DNA of 64,000 bases. It comes from Candidatus Latescibacterota bacterium (GTDB lineage: Bacteria > Latescibacterota > UBA2968 > UBA8231). The stretch's first letter is position 1. Each line of letters starts with the position of its first letter. The stretch covers positions 1,824,001-1,888,000 of the forward strand of contig OZ242214.1 of the NCBI GenBank assembly GCA_965206595.1, read 5' to 3'. The position numbers and the translations under genes are program-made. Under the pieces are notes generated by a model. It saw only the letters and a program-made list of their open reading frames with translations. It did no database searches and was not told where the DNA came from. This document shows positions 1 through 64,000 of this stretch, one piece after another.

Positions 1-504
1 AGCGGGGTCGGCCGGGTATCGGAATCGGATGTGCTTTTAGCCGCGGCGTCGGACGCGATCGTAATTGCCTTTCACGTGCCCACTGAGGCGAAGGCCCGGG
101 AAGTTGCCGCCAGAGACGGCGTCGACATTCGCAACTACGAGGTCATCTACGAAATCTTCGAAGAGTTGCGCTCCGCGCTTTCCGGATTGCTCGCTCCAGA
201 GCTCCAGGAGCGCGTCATAGGAACCGTTGAGATTCGACAGATCTTCTCCTCCTCCCGGGATGGCAAGATCGGCGGCTGTTATGTCCAGAGCGGCAAGATT
301 ACCCGAAACAACAGGGTCCGTGTAATGCGCCGTGGCGAGTCGGTTTTTGAAGGCGGAGTTGCTTCGCTGAGGCGCTTTAAGGACGACGTGCGAGAGGTGC
401 TCGAGGGGTTCGAGTGCGGCGTAGCAGTAGCCGGTTTTCCCGACATTGTCGAAGGGGACTCTCTTGAAGTCATCGAAGTAGTGGAATCAGCTCGCTCCCT
501 TTGA
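1..504 (+). CDS. infB: Translation initiation factor IF-2, C-terminal part (5' end outside the window)
   Basis: IF-2 domain III/IV motifs: LAAASDAIVIAF, YEVIYEIFEE, IGGCYVQSGKI, SLRRFKDDVREV-GFECG; followed by DUF503-rbfA-truB in the usual order. Confidence 0.97.
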   Translation, partial: SGVGRVSESDVLLAAASDAIVIAFHVPTEAKAREVAARDGVDIRNYEVIYEIFEELRSALSGLLAPELQERVIGTVEIRQIFSSSRDGKIGGCYVQSGKITRNNRVRVMRRGESVFEGGVASLRRFKDDVREVLEGFECGVAVAGFPDIVEGDSLEVIEVVESARSL

Positions 505-538
505 TCCCCTCCCCATCGGAAAATGACCGTACCGGAAA

Positions 539-820
539 GTGATCGTATTGGTAGGTGAAGTTCAGCTGTACCTGCCTGAGAGCAGATCGCTGAAAGACAA
601 ACGACAGGTTTTGAAGAGTCTCAAGGATCGCCTGCACAACCGCTTCAACGCCTCCGTGGCAGAAGTCGGCTTCAACGAACTCTGGCAGCGCAGTACCGTG
701 GCTTTCGCCGTCGTCAGCAATGGAATGGATCCCGCAGAGGAGGTGATCTCCAAAGCGATCCGATACATAGAGGACGATGGCAGGGTGCAGGTGCTGGACG
801 CTTCGGTCGAGGAACGGTAG
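539..820 (+). CDS. DUF503 (YlxP-like) protein
   Basis: SLKDKRQVLKSLKDRLHNRFNASVAEV...WQR signature; typical position between infB and rbfA. Confidence 0.9.
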   Translation: MIVLVGEVQLYLPESRSLKDKRQVLKSLKDRLHNRFNASVAEVGFNELWQRSTVAFAVVSNGMDPAEEVISKAIRYIEDDGRVQVLDASVEER

Positions 821-831
821 CCCCAAAAACG

Positions 832-1227
832 ATGGGTGTGTCACACCGGGCAAGCAGGGTTCGCGAATCGCTGTACCGCGAGTTCAGTGACATTGTTAGG
901 AACCTTAGAGATCCCCGCATCCGATCGGCTACCGTAGTCGACGCGGAGGTGTCACCGGATCTGAAACACGCGCGAATGTTCGTAAGTGTTCTGGGCTCGG
1001 AGGAGGAGAAGAAAGAGGCGGTTGCGGCACTCGAGAATGCCCTCGGCCATATCCGGCGTGAAATCGCGCAACGTATTTCGATGCGTCAGATTCCTGAAGT
1101 CAGTGTGGCCTACGACGACACTTCGGAGAGGGCGGCGCGACTGACGGCTCTCATAGAAACGGCGATGTCCACAACAGGATCTGCCAGCAGCGGGGATGAA
1201 GGCCAGTCGAGGCATTCTGATCATTGA
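832..1227 (+). CDS. rbfA: Ribosome-binding factor A
   Basis: RASRV..., LRDPRI, VSPDLKHARMFVS, GHIRREIA, MRQIPEV..YD motifs; synteny. Confidence 0.95.
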   Translation: MGVSHRASRVRESLYREFSDIVRNLRDPRIRSATVVDAEVSPDLKHARMFVSVLGSEEEKKEAVAALENALGHIRREIAQRISMRQIPEVSVAYDDTSERAARLTALIETAMSTTGSASSGDEGQSRHSDH

Positions 1228-2140
1228 CAAGGAAGCAGGGCCGACATCGCATGATATTGTCGCCCGGATGCGTCGGATCCTCGGGTTGCACCGCATCGGT
1301 CACTGCGGTACCCTCGACCCGCTTGCAACAGGGGTACTTGTTCTCTGTTTTGGCACCTACACTCGACTGAGTGAAGCAATTGCAGGGACCGACAAGGAAT
1401 ACCGTGTGCGCTTGTTTTTCGGAGCCACGAGCGATACGGGAGATGCCGAGGGCGTTATCGAACCGGTAGCTGAAATGCGAATTCCGAGCCGGGATGACGT
1501 CGAAGCGGTCTTGGTCCGCTTTCGCGGTGAGATCAGACAAATCCCGCCTGCATACTCCGCTGTGAGGGTGGGCGGTGTTCGCAGTTACCATCTGGCACGC
1601 CGGAAAAAGGTGGTTGAGATACCAGCAAGATCGGTTCGTATTTTGCAGCTTGAGGCTTTGAAGTGTGAATATCCGGACTTCGAAATGCGTGTTGTCTGCT
1701 CCAAGGGGACCTACATTCGTTCGCTGGCAAGGGATATCGGCGCCGCTCTGGGTTGCGGTGCGTATGTGGCCGACCTGCGTAGGACGAGAGTCGGGAACAT
1801 GGATCTGTCGGTTGCCGTGACCGTGGATGAAGTGCAGAAGGCATTTGATGGAAGTCGGCTCGAGGAACTACTCGTACCGACTTCCCGCGCGCTGAGTTCT
1901 CTCCCTGCGGTTACGCTGTCGAGCAGTCAAATCAAAACGTTTTTGCACGGCGGAACCATCGCTGCTGAATTCGTTAGCGAGACAGCGCCCGAAACTGGCG
2001 CGGAAAGGGAAGCAAACGCCGAGACATGCGCGGTCTATGACGAGGCGGAACGCCTGTGCGGTCTGGGATCCTGGGTTGATGGTAGTCGGTCGAGTTTACG
2101 GCCGTCCAAGGTCCTCCTTCCGGGTGGAGTTGAGGAATAG
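1196..2140 (+). CDS. truB: tRNA pseudouridine(55) synthase
   Basis: IDKEAGPTSHD, GHCGTLDPLATG (catalytic Asp), QIPPAYSA, CSKGTYIRSLARDIG. Confidence 0.97.
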   Translation: MKASRGILIIDKEAGPTSHDIVARMRRILGLHRIGHCGTLDPLATGVLVLCFGTYTRLSEAIAGTDKEYRVRLFFGATSDTGDAEGVIEPVAEMRIPSRDDVEAVLVRFRGEIRQIPPAYSAVRVGGVRSYHLARRKKVVEIPARSVRILQLEALKCEYPDFEMRVVCSKGTYIRSLARDIGAALGCGAYVADLRRTRVGNMDLSVAVTVDEVQKAFDGSRLEELLVPTSRALSSLPAVTLSSSQIKTFLHGGTIAAEFVSETAPETGAEREANAETCAVYDEAERLCGLGSWVDGSRSSLRPSKVLLPGGVEE

Positions 2141-2182
2141 CACCTTGACCGCACCGGTTTTCGGATACACGCCAGCAGGCCC

Positions 2183-2560
2183 ATGCTGACGGGTAAAGTG
2201 GTAGTTGGCGAAGGTCGCGGGCGTTCGCTCGGTTTTCCTACTGCCAATCTCGATGTTGAGGGAGACATCGAAAAGATGCTCGGTAGCGGAGTGTATGCCG
2301 CTATGGCCGCCTGGGAAGGTGCCGAGATTGAATATCCTGCGGTCGTTAATGTGGGAGTCAGGCCGACATTCTCGCCGGGCGAGCTGGCCGTAGAAGCCCA
2401 CATCATCGATTTCGCCGGAGATTTGTACGGGAAGACCTTGCGGATCCGGACAGTGAAGAAATTGCGAGACGAACGGCGCTTTCCCAACCTCGATACCTTG
2501 GTCGAACAGCTGGGAAGGGACGTAGAGATAGCACGAGAGGTAATCCGGTCCACAGAATGA
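2183..2560 (+). CDS. Riboflavin kinase, monofunctional (RibF C-terminal domain only)
   Basis: GRGRSLGFPTANL, GVY, NVGVRPTF, VEAHIIDF-GDLYG, LRDERRF; only 125 aa, and only 42 nt after the truB stop, so no room for an FMN adenylyltransferase domain. Confidence 0.9.
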   Translation: MLTGKVVVGEGRGRSLGFPTANLDVEGDIEKMLGSGVYAAMAAWEGAEIEYPAVVNVGVRPTFSPGELAVEAHIIDFAGDLYGKTLRIRTVKKLRDERRFPNLDTLVEQLGRDVEIAREVIRSTE

Positions 2561-2607
2561 ACTGCCTGTAAGGGGTAACAAAATTCGATTTTCAAGGGAG
2601 ACAGACT

Positions 2608-2877
2608 TTGTCCATCACTACAGAGCGAGCCAGGGAACTAACCGTGAAATACGGAAAGAGCGAAACCGACTCCGGGGCTGTGGCCGTGCAGATTGCGATC
2701 CTGTCGGAACGGATCGGGAATCTCACGACCCATTTGCAGGCTCACCGGCAGGATTTTGCGACTCGTCGCGGATTGCTGCAATTAATTGGCCGGCGGAGGC
2801 GGCTGCAGAAGTATTACCAGAAAAAACATCCGGAAGGATATGTGCAGCTCATAAAGGACCTCCAACTCCGGCGCTGA
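2608..2877 (+). CDS. rpsO: 30S ribosomal protein S15
   Basis: DSGAVAVQIAILSERI..LTTHL..H..D..TRRGLL..GRRRRL; 89 aa; TTG start with GGGAG RBS; upstream of pnp. Confidence 0.97.
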   Translation: MSITTERARELTVKYGKSETDSGAVAVQIAILSERIGNLTTHLQAHRQDFATRRGLLQLIGRRRRLQKYYQKKHPEGYVQLIKDLQLRR

Positions 2878-3014
2878 TCATTCGTCAGGTCCCGGGGGTT
2901 GTCCACAGTACGTTCCCTGAGTAGATAGGAACAATCGCCGATTTGCCGCTGAACGTGCGGCGTACCTTCATCCACGTTGTCCGTAAACATGCTAGCTTGT
3001 GGGGACCGGGTGCC

Positions 3015-4182
3015 TAGTGTAGTGTCCGTTAAATGGAAGGAATTAACCCCGCTCGGCTTCCAGCGCCTGCCGGGCGCGTTGGATCTTGCGCAGGATGTCC
3101 TCGCCTCGCGCCTTCCACTTGTAGGGCTTGGGGTTCCGGTTCCTCTCGGCCAGATAGCTTTCGATGTCTTTCACCAGCGCTTTGACGCTGGAGAAGCTGC
3201 CATCGCGGATCACGTCCTGCGTCAGTTCGCCGAAGAAGCGTTCGATCAGGTTTAACCAGGACGAACCGGTCGGGGTGAAATGGAGGTGAAAGCGCCGGTG
3301 CCGAGACAGCCCCTGTTTGACCCTGTCTTCTTTGTGCGTGCTGTAGTTGTCGACGATCAGGTGCAGATCCAACTCCTTCGGGGTTTCTCGGTCGATCTGT
3401 TTCAGGAAACGCAGCCACTCCACGTGGGTGTGCTGCTCCTCGGTGCGCGCGATGAGCTTGCCGTCCAGGTAGTTCAACGCGGCAAACAGGGTGATCGTCC
3501 CGTGGCGTTTGTAGTCGTGCGTCCTGGTGCGAAGCTCCCCCACGCCCAAAGGCAAGCCCGGCTGACTGCGCTCCAACGCCTGACACGGGCACTTCTCGTC
3601 GCAACACAGGACCAGGGCCTTTTCGGGGGGATCGAGATACAGTCCGATCACATCCCAAAACTTCTCTTCAAAGCGCTTGTCATTGGACACCTTGAAGGTC
3701 TTGGTCAAATGGGGCTTGATGTCGTTGGCCTTCCAGATGCGGTGCACGCTGTCCGGCGACATCCCCACGGCTTGAGCCATGGTGCGAACCGTCCGCCGCG
3801 TACGCGGTTTCGGCGGCTGCGTCGCAGCGGTGATGACCTGCTCGACCTTATCGGAGGGAAGAGAGGGCGGTCGCCCGCGGCCCTTCGCATCCTGCAACCC
3901 GTCCAAACCGTCGCGTTCGAAGCGTTGCGACCACTTGTTCACACACGCCACGCTGACCCCAAGCTCCCGGGCCACCTGCGCCTGTTTGATCCCTTCGGCG
4001 CGACGCAAGATAATCGCCGCGCGCAGGCTATCGCGCGGCGACGCGGTCGACGCTTTGACGCGGCCTTCCAGCGCTTGTCTTTCCGGTTCGGTAAGGTCCA
4101 CTTTGGAGATGGGTCGGGCCATACCGGAAAGATAATACGGGGGAAATCAGTTAATGCAACCCATTTCTCGGACGCCACACTA
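3015..4182 (-). mobile_element. IS630-family insertion sequence (copy 1, apparently intact)
   Basis: Imperfect terminal inverted repeats TAGTGTAGTGTCCGTTAAATGG / TAGTGTGGCGTCCGAGAAATGG (reverse complement); duplicated TA within CTAG at 3014-3017 and 4180-4183. Confidence 0.93.
3043..4122 (-). CDS. IS630-family DDE transposase
   Basis: N-terminal HTH; DVIGLYLDPP, CCDEK, HDYKRHGTITLFAAL, IVDNY, HFTPTGSSWLNLIERFF. Confidence 0.95.
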   Translation of the reverse strand: MARPISKVDLTEPERQALEGRVKASTASPRDSLRAAIILRRAEGIKQAQVARELGVSVACVNKWSQRFERDGLDGLQDAKGRGRPPSLPSDKVEQVITAATQPPKPRTRRTVRTMAQAVGMSPDSVHRIWKANDIKPHLTKTFKVSNDKRFEEKFWDVIGLYLDPPEKALVLCCDEKCPCQALERSQPGLPLGVGELRTRTHDYKRHGTITLFAALNYLDGKLIARTEEQHTHVEWLRFLKQIDRETPKELDLHLIVDNYSTHKEDRVKQGLSRHRRFHLHFTPTGSSWLNLIERFFGELTQDVIRDGSFSSVKALVKDIESYLAERNRNPKPYKWKARGEDILRKIQRARQALEAERG

Positions 4183-4280
4183 GGGTGGCTGCGATTCCGC
4201 GAGTTATGGGAGTCATGCCCGGGATCGGGACATCCTGCATCCCGTGGTGAAAATGCACACACGAAACGAGAAAGAAAAAG

Positions 4281-6398
4281 ATGATTCACAAAGTCGAAGC
4301 TGAACTAGGTGGACGCACGCTGTCCCTTGAGACCGGAAAGGTAGCCAAACAGGCGCATGGGGCGGTATGGGTCCGCTATGGGGATACCATATGTCTTGTC
4401 ACCGCCTGCAGGTCACAAAACGCCACTGATCGGGATTTTCTGCCGTTGACGGTGGAGTACCGGGAGAAGTCGTATGCCGCCGGGCGGGTCCCCGGTAACT
4501 TCTTTCGCCGCGAGGGGCGGATGGGGGAAAAGGAAACCCTAAGTGCCCGCCTTACCGACCATTCGATCCGCCCGATGTTTCCGAAAGGGTTTGCTTACGA
4601 GGTTCAGGTTTTCATCACCGTTCTGTCCTCTGACAACGAAAATGACGCTGATGTGCTGGGCATGGTGGGCAGCTCAGCGGCCCTGGGCTTGTCGGACATT
4701 CCCTTTGCCGGACCCCTCGGTGCGGTCCGAGTCGGACGGGTTGACGGCGAGTTCGTTGTCAACCCGACGGTTGGCCAACGCGATGAAAGCGACATGGACC
4801 TTATCCTTTCGGGAACCAGGGATTCGATAGGAACGGTCGAGGGGGGCGCCCACGAGGTTTCCGAAAAGGACCTTCTCGCGGCGCTAAAATTCGGCCATGA
4901 GCATATCGTGCAACTGATCGACCTTCAGGAGGAGCTCATCTCGCAGGCCGGCAAGAGGAAGATGGCATTCGAAGCGCCTGCTGTTGATCCCGGGATAGAG
5001 GCCGCGGTTCGCGAGTTGACGGCTGAGCGAATAACTGCGGCCAACCACGCCACCAGTCGCGAGGCGCGCCATGATCTCGTCGATGGAATCTACAGGGAAA
5101 CGCGTGAAGCCCTTGCCGAGCGCTTCCCCGAGTCGGACCAGCAGATCGACGAAATCATTTATGGTCTGATAAAAGCGGACATGCGGCGCATGGTTCTCGA
5201 GGAAAAGCGCCGCATAGACGGCCGGGCTCTCGATGAGGTCAGGACGGTCACGTGCGAGACGCAGATACTTCCGAGGGCTCACGGTTCGGCATTGTTCACG
5301 CGTGGCCAGACCCAGGCCCTGTGCGTGGCGACCCTGGGCAGCAAGCAGGACGAAAAGATGATAGACGACCTCAGCGGAAAGTCGTTCAAGTCGTATTTTC
5401 TCGACTACAATTTTCCCTCCTACAGCAACGGGGAAGTCTCCTTCCCGCGCGGGCCCGGGAGGCGGGAAATCGGGCATGGCCACTTGGCCGAAACCGCCAT
5501 CGGGCCGGTAGTCCCGGGGGTCGACTCCTTTCCTTACACCATCCGCTTGGTCTCCGACATCGAAGAGTCCAATGGATCGACCTCGATGGCGACGGTATGC
5601 GGCTGTTCCCTGGCGCTGATGGATGCCGGAGTTCCGATCAAGAACCCGGTCACCGCTTCAGGGGTCGGGTTGATCAGTGAAGGGGATGACTGGGAGCTGT
5701 TGACCGATATCCAGGGAGCCGAGGATTTTCTCGGAGATATGGACTTGAAAGTGGCCGGCACCGTCGACGGTATCACCGCAATTCAGATGGAGAACAAGAT
5801 CCAGGGTGTGGAAATCGGCATCCTCGAAGAGGCGTTCGCCCGTGCCCGGAAGGCGGGGCTACAGATTCTCGAGATCATGAACCAGGCCATAGCTAGCCAC
5901 CGCGAGGAGCTGTCCGAATACGCCCCGCGCATCGAGTTCATGAAAATCGACGTCGACAAGATAGGAGCGGTTATCGGCCCGGGCGGTAAGACGATCCGGG
6001 AGATCGAGAAGACGGGCGCTTCCGTTAACGTCGAGGACGACGGTAAGATCACGATTTCGTCCGTCGAATCCGGAGCCGTGGCCAGGGCCCGGGAGATGGT
6101 CGAGGCGATCACCGCCGATGCCGAGATCGGTCGGCAGTACGAAGGAACGGTAAAGCGCATCATGCCCTTCGGGGCCTTTGTTGAGATCCTGCCCGGAAAA
6201 GAAGGGCTTCTCCACATTTCCGAGCTCGACCACAAGCGCGTCGAATCAGTGGAAGATGTCGTCGAGGAAGGGGGAAGGATTGCCGTGAAGGTTCTCGAAA
6301 TCGACAACTCTGGGAAAATCCGACTCAGTCACAAGGCAACCTTAGACCAGCCGGATAATCGGCCAAACCGGGAAATGAACCTCGAAAGAAGCCGCTGA
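4281..6398 (+). CDS. pnp: Polyribonucleotide nucleotidyltransferase (PNPase)
   Basis: ETGKVAKQA, DFLPLTVEY, RREGR, RREIGHG, SNGSTSMA, GDMDLKVAGT, KH (VIGPGGK) and S1 domains. Confidence 0.98.
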   Translation: MIHKVEAELGGRTLSLETGKVAKQAHGAVWVRYGDTICLVTACRSQNATDRDFLPLTVEYREKSYAAGRVPGNFFRREGRMGEKETLSARLTDHSIRPMFPKGFAYEVQVFITVLSSDNENDADVLGMVGSSAALGLSDIPFAGPLGAVRVGRVDGEFVVNPTVGQRDESDMDLILSGTRDSIGTVEGGAHEVSEKDLLAALKFGHEHIVQLIDLQEELISQAGKRKMAFEAPAVDPGIEAAVRELTAERITAANHATSREARHDLVDGIYRETREALAERFPESDQQIDEIIYGLIKADMRRMVLEEKRRIDGRALDEVRTVTCETQILPRAHGSALFTRGQTQALCVATLGSKQDEKMIDDLSGKSFKSYFLDYNFPSYSNGEVSFPRGPGRREIGHGHLAETAIGPVVPGVDSFPYTIRLVSDIEESNGSTSMATVCGCSLALMDAGVPIKNPVTASGVGLISEGDDWELLTDIQGAEDFLGDMDLKVAGTVDGITAIQMENKIQGVEIGILEEAFARARKAGLQILEIMNQAIASHREELSEYAPRIEFMKIDVDKIGAVIGPGGKTIREIEKTGASVNVEDDGKITISSVESGAVARAREMVEAITADAEIGRQYEGTVKRIMPFGAFVEILPGKEGLLHISELDHKRVESVEDVVEEGGRIAVKVLEIDNSGKIRLSHKATLDQPDNRPNREMNLERSR

Positions 6399-6442
6399 CC
6401 AAGTCGGGCGACACCGCCACTTGCCCCTCGGGCAACTGACAT

Positions 6443-6478
6443 AGACTACCGTGCAGTCTTTTGTTCGGTAGTCTTTTT
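6443..6478 (+). terminator. Putative intrinsic terminator after pnp
   Basis: 9-bp stem AGACTACCG/CGGTAGTCT with 14-nt loop, followed by a T run. Confidence 0.5.
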
Positions 6479-6532
6479 GGTTGTGGACGCACTGCCGGGG
6501 GGGCAGACTGAAAACCAGTATTCTGGGCAGTT

Positions 6533-7825
6533 ATGGAACGAGTAGAAATTCGGGACATCGCCGCTTTTGATGGCCGCGAAGTCGAGTTGAGGGGTTGGCT
6601 CTACAACAAGCGGTCGAGCGGCAGGCTCCACTTCCTGCAAGTCAGGGACGGGACCGGCCTCATTCAGTGCGTATTGTTCAAAGGAGATATCGGTGTCGAG
6701 GAGTTCGTGCGTACCGGGAACCTGCCCCAGGAGTCGGCGATTGTCGTCAGGGGGAAGGTGCGCCAGGATCAGCGCTCCGCACTCGGCTACGAACTGGGGG
6801 TCTCATCGATCGAAGAAGTCCACGAGGCCGCCGAATACCCGATTTCACCGAAAGAACACGGGGTGGCCTTCCTGATGGAAAACAGGCACCTCTGGCTGCG
6901 CTCCTCCCGCCCACACGCTACGTTGAGAATCCGCAGCTACGTCATCCAGGCCTGCCGCGACTTCATGGCTCGGGAGGGATTCATCCTGATCGATGCCCCG
7001 ATTCTGACTCCTGCTGCCTGCGAGGGAACCACCACGCTTTTCGAGACCGACTATTTCGGGGACACTGCCTTCCTTACCCAGAGCGGCCAACTGTACATGG
7101 AAGCAGCGGCCATGGCGTTCGGAAAGGTCTACTGCCTGGGACCGACCTTTCGGGCGGAGAAATCGAAGACGCGGCGACACCTTACGGAGTTCTGGATGAT
7201 GGAGCCGGAGATCGCCTACTGCGACCTAGAGGGCAACATGCAGGTTGCCGAAGACCTCATCTGTTTCGTTGTCCAGCGCGTACTCGAACAGGGCGGTGAC
7301 GAGCTCGCTGTGCTGGAGCGCGACCCCGCCCCCCTGGAAGCGATGTCGAAGCCGTTCCCGCGAATGACCTACGACGAGGCGGTCGTAACTCTTCGGAACA
7401 ATGGGAGGGATATCGAGTGGGGAACGGACTTGGGCGCAGACGACGAAAGTGTTCTTTCGGAACAGTTCACTTCACCGGTCCTCGTGCATCGCTACCCTGC
7501 GGAGGTAAAAGCATTTTACATGAAGCGAGATCCGGAGAACGACAAGCTCGCTCTCTGCGTCGACATGCTGGCTCCCGAGGGATACGGGGAGATCATCGGC
7601 GGCGGCCAGCGCGAAGATGATCTGCCGGTCCTCGAGGAACGTCTCGAAGAACACGGCCTGCCGCGAGTGGCCTTCGAGTGGTATCTCGACCTGCGCCGAT
7701 ACGGTTCCGTGCCGCACTCCGGTTTCGGAATGGGGATAGAACGTGTGGTAGGGTGGCTTTGTGGGATCAGGCACGTGCGCGAGACCATACCGTTTCCACG
7801 GATGCTGCAGCGGCTGTATCCTTGA
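6533..7825 (+). CDS. asnS: Asparagine--tRNA ligase
   Basis: OB anticodon domain (LRGW, RDGTG); [68 protein letters not shown]. Confidence 0.96.
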
Positions 7826-7865
7826 GCAAGTATCGGACGAGACAACGACCTTGAAGACAACAGAG

Positions 7866-10793
7866 ATGAAGGGAAGTTATCGGTTTCAGGAGATTGAACG
7901 TCGCTGGCGTCAGCGATGGCTGGGGGAGAAGACGTTCAAGACGCACGGTCCCGGTGAAAGCTCAATCGCCGATTCCCGGCCCAAGTGTTATGTCCTCGAC
8001 ATGTTTCCCTATCCCAGCGGGGACGGCCTCCACATTGGCCACCCCAAGGGTTACATCGCCAGCGACATCTACAGCCGCTTCAAGAGGATGCGCGGATTCA
8101 ACGTTCTGCACCCGATGGGATTCGACAGCTTCGGCCTGCCTGCGGAACAGTACGCGATCGCCAACAACGTGCACCCGTCCACGGCGATACGCGAATGTAT
8201 CGATCGCATGCGCGGGCAGCTTCAGGCCTTGGGTCTGGCCTACGACTGGGATCGGGAGCTGGCGACTTCGGACTCGGACTACTACCGCTGGACCCAGTGG
8301 ATCTTCCTGCAGCTCTACGACTGCTGGTTCGACCCGGATGCGGTTCAGATGGACGCCGCAGGTCGCGAGATCAAGGGAAAGGCAGTGCCGATCCGGGAGC
8401 TGGAAGATGCACTTGCCAATGGACGGCGTGCTCTCTTCGACCGCGATCTCGAAACCCTGGTCTCGCTTCCAGGAGGGGAAAGCAGAGACCGTTCCCATGC
8501 CGGCTGGTCCCGGCTGACGGAACCGGAACGGGCCGCGGTGCTAAACAACTATCGGTTGGCCTATCAGAAAGAGGTGACGGTCAACTGGTGCCCTGGGCTG
8601 GGCACGGTCCTGGCCAACGAAGAAGTCACTGGGGAGGGCCGTAGCGAGATCGGCGATTACCCAGTGTACAAGCGGCCACTTAGGCAGTGGATGCTGCGTA
8701 TCACCGCCTACGCTGATCGCCTGTTGCACGATCTGGATTCAGCAGATCTGCCCGACGGACGCGGGGGCCGCTACGCCCTGGATTGGCCGGAGCCGATCAA
8801 GCTGATGCAGCGGAACTGGATCGGGCGCAGCGAAGGGGCGGAGATTTTGTTCGACCTGTTGCAGCCGGAATCCCGCGAAACCGCGACGCCCCTGAAAGTG
8901 TTCACGACTCGTCCCGACACCTTGTTCGGGGCAACCTTCATGGTAGTCGCTCCCGGTCACCCGCTTCTCGACCCGGACAGTTCCGGGTATCTCGTGCCCG
9001 CGCATTGGCCCCAAGGCACGAGGGAAGCCTGGAAAAATGGGGGGGCGTCCGGGCCGTGGGAAGTGGTTGCCGACTATGTCGCCACTGCAGCGGAAGCTAT
9101 AGAGGTGGCAAGGGAAATCGACGAACGGGAGAAGTCGGGGGTGTTCACGGGAATATGGGCCCGCAACCCGGCCAGCGGTGTTGTGATTCCGGTTTTTGTC
9201 GCCGACTACGTCTCGATAGAGTACGGAACCGGCGCCATAATGGCGGTTCCCGCGCACGACGACCGCGATTTCGAGTTTGCGAACAACTACGATCTCGAGG
9301 TGATCCAGGTCGTCCAGGCGCCCGAGACCGCCGGGGTGGAAGAGGGGGAGTGCTTCATCGGCGATGGCACCAGCATCAATTCGCCCGCCGACGGCGACAG
9401 CGACTTCTCCATCACGGGCCTGTCGACGGCCCGGGCAAAGGCAGCAATCACCTCTGCACTGGAAAGCGCTGGCGTGGGACGATTTGCGGTTCGCTACAAG
9501 CTGCGCGACTGGACCTTTTCCAGGCAAAGGTACTGGGGAGAACCCTTCCCGCTGGCTACCACCCCCGACGGTTATTCGGTCGTTACCGATCTACCTGTCC
9601 TGCTCCCAGAGATGGAGGACTTCCGTCCGCAAACCTCGGATGATCCCGACACTCCGGTTTCCCTGCCCCTGGGGCGTGCCGGCGACGACTGGCGGGTGGT
9701 CCCCGTAAAGGGAATCGAATGCGAGAGGGAACTGAACGTCATGCCCCAGTGGGCGGGGTCCTGCTGGTATTTCGTGCGCTTTATCGATCCCGCCAACCCA
9801 GAGACATTCTGCAACGCTGACAAGGAGCGGCATTTCATGCCGGTCGATCTCTACATCGGCGGCGCCGAGCACGGGGTGCTTCACCTGCTGTATGCCCGGT
9901 TCTGGCACAAGGTGCTGTTCGACCTGGGGCACGTCTCCTCACCCGAGCCGTTCAAGAAGCTGTTCAATCAGGGAATGATTACGGCCGATGCTTTCACCGA
10001 CGCCCGCGGCGTCTACGTCGACATCCGCGAGGTCGAGCTGCGCGATAACAAACCCTTCCACTTGCGGACCGGGGAGGCCCTGACTCGTTCCGGCGGCAAG
10101 ATGGGGAAGCGCTACAAGAACGGGCTGCCCCCGGAGGAGGTTGGGGAGGAGTACGGCGTCGACACCCTGCGCCTGTACGAAATGTACATGGGCCCCCTCG
10201 AGCAGAGCACGCCGTGGAGCATGGAGGGAATACGAGGAATGCAGCGCTTTCTGCAGCGCGTGTGGCGCAACCTGGTTTCTCAGGAGGGAACGGCCAGGAG
10301 GCTTCCTCCGGGACAAGAGGAAGATGTCGCGTTGCGCAAGAAGCTTCACCGGACGATCTCCAAGGTGACGGATGATATCGAGGGATTGCGGCTTAACACC
10401 GCCATCGCGGCCCTGATCGAGCTCAACAACGACCTGGTAAAAAAGGAGCCGGTTTCGGACGAGATGGCCCGTTCCCTTATCCTGATGCTCTCGCCGTTCG
10501 CCCCTCACCTTGGAGAGGAGCTGTGGAGCATCTGGGGTTTCGGCGACGGAAATCTCTCGGTCCAGGACTGGCCGCGGCCCCAGGCGGATCTGATGGTCGA
10601 AGAGACCGTGATTTTGCCTGTGCAGGTCAACGGCAAGGTCAGGGCGAGCGTTGAAGTGCCAGCCGGAATCACCGAAGACGCGGCAAGAGAGTTGATCCTC
10701 GAACTCGAAAACGTTCGCCGCTACCTTCCGGATTCAGGACGGCCCAGGCGGTTTGTGTACGTGCCAGGTAGAATCTTCAATATCGTAGTCTAG
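7866..10793 (+). CDS. leuS: Leucine--tRNA ligase
   Basis: MFPYPSG.GLHIGH, GFDSFGLPAE, FTTRPDT, GTGAIMAVPAHD, DW.FSRQRYWGEP, YIGGAEH..LHLLYARF; KMSKS motif reads KMGKR; start moved to ATG 7866. Confidence 0.97.
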   Translation: MKGSYRFQEIERRWRQRWLGEKTFKTHGPGESSIADSRPKCYVLDMFPYPSGDGLHIGHPKGYIASDIYSRFKRMRGFNVLHPMGFDSFGLPAEQYAIANNVHPSTAIRECIDRMRGQLQALGLAYDWDRELATSDSDYYRWTQWIFLQLYDCWFDPDAVQMDAAGREIKGKAVPIRELEDALANGRRALFDRDLETLVSLPGGESRDRSHAGWSRLTEPERAAVLNNYRLAYQKEVTVNWCPGLGTVLANEEVTGEGRSEIGDYPVYKRPLRQWMLRITAYADRLLHDLDSADLPDGRGGRYALDWPEPIKLMQRNWIGRSEGAEILFDLLQPESRETATPLKVFTTRPDTLFGATFMVVAPGHPLLDPDSSGYLVPAHWPQGTREAWKNGGASGPWEVVADYVATAAEAIEVAREIDEREKSGVFTGIWARNPASGVVIPVFVADYVSIEYGTGAIMAVPAHDDRDFEFANNYDLEVIQVVQAPETAGVEEGECFIGDGTSINSPADGDSDFSITGLSTARAKAAITSALESAGVGRFAVRYKLRDWTFSRQRYWGEPFPLATTPDGYSVVTDLPVLLPEMEDFRPQTSDDPDTPVSLPLGRAGDDWRVVPVKGIECERELNVMPQWAGSCWYFVRFIDPANPETFCNADKERHFMPVDLYIGGAEHGVLHLLYARFWHKVLFDLGHVSSPEPFKKLFNQGMITADAFTDARGVYVDIREVELRDNKPFHLRTGEALTRSGGKMGKRYKNGLPPEEVGEEYGVDTLRLYEMYMGPLEQSTPWSMEGIRGMQRFLQRVWRNLVSQEGTARRLPPGQEEDVALRKKLHRTISKVTDDIEGLRLNTAIAALIELNNDLVKKEPVSDEMARSLILMLSPFAPHLGEELWSIWGFGDGNLSVQDWPRPQADLMVEETVILPVQVNGKVRASVEVPAGITEDAARELILELENVRRYLPDSGRPRRFVYVPGRIFNIVV

Positions 10794-10832
10794 ATGCTGG
10801 CTGGTTGGATGGTTCCGATTTTCTAAGATGAA

Positions 10833-10860
10833 ATTACCTGTAAAATTTATTTTGTAAACT
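10833..10860 (+). other. dif-like Xer recombination site A (degenerate)
   Basis: ATTACCTGTAA-AATTTA-TTTTGTAAACT: 11-6-11 layout; right arm 10/11 identical to the B. subtilis dif XerD-type arm TTATGTAAACT. Confidence 0.55.
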
Positions 10861-10901
10861 AACCCGCCCCGACTTGGTGAACCGCCCGCCAAAACGGCCT
10901 G

Positions 10902-10950
10902 TTGGGTACCCGAAAATAAACTTCGTATAATTGTAGTTAACAAAACTAAT
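10902..10950 (+). promoter_or_regulatory. Recombinase promoter overlapped by loxP/dif-like site B
   Basis: TATAAT at 10926-10931 with TTGGGT 18 bp upstream; overlaps ACTTCGTATAA-TTGTAG-TTAACAAAACT (10920-10947); 10917-10929 matches the loxP arm ATAACTTCGTATA at 11/13. Confidence 0.6.
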
Positions 10951-10960
10951 CTAAAGACAC

Positions 10961-11890
10961 ATGGCTGAACTTCTCCCTTCAGTATCTCCGAAAGAGCTCG
11001 CCAATTCCGGCACAGTACGGGAACTGGTTACGGCCAGCGTCTCGGAGAACACACGCCGGGCCTATCGGCACGCGCTAAGCAGGATCGACCAGCACCTTGC
11101 CGGGGGTCCGTTGACAGACGGATTGCTTGCCGACTATATCGCGGGCTTGCACGTATCCGGAAAATCTCCGGCGACCTGCTCCCAGGTAATCGCTGCTGTC
11201 AAGTTTCGAGCAAAGTTGCAAGGTTCACCTTCTCCATCCGGTCCGGCAACGGACAGAGTTCTGGCGGGTATTCGCCGCGCGGGCAAGGGCCGCGGTCGTG
11301 GCCAGGTACAGGGCGTTCAGTTTGCCCAGGCGGACGCCGCGGCTGCAGTTGCTTCCGACGACTCATTGGCCGGAATGCGGGACTCCGCCTTGCTGGCTGT
11401 CGCCTCGGATGGCCTGCTCCGCGTTTCGGAAGTCGCCGGTGTGCAAGTAGCCGACATCTCCTTTGAAATCGACGGTACAGCGCGTTTGACGATCCACCAA
11501 TCGAAAACGGATCAAGAAGGAGCCGGAGTCGTTCTGTTCCTCGGCGAGCCGACGGCCTGGCGGGTCAAGACCTGGATGGATGCTGCCGGGATCGAGGATG
11601 GACCCGTTTTCCGGCGTCTTCACCGCGGCGACAGTGTTGGAAAAAAAGCCCTGAGCACCGTATCCGTCCGCAACATCATAAAGCGCCGATGCGCTGCGGC
11701 GGGAATCGACGGAGATGTCTCTGGTCATTCCCTTCGGGTAGGTGGCGCCCAATCTCTTGCTGCGGGAGGTGCTTCGATTGCGGAGATGCAGACTGCCGGC
11801 CGTTGGACATCCCCGCAAATGCCCGGTCACTATGCACGCGGCCAGTTGGCAGCGCGAGGCGCCGTGGCGAGAATCCGTTACGGTTCCTGA
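10961..11890 (+). CDS. Cre-like tyrosine recombinase
   Basis: SENTRRAY N-domain; RDSALL, LLRVSE (Arg I), SKTDQ (Lys), SGHSLRVG (HxxR), GRW (Cre-type Trp), PGHYAR (Tyr nucleophile), C-terminal GAVAR helix like Cre GAMVR. Confidence 0.92.
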   Translation: MAELLPSVSPKELANSGTVRELVTASVSENTRRAYRHALSRIDQHLAGGPLTDGLLADYIAGLHVSGKSPATCSQVIAAVKFRAKLQGSPSPSGPATDRVLAGIRRAGKGRGRGQVQGVQFAQADAAAAVASDDSLAGMRDSALLAVASDGLLRVSEVAGVQVADISFEIDGTARLTIHQSKTDQEGAGVVLFLGEPTAWRVKTWMDAAGIEDGPVFRRLHRGDSVGKKALSTVSVRNIIKRRCAAAGIDGDVSGHSLRVGGAQSLAAGGASIAEMQTAGRWTSPQMPGHYARGQLAARGAVARIRYGS

Positions 11891-11977
11891 CTGGCCGGGG
11901 TCCCAAGGAACAGTTGATATTCCGCAGACACAGGGTGTTCTGGAATTTCCGGGTAAACCCTCACTAATGTCCCACGG

Positions 11978-12005
11978 GATTTACATAAGAAATATTATGT
12001 GAACT
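11978..12005 (+). other. dif site C (best match, probable chromosomal dif)
   Basis: GATTTACATAA-GAAATA-TTATGTGAACT: 11-6-11 near-palindrome with canonical CATAA...TTATGT inner arms; lies where gene orientation converges. Confidence 0.75.
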
Positions 12006-12037
12006 ATGGTTCTAAGAACTCGCCCTTTTTCGGCTGT

Positions 12038-13855
12038 TCAGGTGCGACCGAACAGCCTGTCGAGATGGCTGAGTGTAATCCGAATAAAAATGGGTCTTCC
12101 GTGAGGGCAGGAAAAGGGCTCTTGCGCCTTCAGCAACCGCTGAATCAGGGTCCGCATTTCTTTCTGATTCAGGCGGTCTCCTGCCCGAATTGAAGTGTGG
12201 CAAGCCATCGAAGCCGCGACTGCCTCCTGAGTTGTCGGTCGAGTCTCGTTCTCCTCGATCAGGTCGCTGACGATCTCCTGAAATAGGGCTCCGTCTCCCC
12301 AGTTTCTGAGTTCGCTCGGGATGGAATCGACAATCAGGCTGGTAGGACCGAATTCACGCGCTCCAAAGCCGATTCTTTCGAACAAGTGGCGAGCATCCTG
12401 AAAAGCAATCATCTCCAAGGGAGACACGTCGAGCGTCAGGGGCAACAGCAGCTGTTGGGAGGTTCCCTGCTCCCGGTCGAGCTCCTCCAGAACCTCCTCG
12501 AAACGGATGCGTTCGTGAGCGACGTGCTGGTCGACTATGGCGATGCCGTCCGAGGTCGGTGCCGCGATGTACTTGTTGTGGATCTGCCACATCGGGGCTG
12601 AATCTGCGGCCGATGACAGTTGGTCAATCTCCTGTGGCGTCAGCGGTTGACCTGCACTCTCCGCGGTCCCCAGCCTGGCCGGAGGCAACAGGGAAAGCGA
12701 CAACTGATCGAGGTCGGTATCGTGCTCCGGGCCGAACGGTTCAGCGGGAGTCTCCAGTACCCTGCCGTGTCCCGCTGCCCCGGTAGATGGTGCCCCGTAA
12801 GCAGGTCTCTCCCCCGTCGAGCCGATTCCGGAAGCAGCTCTGAACGCGCTTGCCTCGGGAACGTCTAGTGCCTGTCGCACAATGGATTGCACTGCCTTGA
12901 CGAGATCCCCTTCCGAGGAGAAGTGGACCTCTTTCTTGGTGGGATGGACGTTTACGTCGACGGTCCTGGGATCGATGTCGAGCCAGAGCGCAAATACCGG
13001 GTGCGCATTATGGGGCAACAGGCTGCCGTAAGCTTCGTATACTGCGGAGTTCAATTTCCGGTGGTAAACAGGCCGGCGGCGGACTGTCGCGTATTGCCGG
13101 GTGCGACTGCGCTGACATATTTGCGGGGATCCTGCCAGCACCTCTACCGAGATTCGACCGGCCGCTCCAGCATCGACGTTTGAGGCCGCGTGCAGCAGTA
13201 GGTCCTGGTCGACGGCAACCACCTGAGAGACGCGTTTCGCGCGGTCACCCGAGTGGAGGTCGAGGGTCACGCGGTCGTTGTGGGTCACGCGGAACGCCAC
13301 CTCGGGATAGGCGACGGCTAACTGGGAGACACACTGGGTTATGTAACGGGCTTCGGTATCCATGTGACGGAGGAATTTTCGGCGCGCCGGGGTGTTGAAG
13401 AACAGGCTGCGTGCACTCACCGTAGTGCCGCTGTCCCTGGCGATGGCACCGAGATGAGTACGGACTCCACCTTCCACCTCGATCCGGGTGCCTTCTCCCT
13501 CTCCCCCATTGCAGGTTTCGATGGTCAGCCGGGAAACCGCCGCGATGCTGGCCAAGGCCTCCCCTCGAAATCCCAGTGTGTCGATGGCGAACAGGTCACT
13601 GGGACTCTTCATCTTACTGGTGGCGTGGCGCTCCACCGACAGGCAGGCGTCCCCGGCGTTCATCCCGGCGCCGTCGTCGGCAACGCGGATCAGCTGCCTG
13701 CCCCCGGCAGCGATGTCGACGTAGATGCGTTCCGCGCCCGCATCGAGAGAGTTCTCGACCAGTTCCTTGACCGCTGAGGCCGGTCTTTCTATCACCTCTC
13801 CCGCGGCGATCTTGCCGATTACGTTTTCGGACAGTCTGTGTATGGTCGCACTCAT
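12038..13855 (-). CDS. mutL: DNA mismatch repair protein MutL
   Basis: IAAGEVIERPASAVKELVENSLDAGA, TLGFRGEALASI, VDVNVHPTK, endonuclease motifs DQHVAHER and CPHGRP; start set at MSATIH. Confidence 0.97.
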   Translation of the reverse strand: MSATIHRLSENVIGKIAAGEVIERPASAVKELVENSLDAGAERIYVDIAAGGRQLIRVADDGAGMNAGDACLSVERHATSKMKSPSDLFAIDTLGFRGEALASIAAVSRLTIETCNGGEGEGTRIEVEGGVRTHLGAIARDSGTTVSARSLFFNTPARRKFLRHMDTEARYITQCVSQLAVAYPEVAFRVTHNDRVTLDLHSGDRAKRVSQVVAVDQDLLLHAASNVDAGAAGRISVEVLAGSPQICQRSRTRQYATVRRRPVYHRKLNSAVYEAYGSLLPHNAHPVFALWLDIDPRTVDVNVHPTKKEVHFSSEGDLVKAVQSIVRQALDVPEASAFRAASGIGSTGERPAYGAPSTGAAGHGRVLETPAEPFGPEHDTDLDQLSLSLLPPARLGTAESAGQPLTPQEIDQLSSAADSAPMWQIHNKYIAAPTSDGIAIVDQHVAHERIRFEEVLEELDREQGTSQQLLLPLTLDVSPLEMIAFQDARHLFERIGFGAREFGPTSLIVDSIPSELRNWGDGALFQEIVSDLIEENETRPTTQEAVAASMACHTSIRAGDRLNQKEMRTLIQRLLKAQEPFSCPHGRPIFIRITLSHLDRLFGRT

Positions 13856-13875
13856 GATTTTGGGGGCTACCGGAG

Positions 13876-14496
13876 TTACAGGCGCGCGGAGATTTCCTCC
13901 ACCTTGCGGTCGCGCTCCTCTATAGAGATCAGTCCTTCGCGGAACTGGCTTTCTACTTCCTGCAGCATCTGTCGAGGACTGCCGAAGCGGAGATTGTTGC
14001 GTGCCTGGGCGACCAGGTGCCAGATCCCCAGCCCGAGCATGCCGAACACGACGGCTGCCCACAGTCCGGTTTTGCGGTGCGTACCCGGCTCCCCTTCCCT
14101 TACGGAAATCCCGAGCTTGCCCCACACCTGCCGTTGCGCAGCAGAGATCGGCTGGCTGAACTCGACAAAGACAGAGCTTGCGGCCGTTCCTCCCTGGTTT
14201 TCGACGTACTCGGGCGCGCGTGGGTCCCCTGCATCGCGCAAATTAAAGGCGCTGCGCAGCTCCGCGGTCAGACTCGCCGGTCCCTGGATGACGATACTTT
14301 CCACCACTCCCGCCTGAGAGAGCTCGAGGAAACGATCCTCGTCCACCGGGGTCGCTTCCCCACCCAGTGCGTTGATCAGAACGAGCACGGCCATTAGGCC
14401 GGAGGCCAGCATCAGGGCCAACCTGACCGGCCCAATGGCCGGAATTTCCGAGTCCGGCCGGGAAGAAGGTCCAACTTTCGGTTCGCGCTCCAGCAT
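13876..14496 (-). CDS. Two-TM membrane protein with FtsH-extracellular-like domain and SHOCT-like tail
   Basis: TM (LALMLASGLMAVLVLINAL); DRFLELSQAGVVESIVIQG resembles the FtsH periplasmic domain; second TM; LQEVESQFREGLISIEERDRKVEEI resembles SHOCT. Confidence 0.6.
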   Translation of the reverse strand: MLEREPKVGPSSRPDSEIPAIGPVRLALMLASGLMAVLVLINALGGEATPVDEDRFLELSQAGVVESIVIQGPASLTAELRSAFNLRDAGDPRAPEYVENQGGTAASSVFVEFSQPISAAQRQVWGKLGISVREGEPGTHRKTGLWAAVVFGMLGLGIWHLVAQARNNLRFGSPRQMLQEVESQFREGLISIEERDRKVEEISARL

Positions 14497-14500
14497 CGGC

Positions 14501-15397
14501 TCACTCCACTCTCACGTCGGAGCTGAAGAGCTCCCGGTCCTGCCTGGCCGACTGCTCCAGCCAGGTGCCCAGGAACAGGCAGCGGTAGATGTCCTCGACT
14601 CCGCACGCCGGTCTGCCACGTCCCGTCAGGACCTGCACCAGATTTTTGTACTGTCTGTCCCGTATTGCCTCGGTCTGTCGCGAGAGACTGGTCGTCAGCT
14701 CCACGGTACCCTCACTTCCATGGGCAGTGATGGTCACTCGTTCCGTTGAGTCGAGTCCGCGCACCTGAAGCACCGCCTCTACGCCGTTGACGAAACGAAG
14801 CATTGCCCAGACTGCGTCTTCGCTGGGCCGGTTGGTCAGCAGGCTGCGGCTACGCGCGTGCACCGAATCGACAGGCCCGGCGAAACGCTCGCTCAGCAGG
14901 AGAAGCTCGGTTGCACCGAGGAAGGAGACGCCCGAGCGCGTCGATGGAAGGGTCTCCTTCGGTATGCTCATGTGGAGATCCATGTACAGGCAGCGCCCGA
15001 TGTGGCAGCGTGCTGCCAGCAGGTCGGTTGCGATGTCGGCTGCCAGAACGGGCGAGGCCATGAGGACCCGCTCCCCCATGTGCTGGTCGAGGAGCCGTAA
15101 TTCCTTCAGTCCCCCCGACGATCCGGCCAGCGGTCCGTCGACGAGGACGGGCTTGTTTGCCCGAGCGCTCTGGAGAACCCAGTACTCCCTTTCGGAAGCC
15201 GGTGTGCAGACGACAACCCCCCGGATATCGGCATTGAAATCGAATTCTCCAAACGTCTCGGGGCTCGATATCCGGTCTGGGGAGGATTCCCCACCCCGGG
15301 TGGACAGCCGCAGATGCGGCTGCTTTCGAATCGCTGTCTCGTGTTCGGCGATGCGATCCGAACCGACGATCGCCAGTTCGAACACCGGGTGGGGCAT
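14501..15397 (-). CDS. Gfo/Idh/MocA-family oxidoreductase-like protein (degenerate motifs)
   Basis: LAIVG..RIA..H, VVVCTP, KPVLVDGPLA (normally EKP), EDAVWAMLRFVNG, HGSEGT. Confidence 0.65.
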   Translation of the reverse strand: MPHPVFELAIVGSDRIAEHETAIRKQPHLRLSTRGGESSPDRISSPETFGEFDFNADIRGVVVCTPASEREYWVLQSARANKPVLVDGPLAGSSGGLKELRLLDQHMGERVLMASPVLAADIATDLLAARCHIGRCLYMDLHMSIPKETLPSTRSGVSFLGATELLLLSERFAGPVDSVHARSRSLLTNRPSEDAVWAMLRFVNGVEAVLQVRGLDSTERVTITAHGSEGTVELTTSLSRQTEAIRDRQYKNLVQVLTGRGRPACGVEDIYRCLFLGTWLEQSARQDRELFSSDVRVE

Positions 15398-15526
15398 CTA
15401 CCTGCTCTGGGAAATGAAGGTCTGCGAGCCGGATTTCGGGGGGAGGTAGTAGAAAGCCCGGATAATTTTTGGAAGATATCCTGGTATCCAGATGAGATCA
15501 ACGAGCACCGTAGAAAGCGGGCATGT

Positions 15527-16474
15527 TCAGGAATCGCCACGCTTCCGGCGCTGCATCCTTCTGATAAGCCGCTTGTTGAACTCCAGGGCGGCGTTATAGC
15601 CGTCGAGACGCAGCAGGTAGTTAAAAGCTATGGCTTCGGCTATCACGGTGATGTTTTTCCCGGGGAAGATGGGCACCGTAATCTCCGGAACTTCGACCCC
15701 GAGGATGAATTTCCCCTTGTCGTCGATCCCGATGCGTTCGTAGTCGAAGTCCGCCTGCCAGTCTACCAGGGTCACCATCACTTCCACCCTCTTCTGCCGG
15801 CGAGTGCCCCCGATTCCGAACAGCCTCTTGACGTCGACGACGCCGATGCCTCGAATCTCCATGTGATCCTGGAGCAGTTCCGGGCTGCGTCCCACGAGAA
15901 TACCCTGCGCCTGCCTTGTGACTATCACGGTGTCATCGGCGACCAGGCGGTGCCCCCTTTCCACCAGATCAAGGCCGATCTCGCTCTTGCCAATGGAACT
16001 GCGACCGACAACGAGAAGACCGACTCCGTGGACGTCGACGAGGGTGCCGTGCATGGTGACCTGGGGAGAGAACACCGGGTCGAGGTAGAAGTGCAGGAGG
16101 TGGATGAACTTGGTCGTGTCGAATTCCGTCCTGAGCAGGGGGATGTTGTTCTTGTTGGCGAGGATTCTCAACTCGGGAAGCATGCGGCCGCGGCCGGTAA
16201 CTACGATACAGGGCAGTTCGAACTGGTAGATGATCTCCAACGCCTGCAGGCGCTGGTCCGGAGGCAGGCTGCGCAGGTAGTCGATTTCGAGATTGCCTAG
16301 GATCTGAACGGGAGCGAATGTGAAGACCTCGACAAAACCGGTAAGGGTCAGACCCGGACGATGGGCGTCCGCACTGTTGATGGTTCGTCCCATCCCCTTG
16401 TCGCCGGCAAGCAGACGCAGGCCCAGCGGGCGCCCGTACTGTTTCAGCAAGGAGTCTATCGTCAATTCTGACAT
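15527..16474 (-). CDS. hprK: HPr kinase/phosphorylase
   Basis: RPGLTLTGF, VQILG, HGTLVDVHGVG, Walker A GRSSIGKSE, GHRLVADD, MEIRGIG, PGKN; start set at MSELT. Confidence 0.96.
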   Translation of the reverse strand: MSELTIDSLLKQYGRPLGLRLLAGDKGMGRTINSADAHRPGLTLTGFVEVFTFAPVQILGNLEIDYLRSLPPDQRLQALEIIYQFELPCIVVTGRGRMLPELRILANKNNIPLLRTEFDTTKFIHLLHFYLDPVFSPQVTMHGTLVDVHGVGLLVVGRSSIGKSEIGLDLVERGHRLVADDTVIVTRQAQGILVGRSPELLQDHMEIRGIGVVDVKRLFGIGGTRRQKRVEVMVTLVDWQADFDYERIGIDDKGKFILGVEVPEITVPIFPGKNITVIAEAIAFNYLLRLDGYNAALEFNKRLIRRMQRRKRGDS

Positions 16475-17382
16475 CAGGCTGTCCGCTCTGGAAGGCTTTC
16501 CTGAATACGCTTGAATCCTTCGTAGCGCAGGCCCGTTATCGTCCCGGACTCCACCGCTTCTCGAATCGCACACCCGGGCTCTTGGATGTGGGTGCAGTCC
16601 CGGAACCGGCAATGCCCGGTCAACGGCACCATTTCGACAAAATACTTGATGAGCTGGCCGCGGTTAACTCCCCAAGGTTGCAGTGACTTTACACCAGGGG
16701 TGTCGGCGACGTAACCGCCCCGCGGCAGCCGGTGAAGATGTACGGAAGAAGTGGTATGGCGCCCGCGGTCGTGTCTCTTCATCAACCCGGAGGTAGGAAG
16801 GTTCAGGCTCGGATCGATGCAGTTGAGAATCGTCGATTTGCCGACCCCGGACTGTCCGACGAGCGCCGAGACGCGGCCGGCAAGCATTTTTGTCAAGTCG
16901 TCGATTCCCTCCCCTGTCCGGGCTGAGGTGAGAAGTACGCGATATCCCAGGTCCCCATATATGCGCTCGACCCCATGCACAGCCGGGCCCTCTGTGAGGT
17001 CGATTTTGTTGAAGCAGATCAGGGGCTCGACCTTTCCCTCCTGGGCCATCACCAGGGCGCGGTCAATGAACCCCGGGCGGACGGCGGGTTTGCGGGCGGC
17101 GACAACCACAGCGAAGCAATCGACATTCGCAGCGAGAATCTGCTCACATGGCCGGCTTCCCGACATTGCACGCGAGAGCTTGGAATGCCTGGGATGCCGG
17201 TTCTCGATCACACCGGTCGATTCGGTCGTAGGCTCGAATTCAACCCAGTCCCCGGTAGCTACAGGAGACTGGACGTCTCGCCTCCCGACTTTCAACCGCC
17301 CTCGAATCTCGCACTGCCAACTCCTGCCATCCGCCTCGACGGTCGATTGCAACCCGGATACCCGCAACACAAGCCCCTTCAT
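16474..17382 (-). CDS. rsgA: Ribosome small subunit-dependent GTPase A
   Basis: GDWV, AANVD, NKIDL, SA, GQSGVGKST, RGRHTT, DTPG, C-terminal CRFRDCTHIQEPGC zinc site. Confidence 0.96.
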   Translation of the reverse strand: MKGLVLRVSGLQSTVEADGRSWQCEIRGRLKVGRRDVQSPVATGDWVEFEPTTESTGVIENRHPRHSKLSRAMSGSRPCEQILAANVDCFAVVVAARKPAVRPGFIDRALVMAQEGKVEPLICFNKIDLTEGPAVHGVERIYGDLGYRVLLTSARTGEGIDDLTKMLAGRVSALVGQSGVGKSTILNCIDPSLNLPTSGLMKRHDRGRHTTSSVHLHRLPRGGYVADTPGVKSLQPWGVNRGQLIKYFVEMVPLTGHCRFRDCTHIQEPGCAIREAVESGTITGLRYEGFKRIQESLPERTA

Positions 17383-17388
17383 CCGCGA

Positions 17389-18111
17389 CTATTCCCCTCT
17401 TCCCAGGCGCTCGGCAAGGTATTCGGGCAAGTCCGCCTGGCGCAGTTTCTCCTGGGTCCTCTCGACGGGGTACTCGACCCGGAGCAACTGGACGTACTCC
17501 GCGTCTACGTCCCAGAGGGCGTAGGATGCCCTGCAGTCCCCGTCTCGGGGCTGTCCGACGCTCCCGGGGTTGATGAGGTAGCGATGCGGTCCCACCGAGA
17601 CTTCCGATGAAGTCAGCGAAGTCACCTGGCTGCCTGTACCGCAATGGATCGCCGGGCAGTGGGTATGGCCGACGAAGGCGAGCCTCCAGTCAAGCCTCTC
17701 GAGGCACCAGGCGATGTCTCGGTGCAGAATCATGTGCAGCCAGTTCTCCGGCCGGACCGGGTTGGCGTGGGCGAAAACGGCATCGTATTTGACGTGCCGG
17801 AATCCGAAATGGCGGATGTAGTCGAGTTCGACTTCGGAAACGAGATTGCGTGATCTCGATATCGTGTTGCGGGCCAATGCGTTGAAGCAACGGATCTGTC
17901 TGCCATCGACAAGGGCCTGGTCGTGATCTCCGAGCACGCACACAAACTCGTTCTCGCGAAGTCGGTTGACGCAGGCGACAGGATCCGCGCCGTAACCGAC
18001 GATATCGCCGACGGCGATGAAGTGATCGGCCCCCTCGTTTTCCGCTGCGATCAAGACCGCCTCGAGGGCTTCGAGGTTGGCGTGAATATCTGCGAGGATG
18101 GCGTATTTCAA
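17389..18111 (-). CDS. Calcineurin-like metallophosphoesterase
   Basis: ADIHAN, GDIVGYG, GDHD, GHTH, INPGSVGQPRDGD. Confidence 0.9.
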   Translation of the reverse strand: MKYAILADIHANLEALEAVLIAAENEGADHFIAVGDIVGYGADPVACVNRLRENEFVCVLGDHDQALVDGRQIRCFNALARNTISRSRNLVSEVELDYIRHFGFRHVKYDAVFAHANPVRPENWLHMILHRDIAWCLERLDWRLAFVGHTHCPAIHCGTGSQVTSLTSSEVSVGPHRYLINPGSVGQPRDGDCRASYALWDVDAEYVQLLRVEYPVERTQEKLRQADLPEYLAERLGRGE

Positions 18112-18186
18112 CGGCGATTCGGCGGCGGTCCCGCGGCCTACCTCTTTTCAGAGGTGGTTTCTGGGGCGCGGGTTGTTGCCGCTCCG

Positions 18187-19122
18187 CTAGAAAAGAGCAC
18201 TGATGGAGGTCTCTTCGTGAATCGCCTTTATCGCGTTGGCGAAGTGTTCGGCTACGGAACAGACAGTGAGCTTGGAATGCTTCTCCTCGGGAGCCTGCGG
18301 GATGGTGTCGGTCACCGTCAACCCGGCAAGAATGGACTTGCCAATCTTGGGGAGGGCGGATTCAGCGAGGGTACCGTGAACGCATCCGGCGTAGATCGCC
18401 TCAGCGCCTCTTTCCTTCAAGGCCTCGGAACCGGCGATTACGGAGTCCCCTGTTATGATCTCGTCGTCGAAGAGGATAGCATTCTTCCCCTCGACGTCCC
18501 CGATGGCGCCCATGACCCGGACCTCCCCCTCCGGAGTTCGCCGGTTGTCGAGGACGACGAGAGGTAATCCCAGATGACGAGCGTACTCTTCCGTGACTTT
18601 GGCGCGACTGATATCCGGTGCGACAGCGACCGCGTTCTCAATGTCCCGGCTGCGAAAGTTCTCGCATATGGTAGAAACCCCGCTGAGCTGATCGATTGGG
18701 ATTCTGCAGAACCCCATGATCTGCGGGCTGTGAAGAGTCATGGTTAGGATGCGGTCCGCACCGGCCTCGGTGAGAAGGTCGGCCATCAGCCGGCCGGCGA
18801 CCGATATGCGAGGTTCGTCCTTGCTGTCTGCGAGCGAGTATGGGTAGTAAGGCAGTACTGCGGTGATTCGTCCGGCGGACGCGAACTTCATCGCGTCGAG
18901 GGCGATGAGCAGTTCCATAAGGTGCTCGCTGACCGGGGCGCAGGAGGTCTGAATGAAAAAAACGTCGCAGCCGCGGACGTTCTCGCAGATCTTGACCTTG
19001 AGATTTTCGTTGCTGAAGCGAACGGTCTCGAGGCCCCCCGGTGCCACCCCCAGCGATTCGCAGATCCGGGCGGCGAGGTCTGGATTGCTGTTGCCGGCGA
19101 AGACCTTGAGCTTGTTGGTCAT
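18187..19122 (-). CDS. prs: Ribose-phosphate pyrophosphokinase-like protein (degenerate paralogue)
   Basis: FAGNSNPDLA, ENVRGCDVF, LMELL, TAVLPYYPY, LHSPQI; active-site motifs altered (YSLADSK, LDNRR, DDEIITGDS). Confidence 0.85.
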   Translation of the reverse strand: MTNKLKVFAGNSNPDLAARICESLGVAPGGLETVRFSNENLKVKICENVRGCDVFFIQTSCAPVSEHLMELLIALDAMKFASAGRITAVLPYYPYSLADSKDEPRISVAGRLMADLLTEAGADRILTMTLHSPQIMGFCRIPIDQLSGVSTICENFRSRDIENAVAVAPDISRAKVTEEYARHLGLPLVVLDNRRTPEGEVRVMGAIGDVEGKNAILFDDEIITGDSVIAGSEALKERGAEAIYAGCVHGTLAESALPKIGKSILAGLTVTDTIPQAPEEKHSKLTVCSVAEHFANAIKAIHEETSISALF

Positions 19123-19147
19123 TTTTCCTCCGCAGGCAGCGAGCTGT

Positions 19148-19810
19148 TCACAGCCTCCTCAGATGCTCGCGGGCCTTTGCGACTACGGGAGATGTCGGAA
19201 AATCCCGCGCGATTCGCCGCAGCGCCTCCTTCTGCGCCGCGGCATCGCCGGCCAAAGCGTAACAGCGGGAAGCGCTCATCAGGGCCAAGGATGCCTGCTG
19301 CCCCTCGTACCGGTCTGCATACTGCGCGTATTTCTTGGCGGCCTGGGCGAACTGGCCCTGCGATTCGAGGCAGGCCGCTACCCCGCTCCAAGCAGCGAAC
19401 ACGAGAACGTCGACATCTCCGTATTCCTCCAGGCCGGTCTCGTACAGACGCTGGGCTTCGTCGAGCCGACCCTGCTGGAAGTAGCGGTTGGCGAGGTAGA
19501 GCACCCCTTGGGCGGCTGCGGGCGTCCCACGGTGTTCCCTGATCAGGTTTTCGGCGATTTCCAACGCCTGCGCAACCTCCCCGTTGGCGTCCGCCATCAA
19601 CACCTGGCCGAACGATGTCGACGCCTGCAGGCGCGCCTCTTCCTCAGCGCTGCGAAGATAGCCTATCAGCACGACGGTTACCGCTACCGCTGCTGCCGCG
19701 GCAATGACGAACTGCATCCGCTCTTTCAGGAAGTCCGCGGCCTGCATGATCCACTCGACGAAGCGGTCTTCCTCAAGCTCTGCTCTGGTAGGTCTTTCAC
19801 TTCTTGCCAT
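19148..19810 (-). CDS. Membrane-anchored TPR protein (YfgM-like)
   Basis: ELEEDRFV N-terminus, one TM, TPR helices (A..YLANRYF..G..DEA..Y), FPTSP motif. Confidence 0.75.
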   Translation of the reverse strand: MARSERPTRAELEEDRFVEWIMQAADFLKERMQFVIAAAAAVAVTVVLIGYLRSAEEEARLQASTSFGQVLMADANGEVAQALEIAENLIREHRGTPAAAQGVLYLANRYFQQGRLDEAQRLYETGLEEYGDVDVLVFAAWSGVAACLESQGQFAQAAKKYAQYADRYEGQQASLALMSASRCYALAGDAAAQKEALRRIARDFPTSPVVAKAREHLRRL

Positions 19811-19822
19811 CAGGCACCTTTG

Positions 19823-20368
19823 TCAGTCGCGATACTGGATTACCGACTCGACGCGGTACTGGGCGAGCCGGTCGCGCCCCCGGAGAGCATTCAGCTCAAC
19901 GAGGAAGCAGACAGCTGCAATATTTGCTTCAAGTTGTTCGAGCAGGCGGCAGGAAGCAGCCATTGTGCCGCCCGTGGCGAGAACGTCGTCGACAACCAGC
20001 ACCCGATCCCCCGGTTTCAAGGCATCGCGGTGAATTTCCACCGCCGCGGTCCCGTATTCCAATTCGTACTCTTCACCGACGACGGCCGCAGGCAGCTTTC
20101 CCGACTTCCGGACCGGAACAAACCCGCAATCGAGGGAAACGGCGATGGGAGCCCCGAGGATGAATCCGCGCGCTTCAACCCCGACGACCATGTCGACCTC
20201 GGATGGCTCGAAGGGGGCGGCCATGGCCGCCACTGCCGCCCTCAGTCCGCAAGGGTCCTTGAGCAAGGTGGAAATGTCCCGGTACAGTATCCCCGGCTTC
20301 GGAAAGTCGGGGATGTCCCGAATCAATTCAGCCAGCCGATCGGCCTGGATTTTATTGTCGCTGTCCAT
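19823..20368 (-). CDS. apt: Adenine phosphoribosyltransferase
   Basis: IRDIPDFPKPGILYRDI, EARGF, VRKSGKLP, YELEYG, VDDVLATGGT; start set at MDSDN. Confidence 0.97.
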   Translation of the reverse strand: MDSDNKIQADRLAELIRDIPDFPKPGILYRDISTLLKDPCGLRAAVAAMAAPFEPSEVDMVVGVEARGFILGAPIAVSLDCGFVPVRKSGKLPAAVVGEEYELEYGTAAVEIHRDALKPGDRVLVVDDVLATGGTMAASCRLLEQLEANIAAVCFLVELNALRGRDRLAQYRVESVIQYRD

Positions 20369-20527
20369 ACGGTTCGACCGTCGATCACGGGCATGAAATT
20401 GCCGCGGAGAGGACATCGAAAAACGACGGAACTCACTGTTACTTATTAACATAAGTTGTCAGAGTTCCGGGAGTCAAAGAGCGGACCAAATGGTAGCACG
20501 AAACCTGGTTTCGCGATCTGGAGGATA

Positions 20528-20689
20528 TCAGAACAGCGTGTAGATGAAGGGGGCGAGCGCAGACCCCTCGGTGAGAACGATCAGCATTCCGAGCAGGACA
20601 AGGGTTGCGAAAATCGGTCCCAGCCACCACTTCTTGCGGACCTGCATGAAGGCCCACAACTCGGATATGATGCTGAATCTGCTCGGCAT
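20528..20689 (-). CDS. DUF5989 (SxtK-like) small membrane protein, 53 aa, not in the ORF track
   Basis: My translation: MPSRFSIISELWAFMQVRKKWWLGPIFATLVLLGMLIVLTEGSALAPFIYTLF; GAGGA RBS upstream; RKKWWL...APFIYTLF signature. Confidence 0.85.
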   Translation of the reverse strand: MPSRFSIISELWAFMQVRKKWWLGPIFATLVLLGMLIVLTEGSALAPFIYTLF

Positions 20690-20719
20690 TTCGGTCCTCG
20701 AAAGGCTTGGGGCGTGCCG

Positions 20720-21667
20720 TCAGTCGAGCAGGCGGCTGACCGACTCGCCGTGGTGGATGGCCTTGATTGCATCGCCGAACAGGCGAGCAACCGAGATCAC
20801 TTCGATCTTTTCCGTTTTTGAACCGGTCGGCATCGGCACCGTGTTGGTCTTGAGAAACAGCTCCACCGGGGAGGCCTCGATGCGTGCAATGGCATCACCG
20901 GAAAAAACTCCGTGGGTACATCCGGCAAAGATGCGCCGAGCCCCGCGCTCCTTGAGCAGGCGGATGGCTTCCATCATCGAGCCGCCGGTCAGGACCTCGT
21001 CGTCGAACAGGAGTGCGTCCCGGCCCCCGATGTCTCCTATGACGGTCTGCACCTCGGCTACCTCGTCGTCTCCTTTGCGCCTTTTATCCATGATTGCAAG
21101 AGGAAGCTCGAGGCGGCGGGCGTAATAGTTGGCCTCGTGGGCGCTGCCGACATCGGGAGAAACCACCACCGCGTTGCTGAGATCCCGGGTCCGTAAAAGG
21201 TGATTGCACAACAGGTTGGTCGCCCACAGCTGATCGACGGGGATACGGGAAAAGGCGGCGATCTGGGGCGAGTGCAGGGTCATGGTCAGGATGCGGTCGG
21301 CGCCTGCGGTTTCAAGCAGATCGGCGACGAGGCGCGCGCTGATCGAGATGCGCGGCTCGTCCTTCTTGTCAGAGCGCACGTATGGGTAGTAGGGCAAAAC
21401 CGCCGTTATGCGGCGCGCCGAGGCGTATTTCAGGGCGTCGATGATGAGCAGGAGCTCGATGAAGTTGTCATTCACCGGCGGACAGGAGGTTTGAACGACA
21501 AAGACGTCGTCTTCCCGGACGTTCTCGTTGATCTGCACCTTGATGGTGTCGTTCGAGGCGCGATCGACCGATAGACGTCCGGGGGGGCAGTCGAGATATT
21601 CGCAGATTTCCCTGGCGAGCTCCGGGTTGCTCGATCCCGCCATGATTTTCAGGTAGTTCTTCATCAT
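20720..21667 (-). CDS. prs: Ribose-phosphate pyrophosphokinase (second paralogue)
   Basis: ENVREDDVF, VLPYYPYVRSDKKD, LHSPQI, VVSPDVG, IMDKRR, DDEVLTGGS, THGVFSG. Confidence 0.9.
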   Translation of the reverse strand: MMKNYLKIMAGSSNPELAREICEYLDCPPGRLSVDRASNDTIKVQINENVREDDVFVVQTSCPPVNDNFIELLLIIDALKYASARRITAVLPYYPYVRSDKKDEPRISISARLVADLLETAGADRILTMTLHSPQIAAFSRIPVDQLWATNLLCNHLLRTRDLSNAVVVSPDVGSAHEANYYARRLELPLAIMDKRRKGDDEVAEVQTVIGDIGGRDALLFDDEVLTGGSMMEAIRLLKERGARRIFAGCTHGVFSGDAIARIEASPVELFLKTNTVPMPTGSKTEKIEVISVARLFGDAIKAIHHGESVSRLLD

Positions 21668-21718
21668 CCCTCTACCACTGTCTAACCGCCCGAGGTCGGA
21701 GCTGACGAAACTTCTTGA

Positions 21719-22753
21719 TCAGCCGAGGCCGGCGGCGACATCTCTGGCGAAGTAGGTGATGATCAGGTCTGCCCCCGCCCGCTTGATACCGAGCAGAATT
21801 TCGTCTCTGATGCGTACCTCGTCGATCCAGCCCTTCTCCGCTGCGGCTTTGACCATGGCGAATTCCCCGCTGACGTTGTAGGCAGCCAGGGGAACATCGA
21901 AACGCCGGCGCGCTTCGCGCAGCACATCGAGGTACGCGAGCGCCGGCTTGACCATGATGATATCGGCACCTTCCGCCAGATCGAGCTCGATCTCCCGCAT
22001 CGCCTCGCGGCTGTTGGGGGGATCCATCTGGTAGCCGCGTCTGTCGCCCCTCTGCGGTGCCGACTCCGCAGCTTCCCGAAACGGGCCGTAGAATGCGGAG
22101 GCGTACTTTGCAGCGTACGACATGATCGGCACGCGCGAAAAACCGTTGCAGTCGAGCACCGCCCTGATTCTTCCGATTCGCCCATCCATCATGTCGGATG
22201 GGGCTATCATGCCAGCCCCGGCCTCGGCGTAGACCAGAGCCTCCCGCCCCAGCAACTCCACGGTGCGATCGTTGTCGACCTCGAGGCCGCCAGGGATCGC
22301 TTCCTGTCGGAGAACGCCGCAGTGCCCATGATCCGTGTACTCGCAAAGGCAGACATCGGCGATGACGAGCAGGTTCAGGCCGGCGTCCTTGATTGCGCGG
22401 ATCGCCGCGGGAACGACACCGTTCGGGTCGTAACCGGAAGTGCCCACTGCATCCTTTTCCCCGGGAATCCCGAACAGGAGGACGGATGGAATCCCCAGGC
22501 CGGCGACCTCGCGGCATTGCTCGACGAGGAGGTCGACCGAGAGCTGGTGGTTCCCCGGCATCGACCGGATCTCGCGCTGCACCCCCTCTCCCGGACAGAC
22601 GAAGAACGGCATAACCAGATCTTCGGCCCGCACGCTAGTCTCGCGAACCATGCTGCGGATGAGGCGATTTCCACGCAGGCGCCGGGGCCGATGCGGACCG
22701 ATTTCCGAAAGCGACTGCTCGAAGGCCGGGATCCCGACCGGTTCACCCTTCAT
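21719..22753 (-). CDS. hemB: Porphobilinogen synthase (Zn type)
   Basis: RPRRLR, DVCLCEYTDHGHCG, APSDMMDGR, SYAAKYASAFYGPFREA, MVKPAL, AYNVSGE. Confidence 0.98.
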   Translation of the reverse strand: MKGEPVGIPAFEQSLSEIGPHRPRRLRGNRLIRSMVRETSVRAEDLVMPFFVCPGEGVQREIRSMPGNHQLSVDLLVEQCREVAGLGIPSVLLFGIPGEKDAVGTSGYDPNGVVPAAIRAIKDAGLNLLVIADVCLCEYTDHGHCGVLRQEAIPGGLEVDNDRTVELLGREALVYAEAGAGMIAPSDMMDGRIGRIRAVLDCNGFSRVPIMSYAAKYASAFYGPFREAAESAPQRGDRRGYQMDPPNSREAMREIELDLAEGADIIMVKPALAYLDVLREARRRFDVPLAAYNVSGEFAMVKAAAEKGWIDEVRIRDEILLGIKRAGADLIITYFARDVAAGLG

Positions 22754-22763
22754 CGCCTACCCT

Positions 22764-22860
22764 CCAGTGTCCTGTCCCGGAAACAGATTTTAAGAAATGG
22801 GGCGGCGAGCCGGGATGGATCGGCGGAAGAATTGCGGATATTGACGGGACAGGACACTGG
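22764..22860. repeat. 97-bp element with perfect 16-bp terminal inverted repeats (IS630-like MITE candidate)
   Basis: CCAGTGTCCTGTCCCG at 22764-22779 and its exact reverse complement at 22845-22860; resembles the IS630 end CTAGTGTCCCGTCCCAGG at 62661. Confidence 0.7.
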
Positions 22861-22958
22861 TCCAACCTGACACCGTTGAGAACGTCGCCAAATCTTTGAT
22901 CGATGAAATGCTACCACCATCCGGAATATGCAACCTTCGCGCCGGGCAGGATTCAACC

Positions 22959-24206
22959 TCAAGCCGGGGCCAGAGCCGACTCCATGTCACCAATGAGATC
23001 TTCGGGGTCCTCGATGCCGACGGAATACCGTATCAGCTCGTCGGTAATTCCGATGGCCTGCCGATCCTCCCAGCTCAGATCGTAGTACGAAATCGTCGCC
23101 GGATGCGATACCAGGGTCTCGACACCCCCGAGACTGGGTGCCAGATAGGGTATCGTCAACCTGTGGACGAAATTCCTGGCCGTCTCCAGGTCGCCGTCGA
23201 GGTCGAAACTGACGACCCCTCCGAACCCGTGCATCTGTCTTCTGGCGACTTCGTGATCGGGATGGCTGGGAAGACCCGGGTAATAGACCCGTTTGACCTT
23301 GGAGTGGGCTTCGAGGAAGGCTGCGATTCTCAGCGCGCTGTCGTTCTGCCTGGCCATGCGGACGGCCAGGGTTTTCAGTCCCCGGATGAGCAGGTAGCTC
23401 GATTGCGGGTCGGCAATGGTACCGACGATGTCGCGGAACTCCTTGATGGCAGAGATGATTCCCTCGGCGCCGCACACCGATCCCGCCATCAGGTCGTTGT
23501 GTCCCCCGAGGTACTTGGTGGCGCTGTGGAAGACGAGGTCGACGCCGAAGTCGAGGGGACACTGGTTCATCGGGGTCGCAAAGGTGCTGTCGATCAGGAC
23601 CTTGAGCCGGCGCTCCCCGGCGAAGGCGACCAGTTTCTCCAGGTCGACGACGTGAAGATGCGGGTTGGTGGGCGACTCGGTGAAGATCAGGCGCGTATTC
23701 GGCTGCAGGACCTGCTGCAGCTCGTCGAAATCCCCGGGGCGCACGAAGCTGCTCTCGATGCCGAATTTGCCCAGGACGTTGCACAGCTGCACGGTGCGCC
23801 GGTAGCAGTCCTCCATTACTACCAGGTGCTGGCCTGAACGCAGCATCGCCAGCAGCGCGGTCGAGATTGCACTCATCCCGGAGGAGAACAGCAGCGCCTG
23901 CGCGGCGTGGTCCAGATCGGCGAGTTTCCTTTCTGCGGCGGCCAGGGTCGGGTTGCCGTAGCGGCCGTATTCGTACTGCGTCCGCTCCCCCGCCTTGTAG
24001 GCCTCGAACTCGTCGAGCGTATCGAAGACGAAGGTCGAAGTCTGCGCTATGGGGTTGGTCAGGGACTTGGCTCCCTTGACCCGGTCCTCCCCTCCGTGAA
24101 CGGAGCGCGTCGATGCTCCGGGGCGCGCCCTGGATGGAGGGCCCGCAGCGGGGGTGGTTTCCCCTTCCCGCGACTCGAAAGATTTCCCGGACACCGACTT
24201 CCCCAA
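22959..24206 (-). CDS. metB: Cystathionine gamma-synthase, plant-like (Cys/Met metabolism PLP family)
   Basis: YEYGRYGNPT, FSSGM, ESPTNP, DSTFATP, HSATKYLGGHND (PLP Lys), IPYLAPSLGG, PATISYYDL. Confidence 0.85.
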   Translation of the reverse strand: MGKSVSGKSFESREGETTPAAGPPSRARPGASTRSVHGGEDRVKGAKSLTNPIAQTSTFVFDTLDEFEAYKAGERTQYEYGRYGNPTLAAAERKLADLDHAAQALLFSSGMSAISTALLAMLRSGQHLVVMEDCYRRTVQLCNVLGKFGIESSFVRPGDFDELQQVLQPNTRLIFTESPTNPHLHVVDLEKLVAFAGERRLKVLIDSTFATPMNQCPLDFGVDLVFHSATKYLGGHNDLMAGSVCGAEGIISAIKEFRDIVGTIADPQSSYLLIRGLKTLAVRMARQNDSALRIAAFLEAHSKVKRVYYPGLPSHPDHEVARRQMHGFGGVVSFDLDGDLETARNFVHRLTIPYLAPSLGGVETLVSHPATISYYDLSWEDRQAIGITDELIRYSVGIEDPEDLIGDMESALAPA

Positions 24207-24207
24207 T

Positions 24208-25560
24208 TCAGCCGGCCAGAGTGGGAACCGCTTCGATCGATTTCAGCACGGTCGCGCGTACTTGTTCGTAATCGGGATCGACCTCGACGGGCCGGTTGGC
24301 GTTTCGGGGAACGACGCCGAATACTTCGCGCAAATTGTCGGAATGATAGTCGATTTTGAAGTTCGGAAACTTGAGGCCGTGCGCCGTGGAGATCACGACC
24401 ACAGTGTCATTCGAGCCGATGGTACCGCGCTCAACGAGCTTGAACAGGACGGCCAACGCCACTCCCGTGTGGGGACAGGTGAACAGTCCGGTGCGGTCAG
24501 CCCGGTCAGCGGCTTCGGACAGTTCCTGCTCGGTCGCCTGCTCCACGACACCGTCGAACTGCCTGAGGACGCGGACGGCCCGCTCCCAACTGACGGGATT
24601 GCCGATGCGAATGGCGCTGGCGAGGGTGCTGCCGGCATGCTGCGATGAGAACGACTCGAAGTTGTCCAGATAGCTGAGGTACAGTGGGTTGGCCATTGCG
24701 GACTGGGCGACGGCAATGCCCGGCAGATGGTCGATTATCCCCATCTCCCTCATTTCGAGAAACCCCTTCCCCAGGGCGCTGACGTTTCCGAGGTTGCCTC
24801 CCGGGATGACGATCCAGTCCGGAACCTTCCAATCGAACTGCTGTGTCAGTTCGATCGCAACCGTCTTCTGGCCTTCGATGCGCAGGGAATTCTTCGAGTT
24901 CGCGAGGTAGAGGTTCTCACTGGTGCAGATTTCCTGGACGATCCGCATGCAGCCGTCGAAATCAGTTCGGATCGACAGCGTAAGAGCACCGTTCGTGATC
25001 GGCTGAATCAGCTGCGAAAGGGATATCATGTCCTTTGGCAGCAAGGTGATCACCGGAATTCCGGCTGCCGCTCCGTAGGCGGCCAGGGCGGCGGAGGTGT
25101 CCCCGGTAGAGGCGCAGATGAGCGCCGGGATGTCGGTTCCCTCCGAACGCATTTGCCGCACCATGGAGACCAGTACCGTCATTCCCAGGTCTTTGAACGA
25201 CCCGGTATGGCTGTTCCCGCACTGTTTTACCCAGAGGTCCTGCAGCCCGATCTCGCGGCCCAGCCTCTCCGCCCAGAACAGGTTGCTCCCCCCTTCGTAC
25301 ATCGACACGACGTTCTTTTCCTCGACCTCGGGGCAAACCATCTCCTGCTTGCCCCACACCGAGCTGCCGTACGGAAAATCATTACGCATGTAGCGGCGGT
25401 CGAATAGCTCGCGCCATGCGGCCCCAGGTCTCTTCCGCAGTTCCGTCATGTCGTGCTGGACGGACAGCAACCCCCCGCACTCCCCGCACTCGTAGACCAT
25501 TTCGGTAAGCGGGTACGTCTCGTTGCACTTGATGCACTGAAACCAGGCCTGATACCCCAT
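24208..25560 (-). CDS. thrC: Threonine synthase, plant-like
   Basis: EGGSNLFWAER, LWVKQCGNSHTGSFKDLGMTVLVS, CASTGDTSAALAAY, LRIEGQKT, PGGNLGN, CPHTGVA, STAHGLKF. Confidence 0.93.
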   Translation of the reverse strand: MGYQAWFQCIKCNETYPLTEMVYECGECGGLLSVQHDMTELRKRPGAAWRELFDRRYMRNDFPYGSSVWGKQEMVCPEVEEKNVVSMYEGGSNLFWAERLGREIGLQDLWVKQCGNSHTGSFKDLGMTVLVSMVRQMRSEGTDIPALICASTGDTSAALAAYGAAAGIPVITLLPKDMISLSQLIQPITNGALTLSIRTDFDGCMRIVQEICTSENLYLANSKNSLRIEGQKTVAIELTQQFDWKVPDWIVIPGGNLGNVSALGKGFLEMREMGIIDHLPGIAVAQSAMANPLYLSYLDNFESFSSQHAGSTLASAIRIGNPVSWERAVRVLRQFDGVVEQATEQELSEAADRADRTGLFTCPHTGVALAVLFKLVERGTIGSNDTVVVISTAHGLKFPNFKIDYHSDNLREVFGVVPRNANRPVEVDPDYEQVRATVLKSIEAVPTLAG

Positions 25561-25789
25561 GATTCTTCAGTCGTACAAAGGTTTCGAGGTCGCGCCGATA
25601 CCGGGTGCCGCCCTCTTGGGAAGGTTCAGAATCTACCTTTGGCGCAGAACACCTGCAAGAATTGGAGCCGTCCTCCTCACCCGGAAAACGGCGTTCGCCT
25701 GCAGCTGTTGTCGGAGGGGGCTACAGGGGAGGCCACACACCTCCCGAACTGTTCCATCTACTTTCTGGTTGGGGTGCCGAAAACCGGGC

Positions 25790-26977
25790 TCAACCAGGGG
25801 ACAGGGCGGCCTCGAGCGCGGCACCGGCATCCGCGGCCACACCCTGGCCGTGCAGAACGGCTGCCGCGGTCGCGAGAAAGAGAAGGACATTCTCCAGGCT
25901 CGAGGTGTGTCCCATCAGACCGAGGCGCCAGGCCTTCCCTTTGAAGTCGCCCAGGCCCCCGCCGATTTCGATGTTGAACTCCTCCAGCAGACGGAGCCGG
26001 GCTGCGGCGTCGTCGACGCCGTCGGGAATCCGCACCGTCGTCAGGGTGGGGAGTCGGAAGGGCTTGTCGACGACGAGTTCGAGGCCCATCGCCGTCAGGC
26101 CGCTGACCAGGGCACGGTGATTCTTCGCGTGCCGCTTCCAGCGAGCTTCCAGGCCCTCCTCGAGAACGAGGGCCAGTGCCTCTCTGAGCGCGTAGTTCAT
26201 CGACACCGGCGCGGTGTGGTGATAGACGCGGTCGCTTCCCCAGTACTGCTCGATCATCGACAGATCGAGGTACCAGCTTTGAACTTTCTTGCGCCTGTTG
26301 CGGATCAGTTCGAGGCAGCGGTCGTTCAGGGTTACAGGGGATAGTCCAGGGGGACAGCTAAGGCACTTCTGGGTGCCGCTGTAGCAGGCATCGATGCCTA
26401 GGGCGTCCACCCCGATGTCGATACCCGCAAGCGATGTCACGGCGTCGACGACGAACAGGGCTCCGCGGCCGCGGGCGAGGGCGGCTATCTCTTCCAGGGG
26501 CTGCAAGACCCCGGTCGAGGTCTCGGCGTGCACTATGGCCAGGAGCTTTACGTCCCCCTGAATTTTATGGAGCGTCTCCGCGACCTCGTCCGGGGCGACC
26601 GGGCCGCCCCATTCCGCAGCCACCATGAAGACTTCCGCACCGCAGCGCTCGGCGACGTCCCGCATGCGCTGGCCGAACACCCCGCAGGCGCATACAACGA
26701 CCTGGTCCCCAGGCTCGATGAGGTTGGTGAAGCAGGTCTCCATTCCTGCGCTTCCAGTGCCGGAAACCGAGATGGTCAGTCGGTTCTGCGTCTGAAACAC
26801 CTGCCTGAGAAGATTTTTCGAATCCTCCATCACATTGAGAAACTGTGGGTCCAGATGCCCGACCACGGGGGCCGCCAGTGCGGCGTACACGCGCGGGTGG
26901 ACGTTGCTCGGCCCAGGGCCCATGAGCAGGCGCGGCGACGGATTTAGTCTTACAGGTAGGTTTTTTTCCAGGTTCAC
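25790..26977 (-). CDS. Alanine--glyoxylate/serine--pyruvate aminotransferase (class V PLP)
   Basis: [56 protein letters not shown]. Confidence 0.92.
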
Positions 26978-27016
26978 GGAATTCCTCCAGAGAAAGAGAG
27001 TATGCCGAGGTGCGGA

Positions 27017-27589
27017 TCATCCCCCTGCCGGGGGAGGTAGTCGACGCAACACCATGGGCACGAGCAGGATATCGAGGGCGGCCTCGGGGATGAGGTAGCT
27101 GGCGTTGTACCCGAGGGAATATCGCCATACCTCCATGTCCTCCGGCGCCAGGTGGCCGAAGTAGACGACCCCGGACAGGAAGTGGAGACCCAGCCGGACC
27201 GCCGCGGCAACCGCGATGGCCGCGGCCGGGCGAGGCCAGCCAAGGCCCTTTTCCGGGGTTCGCCCAGGGGCTGCCAGAGCGGCGATTCCCACCGTTGCGT
27301 AGGCCAGGGGGTAATCCAGAACCAACTGGATCGGATGTACGAAATAGGGGGCCATGGCGAAGTGAACGACACCGTAGGCCAAGCCTGCCATCCCCCCGGG
27401 CAACGGACCGTGCCTGAGGGCGACGACGAACAATGGAACCGAATCCAGGCTCACCGAGCCTCCGTAGAGGAGGTGGGGAAGCTTGAGCTTGAAGAGGCTC
27501 AGCACCGCGGCCAGGGCAATGGCAAAGGAGAGTTCCGCCTGCACCCGGATCGGGTAGGAACGATTCAATATGGAAGAAGCCCGTAGCAA
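27017..27589 (-). CDS. thiT: ECF-type thiamine transporter S component (ThiT family)
   Basis: AIALAAVLS, YGGSVS, ALRHG..G, HPIQLVLDYPLAY, HFLSGVVYF...AP, YSLGYNASY. Confidence 0.85.
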   Translation of the reverse strand: MLRASSILNRSYPIRVQAELSFAIALAAVLSLFKLKLPHLLYGGSVSLDSVPLFVVALRHGPLPGGMAGLAYGVVHFAMAPYFVHPIQLVLDYPLAYATVGIAALAAPGRTPEKGLGWPRPAAAIAVAAAVRLGLHFLSGVVYFGHLAPEDMEVWRYSLGYNASYLIPEAALDILLVPMVLRRLPPPAGG

Positions 27590-27961
27590 ATGCCCGCTCG
27601 GTTCACGCGGGGCAAACCCTTGGGAATCGCAGTTTTCGCAGAGCGTACCTCAGCCGGGTAATTGCTCAGGGCCCAAGAATCCCGGGTGGTAATTGGCCCA
27701 GCTGGAGCGTAGGTCTCGAGTCCACACGCGCATCCCAATTTCATAACTGTATCACAAAGATCATTGTATCTATTTGTAGAAAATCAGGTTGAAGTTCGAA
27801 TTCCCTGGGGTAAAGCCAGAAAGGGGGATTTGTTTTTGCGTGCTGGGTACGGAGAACGGAACCCAGGAGCGGCAGCGGCGTCCTACCTGATGCGGGCCCA
27901 CCGGTCTGGGCTCGCACCCTCCCTTGCGGCCGGAAGCAGTAAGTCTGCTTCCGGCCGTTCT

Positions 27962-29050
27962 TCAATTCAGCCGCTGCAGCAGCATCACCCCTTGGGGAAT
28001 GCGGATCACCCCGCTCACCTCGTTGACTTGCAGTTTCAGCACTTCCTCTTCTACTGCCTCCAACATGTCCCCAGGCCCGAAGAACCCGAGGTCACCGCCG
28101 TCGCGGGCGTTCGGGGCTTTCGAAAACTTGACGGCCAGCTGGCCGAAATCCTCACCTGCCTCGATTCGCGTGAGAAGGTCGCGGCCCTGCTCCTCGGAAT
28201 CGACCAGGATCATGCGGGCCCGCAACTTGCCGGCGATGATTTCACGCAGGGCCTCCATGTTGAGGTTTATCGCATGTATTACGTCGGGATCCGGTGACAA
28301 CTCCTTGGCGCGCTGGTAATAGGACAGTGCCCGGGAGTAGCGCCCCTGTTGCGAGTGCAGGAAGCCGAGGTTGTTGAATGCCTCGACGTCCCGCGGGAGC
28401 AGCTCCGTCACGGTTTCGTAATGGGCGATCGCCCTTTCCAGCGAGTCTACCCGGGTGTAATGGAACCCGAGGTAGCGGTGCGCTTCCGGATTGCGGTCGT
28501 CGAGAAGAAGTGCGGAGTCCAAGTGGGTCTTGGCCATCAACCGGTTTCCGGCCTGCATGTAGAGAAACCCGAGGGAGCTCTGAATCGCCGATACCTGTGG
28601 AGCCAGCCGGCGCGCTTCCTCTATGACGGCGATGGCGGAATCGAGCTGCCCGGCGGCGAGGAACGCCTCTCCCAGGGCGGAATATACCTGGAGTTGCCCC
28701 GGTCTTTCCGCCATGGAGCGCTTGAAGGCGGCGATCGACTCTGCAACCTTTCCATCCGCCAGGTAGAGCGTCCCGAGCCGGTTGAGCACCTCGGCGCTTC
28801 CGGCGCCCAGTTTCAGCGCCTCTTCGTAGCGGGCGATGGCGGGCTTGAGCTGCCCGCGTCCGGCGAGGAACTCCGCTTCCTGAACCAGCCGTACCATCGG
28901 CGGCAGCTCGGTGGCCTGGGTGTCCGCCGGTGCGGCGGTCTGCGCCCCCGCTTCATAGGCCTGTCCGTGATTGCACAGCAAGACCGCCACCGCGAGGAAG
29001 ACCGCGTTCACAGGCATCACCTTCACCGCTTTCATAACGGGATTCGGCAT
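27962..29050 (-). CDS. Exported TPR-repeat protein with C-terminal parvulin (PpiC) domain
   Basis: Signal-like N-terminus; repeated TPRs (LNRLG, YSALG, FNNLG); RARMILV...GEDFGQLA..FS...GGDLGFF; start uncertain (29050/29035/29018). Confidence 0.8.
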   Translation of the reverse strand: MPNPVMKAVKVMPVNAVFLAVAVLLCNHGQAYEAGAQTAAPADTQATELPPMVRLVQEAEFLAGRGQLKPAIARYEEALKLGAGSAEVLNRLGTLYLADGKVAESIAAFKRSMAERPGQLQVYSALGEAFLAAGQLDSAIAVIEEARRLAPQVSAIQSSLGFLYMQAGNRLMAKTHLDSALLLDDRNPEAHRYLGFHYTRVDSLERAIAHYETVTELLPRDVEAFNNLGFLHSQQGRYSRALSYYQRAKELSPDPDVIHAINLNMEALREIIAGKLRARMILVDSEEQGRDLLTRIEAGEDFGQLAVKFSKAPNARDGGDLGFFGPGDMLEAVEEEVLKLQVNEVSGVIRIPQGVMLLQRLN

Positions 29051-29054
29051 GGTT

Positions 29055-29723
29055 TCAGGAATCCGTGCGCATTTCTGCGCCCGGTTTGCCCCCAGCCCCG
29101 AACCTGGCACGAAGAGCCTGTACCTGGTCGTTGTCGAGGGTGTTCGTGCGACCCAGTTGGCGTGCAACGAGGGCGATGCGGGCGCACAACTCGACGGTCT
29201 CCATCTTGAAGTGCGCATCCATCAGATCGGCTCCCAGGGTCACGGCGCCGTGATTGGCCAGCAGCAGGGCGTCGTAGTTCTTCCGTAGCAGTGGAATCAT
29301 CGGCTCGACAATCCCCGGCCCCCCCGGCGTTCCGTACGAAGCCATCGGGATTCCCCCGAGGTTCACGATTACCTCCGGCAGGATGTAGTCCATCAGATCG
29401 ATACCGGCCACAGCGAACCCGGTTGCGGTAGGCGGATGGGCGTGCACGACTCCCCCGGTTTCCGGTCTGAGCCGATAGGACTCGGTGTGCATGAGGATCT
29501 CCGAGGTAACTTCCCGGTCCCCATCGACCCGGTTGCCGTCGAGGTCGCAGACAACGAGCATTCCGGGGGTGAGAAACCCCTTGCTCACCCCGGTAGGCGA
29601 GCACAGCAGGCGATGCTTTCCGAGCCGTGCCGAGATGTTGCCGTCGTTTCCAGCCACGAAGCCGAGGTTGTAGATCCGCCGACCCACCTCGCAGATTTCC
29701 TCGCGGAGCCCCGCTTCCGTCAT
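29055..29723 (-). CDS. Class II aldolase/adducin family protein (FucA-like)
   Basis: DGNISAR, PTGVSKG, TSEILMH, VVHAHP, LLANHG. Confidence 0.9.
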   Translation of the reverse strand: MTEAGLREEICEVGRRIYNLGFVAGNDGNISARLGKHRLLCSPTGVSKGFLTPGMLVVCDLDGNRVDGDREVTSEILMHTESYRLRPETGGVVHAHPPTATGFAVAGIDLMDYILPEVIVNLGGIPMASYGTPGGPGIVEPMIPLLRKNYDALLLANHGAVTLGADLMDAHFKMETVELCARIALVARQLGRTNTLDNDQVQALRARFGAGGKPGAEMRTDS

Positions 29724-30733
29724 CGGGTTGCGGTTCCTTCGAACTCGCAGACGGACCGAACCGGCGCACCACTCACAGGTGAAAACTCGCTCGTGGGAAG
29801 GCCTGGGCCCGTCCGGCGCTTTTCAAACAGCGTTGCCGCCGCCTCTACCGATATCCAGAAGCCGCCAGCGACCGCCGGCAGGGCAACGTTCAGCAGCCAG
29901 AGCAGAAGGGCAGCGTTGATGGCGGCAATCGGATCGAGGCCGATGCTTGAGAAGACCAAAGCCGAGGCTGCCTCGCGGGGGCCGAGATCGAGGAATCCGA
30001 CCGGGGCAAGGGTCTTCAAACCGAAAATAACCGGTATGGCAGCTATTCCCTGGGGAGTCAGCTCGATCCAGCTCAGGGCCAAGAGATAGAATTGGGCGAA
30101 GAAAACCAGGTTGAACAGAAGGGACCAGAGCAGAACGCGCAGAAACAGAGTCCTGGGGATCGAGACAAGCGCCGCAGTAATCCTGCCGGCAGCTGAAAAC
30201 CAGGGTGTAGCGGCCGTCCATTTCCGCAGAAGGGGCAATGCTCCCCCATGCCGGAGAAGGAGTCCTCCCGCGGCAGCCAAACCCGCTCCACAGGCCAAGG
30301 CGGAAGCCGGATGTATGAAGGCCAGCCCCAGGACCGCGACAACGACGGTGACTCCGGCCGAACAGGCCCGGTCGGCGCCAGCCATGACAACGCCCTCGAC
30401 CCGGCGTCCCTCGAACAAGGCGCCGCGGCCCAGCTCCCCCACCCTTCCCGGCGATACCATTCCAAGGGAGAATCCCACGAGCAGGGAGCGCAAGCTCTCA
30501 TAGGCCCGGGTCGTCGGTCGGATCGAAACGAGGAGCTCGTGCCATTTTCGCCACTGGATTGCCACGCCGGCGAGGCTGCCGGCAAAGGCAAGGGCCAGAA
30601 GGAGGGCGTCGGCAGCGAGCAGATTGCCAACAAGCTCGGCCGGGCTTGCAACCAGGTGGAGGAGCAGTAACAGCAGAGAAAGGGAAATCGCCGTCTTTGC
30701 CAAGGGGGGAAAGATCGCGGTGAATCTGCACAC
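29720..30733 (-). CDS. Lysylphosphatidylglycerol synthase TM-domain (flippase-like) protein
   Basis: Multiple TMs; KW..L, PGRVGELGR, DR, LGPREAA motifs. Confidence 0.75.
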   Translation of the reverse strand: MCRFTAIFPPLAKTAISLSLLLLLLHLVASPAELVGNLLAADALLLALAFAGSLAGVAIQWRKWHELLVSIRPTTRAYESLRSLLVGFSLGMVSPGRVGELGRGALFEGRRVEGVVMAGADRACSAGVTVVVAVLGLAFIHPASALACGAGLAAAGGLLLRHGGALPLLRKWTAATPWFSAAGRITAALVSIPRTLFLRVLLWSLLFNLVFFAQFYLLALSWIELTPQGIAAIPVIFGLKTLAPVGFLDLGPREAASALVFSSIGLDPIAAINAALLLWLLNVALPAVAGGFWISVEAAATLFEKRRTGPGLPTSEFSPVSGAPVRSVCEFEGTATR

Positions 30734-30942
30734 GGGTTAGCTTAATTCACTGTTGGGGAATGGGTTGCGGCAAGCAAAAGAATGAGAAAGCTAGCCGGAG
30801 GAGGCAGGGCCGTCAAGCGGTGGCGCCTGTATTGCCCGATTTGTGGCAGGTTGCCGCTGCATTCCAAAGGTGCGGCAATCCCGACGGCAGCCTCAGGAGG
30901 GGAACCATGAGGGGCTGGGCTAAAAGGCGGGATACGCAGCCG

Positions 30943-32040
30943 TCAGCCGCGGAACAGGAAGTGAATGACGTCGCCGTCTCGAACAAGGTAATCCCGGCCT
31001 TCGGTGCGCAGCTTTCCCTGTTGTCGGAGCCGCTGCAGCTCTCCCCCGGCAGCGGCCAGGTCCTCGACCGCGGTAACCTCGGCGCGGATGAAGCCCTCCT
31101 CCATGGCGCTGTGAATTCTGCCGGCCGCGGCCGCGGCTGAGGTCCCGGAGGGGAGCTGCCATGCCTGAAGTTTTTCGTTGGCGATGGTGTAGAAGGCGAT
31201 CAGCCGCAACAGCTTGTAAGCTGCGAGGACAAGACGGTCCACCCCCTTGGACTCCAGTCCCATTGCGGCCAGTAGTTCCTCTTTCTCCTCACCTTCTTCG
31301 AGCTGGGCAACTTCCGCCTCCAGCTGGGCGCAAATCTCCAGCACCCGGTCCTCCCCCACCCTGGCCCGGAGCTGATCGACGAGAACGTTCTCCTGCCTCG
31401 AGGTTTCTCCGATGTTGGCGACGTAGAGCACGGGCTTGGCAGAGAGGAGGTTGTAGCTGCGCACCGTCCGCATATCGCCTGGTGTCAGCTCGTTCCTGGC
31501 GTGCACGGGAACACTCTCCAACAGGCCGGCCTCCATCTTCTTGAGCGCTTCCAGCTCGGGCCGGCGCGGGCTGCGCGGATCGGTGGCAACCACCCGTTCG
31601 AGATGGGGCAGGGCATCCTCGATGGACTGGAGATCGGCGAGCATGAGCTCGCTTTCGATGGTATCGACATCCCGCGCCGGGTTCAGTGCGTCCTCGACAT
31701 GGGAAACTGTGGGGTTCTCGAAACAGCGGACCACGTGAACCAGGGCATCGGTCTCGCGGACGTCGGCGAGGAACTGGTTTCCCCTGCCCTCCCCCTTGCT
31801 GGCACCCCGCACCAGGCCGGCGATGTCGGTGAACTGTATGCTCGTCGGGGTGCAGCTGGCAGGCTTCAACAGCTCGTCGAGGGTCCGCAGTCGCTCATCC
31901 GGCACTTCGACTACCCCGACGTTCGGGTCGATGGTGCAGAACGGGTAGCTCGATGCCTCGGCCGAGGCCGAGGTCAGGGAGTTGAAAAGGGTGGTCTTGC
32001 CGGCGTTCGGCAGGCCGACGATACCTGCAGTCAGGCTCAC
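30943..32040 (-). CDS. ychF: Redox-regulated ATPase YchF (Obg family)
   Basis: GIVGLPNAGKTTLFN, YPFCTIDPN, DIAGLVRGASKGEG.GNQFL, VVRCF, TGS domain EGRDYLVRDGD. Confidence 0.93.
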   Translation of the reverse strand: MSLTAGIVGLPNAGKTTLFNSLTSASAEASSYPFCTIDPNVGVVEVPDERLRTLDELLKPASCTPTSIQFTDIAGLVRGASKGEGRGNQFLADVRETDALVHVVRCFENPTVSHVEDALNPARDVDTIESELMLADLQSIEDALPHLERVVATDPRSPRRPELEALKKMEAGLLESVPVHARNELTPGDMRTVRSYNLLSAKPVLYVANIGETSRQENVLVDQLRARVGEDRVLEICAQLEAEVAQLEEGEEKEELLAAMGLESKGVDRLVLAAYKLLRLIAFYTIANEKLQAWQLPSGTSAAAAAGRIHSAMEEGFIRAEVTAVEDLAAAGGELQRLRQQGKLRTEGRDYLVRDGDVIHFLFRG

Positions 32041-33815
32041 CTCGCCTCCTCCACGGTCGCGAGCAGCAGGGGCGCAACCATCACCGTCCTCTCCCGCTTG
32101 AGAACCGCGAGCCCCGGGGCACCTCCCCGCGGCTTGGATACGTGCTTCACCCGCGTGTACACGACCGGCACCTTCCTCGCCGAGCGGCCCTTGCTCCAGT
32201 AGGCCGCCAATCCCGCCGCCTCTTCGATGGTTCGCGCGCCCGGCTCTTCCTTGCGCCCTTCCCGCCGCAGCACCACGTGAGAACCCGGGTAACCGCTGGC
32301 GTGAAACCAGAGGTCTTCCTGCGAGGCCATGCGGTGGGTCAGCTGATCGTTTTCACGCTGGTTGCGCCCGACCCAGACCGTCCAACCGCTGCTGGTGCGA
32401 TATCGTCTCGGGTGGGCCCTGGCAGGATCTCCCCTCTCCCGCTTCTGTTCGGGCGTGTGCTGTTCCATCCATTCCCTCACATCCGCCGGAAGTTCCTCTG
32501 AATCGGTCTCCAATTTCGCCAGCATCCGTCGCAGGCCCTGTTCCAGCCGCAGCACCCGCCGCAGGCGATCCGGCAGCACATGCAGGCGCTTTTCGAGCTT
32601 GCGCGCCCGCTTGAGGAACCGAGCCGCGTTATCCGCCGGAGAAAAACGCAGGTCCAACTCGATGGCGAGATGATTCGCCTCCGAGCCCGGGAAGGAATTT
32701 GGGAGTTCCAGGCGCGCCGTCCCAGGCTTCACCTCGTTCAGGTGGGCAAGCAGCAGGCTTCCCCGTTGCAGCAAGGAAGGGGCCTCGGCCGCTTCGTCGA
32801 GGTCCCGCTCCACCGCTTCCCGGGAACGTGTCGTCTTGCGCAGCTGGCGGGTCAGGGCCTGCCTCGCGAGCCTGAAATCGACTGTTCGCACCTCGGTCCG
32901 CTGCCGGCTCGAGCGCCACTCCGCCAAGGCAGAAAGTATCGAATCGAAACGACGCAGATCTTCAACCGGTCTCCGGGGCCTCAGGGAGGAAACCATCAGC
33001 CGTTCCCCCTCGGTGTACAAGAAACCGCCGGTTGCAACGGCCCTCTCGGCAAACATCTCCGCCCCGACCCTCCACAGCCGCTCGATGAGGCCGCCGTGGA
33101 GGGTCGCTTGCGGGCCGTCCGGTTCTTCCCGGGGCGCTTCGCATCCGGCTCGAAACAGCAACTCCGCGGCTACCCCGCGATCCGCCCCGGCGATCGTCCG
33201 CTGCAGGGCCAGCGGCAGGTTTCCCGGCTGTTTTCGCATCTCTTCCGCGAGGGCATCGGCGAAACGGGAAATGAAGTCCTCCCCCGGCAGCAGTCGAGGT
33301 TTTCCGGGGGGGGAGTACGTCCCGCCCTCGCGCAGCAGGCGCCCATGACAAGCTTTGCCCGGGATCGGCCAGATCCCCTTGATCGCCTGCGACCGCTCCG
33401 CGACCAGCACCGCCTGCACGCGCGGGGGAATAAGCTCGACTAGCAACAGGCCGTAGGTCCTTTCCCCCCGCCGATTGTCGCGGGCAAGCCTGATCTTAAG
33501 TACCCGGTCCCTCCGGTCCGCCTGCACTGAGTCGACGGCAGCACCCTGGAGGTAGCGCTCGGCGATGCCGTGAAGGGCGAAGGCAGCGGGCAGCGGAGCT
33601 CGGCGGAGGCGGACGAATCCGCGCGTCCCGAGCTCGAATGACAAGTGACAGTCACGGCTGCAGGCAATGGCGAGGGCTGGCTGGCGTCCCGTCGAATTGC
33701 CGTCTCCCCCACTACCCTGCCCATGGGCGAAGCCGGCGCGCTCGATCCTGTGTCCGGAGAGCTTCGCATTCAGCTCGAAGGCCAGGGTCTGGATGGTGAA
33801 GAGATCGAAGGACAC
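32037..33815 (-). CDS. rqcH: NFACT/FbpA ribosome quality-control protein
   Basis: DRV (NFACT-N), LLVEL, coiled coil, IELD..SPADNA, VGRNQRENDQLT, DLWFHA..PGSHV, AAGLAAYWS, VVYT..KHVSKP. Confidence 0.85.
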   Translation of the reverse strand: MSFDLFTIQTLAFELNAKLSGHRIERAGFAHGQGSGGDGNSTGRQPALAIACSRDCHLSFELGTRGFVRLRRAPLPAAFALHGIAERYLQGAAVDSVQADRRDRVLKIRLARDNRRGERTYGLLLVELIPPRVQAVLVAERSQAIKGIWPIPGKACHGRLLREGGTYSPPGKPRLLPGEDFISRFADALAEEMRKQPGNLPLALQRTIAGADRGVAAELLFRAGCEAPREEPDGPQATLHGGLIERLWRVGAEMFAERAVATGGFLYTEGERLMVSSLRPRRPVEDLRRFDSILSALAEWRSSRQRTEVRTVDFRLARQALTRQLRKTTRSREAVERDLDEAAEAPSLLQRGSLLLAHLNEVKPGTARLELPNSFPGSEANHLAIELDLRFSPADNAARFLKRARKLEKRLHVLPDRLRRVLRLEQGLRRMLAKLETDSEELPADVREWMEQHTPEQKRERGDPARAHPRRYRTSSGWTVWVGRNQRENDQLTHRMASQEDLWFHASGYPGSHVVLRREGRKEEPGARTIEEAAGLAAYWSKGRSARKVPVVYTRVKHVSKPRGGAPGLAVLKRERTVMVAPLLLATVEEAR

Positions 33816-33964
33816 TAGCTCTGATCCTCGTTCCCGGTTGTCCTGTTCAACCCGACTTCAGGGCTTGCCGGTTGCTCGCTGTGCAACCTGTTTGTCGAAG
33901 TGTCGAAACGGCTGGAATTTCCCCTGCGCGTCAGGTGCGGAATGCGACGGCCGGAGCTTCTCCG

Positions 33965-36691
33965 TCAGGGTCCGATGGCATCCAGGCTGGCCTCGAGTCT
34001 GGCAAGGCTTTCCCTGTACTCGGTCTGGCGCAGCCGCTCACGTTCCACCACCTCCCCGGGAGCCCTTTCGAGGAAGGCGGGTCGGCTAAGATTGGAATCC
34101 AGTCCCTTCAGCAATTTGGCGAGCTTGTCGATCTCCTTTTGCAAGCGCCTTCGTTCCGAGTCAATCGAGTCCACCAGAACGTGAACCACGATGTCCCTTA
34201 CCGGGAACCTTATGTGCCCAGAATTGTGCGGCGAGTCCTCCTCCTCCGCGCTCGCAATCGGAACTCGGGTGAGTGTCTCGATGTAGCGGTGACGCTGGAG
34301 CATCGGACCCGCTAACGGCTCGATAAAACTATGTTGGATCGGAACCCGCAGTTCGCCAAAAATATTCCTGATCGCGGAGACATCTTCCTGTACGAGGGTC
34401 ATCTCCTCCATCGCCGCTTCGTCGAGGTCCTCGCTTCGGGCAGCAGGCCAGGCCGCGGCCATGATCGCTTCTCCCGACGCGGCGTGCCGAGGCAATGCCT
34501 GCCAGATCGCCTCTGTGATGAAGGGCATGACCGGATGCATCAGGCGAAGGGCCTGTTCGAGCACCTCGACCAGGATCTCCTGCGCCAGGGCGCGTTCCGG
34601 CGCCGGGCCCGGCAGGCGCGGCTTGGCCAGCTCGACGTACCAGTCGCAGTAGTCGTTCCACAGAAAGCTGTACAGGGCGCGCGTGACCTCGCTGAAGCGG
34701 AATTTCTCCTGGTGCTCGTCGACGCGATCGATGGTTCGGGCCAGACTGCTGCGGATCCAGCGGTCCGCCAGCTCGGCGCTGGCGCTGGGCTCCTCTACCG
34801 GCTCGTACCCCTGGAGGTTCATGAGCACGAAACGCGCGGCATTCCAGAGCTTGTTGCAGAACGCCTGGCCCGATTTCGCGCTTTGCGAGGACTTCACCTC
34901 GTTGTCGGCGATTTCGGCATCGAAGCGGATATCCTGCATCGCCCCTGCCTGGTGGAGGAGCGAGTAGCGGGTCGCGTCCGCCCCGTACAGGCGCACGAGG
35001 TCCATCGGGTTGAGCCCAGTTCCCAGGCTCTTGCTCATGCGGCGCCCGTCCCTGGTCATCACCGTGGGGTGAACGAGCACCGTTTTGAACGGGACCTTCC
35101 CTGTGAGCTCCAGGGAGGTGAAAGCCATGCGCAGGACCCACAGGTAGAGGATGTCCCTGCCGGTGATCATCAGGTCGGTCGGGTAGAAATAATCCAGGGA
35201 TTCTTCGGTCTGCGGCCATCCCAGGGTGGCGAACGGCCAGAGGGCGGAGGAGAACCAGGTGTCGAGGACGTCGGGGTCCTGGAGGAACTCGCTCCCCCCG
35301 CACTGGTCGCAGCGGTCCGGGCGTTCCCTCTGCACGATCGGCCTGGCGCCCCCCTCGACGGAGACCCGGAAGCTGCCCTCTGCCAGGGCCCGGTCGCGGG
35401 GCAGGTCCCCTGCCGCGGTGATGCCTTCTCCACTGCAGGGAACACAGTACCATGCGGGGATGCGGTGCCCCCACCAGATCTGGCGGGAAAGGGCCCAGTC
35501 GCGGATATCGTCGAGCCAGTCGATGGCGTACTCCCGGAAGCGGTCGGGGACGTAGGCGATTTCCCGGTGCTCGAGGAAGGGGCGGGTCTTTTCCGCAAGG
35601 GCCTTCATGTCCATGAACCACTGCTCCATCGGCAGCGGCTCGATGACGGTGCCGCACTTGTCGTGGTGAGGCACGGCGTGCTCGTACTCCTCCGTCCTTT
35701 CCAGGAGGCCAGCCGACTCAAGGGCCGATACGACGTTGCTCCGGCACTCGTAGCGTTCCTGCCCGGCAAAACGGCCGGCAGCGGAGGTCATCACCGCGTT
35801 GAAGCCGATGACGGCGATCTCCGGCAGGCCGTGCCTCTTGCCGATGTCGTAGTCGTTGGGATCGTGCGCCGGGGTGACCTTTACGGCGCCGCTGCCCATT
35901 TCGGGGTCGGCGTACTCGTCGGCGACGATGGGGATCTCGCGCTCCATCAGCGGCAGCAGCACCCTGCCCCCCACGGCCCCCTGCCACCTCCTGTCCTCGG
36001 GGTGGACGGCGACGCCGCTGTCCCCGAGCATCGTTTCCGGCCTCGTGGTGGCGACGACGACGCCTTCCGTACCCGATACCCCCGGGTACCGGATGTGCCA
36101 GAGGTGGCCCTGCAGCAGGCGCTCCTCGGTCTCGAGGTCGGAGATCACCGAGCGGCAGGAAGGGCACCAGTTGATCATGCGCGTGCCGCGGTATATCCAG
36201 CCGTTGTCATAGAAGCGCTCGAAGGCGAGCAGCACGGCCTCGACGTAGTCGTCGTCGAGGGTGAAGCGGATCCTGCTCCAGTCGTAGCTGCAGCCGAGCT
36301 GGCGCAGCTGCCGGTAGATGGTGTCGCCGTACTTCTCCTTCCACGCCCAGATCCGTTCGAGCAGCTGCTCGCGCCCGAGATCGTACCGGGTGATCCCCTC
36401 GAGCCGCTTTTCGACCTGCATCTGGGTGGCGATCCCCGCGTGATCGGTTCCCGGCAGACAGAGGGTCTCGTACCCCTGCATGCGGCGCCGGCGCACCACG
36501 TTGTCGTGGATGGCGTGCTGGATGGCGTGACCCATGTGCAGTTCGCCGGTGACGTTGGGGGGCGGAATGGTGACGCAGAAAGGTTTTTTCCCGGGATTGA
36601 CACGCGCGGCGAAAAAGTTGCCCTGCTCCCAGAACGAGTACCATTCCCCTTCCGAGGCGGGGTCGTACTTCGTGGGCAGATTCAGCGACAT
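33965..36691 (-). CDS. valS: Valine--tRNA ligase
   Basis: PPPNVTGELHMGH, GTDHAGIATQ, ATTRPET, GAVKVTPAHD, SRQIWWGH, DVLDTWFSS, RMSKS, C-terminal coiled coil. Confidence 0.98.
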   Translation of the reverse strand: MSLNLPTKYDPASEGEWYSFWEQGNFFAARVNPGKKPFCVTIPPPNVTGELHMGHAIQHAIHDNVVRRRRMQGYETLCLPGTDHAGIATQMQVEKRLEGITRYDLGREQLLERIWAWKEKYGDTIYRQLRQLGCSYDWSRIRFTLDDDYVEAVLLAFERFYDNGWIYRGTRMINWCPSCRSVISDLETEERLLQGHLWHIRYPGVSGTEGVVVATTRPETMLGDSGVAVHPEDRRWQGAVGGRVLLPLMEREIPIVADEYADPEMGSGAVKVTPAHDPNDYDIGKRHGLPEIAVIGFNAVMTSAAGRFAGQERYECRSNVVSALESAGLLERTEEYEHAVPHHDKCGTVIEPLPMEQWFMDMKALAEKTRPFLEHREIAYVPDRFREYAIDWLDDIRDWALSRQIWWGHRIPAWYCVPCSGEGITAAGDLPRDRALAEGSFRVSVEGGARPIVQRERPDRCDQCGGSEFLQDPDVLDTWFSSALWPFATLGWPQTEESLDYFYPTDLMITGRDILYLWVLRMAFTSLELTGKVPFKTVLVHPTVMTRDGRRMSKSLGTGLNPMDLVRLYGADATRYSLLHQAGAMQDIRFDAEIADNEVKSSQSAKSGQAFCNKLWNAARFVLMNLQGYEPVEEPSASAELADRWIRSSLARTIDRVDEHQEKFRFSEVTRALYSFLWNDYCDWYVELAKPRLPGPAPERALAQEILVEVLEQALRLMHPVMPFITEAIWQALPRHAASGEAIMAAAWPAARSEDLDEAAMEEMTLVQEDVSAIRNIFGELRVPIQHSFIEPLAGPMLQRHRYIETLTRVPIASAEEEDSPHNSGHIRFPVRDIVVHVLVDSIDSERRRLQKEIDKLAKLLKGLDSNLSRPAFLERAPGEVVERERLRQTEYRESLARLEASLDAIGP

Positions 36692-36748
36692 GGACGGCTT
36701 TCAGTAGTAGGAGATTATCGGTGTAACTGCGTGTTCTGCAATCAGTTC

Positions 36749-36778
36749 AATATATGGGGGCGCATCGAACGATGGCAA
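36749..36778 (-). promoter_or_regulatory. Putative sigma70 promoter for valS
   Basis: On the - strand TTGCCA-18 bp-TATATT, about 60 nt upstream of the valS ATG. Confidence 0.55.
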
Positions 36779-36781
36779 TGG

Positions 36782-36820
36782 CGTCCGGCCTTTACAGGCC
36801 GGACGGGGCGGTGATATACT
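36782..36820 (+). promoter_or_regulatory. Putative sigma70 promoter for the murQ operon, with an inverted repeat around the -35
   Basis: TTTACA (36791-36796)-18 bp-TATACT (36815-36820) with extended TG; 10-bp inverted repeat CGTCCGGCCT/AGGCCGGACG at 36782-36805. Confidence 0.55.
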
Positions 36821-36861
36821 TGCACGAGAAACAGGATGGATTGCGCTCTTCAGCGCCTGAA

Positions 36862-37839
36862 ATGCCCATCTCCAAGATCACCCACATCCGATTACTTTCG
36901 ATACCAACCTTGGCACACTGGGCGGACCTGCCGACCGAGCAGCGCAACGAAGCCAGCGCCCGCATCGACGAGGTTTCCACCTCGGAAATGCTGCGCATCA
37001 TGAACCGCGAGGACGCCTCCGTGGCCGCGGCCGTGGAGAAGGAGCTGGGCCAGGTCGCCAGGGCGGTAGAACTTGTCGTCCGTGTTCTCAGGGATAACGG
37101 CCGGCTCTTCTACATCGGTGCCGGATCGAGCGGACGCCTCGGTGTTCTGGATGCCGCGGAGTGCCCTCCGACGTTCAACACCGATCCCGGCATGGTCCAG
37201 GCGGTTATCGCCGGGGGGCCGGAGGCGGTCTTCGCCGCGGTGGAGGGGGCGGAAGACAGGAGCGATTCCGGGGCCGGAGAGCTGCGCCGGCGCCAGGTCG
37301 GGGCGGGTGATTGCGTGATTGGAATCGCCGCGAGCGGGGTCACCCCCTTCGTTCTGGGCGGTCTCCGCGAGGTGCGCGCCCTCGGTGCGGCCACGATCCT
37401 GTTGACCTGCGGTGCCCCCGGACAGGTGGCTTCCTTCGTGAATGTCCGCATCGCCCCACAGGTCGGCCCCGAGGTCGTTACCGGATCGACGCGGCTGAAA
37501 GCGGGCACTGCCACCAAAATGATTCTCAACATGATCTCCACTGCAGCCATGATCCGGCTGGGAAAAACCCTGGGTAACCTGATGGTCGACCTGCAGCCGA
37601 AGAACGCCAAGCTGCGGGACCGGTCGCTGCGGATTCTTCAGATGGTGGCCGGGATCACCAGGGAATCTTCCGAAGCATGTCTTGGCGCCGCGGGCGACGA
37701 TCTCAAGGTTGCCATCGTCATGCAGCTGTGCGGGGTCGACCGCGGCCGCGCCGGGACCATGCTCGCCGAGCACGGAGGCCGGATCAAGGAAGTGGTCAGG
37801 TTTTCCGAAAGCGGAAGCGCGGGAGTTGCCGCCTCATGA
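36862..37839 (+). CDS. murQ: N-acetylmuramic acid 6-phosphate etherase
   Basis: TEQRN, GAGSSGRLGVLDAAECPPTF, EGAED, AASG.TP, GPEVVTGSTRLKAGTATKM, GNLMVD; start uncertain (36862/36910). Confidence 0.95.
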   Translation: MPISKITHIRLLSIPTLAHWADLPTEQRNEASARIDEVSTSEMLRIMNREDASVAAAVEKELGQVARAVELVVRVLRDNGRLFYIGAGSSGRLGVLDAAECPPTFNTDPGMVQAVIAGGPEAVFAAVEGAEDRSDSGAGELRRRQVGAGDCVIGIAASGVTPFVLGGLREVRALGAATILLTCGAPGQVASFVNVRIAPQVGPEVVTGSTRLKAGTATKMILNMISTAAMIRLGKTLGNLMVDLQPKNAKLRDRSLRILQMVAGITRESSEACLGAAGDDLKVAIVMQLCGVDRGRAGTMLAEHGGRIKEVVRFSESGSAGVAAS

Positions 37840-38804
37840 AATACGGCATGCTGGGAGAAACGGATCTCGAGGTTTCCCGGGTCGGGCAGGGGACCGTGGA
37901 AATCGGATTGCCGTACGGAATCGGGCTCCCCGATCCTCCCCCCGACGACGAGTGTGTAAAACTGCTGCACACCGCCCTCGACCGCGGCGTCACCTACTTC
38001 GATACCGCCGCCGGGTACGGGCGCAGCGAGGAGCTGGTGGGGAAGGCGTTCTCGGGCATGGGCGCATCCCGTCCCGTCATCGCCACCAAGGTGAAGCTGC
38101 GCGCCTCTGCTTCGGGGTCGCAACTCGAAGGGGCCGCGCTCGCCGAGCATGTGTGCAATTCAGTGGCCGCCAGCCTCGCCATCCTGATGGTGGACAGTCT
38201 GGACCTGATGCAGGTGTACGTCGAGGAGGATACCTTTGCCCGCCAGGAGATCAGCGCTCCCCTGCTCGAAGCAGTCGAGTCCCTGACCGCCAGGGGCCTG
38301 GTGCGCTTCTGGGGCGCCACCAGCTACGGCCCTTCCGACGCCAGGGCGGTAGTTCGTCAGGGGAAGCCGTTTCAGACGATCCAGGTGGCTTACAACCTGC
38401 TCGACAGAACCCTCGAGCATCAGGTTCTGTCTGACTGCCGGGAACAGGGGCTGGGGGTGGTGCTGCGCTCGGTGTTCCTGCAGGGGGTGCTCTCCCACCG
38501 CACCGAAAGCTATCCCCCGAACATGGAACCGCTGAAGCTGAGCGCCCGGAAGGCCGCGGCCCTGGCGGGCGAATACGGAATCAGTCTGTCCGAGTGCGCC
38601 CTGCGTTTCGCCGCCTTCGGTCCTGCGCAAGCGGACGTGACCCTGTTCGGAACCTTCTGCGAGGCCGAGCTGGAGCAGAACCTCGCCGTGGTCGCGGCCG
38701 GGCCTCTGCAGGAGGAGCTGGAGAAGAAACTCGCCCCCCTGGCCATGGATGGCAGCGAGCTGCTCTACCCCCACACCTGGGGCCTTCCGCATGCCTTCAA
38801 ATAG
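37836..38804 (+). CDS. Aldo/keto reductase
   Basis: LGETDLEVSRVG.G, FDTAAGYG.SE, IATK, G.VRFWG, QVAYNLL; ATGA overlap with murQ. Confidence 0.88.
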   Translation: MKYGMLGETDLEVSRVGQGTVEIGLPYGIGLPDPPPDDECVKLLHTALDRGVTYFDTAAGYGRSEELVGKAFSGMGASRPVIATKVKLRASASGSQLEGAALAEHVCNSVAASLAILMVDSLDLMQVYVEEDTFARQEISAPLLEAVESLTARGLVRFWGATSYGPSDARAVVRQGKPFQTIQVAYNLLDRTLEHQVLSDCREQGLGVVLRSVFLQGVLSHRTESYPPNMEPLKLSARKAAALAGEYGISLSECALRFAAFGPAQADVTLFGTFCEAELEQNLAVVAAGPLQEELEKKLAPLAMDGSELLYPHTWGLPHAFK

Positions 38805-38963
38805 AGGAATTGTCATGGACGACTTCCCCTGTCCGGGCAGGCCGCCGACAGGTCGGGATTCCTGTCCGGAAAGCAACCCACCGTCTTCGAGCCGCCCGGG
38901 TCCGGCCGGAGTCTCCGCAAGCGCCCCTCATACCGGCCAATGGCCTCGAACTTCACTACTGCC

Positions 38964-40082
38964 ATGAAACTCAAGCCCGCGATTTCACCCCGGTCCCTGG
39001 TCGGTTTGGACAAGGAGGAACTCGACACTCCCGTCCTGCTGATCGATCTCGACAGGTTCGAGTCGAACATCGCAGCCATCGCCGCCTGCTGCCGGGATCA
39101 CGGCAGCGGCTGGAGGCCGCACAGCAAGGCGCACAAATCACCGGAAATCGCCCATCTGCTGGTGGCAGCCGGGGCCACCGGCATTACCTGTGCGAAGCTG
39201 AGTGAAGCGGAAATGATGGTGTCCCACGGCATCGGCGACATCCTGCTCGCCAACCAGTTGGGGAGCGCGAGCAAACAACGCCGTCTCGCCGAGATTCAGA
39301 AACATGGGCGGGTCATTGCCATCGTCGACACCGAGGCGGTGCTGGAGCCGATGGCCACGGCAGCGGTCGCGGCGGGCACGACCATCCCGGTGCTTATAGA
39401 TGTCGACATCGGCATGAACCGCACCGGTTGCCTCCCCGGGAAGGAGGTGGTCCGGCTCGCCGAAGCGATCTCACGGAGGCCGGGATTGCGCCTCGAGGGC
39501 ATCATGGGGTACGAGGGTCACGTGCTGGAGATCGAGCCTCCTGAAGCGAAGGAAAGGGTCTGCCAGGAGTCGCTGGAAAAGCTGGTTCTCAGCGGGGATG
39601 CCCTCCTTGAGCAGGGCCATCGCTGCGACATCGTCAGCGCCGGAGGCACCGGGACCTACACTATCACCTCTGCTTTTGAGGGGATCACCGAGCTGCAGGC
39701 CGGAGGCGGCATTTTCATGGACGCGATGTACCGTGAGAGCTGCCACGTAGAAGACTTGCAGTTCGCCCTCACCGTGCTGGCGACGGTCAGCAGCTGCCAG
39801 CACAGCCACGTGGTCCTCGACGCCGGATTCAAGACCCTGTCCCAGTCGGATAGCGCGCCGCGCGCCCTCGGCCGGGAGGACCTCGACCTGCGCTACCTGT
39901 CGGCCGAGCACGGTGTTTTTACGGTCCGCGACGGGTGTGCGGGCCCCGAAGTCGGAGAGCGCATCGAGCTGCTGCCCTGGTACAGCGACAGCACCACCTT
40001 TCTCCACGACCGCTTCGTCGGACTACGCCGGGGCGTCGTCGAGTGCGTGTGGGAGATCGCCGGCCGCGGTTTGCTTACGTGA
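38964..40082 (+). CDS. DSD1/D-threonine aldolase family PLP enzyme (fold type III)
   Basis: LDTPVLLID, RPHSKAHK (PLP Lys), CAKLSEAE, GMNRTG, GYEGH, SAGGTGT, DAGFK, LSAEHG. Confidence 0.88.
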   Translation: MKLKPAISPRSLVGLDKEELDTPVLLIDLDRFESNIAAIAACCRDHGSGWRPHSKAHKSPEIAHLLVAAGATGITCAKLSEAEMMVSHGIGDILLANQLGSASKQRRLAEIQKHGRVIAIVDTEAVLEPMATAAVAAGTTIPVLIDVDIGMNRTGCLPGKEVVRLAEAISRRPGLRLEGIMGYEGHVLEIEPPEAKERVCQESLEKLVLSGDALLEQGHRCDIVSAGGTGTYTITSAFEGITELQAGGGIFMDAMYRESCHVEDLQFALTVLATVSSCQHSHVVLDAGFKTLSQSDSAPRALGREDLDLRYLSAEHGVFTVRDGCAGPEVGERIELLPWYSDSTTFLHDRFVGLRRGVVECVWEIAGRGLLT

Positions 40083-41278
40083 ACCTGCTTCTGGTATCGA
40101 TCGACAGCTTGCGCGGCGATCACCTGTCGCGCACACATCCCGATGTCGCGACACCCCGCTTCGATCGTCTGACCGCGGCCTTCAGCCTGGCGCCCAACTG
40201 CTTCTCCGTCTCCTCGGCAACCCGGCCGGTGCACCTCAGTCTGGTTACGGGGCTTTACCCGTTCGAGCACGGAATTCTGTCGCAGCGCCACAGCCGCCAG
40301 CGGGGAGGGCTTCCGATGCTGTTCGAAGTCTGCCGCGGCGCCGGAATATCCTGTACGGCGTTATCGGAAGCCTCGGAAATTTTCGAGGGACTCGATCTCG
40401 GCCTCCCGGTCGAACCGCTCGCTCCGGGGGCCGACGAGGGTGTCAGGCAGGTGCTTTCCCGTCTGGGCTCGACGCAGGGAAGCCAGTGCGCACTCCTCCA
40501 TTACTGGAGCACCCATACCCCGTACGGGGCGGCTGACGGAATGGCCCTCGGGGAAACAGCCGGACTGCTCGCGGCCGGACGCTTCGACCTGGTCACGGCC
40601 CGATATCGGGGCGCCGTCGAAGAGGTCTTCGAGCGCAAACTCGCGCCGCTGATCGAATCCCTCGACCTGGCGGAATGGGCGATCTTCGTTTTCGGGGACC
40701 ACGGCGAGAGCTGGACGGCTGCCGAGCCGTATCACGGACAGACCCTCGACAACAGCGTCCTTCGCGTCCCCTTGCTGCTGCACGTGCCATTCCGGGACAA
40801 CCGCCGGTTTGTAAACAGGAGGCTGGTGTCCCTCGTCGATCTCTTCCCGACGGTGCTGAGTTTGCTGGGGGTGCCCTGCGACTACCGGGGGTTCGGCCGG
40901 CCGCTGTGGGAAGCGGCCGGACCAAGCGAGCACTACCTCGCCCAGATCGTTCCCCTGGAAGGCGGGGACAGGCGGATCGAGATGCCCGGAGATAAAGTGG
41001 AAATGGAACCGGAGAAGGAGTTGCTGTGGGCCCTTTTCGACGAGGTCAGGAAGTTCGCCTTCAACGAAGGCTCCGGGACAGGGGTACTTACCGAGACACT
41101 TACGGACCGCGTCCTGGAAACGGTGGCACAGCCGCAGACCGTGGCCGCCTATACCGGCAGGTATCGCCGGCTCCTGGAAAGGAGCGAGTATGCAGGTCGC
41201 CCGCTGCAGATGCCGCAGGAAGCGGGGCAGGAAGCCCTGGTCGAGCGCCGTTTGCGCGACCTGGGTTACCTGGAGTAG
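40079..41278 (+). CDS. Sulfatase-like / alkaline phosphatase superfamily hydrolase
   Basis: LVSIDSLRGDH, TPRFDRL, TRPVHLSLVTGLYP..HG, H.PY, GDHGE, RVPLL, DLFPT, LRDLGY; GTGA overlap with upstream gene. Confidence 0.85.
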   Translation: MNLLLVSIDSLRGDHLSRTHPDVATPRFDRLTAAFSLAPNCFSVSSATRPVHLSLVTGLYPFEHGILSQRHSRQRGGLPMLFEVCRGAGISCTALSEASEIFEGLDLGLPVEPLAPGADEGVRQVLSRLGSTQGSQCALLHYWSTHTPYGAADGMALGETAGLLAAGRFDLVTARYRGAVEEVFERKLAPLIESLDLAEWAIFVFGDHGESWTAAEPYHGQTLDNSVLRVPLLLHVPFRDNRRFVNRRLVSLVDLFPTVLSLLGVPCDYRGFGRPLWEAAGPSEHYLAQIVPLEGGDRRIEMPGDKVEMEPEKELLWALFDEVRKFAFNEGSGTGVLTETLTDRVLETVAQPQTVAAYTGRYRRLLERSEYAGRPLQMPQEAGQEALVERRLRDLGYLE

Positions 41279-41284
41279 CCGCGG

Positions 41285-41713
41285 CTAGGGCCGGCATTCC
41301 TCACTTCCCCACCGGAACAGCGACGATTTGTAGATGTCGGGCCGGTGCGGCTTCAAGGTAACGATCTCGCAGTTTGGGTATGCGTCGGCCAGACTCTTCG
41401 GAGGCCGTTGGTCGTACCCGAGGGCGATCACGGCCGGGGCAATCTCGGAGACCACCTGAAGGAGATTGGCCCCCTTGTTTCCCAGCCTGACGACATCGGC
41501 GATTCCGGCGCCCTCGACAGTGGCCTTGCGCTCCTCTTCGCGGTGATCCGGAAGCCGACCTTTTATTCGCTCAACATTCTCGTCGCGGGCAACCACCACG
41601 AAAAGCTCCGTGCCCAGGGCCGCGGCCTGGGACAGAAAGGACTCGTGACCAGGGTGGAAATGGTCGAAGGTTCCGCAACAGAGAACGCGACGCCGCGATC
41701 GATCAAAGCTCAT
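41285..41713 (-). CDS. Cytidylyltransferase-family protein, archaeal FAD synthase (RibL)-like
   Basis: GTFDHFHPGH (HxGH), VVVARD..V..IKG, EEER, IALGYDQ, YKSS; about 142 aa from MSFDR. Confidence 0.75.
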   Translation of the reverse strand: MSFDRSRRRVLCCGTFDHFHPGHESFLSQAAALGTELFVVVARDENVERIKGRLPDHREEERKATVEGAGIADVVRLGNKGANLLQVVSEIAPAVIALGYDQRPPKSLADAYPNCEIVTLKPHRPDIYKSSLFRWGSEECRP

Positions 41714-42296
41714 TGATGCGGCGGTCGATCCAGAAATCGGACCCGTGATCCTCGAAAAAAATGTCGCCAAACGCCCGCGCATCCTCGCGCGTTCGGAAAT
41801 AACCGATGCGAACCCGGACCCCTTTGCCATCCGGCTGGGCGATCGCGTACGCCGGATATCCCAGGGCACTCAACTCGGCCACCCGCTTTCCAGCCTTCAG
41901 GGCATCGGCATACACGCCAACCTGAACAGTGAACGCCCCGTCCGGCTCATATGCCACAGCTCCGGCGAGCAGCTTCTCGCGCCCTGCCCCGGGTCCAGTG
42001 AATCCGGGGGTTCCGGTGGAGCCAGCGGAAGTTTTCTCTCCTTCCCCCTCGACCAGGGCACCTGTTTTCGGGGTCTCCTCGTACTGAAAGGCGCTCGAGT
42101 CGAGGACGATCACCTCAATCGGACCTCCACCCTCGTCCAGGCCGAATTCATCGCTGCGGTCGATTTCCCCGCTGCAACTGCAGAGGGTTGCGGCGATGGG
42201 CAGCAGGGTCCGCAGAAGCTTCCGCCCGACCACGGAACGGTCCGGGGCAGGGTTTATGTAACCCGAGCCGTGGTACGGAGGTTCATGCTTCGTCAT
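41703..42296 (-). CDS. SPOR-domain lipoprotein
   Basis: Hydrophobic stretch with Cys (ATLCSCS); C-terminal FTVQVGVY...A...L..LGYPAY...RVRIGYF.TREDA. Confidence 0.75.
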   Translation of the reverse strand: MTKHEPPYHGSGYINPAPDRSVVGRKLLRTLLPIAATLCSCSGEIDRSDEFGLDEGGGPIEVIVLDSSAFQYEETPKTGALVEGEGEKTSAGSTGTPGFTGPGAGREKLLAGAVAYEPDGAFTVQVGVYADALKAGKRVAELSALGYPAYAIAQPDGKGVRVRIGYFRTREDARAFGDIFFEDHGSDFWIDRRINEL

Positions 42297-42328
42297 CGGG
42301 ATCTCACACGGGGCTTCCATTCCACCGC

Positions 42329-43345
42329 TCACCACAGGCACTCGAGGATGCAGCACTTGAAGGGGCGTCCTCCGATATGCATGGGCAGGACCGCGAGAAT
42401 CTCGAAAGGCAGCTGCGCCGTGCGCAACCCGGCCATGACTCCGTGCAGGTCGGCAAACGGGATAACCGCGACCCCTCCAGGGGCGAGAACCGCGGCATAG
42501 GCCTCGAGTCTGTCCACAATCCCCGCTCTGGTGGTGCCGTCGATTACACAGCTGGCAGACCGCGGTTCGAAAGGCAGTGCAGCGGTGGCAGCGGCAACAT
42601 GGCTGACACCCGGAATTGTTCTCGGAGACAGGGTGATGCCCCCGTCGCCCAAGGCAACGACCCGTTTCGGCCCTGACCGGGACAACTCCGCCAGTCCCGA
42701 CTCCTGACAGTTAAGACAGAGAACGACGTCCTCCGGTCCTGGCTCCAGCAGCGTCATCAGAGATGCGATCATTGCCTCGGAGAGTCCCCGCTCGGGTCCC
42801 CCGGGGTGGCGCCGGGGACCGATTTGCACGCAGAACAGGGCTTCCGGTCCCGAGATCCGCAGCCTCAAGCGAAGCCCGGTTTTTTTTCCGGCCGAATCAA
42901 GGCCGTGCTCGACGGTCAGGATGGTGCGTACCTGGTCTTCCACATCCCGGCGCGTGAAGCGGTGCGAACCGGACAGGGTGCAGGCGAGCTGGTAGCTGTC
43001 GACGTCGGTTTCGGGATGACAGGTCCTGACCAAGTTCCTGGCTGCAGAAAGGTCCGCCCTGCGAAGTCGCTCGCAGACGCGCTCGAGTCCCGGCCTTCCC
43101 ACGGTCACACCACGGAATCGCGACACCACCCCGGCGGCTGCAAGGGCGGAACGCACCGCTGTCAATTTTGCCGGAGAGCGGGTATAGTGAAAGTAGATCC
43201 GGCCGTTGCGGCGGTCGGATTCGGTCTCGAAACCCGTCGCCCCGGCCAGTTGCGCGCGCAGGGATTCGAGCACGGCTTTTTCGAGGCCGGCGACAGTGGT
43301 GATTAAGAAATCGTGGATCTTCTCCGTGCCGGCGCGCGAGGGCAT
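42329..43345 (-). CDS. THUMP-domain protein with degenerate methyltransferase-like C-terminus
   Basis: TTVAGLE...L, GRIYF, G.HRFTR..V, LRLRI, L...IA.L; no recognisable DPxCGxG motif. Confidence 0.55.
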   Translation of the reverse strand: MPSRAGTEKIHDFLITTVAGLEKAVLESLRAQLAGATGFETESDRRNGRIYFHYTRSPAKLTAVRSALAAAGVVSRFRGVTVGRPGLERVCERLRRADLSAARNLVRTCHPETDVDSYQLACTLSGSHRFTRRDVEDQVRTILTVEHGLDSAGKKTGLRLRLRISGPEALFCVQIGPRRHPGGPERGLSEAMIASLMTLLEPGPEDVVLCLNCQESGLAELSRSGPKRVVALGDGGITLSPRTIPGVSHVAAATAALPFEPRSASCVIDGTTRAGIVDRLEAYAAVLAPGGVAVIPFADLHGVMAGLRTAQLPFEILAVLPMHIGGRPFKCCILECLW

Positions 43346-43346
43346 G

Positions 43347-44591
43347 TTACGAAACCAATGGTCCCTTAGAAGACCTGGGCAACGGCTCGACCACGGAAAC
43401 GGCACAGTGCTCCGGGGTGAAGCAGGTCAGCAGGCAGTGCTCGACATCCTGTTTGCGAACCTGCTCAAGAGCTACAGCGTAATCGAAGGGCCGCGCACCG
43501 CGGCTAACCGCGCCGTGGGCCATGGCGGCGCAGCTCTCGATATCTTCGTAGCGAAACAGCAGCGTTCCGTACGCCTTGCGGGCGGCGCGCTCGAAGTCGG
43601 CGCTCGCAATCCCGTCCCGAACTGCCTTGGACAACCGCTTCCGTACTGTTTCCTCGAAGCGTCCCGCATCGGCGACGTCCCCCCCTGTCAATGCGAAAAC
43701 GAACGCCGGATCGGCGTAGATTTCCCAGCCGAAACTCTCACCATCGATCTCCCCCACCTCGTACTGGTCGGCGAAGAACTCGCTGGACGGCCCGAAGAGG
43801 ATGTCCGCGGCCATGTCGAGGCAGATCTCCTTTTTGAGCAGCTCGGCCCCATCGATCCCGCACTCGCTGTCGTGAAAGGCCAGATACACGCGCGGACGCG
43901 CTACTGCGAGCCGGGAACAGACCCGGTCGGGCGCCGGAACTGGAGCCTGCCTCACGGGCATCTCGCCGGCCTGGTTGCGGCGAAGATAAGAGGAATATGC
44001 ATCGACAACCTCGCATAGCTCCTTCGGCTGCACCTTTCCCGATGCGAAAAGGGAGATGCGTCCGGCGCTGTAGAAGTGTTCGTGGCAGGCGCGCAGCATC
44101 GGGCCGTCGATCTCCCTCAAGCTCGCGGGGGTCCCGGCGATGTCGATGCCGATCAGATGATCCGGGTAGAGGGCGCGCAGGGCGTTGGTGAAGCAGACCG
44201 ATTCGACGTTGTCGGCGAACAACTCGATCTCGTGCGCAATGATACGCCGCTCGCGCTCGACCCCTTCCCCTGTGAGGTGCAGTTCGAGAGCCAATCGCAT
44301 CAGGAGCTCGACGCTGCCCGTCAGGCCTTCGGCGCAGGTGACGGAAAACGAGGTCTGCGTGAACGAGGTCTGCGCGTCGACCTCGGCGCCGAGCACTGCA
44401 AACCTCGCGCTGATATCTCCCTCTTTCTTTTCGAAAAGACGGTGCTCGAGAAAGTGGGCGACCCCCGGAGGAGCCCCCACGGACAGCCTGTCGATGGCGC
44501 CGTACTCGACCGCAAGCAGGGCGTGGGACTGCTGTGCCTCCGGCTTCGAGTGGACGTACACGGGGATCGGGCCGCGGCCAGCTGACACCAA
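43347..44591 (-). CDS. M16B zinc peptidase, YmfH-like (true start probably about 40-60 nt further upstream)
   Basis: YGAID, PPGVAHFLEHRLF (HxxEH), AQTSF..T, VERER.II..EI, DIAGT, LFGPSS. Confidence 0.88.
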   Translation of the reverse strand: MVSAGRGPIPVYVHSKPEAQQSHALLAVEYGAIDRLSVGAPPGVAHFLEHRLFEKKEGDISARFAVLGAEVDAQTSFTQTSFSVTCAEGLTGSVELLMRLALELHLTGEGVERERRIIAHEIELFADNVESVCFTNALRALYPDHLIGIDIAGTPASLREIDGPMLRACHEHFYSAGRISLFASGKVQPKELCEVVDAYSSYLRRNQAGEMPVRQAPVPAPDRVCSRLAVARPRVYLAFHDSECGIDGAELLKKEICLDMAADILFGPSSEFFADQYEVGEIDGESFGWEIYADPAFVFALTGGDVADAGRFEETVRKRLSKAVRDGIASADFERAARKAYGTLLFRYEDIESCAAMAHGAVSRGARPFDYAVALEQVRKQDVEHCLLTCFTPEHCAVSVVEPLPRSSKGPLVS

Positions 44592-44654
44592 CAGGCGCTC
44601 GCCGATTCGGGGTTCCCGGATTTCATTCAGGCGAAAGGAGATCGCTGCCTCCGC

Positions 44655-45998
44655 TCAACCTGCGGCTGCGGTTTTTCTGTTACCGAGGAAAAAGGTCGTG
44701 TCCAAAGCGGTTTTGCGCGCCATGAAGGCGATCTCTTCGGAAGTTACCGATCGCAGTTGCTCGTCCAGGTGGGCTGGTAAAGCCCTCACCCCGGCGATGC
44801 GACGCTGCAAATGGAATCGGACCAGCGATTCCCGGTCTCCCCCCATCGAAGAGAGGCGTTGCAGGGCCGCTGTCCTCGCCATCTCCAGCTCTTCCTGCAA
44901 TGGACCGCGATCCCGGAGGGAGTCGAGTTGGAAATCGATCTGGCGGCGCGTCTCCGCATAGTCGACTGCATCGACACCGGCCTCGATGAACAGCAGCCCG
45001 CAGAGCGGTTCGATGAACGAGGCGACGTGATAGCAGAGCCCCCTGTCCTCCCTGAGAGACCGCTGCAGGCGGGAATGAAGATCTGCCCCCAGCAGGAAGT
45101 CGAGGAGCAGCATTGCCGGGTACGCGGGGTCGACGACCGTTACGCCGGTGCGGTATCCACACACCAGCTTCCCCTGCTGAATCGCCTCTTCTTCCACCAC
45201 CTCCCTCACTTCGGCACCGGGTGCCGCGGGCAGGGGCGGCAAGGGAGGGACATACTCACGCGGCCACGAGAACAGCTCTTCACAAAGACCGAGCACCCGT
45301 TCGCGCGGCTCCCCCCCGCTGACGTAGATGTCTATTCCGTGCCGTTTCAGGCCATCACGGTGAGACGCAAGCAGGCCGGCGGCTTCGAGCTGCGGCAGAT
45401 CTTTACACCTGCCGTGGGGGGCGGTTCCGAACGCTTCTCCCGCACACATGATCTCGATGCAGCGGCGGTGGGCGTACGCCGTCTTGTCGCTGAAAACAGA
45501 CTCGATCTCATTCCTCAGAGCTGCTTTCTCCTGGTCCACCGCCGCCTTCGGAAAACCACATGGATTCCCCTCGACCTTGGGGTCGCGGAGCACGTCGCGG
45601 AGAAAGCGGAGGCCCTGCCCAAGGAGATCTTCCCGCTCCGGCAGGTAGCCTGGGTCGACGACTTCGAGAGTTACGTGCAGGATCTGGCTGCCCCCGATCT
45701 GATCCACACCGACCCCGAAGCCCGCCCCGTAGAGAGCATCGAGAAAGCAGTTGAGGCGACGCATGTCGGGCAGCGAGGACGTACCTCGCTCGAGCAGGCG
45801 CGCGATCAGGGCGCGCTCCGTCGCCTCCGGTGAGCGCAGTTCCGAGATCAGGAAGATGTCGACACGGGTTGATTTGTACTGCGAGCTGGGATGCAGGTGG
45901 AGATTGACGCCGTCCGCGAGTGGGTGGGTGTCGATTTCGCAGGTAGCGGGAGCATCGCCCCGATGACCGGTGGGTGCCGGTTTGTACTGCGCCGGCAA
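44655..45998 (-). CDS. M16B peptidase inactive subunit, YmfF-like
   Basis: GVNLH....YKS, RALIARLLERGT, LYGA, EK..L...I....DK..YA, IQQGKL, LG....SRL...LRE..GLCY; no HxxEH; start uncertain (TTG 45998). Confidence 0.82.
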   Translation of the reverse strand: MPAQYKPAPTGHRGDAPATCEIDTHPLADGVNLHLHPSSQYKSTRVDIFLISELRSPEATERALIARLLERGTSSLPDMRRLNCFLDALYGAGFGVGVDQIGGSQILHVTLEVVDPGYLPEREDLLGQGLRFLRDVLRDPKVEGNPCGFPKAAVDQEKAALRNEIESVFSDKTAYAHRRCIEIMCAGEAFGTAPHGRCKDLPQLEAAGLLASHRDGLKRHGIDIYVSGGEPRERVLGLCEELFSWPREYVPPLPPLPAAPGAEVREVVEEEAIQQGKLVCGYRTGVTVVDPAYPAMLLLDFLLGADLHSRLQRSLREDRGLCYHVASFIEPLCGLLFIEAGVDAVDYAETRRQIDFQLDSLRDRGPLQEELEMARTAALQRLSSMGGDRESLVRFHLQRRIAGVRALPAHLDEQLRSVTSEEIAFMARKTALDTTFFLGNRKTAAAG

Positions 45999-46261
45999 AA
46001 GCGAGGAGTCGGATGGATTCCCGCGGGAAGAAAGCGGGAGTTCCCTTCCATTTATGGGTCGCAATGCGTGAGGTATTCGAGGGTGGTTTGGCACTCCCGA
46101 AGGAGTTGGAAATGGGAGCGCCTGCAGTGGACGGGCGGCAGCTGATTCGACCAATGTACGGCCGGCATCGCAAAGAGCAAGCGGCCTGGCGGCCCTTTGC
46201 CGAGCCCTGGCGCTGTCGTAGCTTCGGGAAAACACGACGCCCACCCACCTGCGTTACCGCC

Positions 46262-47047
46262 ATGGAAACGGATTCGACGACGGAAGACAGACCCCCCTCT
46301 CCTCTCGGCAACATCTCGGTGATCCTGGTCGAGCCGGGAACACCAGGCAACATCGGGGCGGTGGCGCGGGTGCTCAAGAACACCGGGATCGGGCAGCTGT
46401 CCCTTGTAAATCCCGGTAACTGGGACGTTCCGGAGACCCGGTGGATAGCGCATGCTTCAGGGGAGATCCTCGACAACTGCACCGTATTTCCCGATCTGGG
46501 TACCGCTGTCCGACAGGCCAATCTCGTAATCGGGACGACCTGCCGAGGGGGCCGCCTGCGAGAGCTGGAGGACGACTATCGCAGTCTCCTTCGCAGAGCC
46601 TGCGATTGCGCCCGCAGCCATCGCGTCGCCATTGTGTTCGGGCGCGAGCGGGACGGGTTGTGGTCGCGGGAGCTCGAGCAGTGCCACTGGCTGCTGCGCA
46701 TTCCCGCTGCGGTCCCCTACCCTTCATTCAACCTCTCCCACGCAGTACTGTTAGTCGCCTACGAGCTCTTTCACGCTGCCTGGGAAAAGACCTCCTGCCC
46801 GCCAGCGGCAGGACCTGTTGAGGCTGACTTGGCCACCGCGCAGCAGACCGAGCGCCTCATCCGCAACGTTCTCGACGCCATGGGGGCGATCGGATTCAAG
46901 GGGTACAACGACGACCCGGAAACCTTCGCCCGGGTTCTGCGGCGCTTCCTTACCAGGACTCCTCTGGAGAGGCGCGACGCCATGGTCATCCACCGCGTCT
47001 GCAGCCAGATAAGGAAATTTTCGCAGGAACTGCGCAGAGGGGGTTGA
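46262..47047 (+). CDS. SPOUT RNA methyltransferase, TrmJ/LasT family
   Basis: ILVEP..PGNIGAVAR..KN.G..L.LVNP, GTT.R, VFGRERDGL, IP....YPSFNLSHAV. Confidence 0.9.
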   Translation: METDSTTEDRPPSPLGNISVILVEPGTPGNIGAVARVLKNTGIGQLSLVNPGNWDVPETRWIAHASGEILDNCTVFPDLGTAVRQANLVIGTTCRGGRLRELEDDYRSLLRRACDCARSHRVAIVFGRERDGLWSRELEQCHWLLRIPAAVPYPSFNLSHAVLLVAYELFHAAWEKTSCPPAAGPVEADLATAQQTERLIRNVLDAMGAIGFKGYNDDPETFARVLRRFLTRTPLERRDAMVIHRVCSQIRKFSQELRRGG

Positions 47048-47066
47048 GGCGGTTACCGGGGTGCCG

Positions 47067-48083
47067 TCAGCTTCCAGGTTCGAGCCAGCGTGCAAACCAC
47101 TGCAGGGAGCGCTCCTCCATCTGTTTGGAGAAGGCGTGCCCTGTATCCGGTTCGATCCACAGGGCGATGCGGTCGGCCGCCCCGGCGGATTCATAGAACG
47201 GAACCGCCTCTTCATATGTACGGCGGGTGCTCGGTGGGGGCACGAAGGGATCCTCGGCTCCGGTCATCAGCAGCAGGGGCCTGGGTGCCAGAAGCTGGCT
47301 GATCCTGGAGGCATCAATGGTCTCCAGCCCGGGATAACGGCTGCGGAATGCTCCCAGGGCCGCGGTGTTGGAAGCCGCGGAGCGGCGCAGTTCTCGGGCA
47401 AGTGGGAGCCCCGGGAATACCACGCGCCAGGAGCCGGAAGCGAAGATCTCCTCCCAGCTGAGCTGCCCGGCTACCGAGACCACGACGCCGACTCTGGCGT
47501 CGAGGGCTGAGATCAGCAGCGCTTCCATTCCCCCCATCGACAACCCGAGCATGCCGATGCGGCCGCGGGCCGCCTCCGGTCTGGTACCGATGTAGTCGAC
47601 CGCCCTCATGAGGTCGTGCACATACTCCCCCCAGACCTTGACCAGGCCCTTGCGCCGGATGGCGGCTCCGGAATCGCCGCCGCGCTCGCCGTGGTATGGC
47701 CTGTCGATGCTGAGGACGAAGAAGCCCTGCCGCGCCCACCTCGGCAGCAGCTGCAAGGGCTGCATCAGATCCTCTTTGCGATTGGGACTGCCCGGCATGC
47801 AGAGTATGGCCGGCGCCGGGCGGTGACGGGCGAGCTCGGAATAGCAGACAAGCGCCGGGATGAAATCTCCCCGCCTGCCCTGGAAGCGGACCGACTCGAT
47901 TACGGTATCCCGTTTCTTCCAGCGCGACACCAGCTTGGCTTCCAGTGGGTTGCGAAACTCCGGAATTCCGAGGGCGGCGCGCACCTCCTTGCGGGTGACG
48001 GCGGGGTCCCCCTGGCAACCGGACCACCCGAGAAGGAAGCACAAGGCAGTTGCCAGCCGGGGCGGAATATCAGCGGGTTTCAC
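47067..48083 (-). CDS. Exported alpha/beta hydrolase (dienelactone hydrolase / acetyl xylan esterase-like)
   Basis: Lipoprotein-like N-terminus; [12 protein letters not shown], nucleophile GLSMGG, APRPLL...G..D, GH. Confidence 0.82.
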
Positions 48084-49044
48084 GGCCGACTGCTTCCAAG
48101 TCGCTGTCGACCATCATCCGCACCATCTCCTCGAAGCTGGTTTTCGCCTCCCACCCGAGAACCCTCCGGGCATTGCCGGCATCGCCGCGAAGGATCTCCA
48201 CCTCCGCGGGGCGCATGAATTTCTCGTCGACCACGACGTGGTCTTCCCAGTGAAGTCCGGCGCAGGCGAAGGCGACCTCGCAGAAGTCCCGGATCGAGCG
48301 GTCGACCCCGGTTGCGATGACGAAATCCTGCGGCTTCTCCTGTTGCAGCATAAGCCACATCGCTTCGACGTAATCCCCGGCAAATCCCCAATCGCGGCGG
48401 GAGTCGAGGTTGCCGAGAGCGAGCTGATCTGCCCGTCCATGCTTTATCCGCGCTACACCGCGGGTCACCTTTCTCGAAACGAACTCCAAGCCGCGCCGCG
48501 GGGACTCGTGGTTGAAAAGGATACCCGCGCAACAGTGCATGCCGTACGATTCACGGTAGTTGATCGTGATCCAGTGGGCGTAGAGCTTGGAGACCGCGTA
48601 GGGAGATCGCGGGTGGAAAGGGGTGGTCTCGTTCTGGGGAGTTTCGCGAACCTGGCCGAACAGCTCGCTGCTGCTGGCCTGGTAGAATCGAATGTTTTTG
48701 TCGACCATGCGGATCGCTTCCAGGAGCCGGGTAACACCGAGCCCGTTGATCTCGCCGGTGAGCAGCGGTTGCTCCCACGAAACCGGGACGAACGACTGCG
48801 CTCCGAGGTTGTAGACCTCGTCCGCCCGCGCCTCCTGAATGGCTCCCTGCAGGGAATTCTCGTCGAGCAGATCGCCCGAAAGAATCTCGATGTCATCCTG
48901 GATGTGGGCTATGCGCTCGAAATTCACCGTGCTGCTGCGGCGGGTCAGCCCGTACACCCGGTAGTCCCGCGCCAGCAGGAACTCGGCGAGATAGGATCCG
49001 TCCTGTCCCGTGATTCCCGTTATCAGGGCGCTCCTGGGGTTCAC
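48070..49044 (-). CDS. gmd: GDP-mannose 4,6-dehydratase
   Basis: [58 protein letters not shown]. Confidence 0.97.
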
Positions 49045-51968
49045 GATAACCCCGGTCCAGAACCCCCGTACGATTCTACCGGCGGACAGGTGCAGACGAG
49101 GTTGCGGTCTCCTGCGGCGTTGTCGACACGGGCAACCGACGGCCAGAATTTATGGTTTTTCGTCCACGGGGCGGGCCGGCAGGCGCGTTCCCGGGAATAA
49201 GGGTGGTTCCAGTCTTCGTCCAGGATCATGTCGAGCGTATGCGGCGCGTTCTTCAGGGGATTGTCCAGCGGATCGGACTTGCCCGCCTCGATCTCGGCGA
49301 TTTCCCCGCGGATCGCGATCATGGCGTCGCAGAAACGGTCGAGTTCCGCCTTGGATTCGCTCTCTGTCGGCTCGACCATCATTGTCCCCGGAACCGGGAA
49401 ATGGACCGTTGGAGCGTGGAAGCCGAAATCCATCAGGCGCTTGGCTACGTCGTCGACTTCGATTCCCACAGACCTGAAGGACCGCAGGTCGAGAATCGCT
49501 TCGTGTGCTACGCGCCCGCTGGAGCCGCGGTACAGGACCGGGAAATGTGGATCGAGCCTCGAGGCCACGTAGTTGGCGTTGAGAATTGCGACCTCGGTGG
49601 CGTCCCGGAGGCCCGGGCTTCCCATCAGTCGCAGGTAGGCCCATGAAATCAGGAGAATCAGGGCGCTGCTCCAAGGGGCTGATGCGACCGGCCCGATAGC
49701 GTTGGCGCCGCCCACGGGAATTATGGGATGTCCGGGCAGGAAATCACGCAGGTGCTCGGCCACGGCTATCGGCCCCATCCCCGGCCCCCCGCCACCGTGC
49801 GGAATGCAGAAGGTCTTGTGCAGGTTGAGGTGACAGACATCGACCCCGAGATCCCCGGGCAGGCACAGGCCGACCATGGCGTTCATGTTTGCCCCGTCCA
49901 TGTAAACCTGGCCGCCACGGTTGTGAATGACCTCGCAGATCTCGCCGATCCCTTCCTCGAACACCCCATGTGTCGACGGATAGGTCACCATCAAGGCACC
50001 CAGGCGGTCGGCGTGGGCGTCGGCCTTGGTGCGCAAATCCTCGAGATCTATGTTGCCCTCCGCATCGCAGGCCACGACGACTACGGTCAGGCCTGCCAAG
50101 GAGGCCGAAGCAGGATTGGTACCGTGGGCGGACGCGGGAATCAGACAGACGTCGCGCCGGCCGCCGAACCGAGTTTCGTGATATCTGGATATCACCAGCA
50201 GTCCGGCGTACTCCCCTTGTGAACCGGCATTCGGCTGCAGGGAGACAGCTGCCAATCCGGTGATGTCGCAAAGCATTTCCTCCAGATCGGTGAAGATCCG
50301 CTGGTATCCCAGGTTGATTTCGACCGGTGAGAATGGGTGAATGTCGGCAAACGCGGGCCAGGTGATCGGCATCATTTCCGCGGTTGCGTTCAGTTTCATG
50401 GTGCACGATCCCAGCGGGATCATCGAGGTGGTCAGCGAGAGATCCCGGGCGTCGAGCCGACGCATGTAGCGCAGCAGCTCGGTCTCCGAGCGATAGGAGT
50501 GAAACACCGGGTGCGTCAGGTAAGGGCTCTCCCGTAACAGGCTCGGATCCCACGCCGGCGGTTCGCCGCCCGGCTCCGGGGCCCCTTCGGTCGAAAGCTC
50601 GCTGCCGCATGCCTCGGCAAGGACAGCGCGGAGCGCGTCGGCATCTCCCGGCCCGGTAGTCTCGTCGAGGGTGATGCAGATGTTCTCGCCGTTTAAGCGG
50701 CGCAGCTCGATCCCACGCCTGCGGGCGGCCTCGACCACCGCGGCGATCACGCTACTGCCTGCCTGCAGGCGGATGGTATCGAAAAACTGGCGGTGGACGA
50801 GGCGGTACCCGAGCTGTTCGGCCACCCCGGCAAGCCAGGCGGACAAGTGGTGAATCCTGGCGGATATGGTGCGCAACCCCTCGGGACCATGGTAGACGGC
50901 ATAGAACGAGGCAACCACCGCGGGAAGCACCTGTGCCGTGCATATGTTGCTGGTCGCCGTCTCGCGGCGGATGTGCTGCTCCCGGGTCTGCAGGGCCATT
51001 CTCAGCGCCCTTCTTCCCGTTGCATCCCGGGATACGCCGATGATGCGGCCGGGTACCTGCCGCCTGAATTCTTCCCGCGCCGCAAGGTAGGCTGCGTGTG
51101 GGCCGCCATACCCCATCGGCATGCCGAAGCGCTGCGCGCTCCCTACCGCGATGTCGGCGCCGAACTCCCCCGGGGGCGTCAGCAGTGGCAGGGCCAGCAG
51201 TTCCGCGGCGACGGCCACGAGGGCACAATTCTCGTGGGCGCGGGAGCAGAATTCACGGTAGTCGCATAGGGCTCCGTCGCTTGCCGGGTACTGCAGCAGG
51301 CAGCCGAACACGGGATGGGCACCGAGGTCGAAGCTATCGTGGTCCCCTTCGACGATGTCGATCTTCAGGGGTCGCGCCCTGGTTCGGAGCACGGCCTTGG
51401 TCTGCGGGTGGCACGCAGAGGACATAAAGAAGGCCCGCGAGTGGTTCCTGCGTTTCTGCCTTTTCATCATTGCCATTGCCTCGGCGGCGGCGGTTCCCTC
51501 GTCCAGCAGGGAGGCATTGGCGAGCTCGAGGGCGGTGAGATCGCAAATCATGGTCTGAAAGGTCAGCAGCGCTTCGAGCCGTCCCTGGGCGATCTCGGAT
51601 TGGTACGGCGTGTAATGGGTGTACCAGGCGGGATTTTCGAGGATGTTGCGCTGGATGACAGGTGGAGTGATGCAGCTCGCGTACCCCGTGCCCACGAAGG
51701 AACTCACCCTCTCGTTCTGTCGAGAGATCTCCTCCAGTTCCCCGAGGAGGTCGCGCTCGCTGACCGCCTCCCGGTAACGCAGCTCCCGCCGCGAACGAAT
51801 GGTGGATGGGACCGTCTCTTCAATCAGCTCATCGAGCCGTTCCGCCCCGAGGCTGTGCAACATTTGCTCCTGTTCCCGCGGACCGGGACCTATGTGCCGT
51901 CGCGGGAATCCTCCACTCTCCGAAACAGCCACGCCATCAGTCGAGTTGGCGGGATCGCGACTCTCCAT
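49041..51968 (-). CDS. gcvP: Glycine dehydrogenase (decarboxylating), single-chain P protein
   Basis: [68 protein letters not shown]; start set at MESRD. Confidence 0.97.
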
Positions 51969-53094
51969 CAGCCCCTTTCTTCTTTCGCCTCGTCCGTACC
52001 CGGCTCGGTACCATCGGCAGCGCCGCCACTCCAGCCGGATGTAGACTTCCCCTGATGTCGATCTGGAGCCGTCCTCGGGCAGTCGCCGCGGGGTCGAGGA
52101 AGGCAAGGGCGATACCTTGGCGCAGGGTCGGCGAATAGGTACCGCTCGATAGCGAGCCGACCACTTCCCCATCGGCCAGGACCTCATACCCGGGGCGAGG
52201 CACGGCACGCCCTTCCACCGCCAGGCCGGTCAACTTTCTGTACCCACCCCGTGCGCGGAGGGCGACAAGGGCTTCGCGTCCGATGAAATCCCTGTCCGGC
52301 CTGTCATCGAGGCGGAGGATGCGGTCGAGACCTGCTTCCAGCGGGGTGATTTCCTCGTTCAGCTCGTGGCCGTACAGGCAGTACCCCATCTCCGTGCGCA
52401 GGGTGTCCCTGGCGCCGAGGCCGACCGGTGTGGCTTCAAAGTCGCGGGCGGCGCGCCACAGCTCAGGAGTCAGGGCAACCGGGCACATGATTTCGAACCC
52501 GTCCTCTCCAGTGTATCCGCTGCGGCTGACGACGAGATCGGACCCGCCGAAAAGGAACCGTGAAAAATGGAAATAACCCAGTTTCCCCGCTTCCTGCCCG
52601 ACCAAGGCGGCGGTTACGCGTTCCGCTTCGGGACCCTGAATGGCGACCATCCCGGTAGCTGGACTTCTGTCCTCGACGATGGCCTCGGTACGATGGGCAG
52701 CCTTGGTTATCCATTCGAGGTCGGCATCGATTCGCCCAGCGTTTACGACCAGGGTGAACTCCGTCTCACAGAGGCGATAGACCGCCAGGTCGTCGACAGT
52801 GCCTCCTCGTTCGTTGCACATGACGGCGTACTTCATTGCCCCGACCCGGATCCGGGCAACGTCGACGGGGAGCAGGTGCTGCAGGAAGTCTACGCTTCCA
52901 TGTCCGGCGATACGCAGCTGACCCATGTGGCAGACGTCGAAAATGCCAACCCCGGAACGAACGGCGAGGTGCTCTTGACCGATGCCGCGATACTGAACGG
53001 GCAATTCCCAGCCGTTGAAAGGGACCATCCTGGCTCCCTCGGCACGGTGGATTTCCCTGAGGACGGTTGTTTTTAATGGGTAACCTTTTTCCAC
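51937..53094 (-). CDS. gcvT: Glycine cleavage system aminomethyltransferase T
   Basis: [51 protein letters not shown]. Confidence 0.96.
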
Positions 53095-53720
53095 AGGTCA
53101 TCGGCGGCTTGCTCGAGCTCCGTCAGAGTGCCGCTGTTGTGGACCACAATGTCTGCGGCGGCGACTTTGTCCGAAGTCGGCGCCTGCGCACGGGTGCGCC
53201 TGGCTATCTCTTCCGCGGTTGTGCCGCGACTGGAGATAAGGCGGTTGTCCACTGCGGATGCGTCAGCCACCATGGCGACAAGCAGGTCTAACCGATCCTG
53301 AACCCCCCACTCCAGAATCAGAGGGGCATCAAGGATGACAGCGCCAGGCTCCGTTGTTGCCCGCCGGCAGGCATCGACCCGCATCCAGAGCTCCGGCTCG
53401 AGCAGTGGACGCAGTATTAAGGTCAAAGTCTGCAGAGTCCCAGGATCGGAGAACACAACCCTGCCGAGCTTCATGCGGTCGACACGGCCAGAGGCGTTCA
53501 GTACTCCGCAACCGAATGAACCGGTCACTGCCTCGACCACTTCCGGGTATTCAAGCACCTCATGGGCGACCTGATCGGCATCGACTACGAGAGCGCCCCG
53601 CCTCGCGAGCATTGCCGCAAAGGTCGACTTGCCGGCGCCCATGTTTCCCGTGATCCCGATTAGCTGGACGGGCGTCACAGAAAAATCGCCGCCTTGGCCG
53701 ACGGTTTCCGGATAATCCAA
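53073..53720 (-). CDS. coaE: Dephospho-CoA kinase
   Basis: IGITGNMGAGKST, DAD..AH, DR.KLG..VF, DAPL..E, AD.V..N.G; true start may be the GTG of VTPVQ. Confidence 0.92.
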   Translation of the reverse strand: MDYPETVGQGGDFSVTPVQLIGITGNMGAGKSTFAAMLARRGALVVDADQVAHEVLEYPEVVEAVTGSFGCGVLNASGRVDRMKLGRVVFSDPGTLQTLTLILRPLLEPELWMRVDACRRATTEPGAVILDAPLILEWGVQDRLDLLVAMVADASAVDNRLISSRGTTAEEIARRTRAQAPTSDKVAAADIVVHNSGTLTELEQAADDLWKKVTH

Positions 53721-53788
53721 GGTACTTCTGTCAGAAGGACTTCAGGAACTTCGCCAAGAGAGAGGCGAACCGAAAGTCGGTTTTCGCC

Positions 53789-54646
53789 TCAATCTCGACC
53801 TTGCAGGAACTTGAAGAACTCTGTGTCGAGGGGTTGCACGAGGACGGTGTTCTCGGTGAGAGATTTTTCATACGCCTCGAGAGTGCGGGTGAACTCGTAG
53901 AACTTGCCGGCGTTCTTGTACGCCGCGGCGTAGATCTTGAGGGCTTCCGCATCACCTTCGCCGCGAATTCCCTGGGACTGTTCGTACGCCTCGGCGCCGA
54001 TACTCGCCGCCTCGAGATCGGTCTCGGCGCGAATCTTCAATGCCTGCTCCTCACCTTCGGCTCGGTAAGTCTTGGCTTCCCGCTCTCGCTCGGCTCTCAT
54101 GCGGTTGAATACGTAAGCTTCGTTCTCAGGCGGAAGGTCCGCCCTCTTGACGCGCACATCGACGACTTCGATGCCGTACGGCCGCGCCGCTTCATCGGAT
54201 CGCGTGGTCACGTCGAGCATGATCTCCTCGCGATTGCTCGCCACCACTTCCGTCAGCTCGTGCTGACCCAGTTCCTTGCGCAGCTCGGAGAACACGATGT
54301 CATCCAGGCGGGCAGTCGCCTCGTCGACGGTGCGAAGCGCTTTCATGAACACCAAGGGTTCGACGATACGCCAGCGGGCGTAATTGTCGAGAAGGAGGAT
54401 TTTCTTGTCCTTGGTATAGATCGGATCTGGGTTGGCGTCGTAGTCGAGGAGGCGTTTGTCGAAGTAGTGGACCTTCTGAATCGGGCCGGGAAGCTTGTAC
54501 TGCAAACCAGGTTCGGTGATCACTCTAATCGGTTCGCCGAACTGAGTGACGACGGCCAATTGAATCTCAGTCACCGTGAAAAGGACGAGATTGGCACCGA
54601 AAACGGCTACGGCAACTGCTATGACGAAGGCGGCGGCGGAACGCAT
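53789..54646 (-). CDS. hflC: FtsH modulator HflC
   Basis: TM, VTQFGEP, EPGL, FDKRLL, TKDKK, WRI..P, GIEVVDVRVKRADLP, RMRAER, FYEF.RTLEAY. Confidence 0.93.
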   Translation of the reverse strand: MRSAAAFVIAVAVAVFGANLVLFTVTEIQLAVVTQFGEPIRVITEPGLQYKLPGPIQKVHYFDKRLLDYDANPDPIYTKDKKILLLDNYARWRIVEPLVFMKALRTVDEATARLDDIVFSELRKELGQHELTEVVASNREEIMLDVTTRSDEAARPYGIEVVDVRVKRADLPPENEAYVFNRMRAEREREAKTYRAEGEEQALKIRAETDLEAASIGAEAYEQSQGIRGEGDAEALKIYAAAYKNAGKFYEFTRTLEAYEKSLTENTVLVQPLDTEFFKFLQGRD

Positions 54647-54672
54647 TGACCGGGTGACTTCCTTCCTTGCTC

Positions 54673-55662
54673 CTAATTCTGGGACTGGTCGAGGTTGAGG
54701 ATGTTGAGGAGCCCGCCGTTCTTATCGGATTTGATGATGTACTTTTTCAGGTCCGGAAGGATCTTTTCCATCGTCTCGAGATAGAGACGCTTCTCCGTGA
54801 CGGCCGGGGCTTTTTTGTATTCTGCATAAACGGAGCTGAAACGGTCGGCATCTCCCTGGGCTCGCCGAATGCGCTCGATTTTGTACGCTTCGGCCTCCTT
54901 GATCAGGCGTTGCGCCTCACCTCTCGCCTTGGGGATTACGTCATTTTGATATCCCCGGGCTTCGTTGACCAGCCGTTCGCGATCCTCCTTGGCGCTGGCG
55001 ACATCCTTGAAGGCGTCGTCAACCTGGGCAGGCGGCCCGACAGTCTGCAGCTGAACCGATTCCACAGACAGTCCGCACTTGTATCGGTCGAACAGCTCCT
55101 GGAGTTTCTCGTGGATTTCCGTCTGGATGCGGAGCTTCCCTTCCGTAAGCGCCTCGTCGATCCGATGGCGTCCGACAACCTGCCTGAGGGCAGCTTCGCT
55201 GGCATCGTGCACCAGACCCACACTGCGATTTTCGAAAACCCCCAATCCGGAGACGCTGAAGAGGGCATCGACGACGCTCGAGACGCGGTACTGAACCACC
55301 ATCTCGACATCGATGATGTTTTCATCTCCCGTCAGCATCAGTGATTCCTTGGGCTTGGCGCTGTAGCGCGCCGGTGGCCCCGGGTCGATGGTTCGAAATC
55401 CGATCTCTTCGCGGTAGATCTGCGTAACCGATCTGGTGATGCGGTTTTCGATCGGCGATGGAAGGTGATAGTGCAACCCCGGATCGACGACGGCGTGCAG
55501 CTTGCCGAAACGTAACACCACCGCCTTCTCGTCGGGAGCTACGGTGTAGATGCCACTGAGAAGCCAGAGCCCGAAAAGAACACCGACGACGAGGTAAACG
55601 GTTCGCGGGTTCAGCTTCAGGGAAGAGACGGGGGATTTGGGAAAGTCGAACTGTTGAGGCAT
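54673..55662 (-). CDS. hflK: FtsH modulator HflK
   Basis: SGIYTV...E.AVVLRFG, MLTGDENI, VQYR, PP.QV.DAF.DV..A.ED, IPKARGEA, EY.KAP.VT..RLYLETME; start set at MPQQF. Confidence 0.95.
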   Translation of the reverse strand: MPQQFDFPKSPVSSLKLNPRTVYLVVGVLFGLWLLSGIYTVAPDEKAVVLRFGKLHAVVDPGLHYHLPSPIENRITRSVTQIYREEIGFRTIDPGPPARYSAKPKESLMLTGDENIIDVEMVVQYRVSSVVDALFSVSGLGVFENRSVGLVHDASEAALRQVVGRHRIDEALTEGKLRIQTEIHEKLQELFDRYKCGLSVESVQLQTVGPPAQVDDAFKDVASAKEDRERLVNEARGYQNDVIPKARGEAQRLIKEAEAYKIERIRRAQGDADRFSSVYAEYKKAPAVTEKRLYLETMEKILPDLKKYIIKSDKNGGLLNILNLDQSQN

Positions 55663-55768
55663 GCTCCCACTGCCTTTCGGGCTGTTGTATCGAATCCGCG
55701 AGAATCTATGCGTCCCGGAAATCGCTGTCAATTAGACCCCGGCAAAAGGGGGGAGAGGTTCGTCTCGG

Positions 55769-55797
55769 TTGACAACTGCACAGCGGCTGTCTATCGT
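55769..55797 (+). promoter_or_regulatory. Putative sigma70 promoter for clpP
   Basis: TTGACA-17 bp-TATCGT, about 90 nt upstream of clpP. Confidence 0.55.
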
Positions 55798-55825
55798 CCG
55801 CAAAGAGTTGCTTTCGCTAATCAAC

Positions 55826-55876
55826 CCTCGCGCCTCGCGCAACAGGACGAGCCTCGCGCCTCGCGCAACAGGACGA
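55826..55876 (+). repeat. Perfect tandem duplication of 25 bp (period 26) in the clpP leader
   Basis: CCTCGCGCCTCGCGCAACAGGACGA at 55826-55850 and 55852-55876. Confidence 0.9.
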
Positions 55877-55889
55877 ACTTCAGCTTCCC

Positions 55890-56504
55890 ATGGCGGTAAT
55901 TCCCGTAGTCATCGAGCAGACAGGGCGCGGAGAACGCGCCTACGACATCTTCTCACGGTTGCTGAAGGAGCGCATCGTCTTCATCGGCATGCCAATCGAT
56001 GACGGCGAGGCCAACCTCGTCATCGCGCAACTGCTCTTTCTTGCATCGGAAGACCCAAAGCAGGACATCTCCCTGTACATAAACAGCCCCGGTGGACTAA
56101 TCACGTCAGGGCTTGCCATCTACGACACCATGCAGCACATCCCCTGCGACGTCGCGACCTTGTGCGTCGGGCAGGCGTACAGCATGAGCGCAATTCTGCT
56201 GGCGGGAGGCGCCAGGGGGAAGCGCCATGCCCTTCCCCATTCGCGTATCATGCTTCACCAGCCTTGGGGAGGTATCGGCGGTCAGGCTGCGGACATGGAG
56301 ATTCAGGCCAGGGAAGTCATGGACTGGCGTCAGAGACTCAACGATATCCTGGTAGCCGATGCCGAGCAGCCCTTGGCGAGGATAGAGGAAGTTACCGAGA
56401 GGAACTATTTCCTGTCGCCGCACGAAGCGCAGGATTTTGGGTTGATCGACGGAATCTTCGAATCTGCGAGCGAACTGGAAGCGAAAAAGTCTTCCTCGGG
56501 TTGA
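55890..56504 (+). CDS. clpP: ATP-dependent Clp protease proteolytic subunit
   Basis: [39 protein letters not shown] (Ser), MLHQP (His), TERNYF (Asp position is Asn). Confidence 0.96.
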
Positions 56505-56541
56505 CCTTTTGCCAGAAGGCTCTCCCGGACCAAGGGGTCCC

Positions 56542-57421
56542 TCAATCGAACACCGACCGATTGCGACCCGAATCCTTCGCTTTGTAAAGGCGCGAATCTG
56601 CACATTCGATCAATTTCTCCACTGAATCCGCCTCGTCGAGCGGAAATGATGCGATCCCCAGACTGATCGTAACCCGCTCGCTTCGCCCCCCGTTCGAGTG
56701 GAGCTGCCCGGCTACCGACTCCCTCAAGCGTTCCGCCAGAACGGCAGCCCCGGGACGGTCGGTGTGGGGCAATACCACGGCGAACTCCTCTCCGCCATAT
56801 CGCGCCAGGATGTCCTCCTTGCGTATCCGCCGTCTCGCCAGTTCTGCAGTGCCCTTCAAAACGGTGTCTCCGAACGGGTGTCCATAGGTGTCGTTCACGT
56901 CTTTGAAGTTATCAAGATCGAAAAGAATCAATGATACGGAGGTTCGGTGTCGACGTGCTTCGCCGAGGCGCATTCTCAGCTGCTTATCGAGGAAGCGTCG
57001 GGTGTACGCCCCGGTCAGCTCGTCGACAACTGCCTGTGCGCGCAGCAGATCCAGACGGTGCTTGACCTTCAGCAAGAGTTCAGTCCGCCGGACGACCTCC
57101 TCCGGGTCGACAGGCAGAGACAGGTAGTCCCCGACGGTGCAGTCGAGATATTTGGGGTAGTTGGCCGGCTCCCGACTCCCGCAACAACAGAATGGGGATG
57201 TCCTGTGAACGACACAGGGCGATCATGGTCTCTGGATAATCCGGAGTCACGGAGTCGGAGCGGTCCCCTATGAACACGAGGTCCACGCTGGCGGTAGTGA
57301 AGTAGGCGAGGGTCCCTGCCTCGGGTGGCATGGCGGTTATCACGTGATCTCCCGAGGAAATCGCCCTCTTCACCTTCTCGACGATCGCCTGGTTGCCTGA
57401 GAGAATCAGAATGTTACTCAT
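56542..57421 (-). pseudogene. REC-GGDEF diguanylate cyclase split by a 1-nt frameshift (or an assembly error)
   Basis: N-part (57421 down: MSNILIL...VDLVFI...DIPILLL) continues in another frame as DYLSLPVDPEEVVRR, then DELTG, DLDNFKDVNDTYGH, RKED, RYGGEEF; shift at about 57135-57185. Confidence 0.8.
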
Positions 57422-58410
57422 GAAACAGCACTTTTCCCGGGGAACGCAACGACTTCCTGAATGGCATGGGTAGAGGTGATAAGCATGACGAGGCGATCGA
57501 TCCCGAGGGCCATTCCCGCGGCGTCAGGCATTTGGTGCAGCGAGTCCAGAAAACCCTCGTCGAGCGGATAGCGCTTCCCGTATGGCCGGTGGCTGCGTTC
57601 GGCCATGAGCCTTCTTCTCTGTCGTCTGGGGTCGGTTTGTTCGCTGAAGCCGTTTGCAAGCTCAAGGCCTGCGATATATAGCTCGACTCGTGAGGCAGTG
57701 TGGGGATCGGTTTCCTTCTGCTTTGCCATCGGCGACAGACGCGATGGGTAGTCCATCAGGAAGACAGGTCTGGGCTCGCGCATCAAGGCCGGTTCAACCC
57801 TCTCGATCAACAGTTTGGCGAAGAGATCGTCCCATGAGTCGCCGAGATCTGTGCTCAGAAAACCCGCAGCTGCTGCTGCTCGGGCGAATTCCTCCTCGGA
57901 CCACGAGAAATCGATCTTCAGATCGGCGTGGCGGCTGAAAGCTTCGACAACCGAGATACGTGACCACGGCGAGTCGAGCTCGACGCGGGTACCGTCAAAG
58001 GTCAGCGACTTCGAGTGGAGAACCTCGGCTGCAACGTACCGTACGAGATTCTCCGCATCCGCGGCTATCTCTTTATTGGTTTCGCCGGGACGGTACCACT
58101 CGAGCATGGTGAATTCGGGGTTATGGCATGACGTCCATTCCCCTTTCCTGAAACATCGGCAGACTTGAAAGATGCGCCCGAACCCCTCGGACAAAAGCCG
58201 CTTCATATGAGGCTCCGGCGAGGTAATCAGATAGCTCTCCGATGCCGGATCTCCGTCAGTCCGGATACGCATCGGAAGTATGTGACACTCTGGATTCGGG
58301 GCGGCTACCAAGGTGGGCGTCTCTACTTCGAGAAAACCCGCTTCGGTGAAGAAACGCCGGGTAGAGGCGATTGTTTTCGCCCGCTGCTTCAGGATGCGAC
58401 GGCGGTGCAT
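57418..58410 (-). CDS. epmA: EF-P lysine aminoacylase (GenX/PoxA)
   Basis: FLEVETP, YLITSPE.HMKRLL, CFR.GE...HNPEFTMLEWY, ELANGFSE.TD, GMALGIDRL; LysRS catalytic domain without anticodon domain. Confidence 0.92.
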   Translation of the reverse strand: MHRRRILKQRAKTIASTRRFFTEAGFLEVETPTLVAAPNPECHILPMRIRTDGDPASESYLITSPEPHMKRLLSEGFGRIFQVCRCFRKGEWTSCHNPEFTMLEWYRPGETNKEIAADAENLVRYVAAEVLHSKSLTFDGTRVELDSPWSRISVVEAFSRHADLKIDFSWSEEEFARAAAAAGFLSTDLGDSWDDLFAKLLIERVEPALMREPRPVFLMDYPSRLSPMAKQKETDPHTASRVELYIAGLELANGFSEQTDPRRQRRRLMAERSHRPYGKRYPLDEGFLDSLHQMPDAAGMALGIDRLVMLITSTHAIQEVVAFPGKSAVS

Positions 58411-58412
58411 CC

Positions 58413-59537
58413 TAGTGTTTAATTGCATTAATTGTCGTTATAACGTATGTTGAGAGTATGCCCCGAAAAGCTACCCCCATTTCGTTGACGGAAGAGGATC
58501 GGGCCACCTTGAAGCTCTGGGCGCGGTCGGCTACCAGCGAACAGCGGTTCGCTCTGCGTGCGCGCATCATCCTGGCGGCCGCCTCCGGTCAACCGACCGA
58601 TGCGATCGCGCAGCGGCTGAGGATGCGCACGGCCACTGTGAGCAAGTGGCGAACGCGCTTTGCCCGCCACGGCCTGGGCGGCCTGCAGGATGCGCCGCGG
58701 CCCGGTCAGCCGAAACGGTATGATGAAGAAACCGAGCACCGCATCCTCGACCTGGTGTCGCAGCCGCCGCCGGCCGGGCACGCGACCTGGACCGCCGCCC
58801 TGGTGGCCGAGACGTTGGGAGAGGTGTCCGTCCATCATGTGTGGAGAGTGCTGGGTCAGCATAAGATCCACCTGCAAAGGCGACGCTCGTATTGCGTAAG
58901 CACCGACCCGGAATTCGCCGCCAAAGCGGCCGACATCGTCGGCTTGTACTCGACCCGCCGGAGAACGCGGTGGGGGTGTGTGTCGACGAGAAGCCGTCCA
59001 TCCAAGCGCTGGAGCGCGCCCAGGGCTAATTTACGCCTGCCCCGGGGTGCGGCGTTGAGCGGCTTCAGCCATCGCTACCAACGCCACGGCACCACGACCC
59101 TGTTTGCCGCCCTGGAGGTGGCCACCGGCCACATCCAGGGCGGGCACGCCAAGAGACGCCGGCGCCGGGAGTTCCTCGACTTCATGAACGACATGGTGGC
59201 CGCCTATCCGGCCGGCCAGACCCTCCACGTGATCCTGGACAACCTCAACACCCACAAGCCCAAGCGCGACCGCTGGTTGGCGCGCCATCCCAACGTCCAC
59301 TTCCACTATACGCCCACCAATGCGTGCTGACTCAACCTCATCGAAATCTGGTTCAGCATCCTCAGCCGCCGCGCCTTGCACGGAGCCAGCTTTACCTCGC
59401 CCCGACAGCTGCGCAACGCCATCGACGCCTTCATCGCCGCCTACAATGCCAAGGCCCACCCCTTCGAGTGGAAGAAACAGAGGGTGTACCAGGGCCGGCT
59501 CCATGATACGTACGCTGAATTATGCAATTAGGCACTA
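58413..59537 (+). mobile_element. IS630-family insertion sequence (copy 2)
   Basis: Terminal inverted repeats TAGTGTTTAATTGCAT / TAGTGCCTAATTGCAT (reverse complement); TA within CTAG at 58412-58415 and 59535-59538. Confidence 0.92.
58458..59531 (+). pseudogene. IS630 transposase, inactivated
   Basis: HTH intact; frameshift after DIVGLY (about 58949) moves DPPENA..CVDEK..IQALER out of frame; compensating shift about 59028; TGA at 59328-59330 in place of the Trp of SWLNLIE. Confidence 0.85.
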
Positions 59538-59612
59538 GGCAGCTTTACCCGGTGCCTGACACGCGAGATGGGAACACTGGGTGAGAACCTGTGACTGTCT
59601 TCGTGCGGTTGA

Positions 59613-60842
59613 TCAAGCCCGCTTGCGTTTGTGGACGAATGTCGGAGGGCTCTTGGCGTCGATGAAATCCCCGGTGATGATGCATTCCTTGATATCGCTT
59701 CGCGAAGGAAGTTCATACATCACCTCGAACATCGCGGTTTCCAACACGGCACGGAGCCCTCGAGCTCCCATCTCCTTCTCCTGACACAGCTTGACGACTT
59801 TATCGAGAGCCTCCTGCGCGAACCTTAGTACGAGGCCGTCCATCTCAAACAGCTTCTGGTACTGCCTCACGAGGGCATTCTTCGGTTTTACGAGGATGTC
59901 GTGCAGTGCCTCGGCACTCAATGGGTGCAGAGAGCTTACGACAGGGAGGCGGCCGATCAGTTCGGGGATCAACCCGTACTTAATGAGATCTTCAGGCTCG
60001 ACACGGGACAGCAGGTGGCCGACGTCTTGATCGCCGGCAGTTTCCGTGCCAGCCCCAAATCCCATGGCACGCCTGCCGGTCCGGGCGCTGATGATCTTCT
60101 CGAGTCCATCGAAGGCACCGCCGCAAATGAACAGGATGTTTCGCGTGTTTATCTGGACCAGCGGCTGTTCCGGATGTTTCCTGCCACCCTTTGGGGGCAC
60201 TCCAGAAACGGTACCTTCGAGAATCTTCAGCAACTCCTGCTGAACACCTTCTCCAGACACATCGCGCGTAATCGAAGGATTTCCTGATTTCCTGGCGATT
60301 TTGTCGATCTCATCGATAAACAGGATGCCGCGTTCTGCCTTGCCGACGTCGTAGTCCGCGGCCTGCAAAATACGCACTAGGATATTCTCGACATCTTCGC
60401 CGACGTAGCCGGCTTCCGTCAGGACAGTTGCATCAACTATGGCGAAGGGGATTTGAAGGATTCTGGCCAGGGTCTCGGCGAGCAAGGTCTTGCCTGTGCC
60501 GGTGGGACCGAGAAGGAGGATATTGCTTTTGGTCAGCTCGACCTCGGATTTGCCGGAATAAATCCGCTTATAATGGTTGTAGACCGCTACGGAAAGTGCT
60601 TTCTTTGCGCGCTCCTGGCCAATGATGTGCTTGTCGAGCTGGGTCTTAATCTCTGCAGGCTTAGGCAATGGATGGCCAAATGCGTTGGGCTCCTCCGCCT
60701 CCTCTTCTTCCAGAACCTCGTTACAAAGATTCACGCACTCGTTGCATATGTGCACTGAGGGCCCGGTGATGATTTTTTCGACCTGGGTGACTCCTTTGCC
60801 ACAGAACGAGCATGTGACTGTATTTCTCGGTTTTTTCAACAT
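59613..60842 (-). CDS. clpX: ATP-dependent Clp protease ATP-binding subunit ClpX
   Basis: C4 zinc finger CSFCG...[59 protein letters not shown]. Confidence 0.98.
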
Positions 60843-60862
60843 CGGTGCCTCGCTCGATCCGA

Positions 60863-61648
60863 CTATGGAGATTCCTCCATGTCTTCGGGCCGGGATTCGA
60901 TGCTAGCTGCTGCAATATTGGCACTACCCTCAACAATTCCAGATTCGTGATTTTCAACTTCGGGCAGAGATTCCTGGGTTGGCTCCCCCGTTGAACCGGC
61001 TCCCCCCTCACCTTCCTGGGATGCGAGCTCTCCTCCGGGTAGCGAATGTGAAACCGATGCCTCATTGCCACCATCGGAGACACCAACTTCGTCGGAGGTA
61101 AGGGAGTCTTCGGGGTCATTCGATGACGCTGTCGTCCGGGGGACGACAGCTGTAGGTGAGCCACTTTCGGCCTCCCCTTCCTGGCCCTCACTGCTCTTCA
61201 TAACGTTGATTGCTTGAAAACCCTTGGCTGTCTTGGTCACCATGAATTCAACCTCGTCACCTTGTGAGAGGCTGCGATCCCATGATGAGATATCGCGCCA
61301 GTGCACGAATACATCCGTCTCAGCACCAGTTGATATGAAACCGTAACCTTTGTCGTTGTTGAACCATTTAACGGAGCCCTTGGTCCAACTGTTTTCGACC
61401 AGCACCGAGTCTTCCCGACCTCCGCGCGGAGACTCCTGGGCAGGTTTTGCGGAAGGTGTTTTTCCTGATTCGACTTCGACAACCCGGTCCTGGATTTCTC
61501 TGAGGTTGTCGTCGTTGCCAAGCACCATTTCCACCCCTGCCATTAAGCCGACTACGTAGCTGCTGTCATTACCGTGCAGCTTTCGGGCCATGACGAGCTT
61601 TTCCGCAAGCGTTGCAATGGCTGCGTTATTCAGGCTCAGTGGACTCAA
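60863..61648 (-). CDS. Cold-shock domain protein with extra N-terminal domain and acidic tail
   Basis: Central [16 protein letters not shown] (RNP1), DVFVHW (RNP2), GFQAINV; AGGAGG RBS before the TTG start. Confidence 0.85.
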
Positions 61649-61988
61649 GAGTCGAAACCTCCTTTTAGCGACCGCTGTTCACCGCGGGTCGCGGTTCTGC
61701 CGGAAGAAATGCCGTAACCAGTGAATAATCACCCACTTCCGTGAATAAGCGGTTGGATAATTAGCATTTGAAGCTCATTTGTCAAATCATCTCTAAAAAA
61801 ATCTACAAGCCCTGTCCTGTCCGAACCCTTGTCATGGATTGGCCCAATATGGCACTGCATGGCAAAATGGTTTAATGGGATTGTTTGGAGCAACAATGCG
61901 ACTCTTATTCCTGGTGGAGGAACCGCAATTCCAAACCAAGCGGAACATCCATCGCCTGTCGACACATATGGCCGACGTCGATCTGAAC

Positions 61989-62318
61989 TCAATCCGATAT
62001 GACCGCGTCCAGCTTTCCTGTGATCTGGGACTTGGGGACCGCTCCGATCACCTGGTCGGCCACCTTGCCCTCCTTGAAAATCAAAAGCGTGGGAATGCTG
62101 CGGATTCCATACTCACCAGCGGTTTTTTGTGCATCGTCTACATCGAGCTTGCAGATTTTGGCACGACCCGAATACTCGTTGGCCAATTCCTCAACGATAG
62201 GAGCGACCATCCTGCAGGGGCCGCACCAAGCGGCCCAAAAATCAACGAGAACGGGTATCTCTGCGCTCAGCACTTCGACGCTGAAGTTGTCATCGGTCAA
62301 GGCAATCGGCTCGCTCAT
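61989..62318 (-). CDS. trxA: Thioredoxin
   Basis: VLVDFWAAWCGPC, KLDVD, IRSIPTL, G..PKS; start set at MSEPIA. Confidence 0.96.
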   Translation of the reverse strand: MSEPIALTDDNFSVEVLSAEIPVLVDFWAAWCGPCRMVAPIVEELANEYSGRAKICKLDVDDAQKTAGEYGIRSIPTLLIFKEGKVADQVIGAVPKSQITGKLDAVISD

Positions 62319-62410
62319 TCTCAAGTCTGTAGGTGATGGCACGCACGCGCGCGCTCGCAAGTTTTCGATGTCGTAACTGACAAATTATCAGCAGGTTATG
62401 CTGTTACCGG

Positions 62411-62439
62411 AATATAACGAGGGGGTCGGACCATGTCAA
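62411..62439 (-). promoter_or_regulatory. Near-consensus sigma70 promoter for trxA
   Basis: On the - strand TTGACA-17 bp-TATATT. Confidence 0.7.
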
Positions 62440-62661
62440 CCGAACAAGGATTTGCCTTGCATGGAGGAGTAGTATTGGTCCACGGTGGAGCTGGTGAAGA
62501 TCAGGTAAAAACGGTGTATCCATTTGAACAGGTTTTTGGGGGAAGTATACGGCAGGATGGAGGGCCGAGAAGGGCCCCCTGATCGGACCGCGGTTATGAC
62601 TGATAGTTAGAAGGGCGTACCCGTGCATGCGTCCGGCTACCTCCGTTTTTTCAGGCAGCAC

Positions 62662-63636
62662 TAGTGTCCCGTCCCAGGAATATATTGAATAAATATGATT
62701 TCCTCAGTAGGTTCCTATGTAGCGATACCGCAAGGAGGAACCTATGGCAATGGGACGTCCGTTGGAGCCGCTCGACCTCAGTGAGGAAGTTCGTGCCCAA
62801 CTCGAATCCATGGCCCGTTCCCGTAGCCTGCCTCATGCGCATGTGCGGCGAGCCAAGATCGTCTTGATGAGCGATGAGGGGCTCACCAATCAACAGATCG
62901 GTCAGCATCTTGGGCTGTCGGGCGCTTCGGTTGGCAAGTGGCGCCGTCGTTTCTGCGAGCAAGGCCTGATGGGGCTCTACGATGAACTGCGCCCCGGGGG
63001 TCCGCGGTCGATAAGCGATGAGAAGGTCGCCGCTTTGATTCATACGACTCTCGAGCACCCACCGAAGGGGGCCACGCACTGGACGTGCCGTTCCCTCGCC
63101 GCCGAGATCAACCTCTCCAAGTCCACTGTTCAACGGGTATGGAAAGCGTTTGGTCTGCAGCCGCATCGGCAGAAGCACTTCACGCTGTCCAACGACCCTT
63201 TTTTTTGTGGACAAAGTCAGAGACATCGTAGGCCTCTACCTGAACCCTCCGGACAAGGCCATGGTGTTATGCGTCGACGAGAAGAGCCAGATCCAAGCCC
63301 TGGAACGGACGCAGCCGATTCTGCCTTTGGGCCTGGGCTATGTGGAAGGCGTTACGCACAGCTATATCCGGCACGGCACCACGACCTTGTTCGCGGCGCT
63401 CGAGATCGCATCGGGCAAGGTCCTGACCCAATGCAAACCCCGGCATCGGCACCAGGAATTCCTGCAGTTCCTCAAATACATAGACCAAAACGTCCCGAAA
63501 GACCTCGACATTCATCTCGTCGTAGATAACTACGCCACGCACACGCACGAAAAGGTCAAACGGTGGATCGCAGCGCGACCGCGATACCATGTTCACTATA
63601 CACCGACCTACGCCTCTTGGCTCAAGCCGTGGGGAG
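62662..63636 (+). mobile_element. IS630-family insertion sequence (copy 3), frameshifted and interrupted
   Basis: Starts at CTAGTGTCCCGTCCC (62661); transposase from 62744 with a frame change in the T8 run at 63199-63206, then DIVGLY, CVDEK, VDNY, HYTPTYASWL, then cut by the IS3 element. Confidence 0.88.
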
Positions 63637-64000
63637 TGATGTTTCCCCATGCGAGTGGACACCTCGAAGCGCCGAGTTAGATTTCCGGCAGGAGGTGTTA
63701 TCATGACAGGAAAGTATGATCGAGAGTTCAAGCTGGAGGCTATCCGCATGGCCTCGGAAGAGGGGAGTACGGCTGTTGAGGTAGAGCGGCGCCTGGGCAT
63801 CAGCCAGGGCCTCATCAGCCGTTGGAAGAAGCAGTTGAAGGCCAAGGCAGAGGAAGCCTTTCCGGGGACCGGCCACTTGAGTGATAGCGACGAGGAGATC
63901 AGGCGACTGCGTCGTGAGTTGACGCGGGTATCGCAGGAGCGGGATATCCTAAAAAAGGCGGCGGCCTTCTTCGCCAACGAATCGCGATGAGGTACGACTT
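63637..64000 (+). mobile_element. IS3-family element, left end (runs off the window)
   Basis: Left IR TGATGTTTCCCCATGCGAGTGGACAC resembles IS3-type ends; A-AAA-AAG frameshift motif at 63951-63957; orfB starts in ATGA overlap at 63987. Confidence 0.85.
63703..63990 (+). CDS. IS3-family transposase OrfA
   Basis: KYDREFKLEAI, V.RRLGI...L..W, EIRRLRREL...ERDILKKAAAFF; AGGAGG RBS. Confidence 0.92.
   Translation: MTGKYDREFKLEAIRMASEEGSTAVEVERRLGISQGLISRWKKQLKAKAEEAFPGTGHLSDSDEEIRRLRRELTRVSQERDILKKAAAFFANESR

Follow-up and report, generated by a model that had tools for sequence, protein, structure and literature searches.

A Cre-family recombinase cassette with a lox-like site in a candidate dif-bounded slot at the replication terminus of a Latescibacterota bacterium

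A single recombinase gene lies between leuS and mutL

The window analyzed here is a stretch of 64,000 nucleotides (positions 1,824,001 to 1,888,000 of contig OZ242214.1, GenBank assembly GCA_965206595.1) from a Candidatus Latescibacterota bacterium, whose genome we refer to as G000. The list of open reading frames (ORFs), together with Pfam matches, places leuS and mutL convergently around one recombinase ORF (Table 1); the coordinates of the two flanking genes are those of the ORFs as listed, and the real starts may lie later. No phage or island genes appear in the ORF list between leuS and mutL, and no Rfam family matches between 10600 and 12200. A preliminary description of the locus had reported a 309-aa tyrosine recombinase between convergent leuS and mutL, bracketed by two dif-type sites, A and C. 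The gene is present as reported and Pfam confirms both flanks. The sequences of A and C are also as described, and the two sites, A in a decayed state, do flank the gene; a third AT-rich site, B, lies just 5′ of its start codon at 10961. Each of the three ends in AACT, with an A as the next letter.

Table 1. Genes and candidate recombination sites of the leuS-mutL interval, in window coordinates
Feature	Position	Strand	Remarks
leuS (leucyl-tRNA synthetase)	7761..10793	+	Left flank of the slot; Pfam tRNA-synt_1_2, tRNA-synt_1, Anticodon_1
Site A, decayed dif-type	10833..10860	+	ATTACCTGTAA-AATTTA-TTTTGTAAACT; outer arm ATTACCTGTAA, inner XerD-type arm TTTTGTAAACT
Site B, lox-like 13-8-13	10917..10950	+	TAAACTTCGTATA-ATTGTAGT-TAACAAAACTAAT
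TATAAT hexamer, exact	10926..10931	+	Spans the boundary between left arm and spacer of B; read from the sequence
Cre-family tyrosine recombinase P0001, 309 aa	10961..11890	+	Pfam PF00589, 1e-14
Site C, chromosomal dif	11978..12005	-	+ strand reads GATTTACATAA-GAAATA-TTATGTGAACT
Site C, canonical orientation of the family		-	AGTTCACATAA-TATTTC-TTATGTAAATC; XerD-type arm towards the recombinase gene
mutL	12038..14125	-	Right flank of the slot; Pfam MutL_C, DNA_mis_repair, HATPase_c_3

The recombinase belongs to the Cre family

A phmmer search of P0001 against PDB sequences returned 17 matches (E ≤ 0.01), all of them Cre or Cre-derived, and no XerD, XerA, XerH or integrase chain was among them. 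The best match (E = 1.7e-19) aligns P0001 residues 56-305 with Cre 71-338. In the alignment, R154, K182, H256, R259, W282 and Y291 lie opposite the Cre motifs LLR, TKT, GHSARVG, GGWT and NYIR, and the R-K-H-R-W-Y catalytic set is complete; the earlier assignment to the Cre family from Cre-type residues is thus borne out. A canonical Xer identity was considered and rejected, as P0001 scores 29-43 bits on the NCBIfam Xer models, which have cut-offs of 220-335. The XerC and XerD models account for 34-43 bits (cut-offs of about 330), and the XerS model gives no match.

Within genus g1, which includes G000, G001 and G002, the copy in the leuS-mutL slot is single and syntenic. Its dN/dS is 0.10-0.12 at dS 0.6-1.0, and the gene is under purifying selection. 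The protein family at large is multi-copy, with 10 matches in G000, where PF00589 has 13 matches in all. Homologues occur across phyla at 45-61% identity (55-61% in six other phyla, as judged from record titles), and near-identical paralogues are present in G000 and G001, separated by tree branch lengths of 0.004-0.012. The clade that unites the slot copies of g1 with that of G019, a genome of genus g18, is weakly supported (84/56).

Most copies of the family lie away from dif-like sites. One check proposed earlier was whether homologues are repeatedly flanked by dif. In a scan of 23 homologue loci for ATAA-N6-TTAT within 260 nt, the positives were confined to the orthologue in G002 and to a pair of identical copies from Longimicrobiales, the latter with a B-like palindrome. 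The DNA upstream of the paralogues in G000-G002 carries other repeats. In G036, from another family, a relaxed pattern matched perfectly 0.9 kb from a Cre-like gene; this match lies inside an ORF, control counts for the pattern were similar, and we take it to be due to chance. A homologue of 60% identity in G091 was rejected as a slot occupant, being located outside the slot, and no close orthologue was among the 12 loci returned by a metagenome scan.

Site C is the chromosomal dif at the replication terminus

Site C has a 28-bp, 11-6-11 layout and is nearly palindromic. It is the one occurrence of CATAA-N6-TTATG in the 7,053,161-bp genome and the one match to CATAA-N6-TTATGTAAA at zero mismatches. 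We checked G000 for a better dif by a genome-wide mismatch scan and found none; the second-best dif-type site, at 121,435, has one mismatch. Cumulative GC skew forms a plateau with its maximum at 1.855-1.87 Mb, and site C lies on this plateau. The cumulative orientation of GGGNAGGG, the FtsK-orienting motif of E. coli, reaches its maximum at 1,832,630, 3.3 kb from C (genome positions 1,835,978-1,836,005). Its counts are 202/88 in the 800 kb on the left and 115/193 on the right. The dnaA gene maps to 5.203 Mb. Because it is unique in the genome, lies this close to the GGGNAGGG switch and sits on the GC-skew plateau, we identify site C as the XerCD-type dif of this chromosome, located at its replication terminus, as the preliminary description had proposed.

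In 10 of 15 family loci, a dif-type site is located no more than about 100 bp from the mutL stop codon; nine of these sites have at most one mismatch, and that of G019 has three. The arms of C are perfect in G000 and G002. In G001, the spacer and outer arm of dif are gone, and A, B and an intact recombinase gene are kept. No other site better than two mismatches was found in the G001 assembly, which is 93% complete, and the half-deletion could be an assembly error.

The slot holds one of two cassettes across the family

In 8 of 30 loci of relatives examined, leuS lies within 1.5 kb of mutL. Both dif sites of the slot have at most one mismatch and are inverted, with their XerD-type arms inward, in G004, G020 and G006. 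The same inverted pair is found in G012, where the cassette points the opposite way from that in 13 other loci linked to mutL. When G000 was tested for such a pair, the mutL-side site was perfect and the leuS-side site, A, had three mismatches.

The preliminary description had suggested comparing the leuS-mutL junction in relatives, and this comparison revealed an alternative allele that carries a Xer-like recombinase cassette. A single Xer-like cassette was found in 17 of 24 genomes of the family, and 14 of these genomes have it no more than 1 kb from mutL; the 16 genomes searched from three other families (f2-f4) have none. A palindrome, P, lies 5′ of the Xer-like gene in all six loci inspected. 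The Cre-like cassette occupies the slot in four genomes, namely G000, G001 and G002 of genus g1 and G019 of genus g18. None of these four genomes has a Xer-like cassette, and no Cre-like gene was found at the 19 Xer-like loci inspected (14 adjacent to mutL plus five from g18). The two cassettes are mutually exclusive in the genomes examined, which are related and hence non-independent samples. Since the slots of the other g18 genomes inspected (5/5) are Xer-like and that of G019 alone is Cre-like, either replacement occurred at least twice or the cassette was transferred. The cassette had originally been called lone; this holds for the single recombinase gene within the slot, but the slot is family-wide and the cassette is one of two alternative fillings.

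In G019, one dif-type site on the leuS side is on the + strand, and two further sites are on the - strand. Its cassette is enclosed by two dif-type sites in direct orientation, which resemble the mutL-side sites of different g18 genomes. We considered these flanking sites as hybrid attL/attR. This idea is weakened by the mutL-side site, which matches the native site of G091 and has the same spacer.

Site A is the counterpart of the outer dif of relatives

Against CATAA-N6-TTATGTAAA on the + strand, site A has three mismatches, and two of these fall in the XerC-side core. At three or fewer mismatches, the whole genome has 64 dif-type matches, A among them, of which about 0.011 would be expected within 1.3 kb of C; taken by itself, A is weak as a dif-type site. 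By position, it is the counterpart of the leuS-side dif of relatives. Sites like A lie directly 3′ of leuS in G001 and G002 as well, with three mismatches each, and leuS-side dif sites with 0-2 mismatches are found in G004, G020, G006, G019 and G010 (0-1 in the first four). Site A also has some likeness to B: by eye, the 13-mer at 10845-10857 inside A matches the right arm of B at 10/13 positions, and A and this arm form an inverted repeat that is 82% complementary.

A and C had been described as directly oriented. Scored against the family dif consensus, A fits on the + strand only, with three mismatches, and C has none on the - strand and one on the + strand. Because C is nearly palindromic, its sequence alone does not settle the orientation; the assignment of the arms and the positions of the sites make A and C most likely inverted, as are the sites at the same positions in G004, G020 and G006. 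Recombination between A and C would therefore invert the segment, not excise it.

Site B resembles a lox site

Compared with the 13-nt lox repeat annotated in phage P1, the left arm of B is identical at 11 of 13 positions in G000 and at 10 of 13 in G001, G002 and G019. Lox-arm matches of at least 11/13 occur at 27 positions genome-wide, which puts the chance of one in the 170-nt spacer at about 7e-4, and the composite B site is unique in the genome (by a scan offset by 2 nt). B ends 10 nt 5′ of the ATG and is conserved in all four slot orthologues amid diverged upstream DNA. Its spacer is 8 bp in the 13-8-13 reading, and a 6-bp reading is possible too. Arm-to-arm symmetry reaches 11/13 in G002 and G019; the poor values in G000 (5/13) and G001 (7/13) are unusual for the target of a homodimer. 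The TATAAT hexamer within B is a possible -10 box of the recombinase gene, and a consensus scan called no promoter at B, where an adequate -35 is absent. In phage P1, lox is annotated 435 nt upstream of cre. Being lox-like and directly upstream of the gene, B is presumably a target and/or operator of the Cre-like enzyme, and it is a likelier candidate for the recombinase target than A or C, the sites first put forward.

The host XerC-like protein has lost its nucleophile

The preliminary description had called for a check of the genome for xerC, xerD and ftsK, and all three have counterparts in G000, but the XerC-like protein is without its catalytic tyrosine. With 281.7 bits against a cut-off of 329.6, the XerD-like protein retains the catalytic tyrosine, as do 10/10 XerD-like sequences; an FtsK gene is present. 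The XerC-like ORF (G000 5,102,787-5,103,731) has serine at the position of the nucleophile tyrosine and arginine at both histidine positions. The tyrosine is absent from the XerC-like protein in 13 of 19 sequences of the family, including those of G000-G002 and G019, and present in all four sequences from other families. G019 has kept a classical XerC-type arm despite its Cre-like cassette. As a candidate for the missing XerC, we also considered L001, a gene like those for integron integrases and XerA; it is patchily distributed (12 of 41 genomes), 85-92% identical across genera and mobile, and was set aside.

A self-contained recombination module is the favored reading

We favor, with about even confidence for and against, the reading that the cassette is a self-contained single-recombinase module that is swapped via Xer sites and probably resolves chromosome dimers. 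On this model, the leuS-mutL interval would be a slot between two inverted dif sites whose XerD-type arms point inward, filled by a single cassette that pairs a tyrosine recombinase gene with a two-armed target site of its own on the 5′ side. The divergent Xer-like recombinase with P, found in most relatives, would be the older filling, which the Cre-like gene with B appears to have taken over from in g1 and G019; the outer dif, A, would have decayed later in g1, probably fixing the cassette in place. From the arrangement of genes and sites, we infer an exchange route, an enzyme-site pairing and a function. Arrival or replacement would have proceeded via the flanking Xer sites, by cassette exchange or integration. 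The Cre-like enzyme would bind and recombine B, with no need for host Xer proteins, and B x B recombination could resolve dimers because B sits where FtsK draws sister termini together; engineered Cre/loxP has this effect at the E. coli dif, and XerS/difSL modules have it in nature. B overlaps the probable promoter, and the recombinase gene may therefore be autoregulated.

The preliminary description had left a choice between a dif-integrated element and a dimer-resolution module, and both survive in modified form. In two lineages the cassette took the place of another in this slot, which is the behavior of mobile DNA bounded by Xer sites, and its own lox-like B gives it the look of a self-contained recombination module. 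More tentative, and in our judgment somewhat improbable, is a bolder version of this account, in which a natural Cre/lox-type dimer-resolution module, traveling as a cassette between inverted dif sites, has displaced the older Xer-like cassette at least twice and is superseding a decaying XerCD/dif. The decay would show in the lost XerC tyrosine, the decayed outer dif and, in one species, a half-deleted dif. The Xer-based system may still serve, given the perfect arms of C and the intact XerD-like protein and FtsK, possibly with XerD on both of the near-identical arms of C; the cassette would then be redundant.

The module could instead be selfish, a dif module or IMEX-like passenger in which the Cre-like gene and B were lodged via host Xer proteins or their own enzyme and persist as the inverted flanks cannot excise, with no role in segregation and a recombinase that serves its own transfer only. 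The multi-copy nature of the P0001 family, its spread across phyla and its near-identical paralogues in G000 and G001 all fit such a history, and the Cre-like cassette is in one of six g18 slots inspected, suggesting recent gain. The directly oriented sites of G019, each like the mutL-side site of a different g18 genome, are arranged as after integration of a circle, and dif modules of Acinetobacter plasmids are known (PMC13141974) to invert and be replaced. We nevertheless consider this reading, a serious rival, less likely than the favored one. Elements that exploit Xer use host enzymes, and a recombinase with its site would be odd as sole cargo; the g1 slot copy is single and syntenic, with dN/dS held near 0.1 up to dS 1.0; strict exclusion of the Xer-like cassette throughout the genomes examined points to one shared function, not free accumulation; and the XerC tyrosine has been lost only in the family that bears the slot.

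If A and C were direct repeats after all, the cassette would be a minimal IMEX of 1.15 kb, excised as a circle through the action of either XerCD or the Cre-like enzyme. As written, A and C have right arms that agree at 9 of 11 positions, C is nearly palindromic and the G019 cassette does have two directly oriented sites, but the strand preferences of A and C against the family consensus, the inverted sites at both positions in G004, G020 and G006, and the limited identity of outer arms (4/11) and spacers (3/6) make this quite improbable. The contigs of four runs contain no junction of A to C, which is a weak argument, since contigs drop rare forms. Quite improbable, too, is a partner swap in which the slot recombinase acts at dif as the second catalytic subunit beside XerD, replacing the tyrosine-less XerC-like protein, and B or P is a mere operator. 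Such a division of labor would account for a XerC-like tyrosine absent in 13/19 sequences beside a XerD-like one kept in 10/10, and for a recombinase gene that always adjoins dif; against it, pairing with XerD or recognition of a XerC-type arm would be unlikely for a protein of the Cre family, G019 keeps a classical XerC-type arm beside its Cre-like cassette, and B looks like an entire lox site and not like one operator half-site. Genes for tyrosine recombinases are common, as the PF00589 matches in G000 illustrate, and one left by a decayed prophage or island might have come to lie near dif by chance. We give this very little credence: nearly every family genome examined has a recombinase gene in the slot, the interval is without phage or island genes, and the gene is intact and under purifying selection.

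The locus shares features with several described systems

Among the literature matches listed, none describes a gene of the Cre family located at the dif of a chromosome, or a recombinase gene enclosed by an inverted pair of dif sites, in agreement with the initial impression that the layout is not a described system. The D-type dif modules of Acinetobacter are short segments between inverted XerC/XerD-type 11-6-11 sites with XerD arms internal. According to PMC13141974, such modules are found inverted and are exchanged for other modules between related replicons, and PMC12907356 reports chromosomal dif modules in Acinetobacter. The inverted pair of G004, G020 and G006, the flipped cassette of G012 and the two cassette types per slot are reminiscent of these modules. 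Unlike them, the module described here is chromosomal and at the main dif, stands as a single module instead of an array, belongs to the phylum Latescibacterota, carries a recombinase and its own site instead of a resistance or toxin-antitoxin gene, and has a decayed outer site in G000.

The XerS/difSL system is found in streptococci and lactococci, and XerL/dif in Legionellales. In these systems and in XerH/difH, the recombinase gene is linked to its own terminus site immediately upstream, the position that B has here. PMC1914069 places difSL immediately upstream of xerS as one module, and proposes that difSL forms part of the promoter region and that gene and site were acquired together as a single unit. 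XerL is a single-recombinase system found through a dif-integrating element (PMC9765430). The enzyme described here differs from XerS, XerH and XerL in belonging to the Cre family, with no match to the XerS model; moreover, a canonical dif, a XerD-like protein and a tyrosine-less XerC-like protein coexist with the module, which lies inside a dif pair.

Likeness to Cre/loxP of phage P1 lies in the shared protein family, the complete R-K-H-R-W-Y set and the site upstream of the gene, which can be read as 13-8-13 and has an arm like that of P1 lox at 10-11 of 13 positions; the lox target is a 34-bp sequence in which an 8-bp spacer separates two 13-bp inverted repeats (PMC10250229). PMC2680272 states that Cre-loxP placed in the E. 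coli ter region can substitute for XerCD-dif and resolve dimers in an FtsK-dependent manner. The present locus, by comparison, is a natural chromosomal terminus and not a plasmid prophage, its similarity to Cre is distant (the best PDB match given above), and B is asymmetric in G000. Integrative elements of the IMEX type (CTX phage, the gonococcal island, LME-1) are likewise located at dif and gained in some lineages only, and the direct repeats that G019 alone has around its cassette recall them. IMEX are defined by their use of host XerCD and the absence of a recombinase of their own. Here, the cassette is essentially a recombinase plus its site, and the flanks in G000 are best read as inverted.

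Resolution of chromosome dimers is seen as an invariant housekeeping task, which falls to XerCD or, in a few clades, to a single dedicated Xer recombinase. The present comparison suggests that dif can be organized as an exchangeable cassette slot, filled in close relatives by two unrelated recombinase families. Such a slot would offer a concrete, testable route by which one dimer-resolution system replaces another, and would extend the biology of dif modules beyond Acinetobacter plasmids to the chromosomal terminus of an uncultured phylum. If the Cre-like enzyme works on B, the two would constitute a new natural Cre-type recombinase/target pair. If the takeover reading is true, the locus would capture a stage in the replacement of XerCD by single-recombinase systems like XerS/difSL.

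The locus in assembled contigs

Contigs of four runs from three studies contain the reference arrangement only; since contigs hide rare forms, this speaks neither for nor against rare inversion or excision. The joints listed for these runs reach no more than 35 nt per side, at 85% likeness; they include one that skips 10432-12495 and are taken to be DNA of other organisms. Three of the runs have an A>T substitution at 10930 and an extra A after 10912.

Architecture of the leuS-mutL slot

The leuS-mutL interval of the source genome (G000, 7.05 Mb in a single contig) is an exchangeable slot at the chromosomal dif, bounded by Xer sites and holding a self-contained cassette composed of a recombinase gene and its own site. 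The window corresponds to G000:C1:1,824,001-1,888,000. Sites A and C and the 309-aa ORF between convergent leuS and mutL are as stated in the preliminary description, and its placing of a dif-like site at the apparent terminus is also borne out. Site C is the dif of G000. The pattern CATAA-N6-TTATG occurs once genome-wide, and the family consensus CATAA-N6-TTATGTAAA has one match at 0 mismatches, site C on the minus strand (3 matches at ≤1 mismatch, 8 at ≤2 and 64 at ≤3). Cumulative GC skew shows a plateau maximum at 1.855-1.87 Mb, and a local minimum coincides with dnaA (5.203 Mb). Orientation counts of GGGNAGGG, the FtsK-orienting motif of E. coli, reach their cumulative maximum at 1,832,630, 3.3 kb from site C; the 800 kb on the left contain 202 forward and 88 reverse copies, and the right side has 115 and 193.

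Features of the slot (window positions) and of two Xer-like genes elsewhere in G000 (contig C1 positions)
Feature	Position	Strand	Description
leuS	7761-10793	+	convergent with mutL, left of recombinase ORF
Site A	10833-10860		ATTACCTGTAA-AATTTA-TTTTGTAAACT; leuS side
Site B	10917-10950		13-8-13 reading, TAAACTTCGTATA-ATTGTAGT-TAACAAAACTAAT; ends 10 nt 5' of ATG
Recombinase ORF	10961-11890	+	309 aa
Site C	11978-12005		GATTTACATAA-GAAATA-TTATGTGAACT; mutL side
mutL	12038-14125	-	convergent with leuS, right of recombinase ORF
L001	G000:C1:4,482,492-4,483,370		integron-integrase/XerA-like; scores 212 bits (cut-off 220)
XerC-like gene (L004/L131)	G000:C1:5,102,787-5,103,731		downstream of topA

The runner-up dif-type site in G000 (CACAAATAATTTTATGTAAA, 121,435-121,454, 1 mismatch) lies in AT-rich DNA adjoining an NtrC-like regulator gene, ~20 kb from the global cumulative GC-skew minimum at position 100 kb. 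The skew is uneven, with further local extremes near 3.4, 4.8, 5.2 and 6.4 Mb, possibly owing to large rearrangements or misassembly, and the polarity of GGGNAGGG is flat across 5.5-7.0 Mb.

DNA past the mutL stop was retrieved in 30 relatives. Among 15 loci scanned in G000's family, 10 have a dif-type site within ~100 bp of the stop (9 at ≤1 mismatch, and that of genome G019 at 3); such a site is absent from the corresponding position, where a different gene is found, in 16 loci of three other families. The usual order is leuS, a plus-strand dif, a recombinase gene preceded by a two-armed site, a minus-strand dif and mutL. Inward-facing arms of the paired sites are XerD-type (TTATGTAAA), and in three genomes (G004, G020 and G006) each member of the pair has ≤1 mismatch. 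This inverted pair with XerD-type arms inward is the geometry described for the Acinetobacter "D module" (PMC13141974). The best-ranked full-text matches in the literature place dif modules in Acinetobacter only.

Sites A and C had been described as directly oriented. Site A fits the consensus on the plus strand only, whereas the minus strand gives the best fit for site C, and the two are therefore most likely an inverted pair. The congeneric genomes G001 and G002 have A-like sites at the same leuS-side position, which, like site A, carry 3 mismatches each. G019 has a plus-strand site at the leuS side, followed by two minus-strand sites as direct repeats around the cassette. The arms of site C are perfect in G000 and G002, and the spacer bases differ at 6/6 positions. 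G001 keeps only the inner arm, owing to a 41-bp deletion relative to G000 that could be an assembly error; its assembly (93% complete) has no other dif-type site with <2 mismatches, and 2-mismatch matches are no more frequent there than those of the control pattern.

Two cassette types occupy the same slot

The preliminary description had proposed looking for an empty allele at the leuS-mutL junction of relatives; an alternative allele exists there, an Xer-like cassette, which is the usual occupant. Its divergent recombinase scores ~130 bits against XerC and XerD models, with E. coli XerD as the closest solved structure. Of 24 family genomes, 17 have one copy of the gene, which lies <1 kb from mutL in 14 of them; it was found in 0/16 genomes searched from other families. 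Upstream of it lies palindrome P (ACTAnCGATAA-N6-TTATCGnTAGT). The cassette of G012 has the opposite orientation to that of the other 13 mutL-linked loci. In L091 (G023:C5:1,592,356-1,595,925), an extra 231-aa ORF, probably inserted into the cassette, separates the Xer-like gene from palindrome P.

A Cre-like gene with site B fills the slot in G000, G001, G002 and G019, none of which has an Xer-like gene. The first three belong to one genus (85-87% identity) and G019 to another (64%). Because all five other genomes inspected in G019's genus carry the Xer-like cassette in the slot, and a close Cre-like homologue occurs in just 2 of that genus's 10 genomes (one lying elsewhere), the Xer-like cassette is the ancestral filling. 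The Cre-like cassette replaced it at least twice or passed between two lineages. In the tree, slot Cre-like copies cluster weakly (84/56) and are sister to paralogues confined to G000's genus, within which the slot gene is under purifying selection (dN/dS 0.10-0.12 at dS 0.6-1.0).

A predicted Cre-family recombinase with a lox-like site

Sequence comparisons assign the 309-aa recombinase to the Cre family. It matches PF00589 (Pfam) at 1e-14 and scores 29-43 bits against NCBIfam Xer models with cut-offs of 220-335. All 17 of its PDB sequence matches are Cre or Cre-derived; in the best (E 1.7e-19), residues 56-305 align with Cre 71-338. R154, K182, H256, R259, W282 and Y291 align with the catalytic motifs of Cre, in agreement with the Cre-type residues reported earlier.

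Site B appears lox-like. Compared with the 13-nt lox repeat annotated in the P1 record, its left arm matches at 11/13 positions in G000 and at 10/13 in G001, G002 and G019. Just 27 positions in G000 (both strands) match the repeat at ≥11/13, giving ~7e-4 expected in the 170-nt spacer. The site is kept in G002 though the remaining upstream DNA there is no longer alignable. The two arms are symmetric at 11/13 positions in G002 and G019, but at only 7/13 in G001 and 5/13 in G000, a weakness of the lox-like reading. In the P1 record, 435 nt separate lox from the downstream cre, and lox falls inside the cre regulatory region. Site B includes an exact TATAAT (10926-10931), at which a consensus scan called no promoter. 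In three runs from two other studies, the contigs read A>T at 10930, where the site B spacer begins, and have an A inserted after 10912, with only one further substitution across 10200-12700.

Host Xer machinery

XerC-like, XerD-like and FtsK genes, whose presence the preliminary description left to be checked, were all found in G000. FtsK is encoded at 5.567 Mb. The XerD-like gene (281.7 bits; cut-off 329.6) adjoins uvrC at 6.814 Mb, and the nucleophile Tyr is present in 10/10 XerD-like sequences examined. The XerC-like ORF is open. Its product, 42% identical to the G012 counterpart, has Ser instead of the nucleophile Tyr and Arg instead of both conserved His. In an alignment of 23 XerC-like orthologues, this Tyr is absent from 13 of 19 family sequences, including G000-G002 and G019, and present in all 4 from other families. 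Replacement residues vary among the 13, which suggests that XerC catalysis decayed repeatedly in the family. L001 was rejected as a third Xer candidate: it is patchy (just 12/41 relatives) and near-identical across genera (four other genera have copies with 85-92% identity, one copy containing an internal stop), and therefore mobile.

Putative function of the cassettes

We favor a host function shared by both cassettes, as the two types never co-occur and loss of the XerC Tyr is confined to the slot-bearing family. By analogy, this putative function is probably to resolve dimers at the site that each cassette carries. Cre-loxP engineered into the E. coli terminus is described as resolving dimers with FtsK assistance (PMC2680272), and difSL-xerS is described as a natural system that does so (PMC1914069). 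The best-ranked full-text matches contain no account of a Cre-family gene at a chromosomal dif. A strong rival is that the cassette is a purely selfish dif module, as would fit the mobility of the Cre-like family, the recent gain in G019, and a dif and XerD that are intact; however, the mutual exclusivity of the cassettes and the restricted XerC Tyr loss argue against it.

Mobility of the Cre-like protein family

The Cre-like family accounts for 2527 of 8000 scored candidates (E≤0.001), 33 loci in the genome collection and 10 matches in G000 itself. Copies with 45-61% identity occur in Gammaproteobacteria, Acidobacteriota, Chloroflexota, Gemmatimonadota, Rhodothermota and Poribacteria. The preliminary description asked whether homologues are repeatedly dif-flanked; most copies have no dif-like site nearby. 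Some have their own upstream palindrome, such as the perfect 11-8-11 repeat of G036.

Paralogues at G000:C1:3,456,972-3,457,856 and 5,997,077-5,997,985, also represented in G001 and G002 (loci L032, L036, L039, L045 and L031), are near-identical between species (branch lengths 0.004-0.05) and share ~170 nt upstream with a GGTCCTCCTAGAGGAC-type palindrome. They resemble a mobile element of this protein family that was active recently. In L035 (G013:C34, ~locus position 1426), from a further family genome, a well-formed lox-like 14-6-14 site, ATAACTTCCGATAA-CTGCAA-TTATACGCAGTTAT, adjoins a Cre-like gene fragment.
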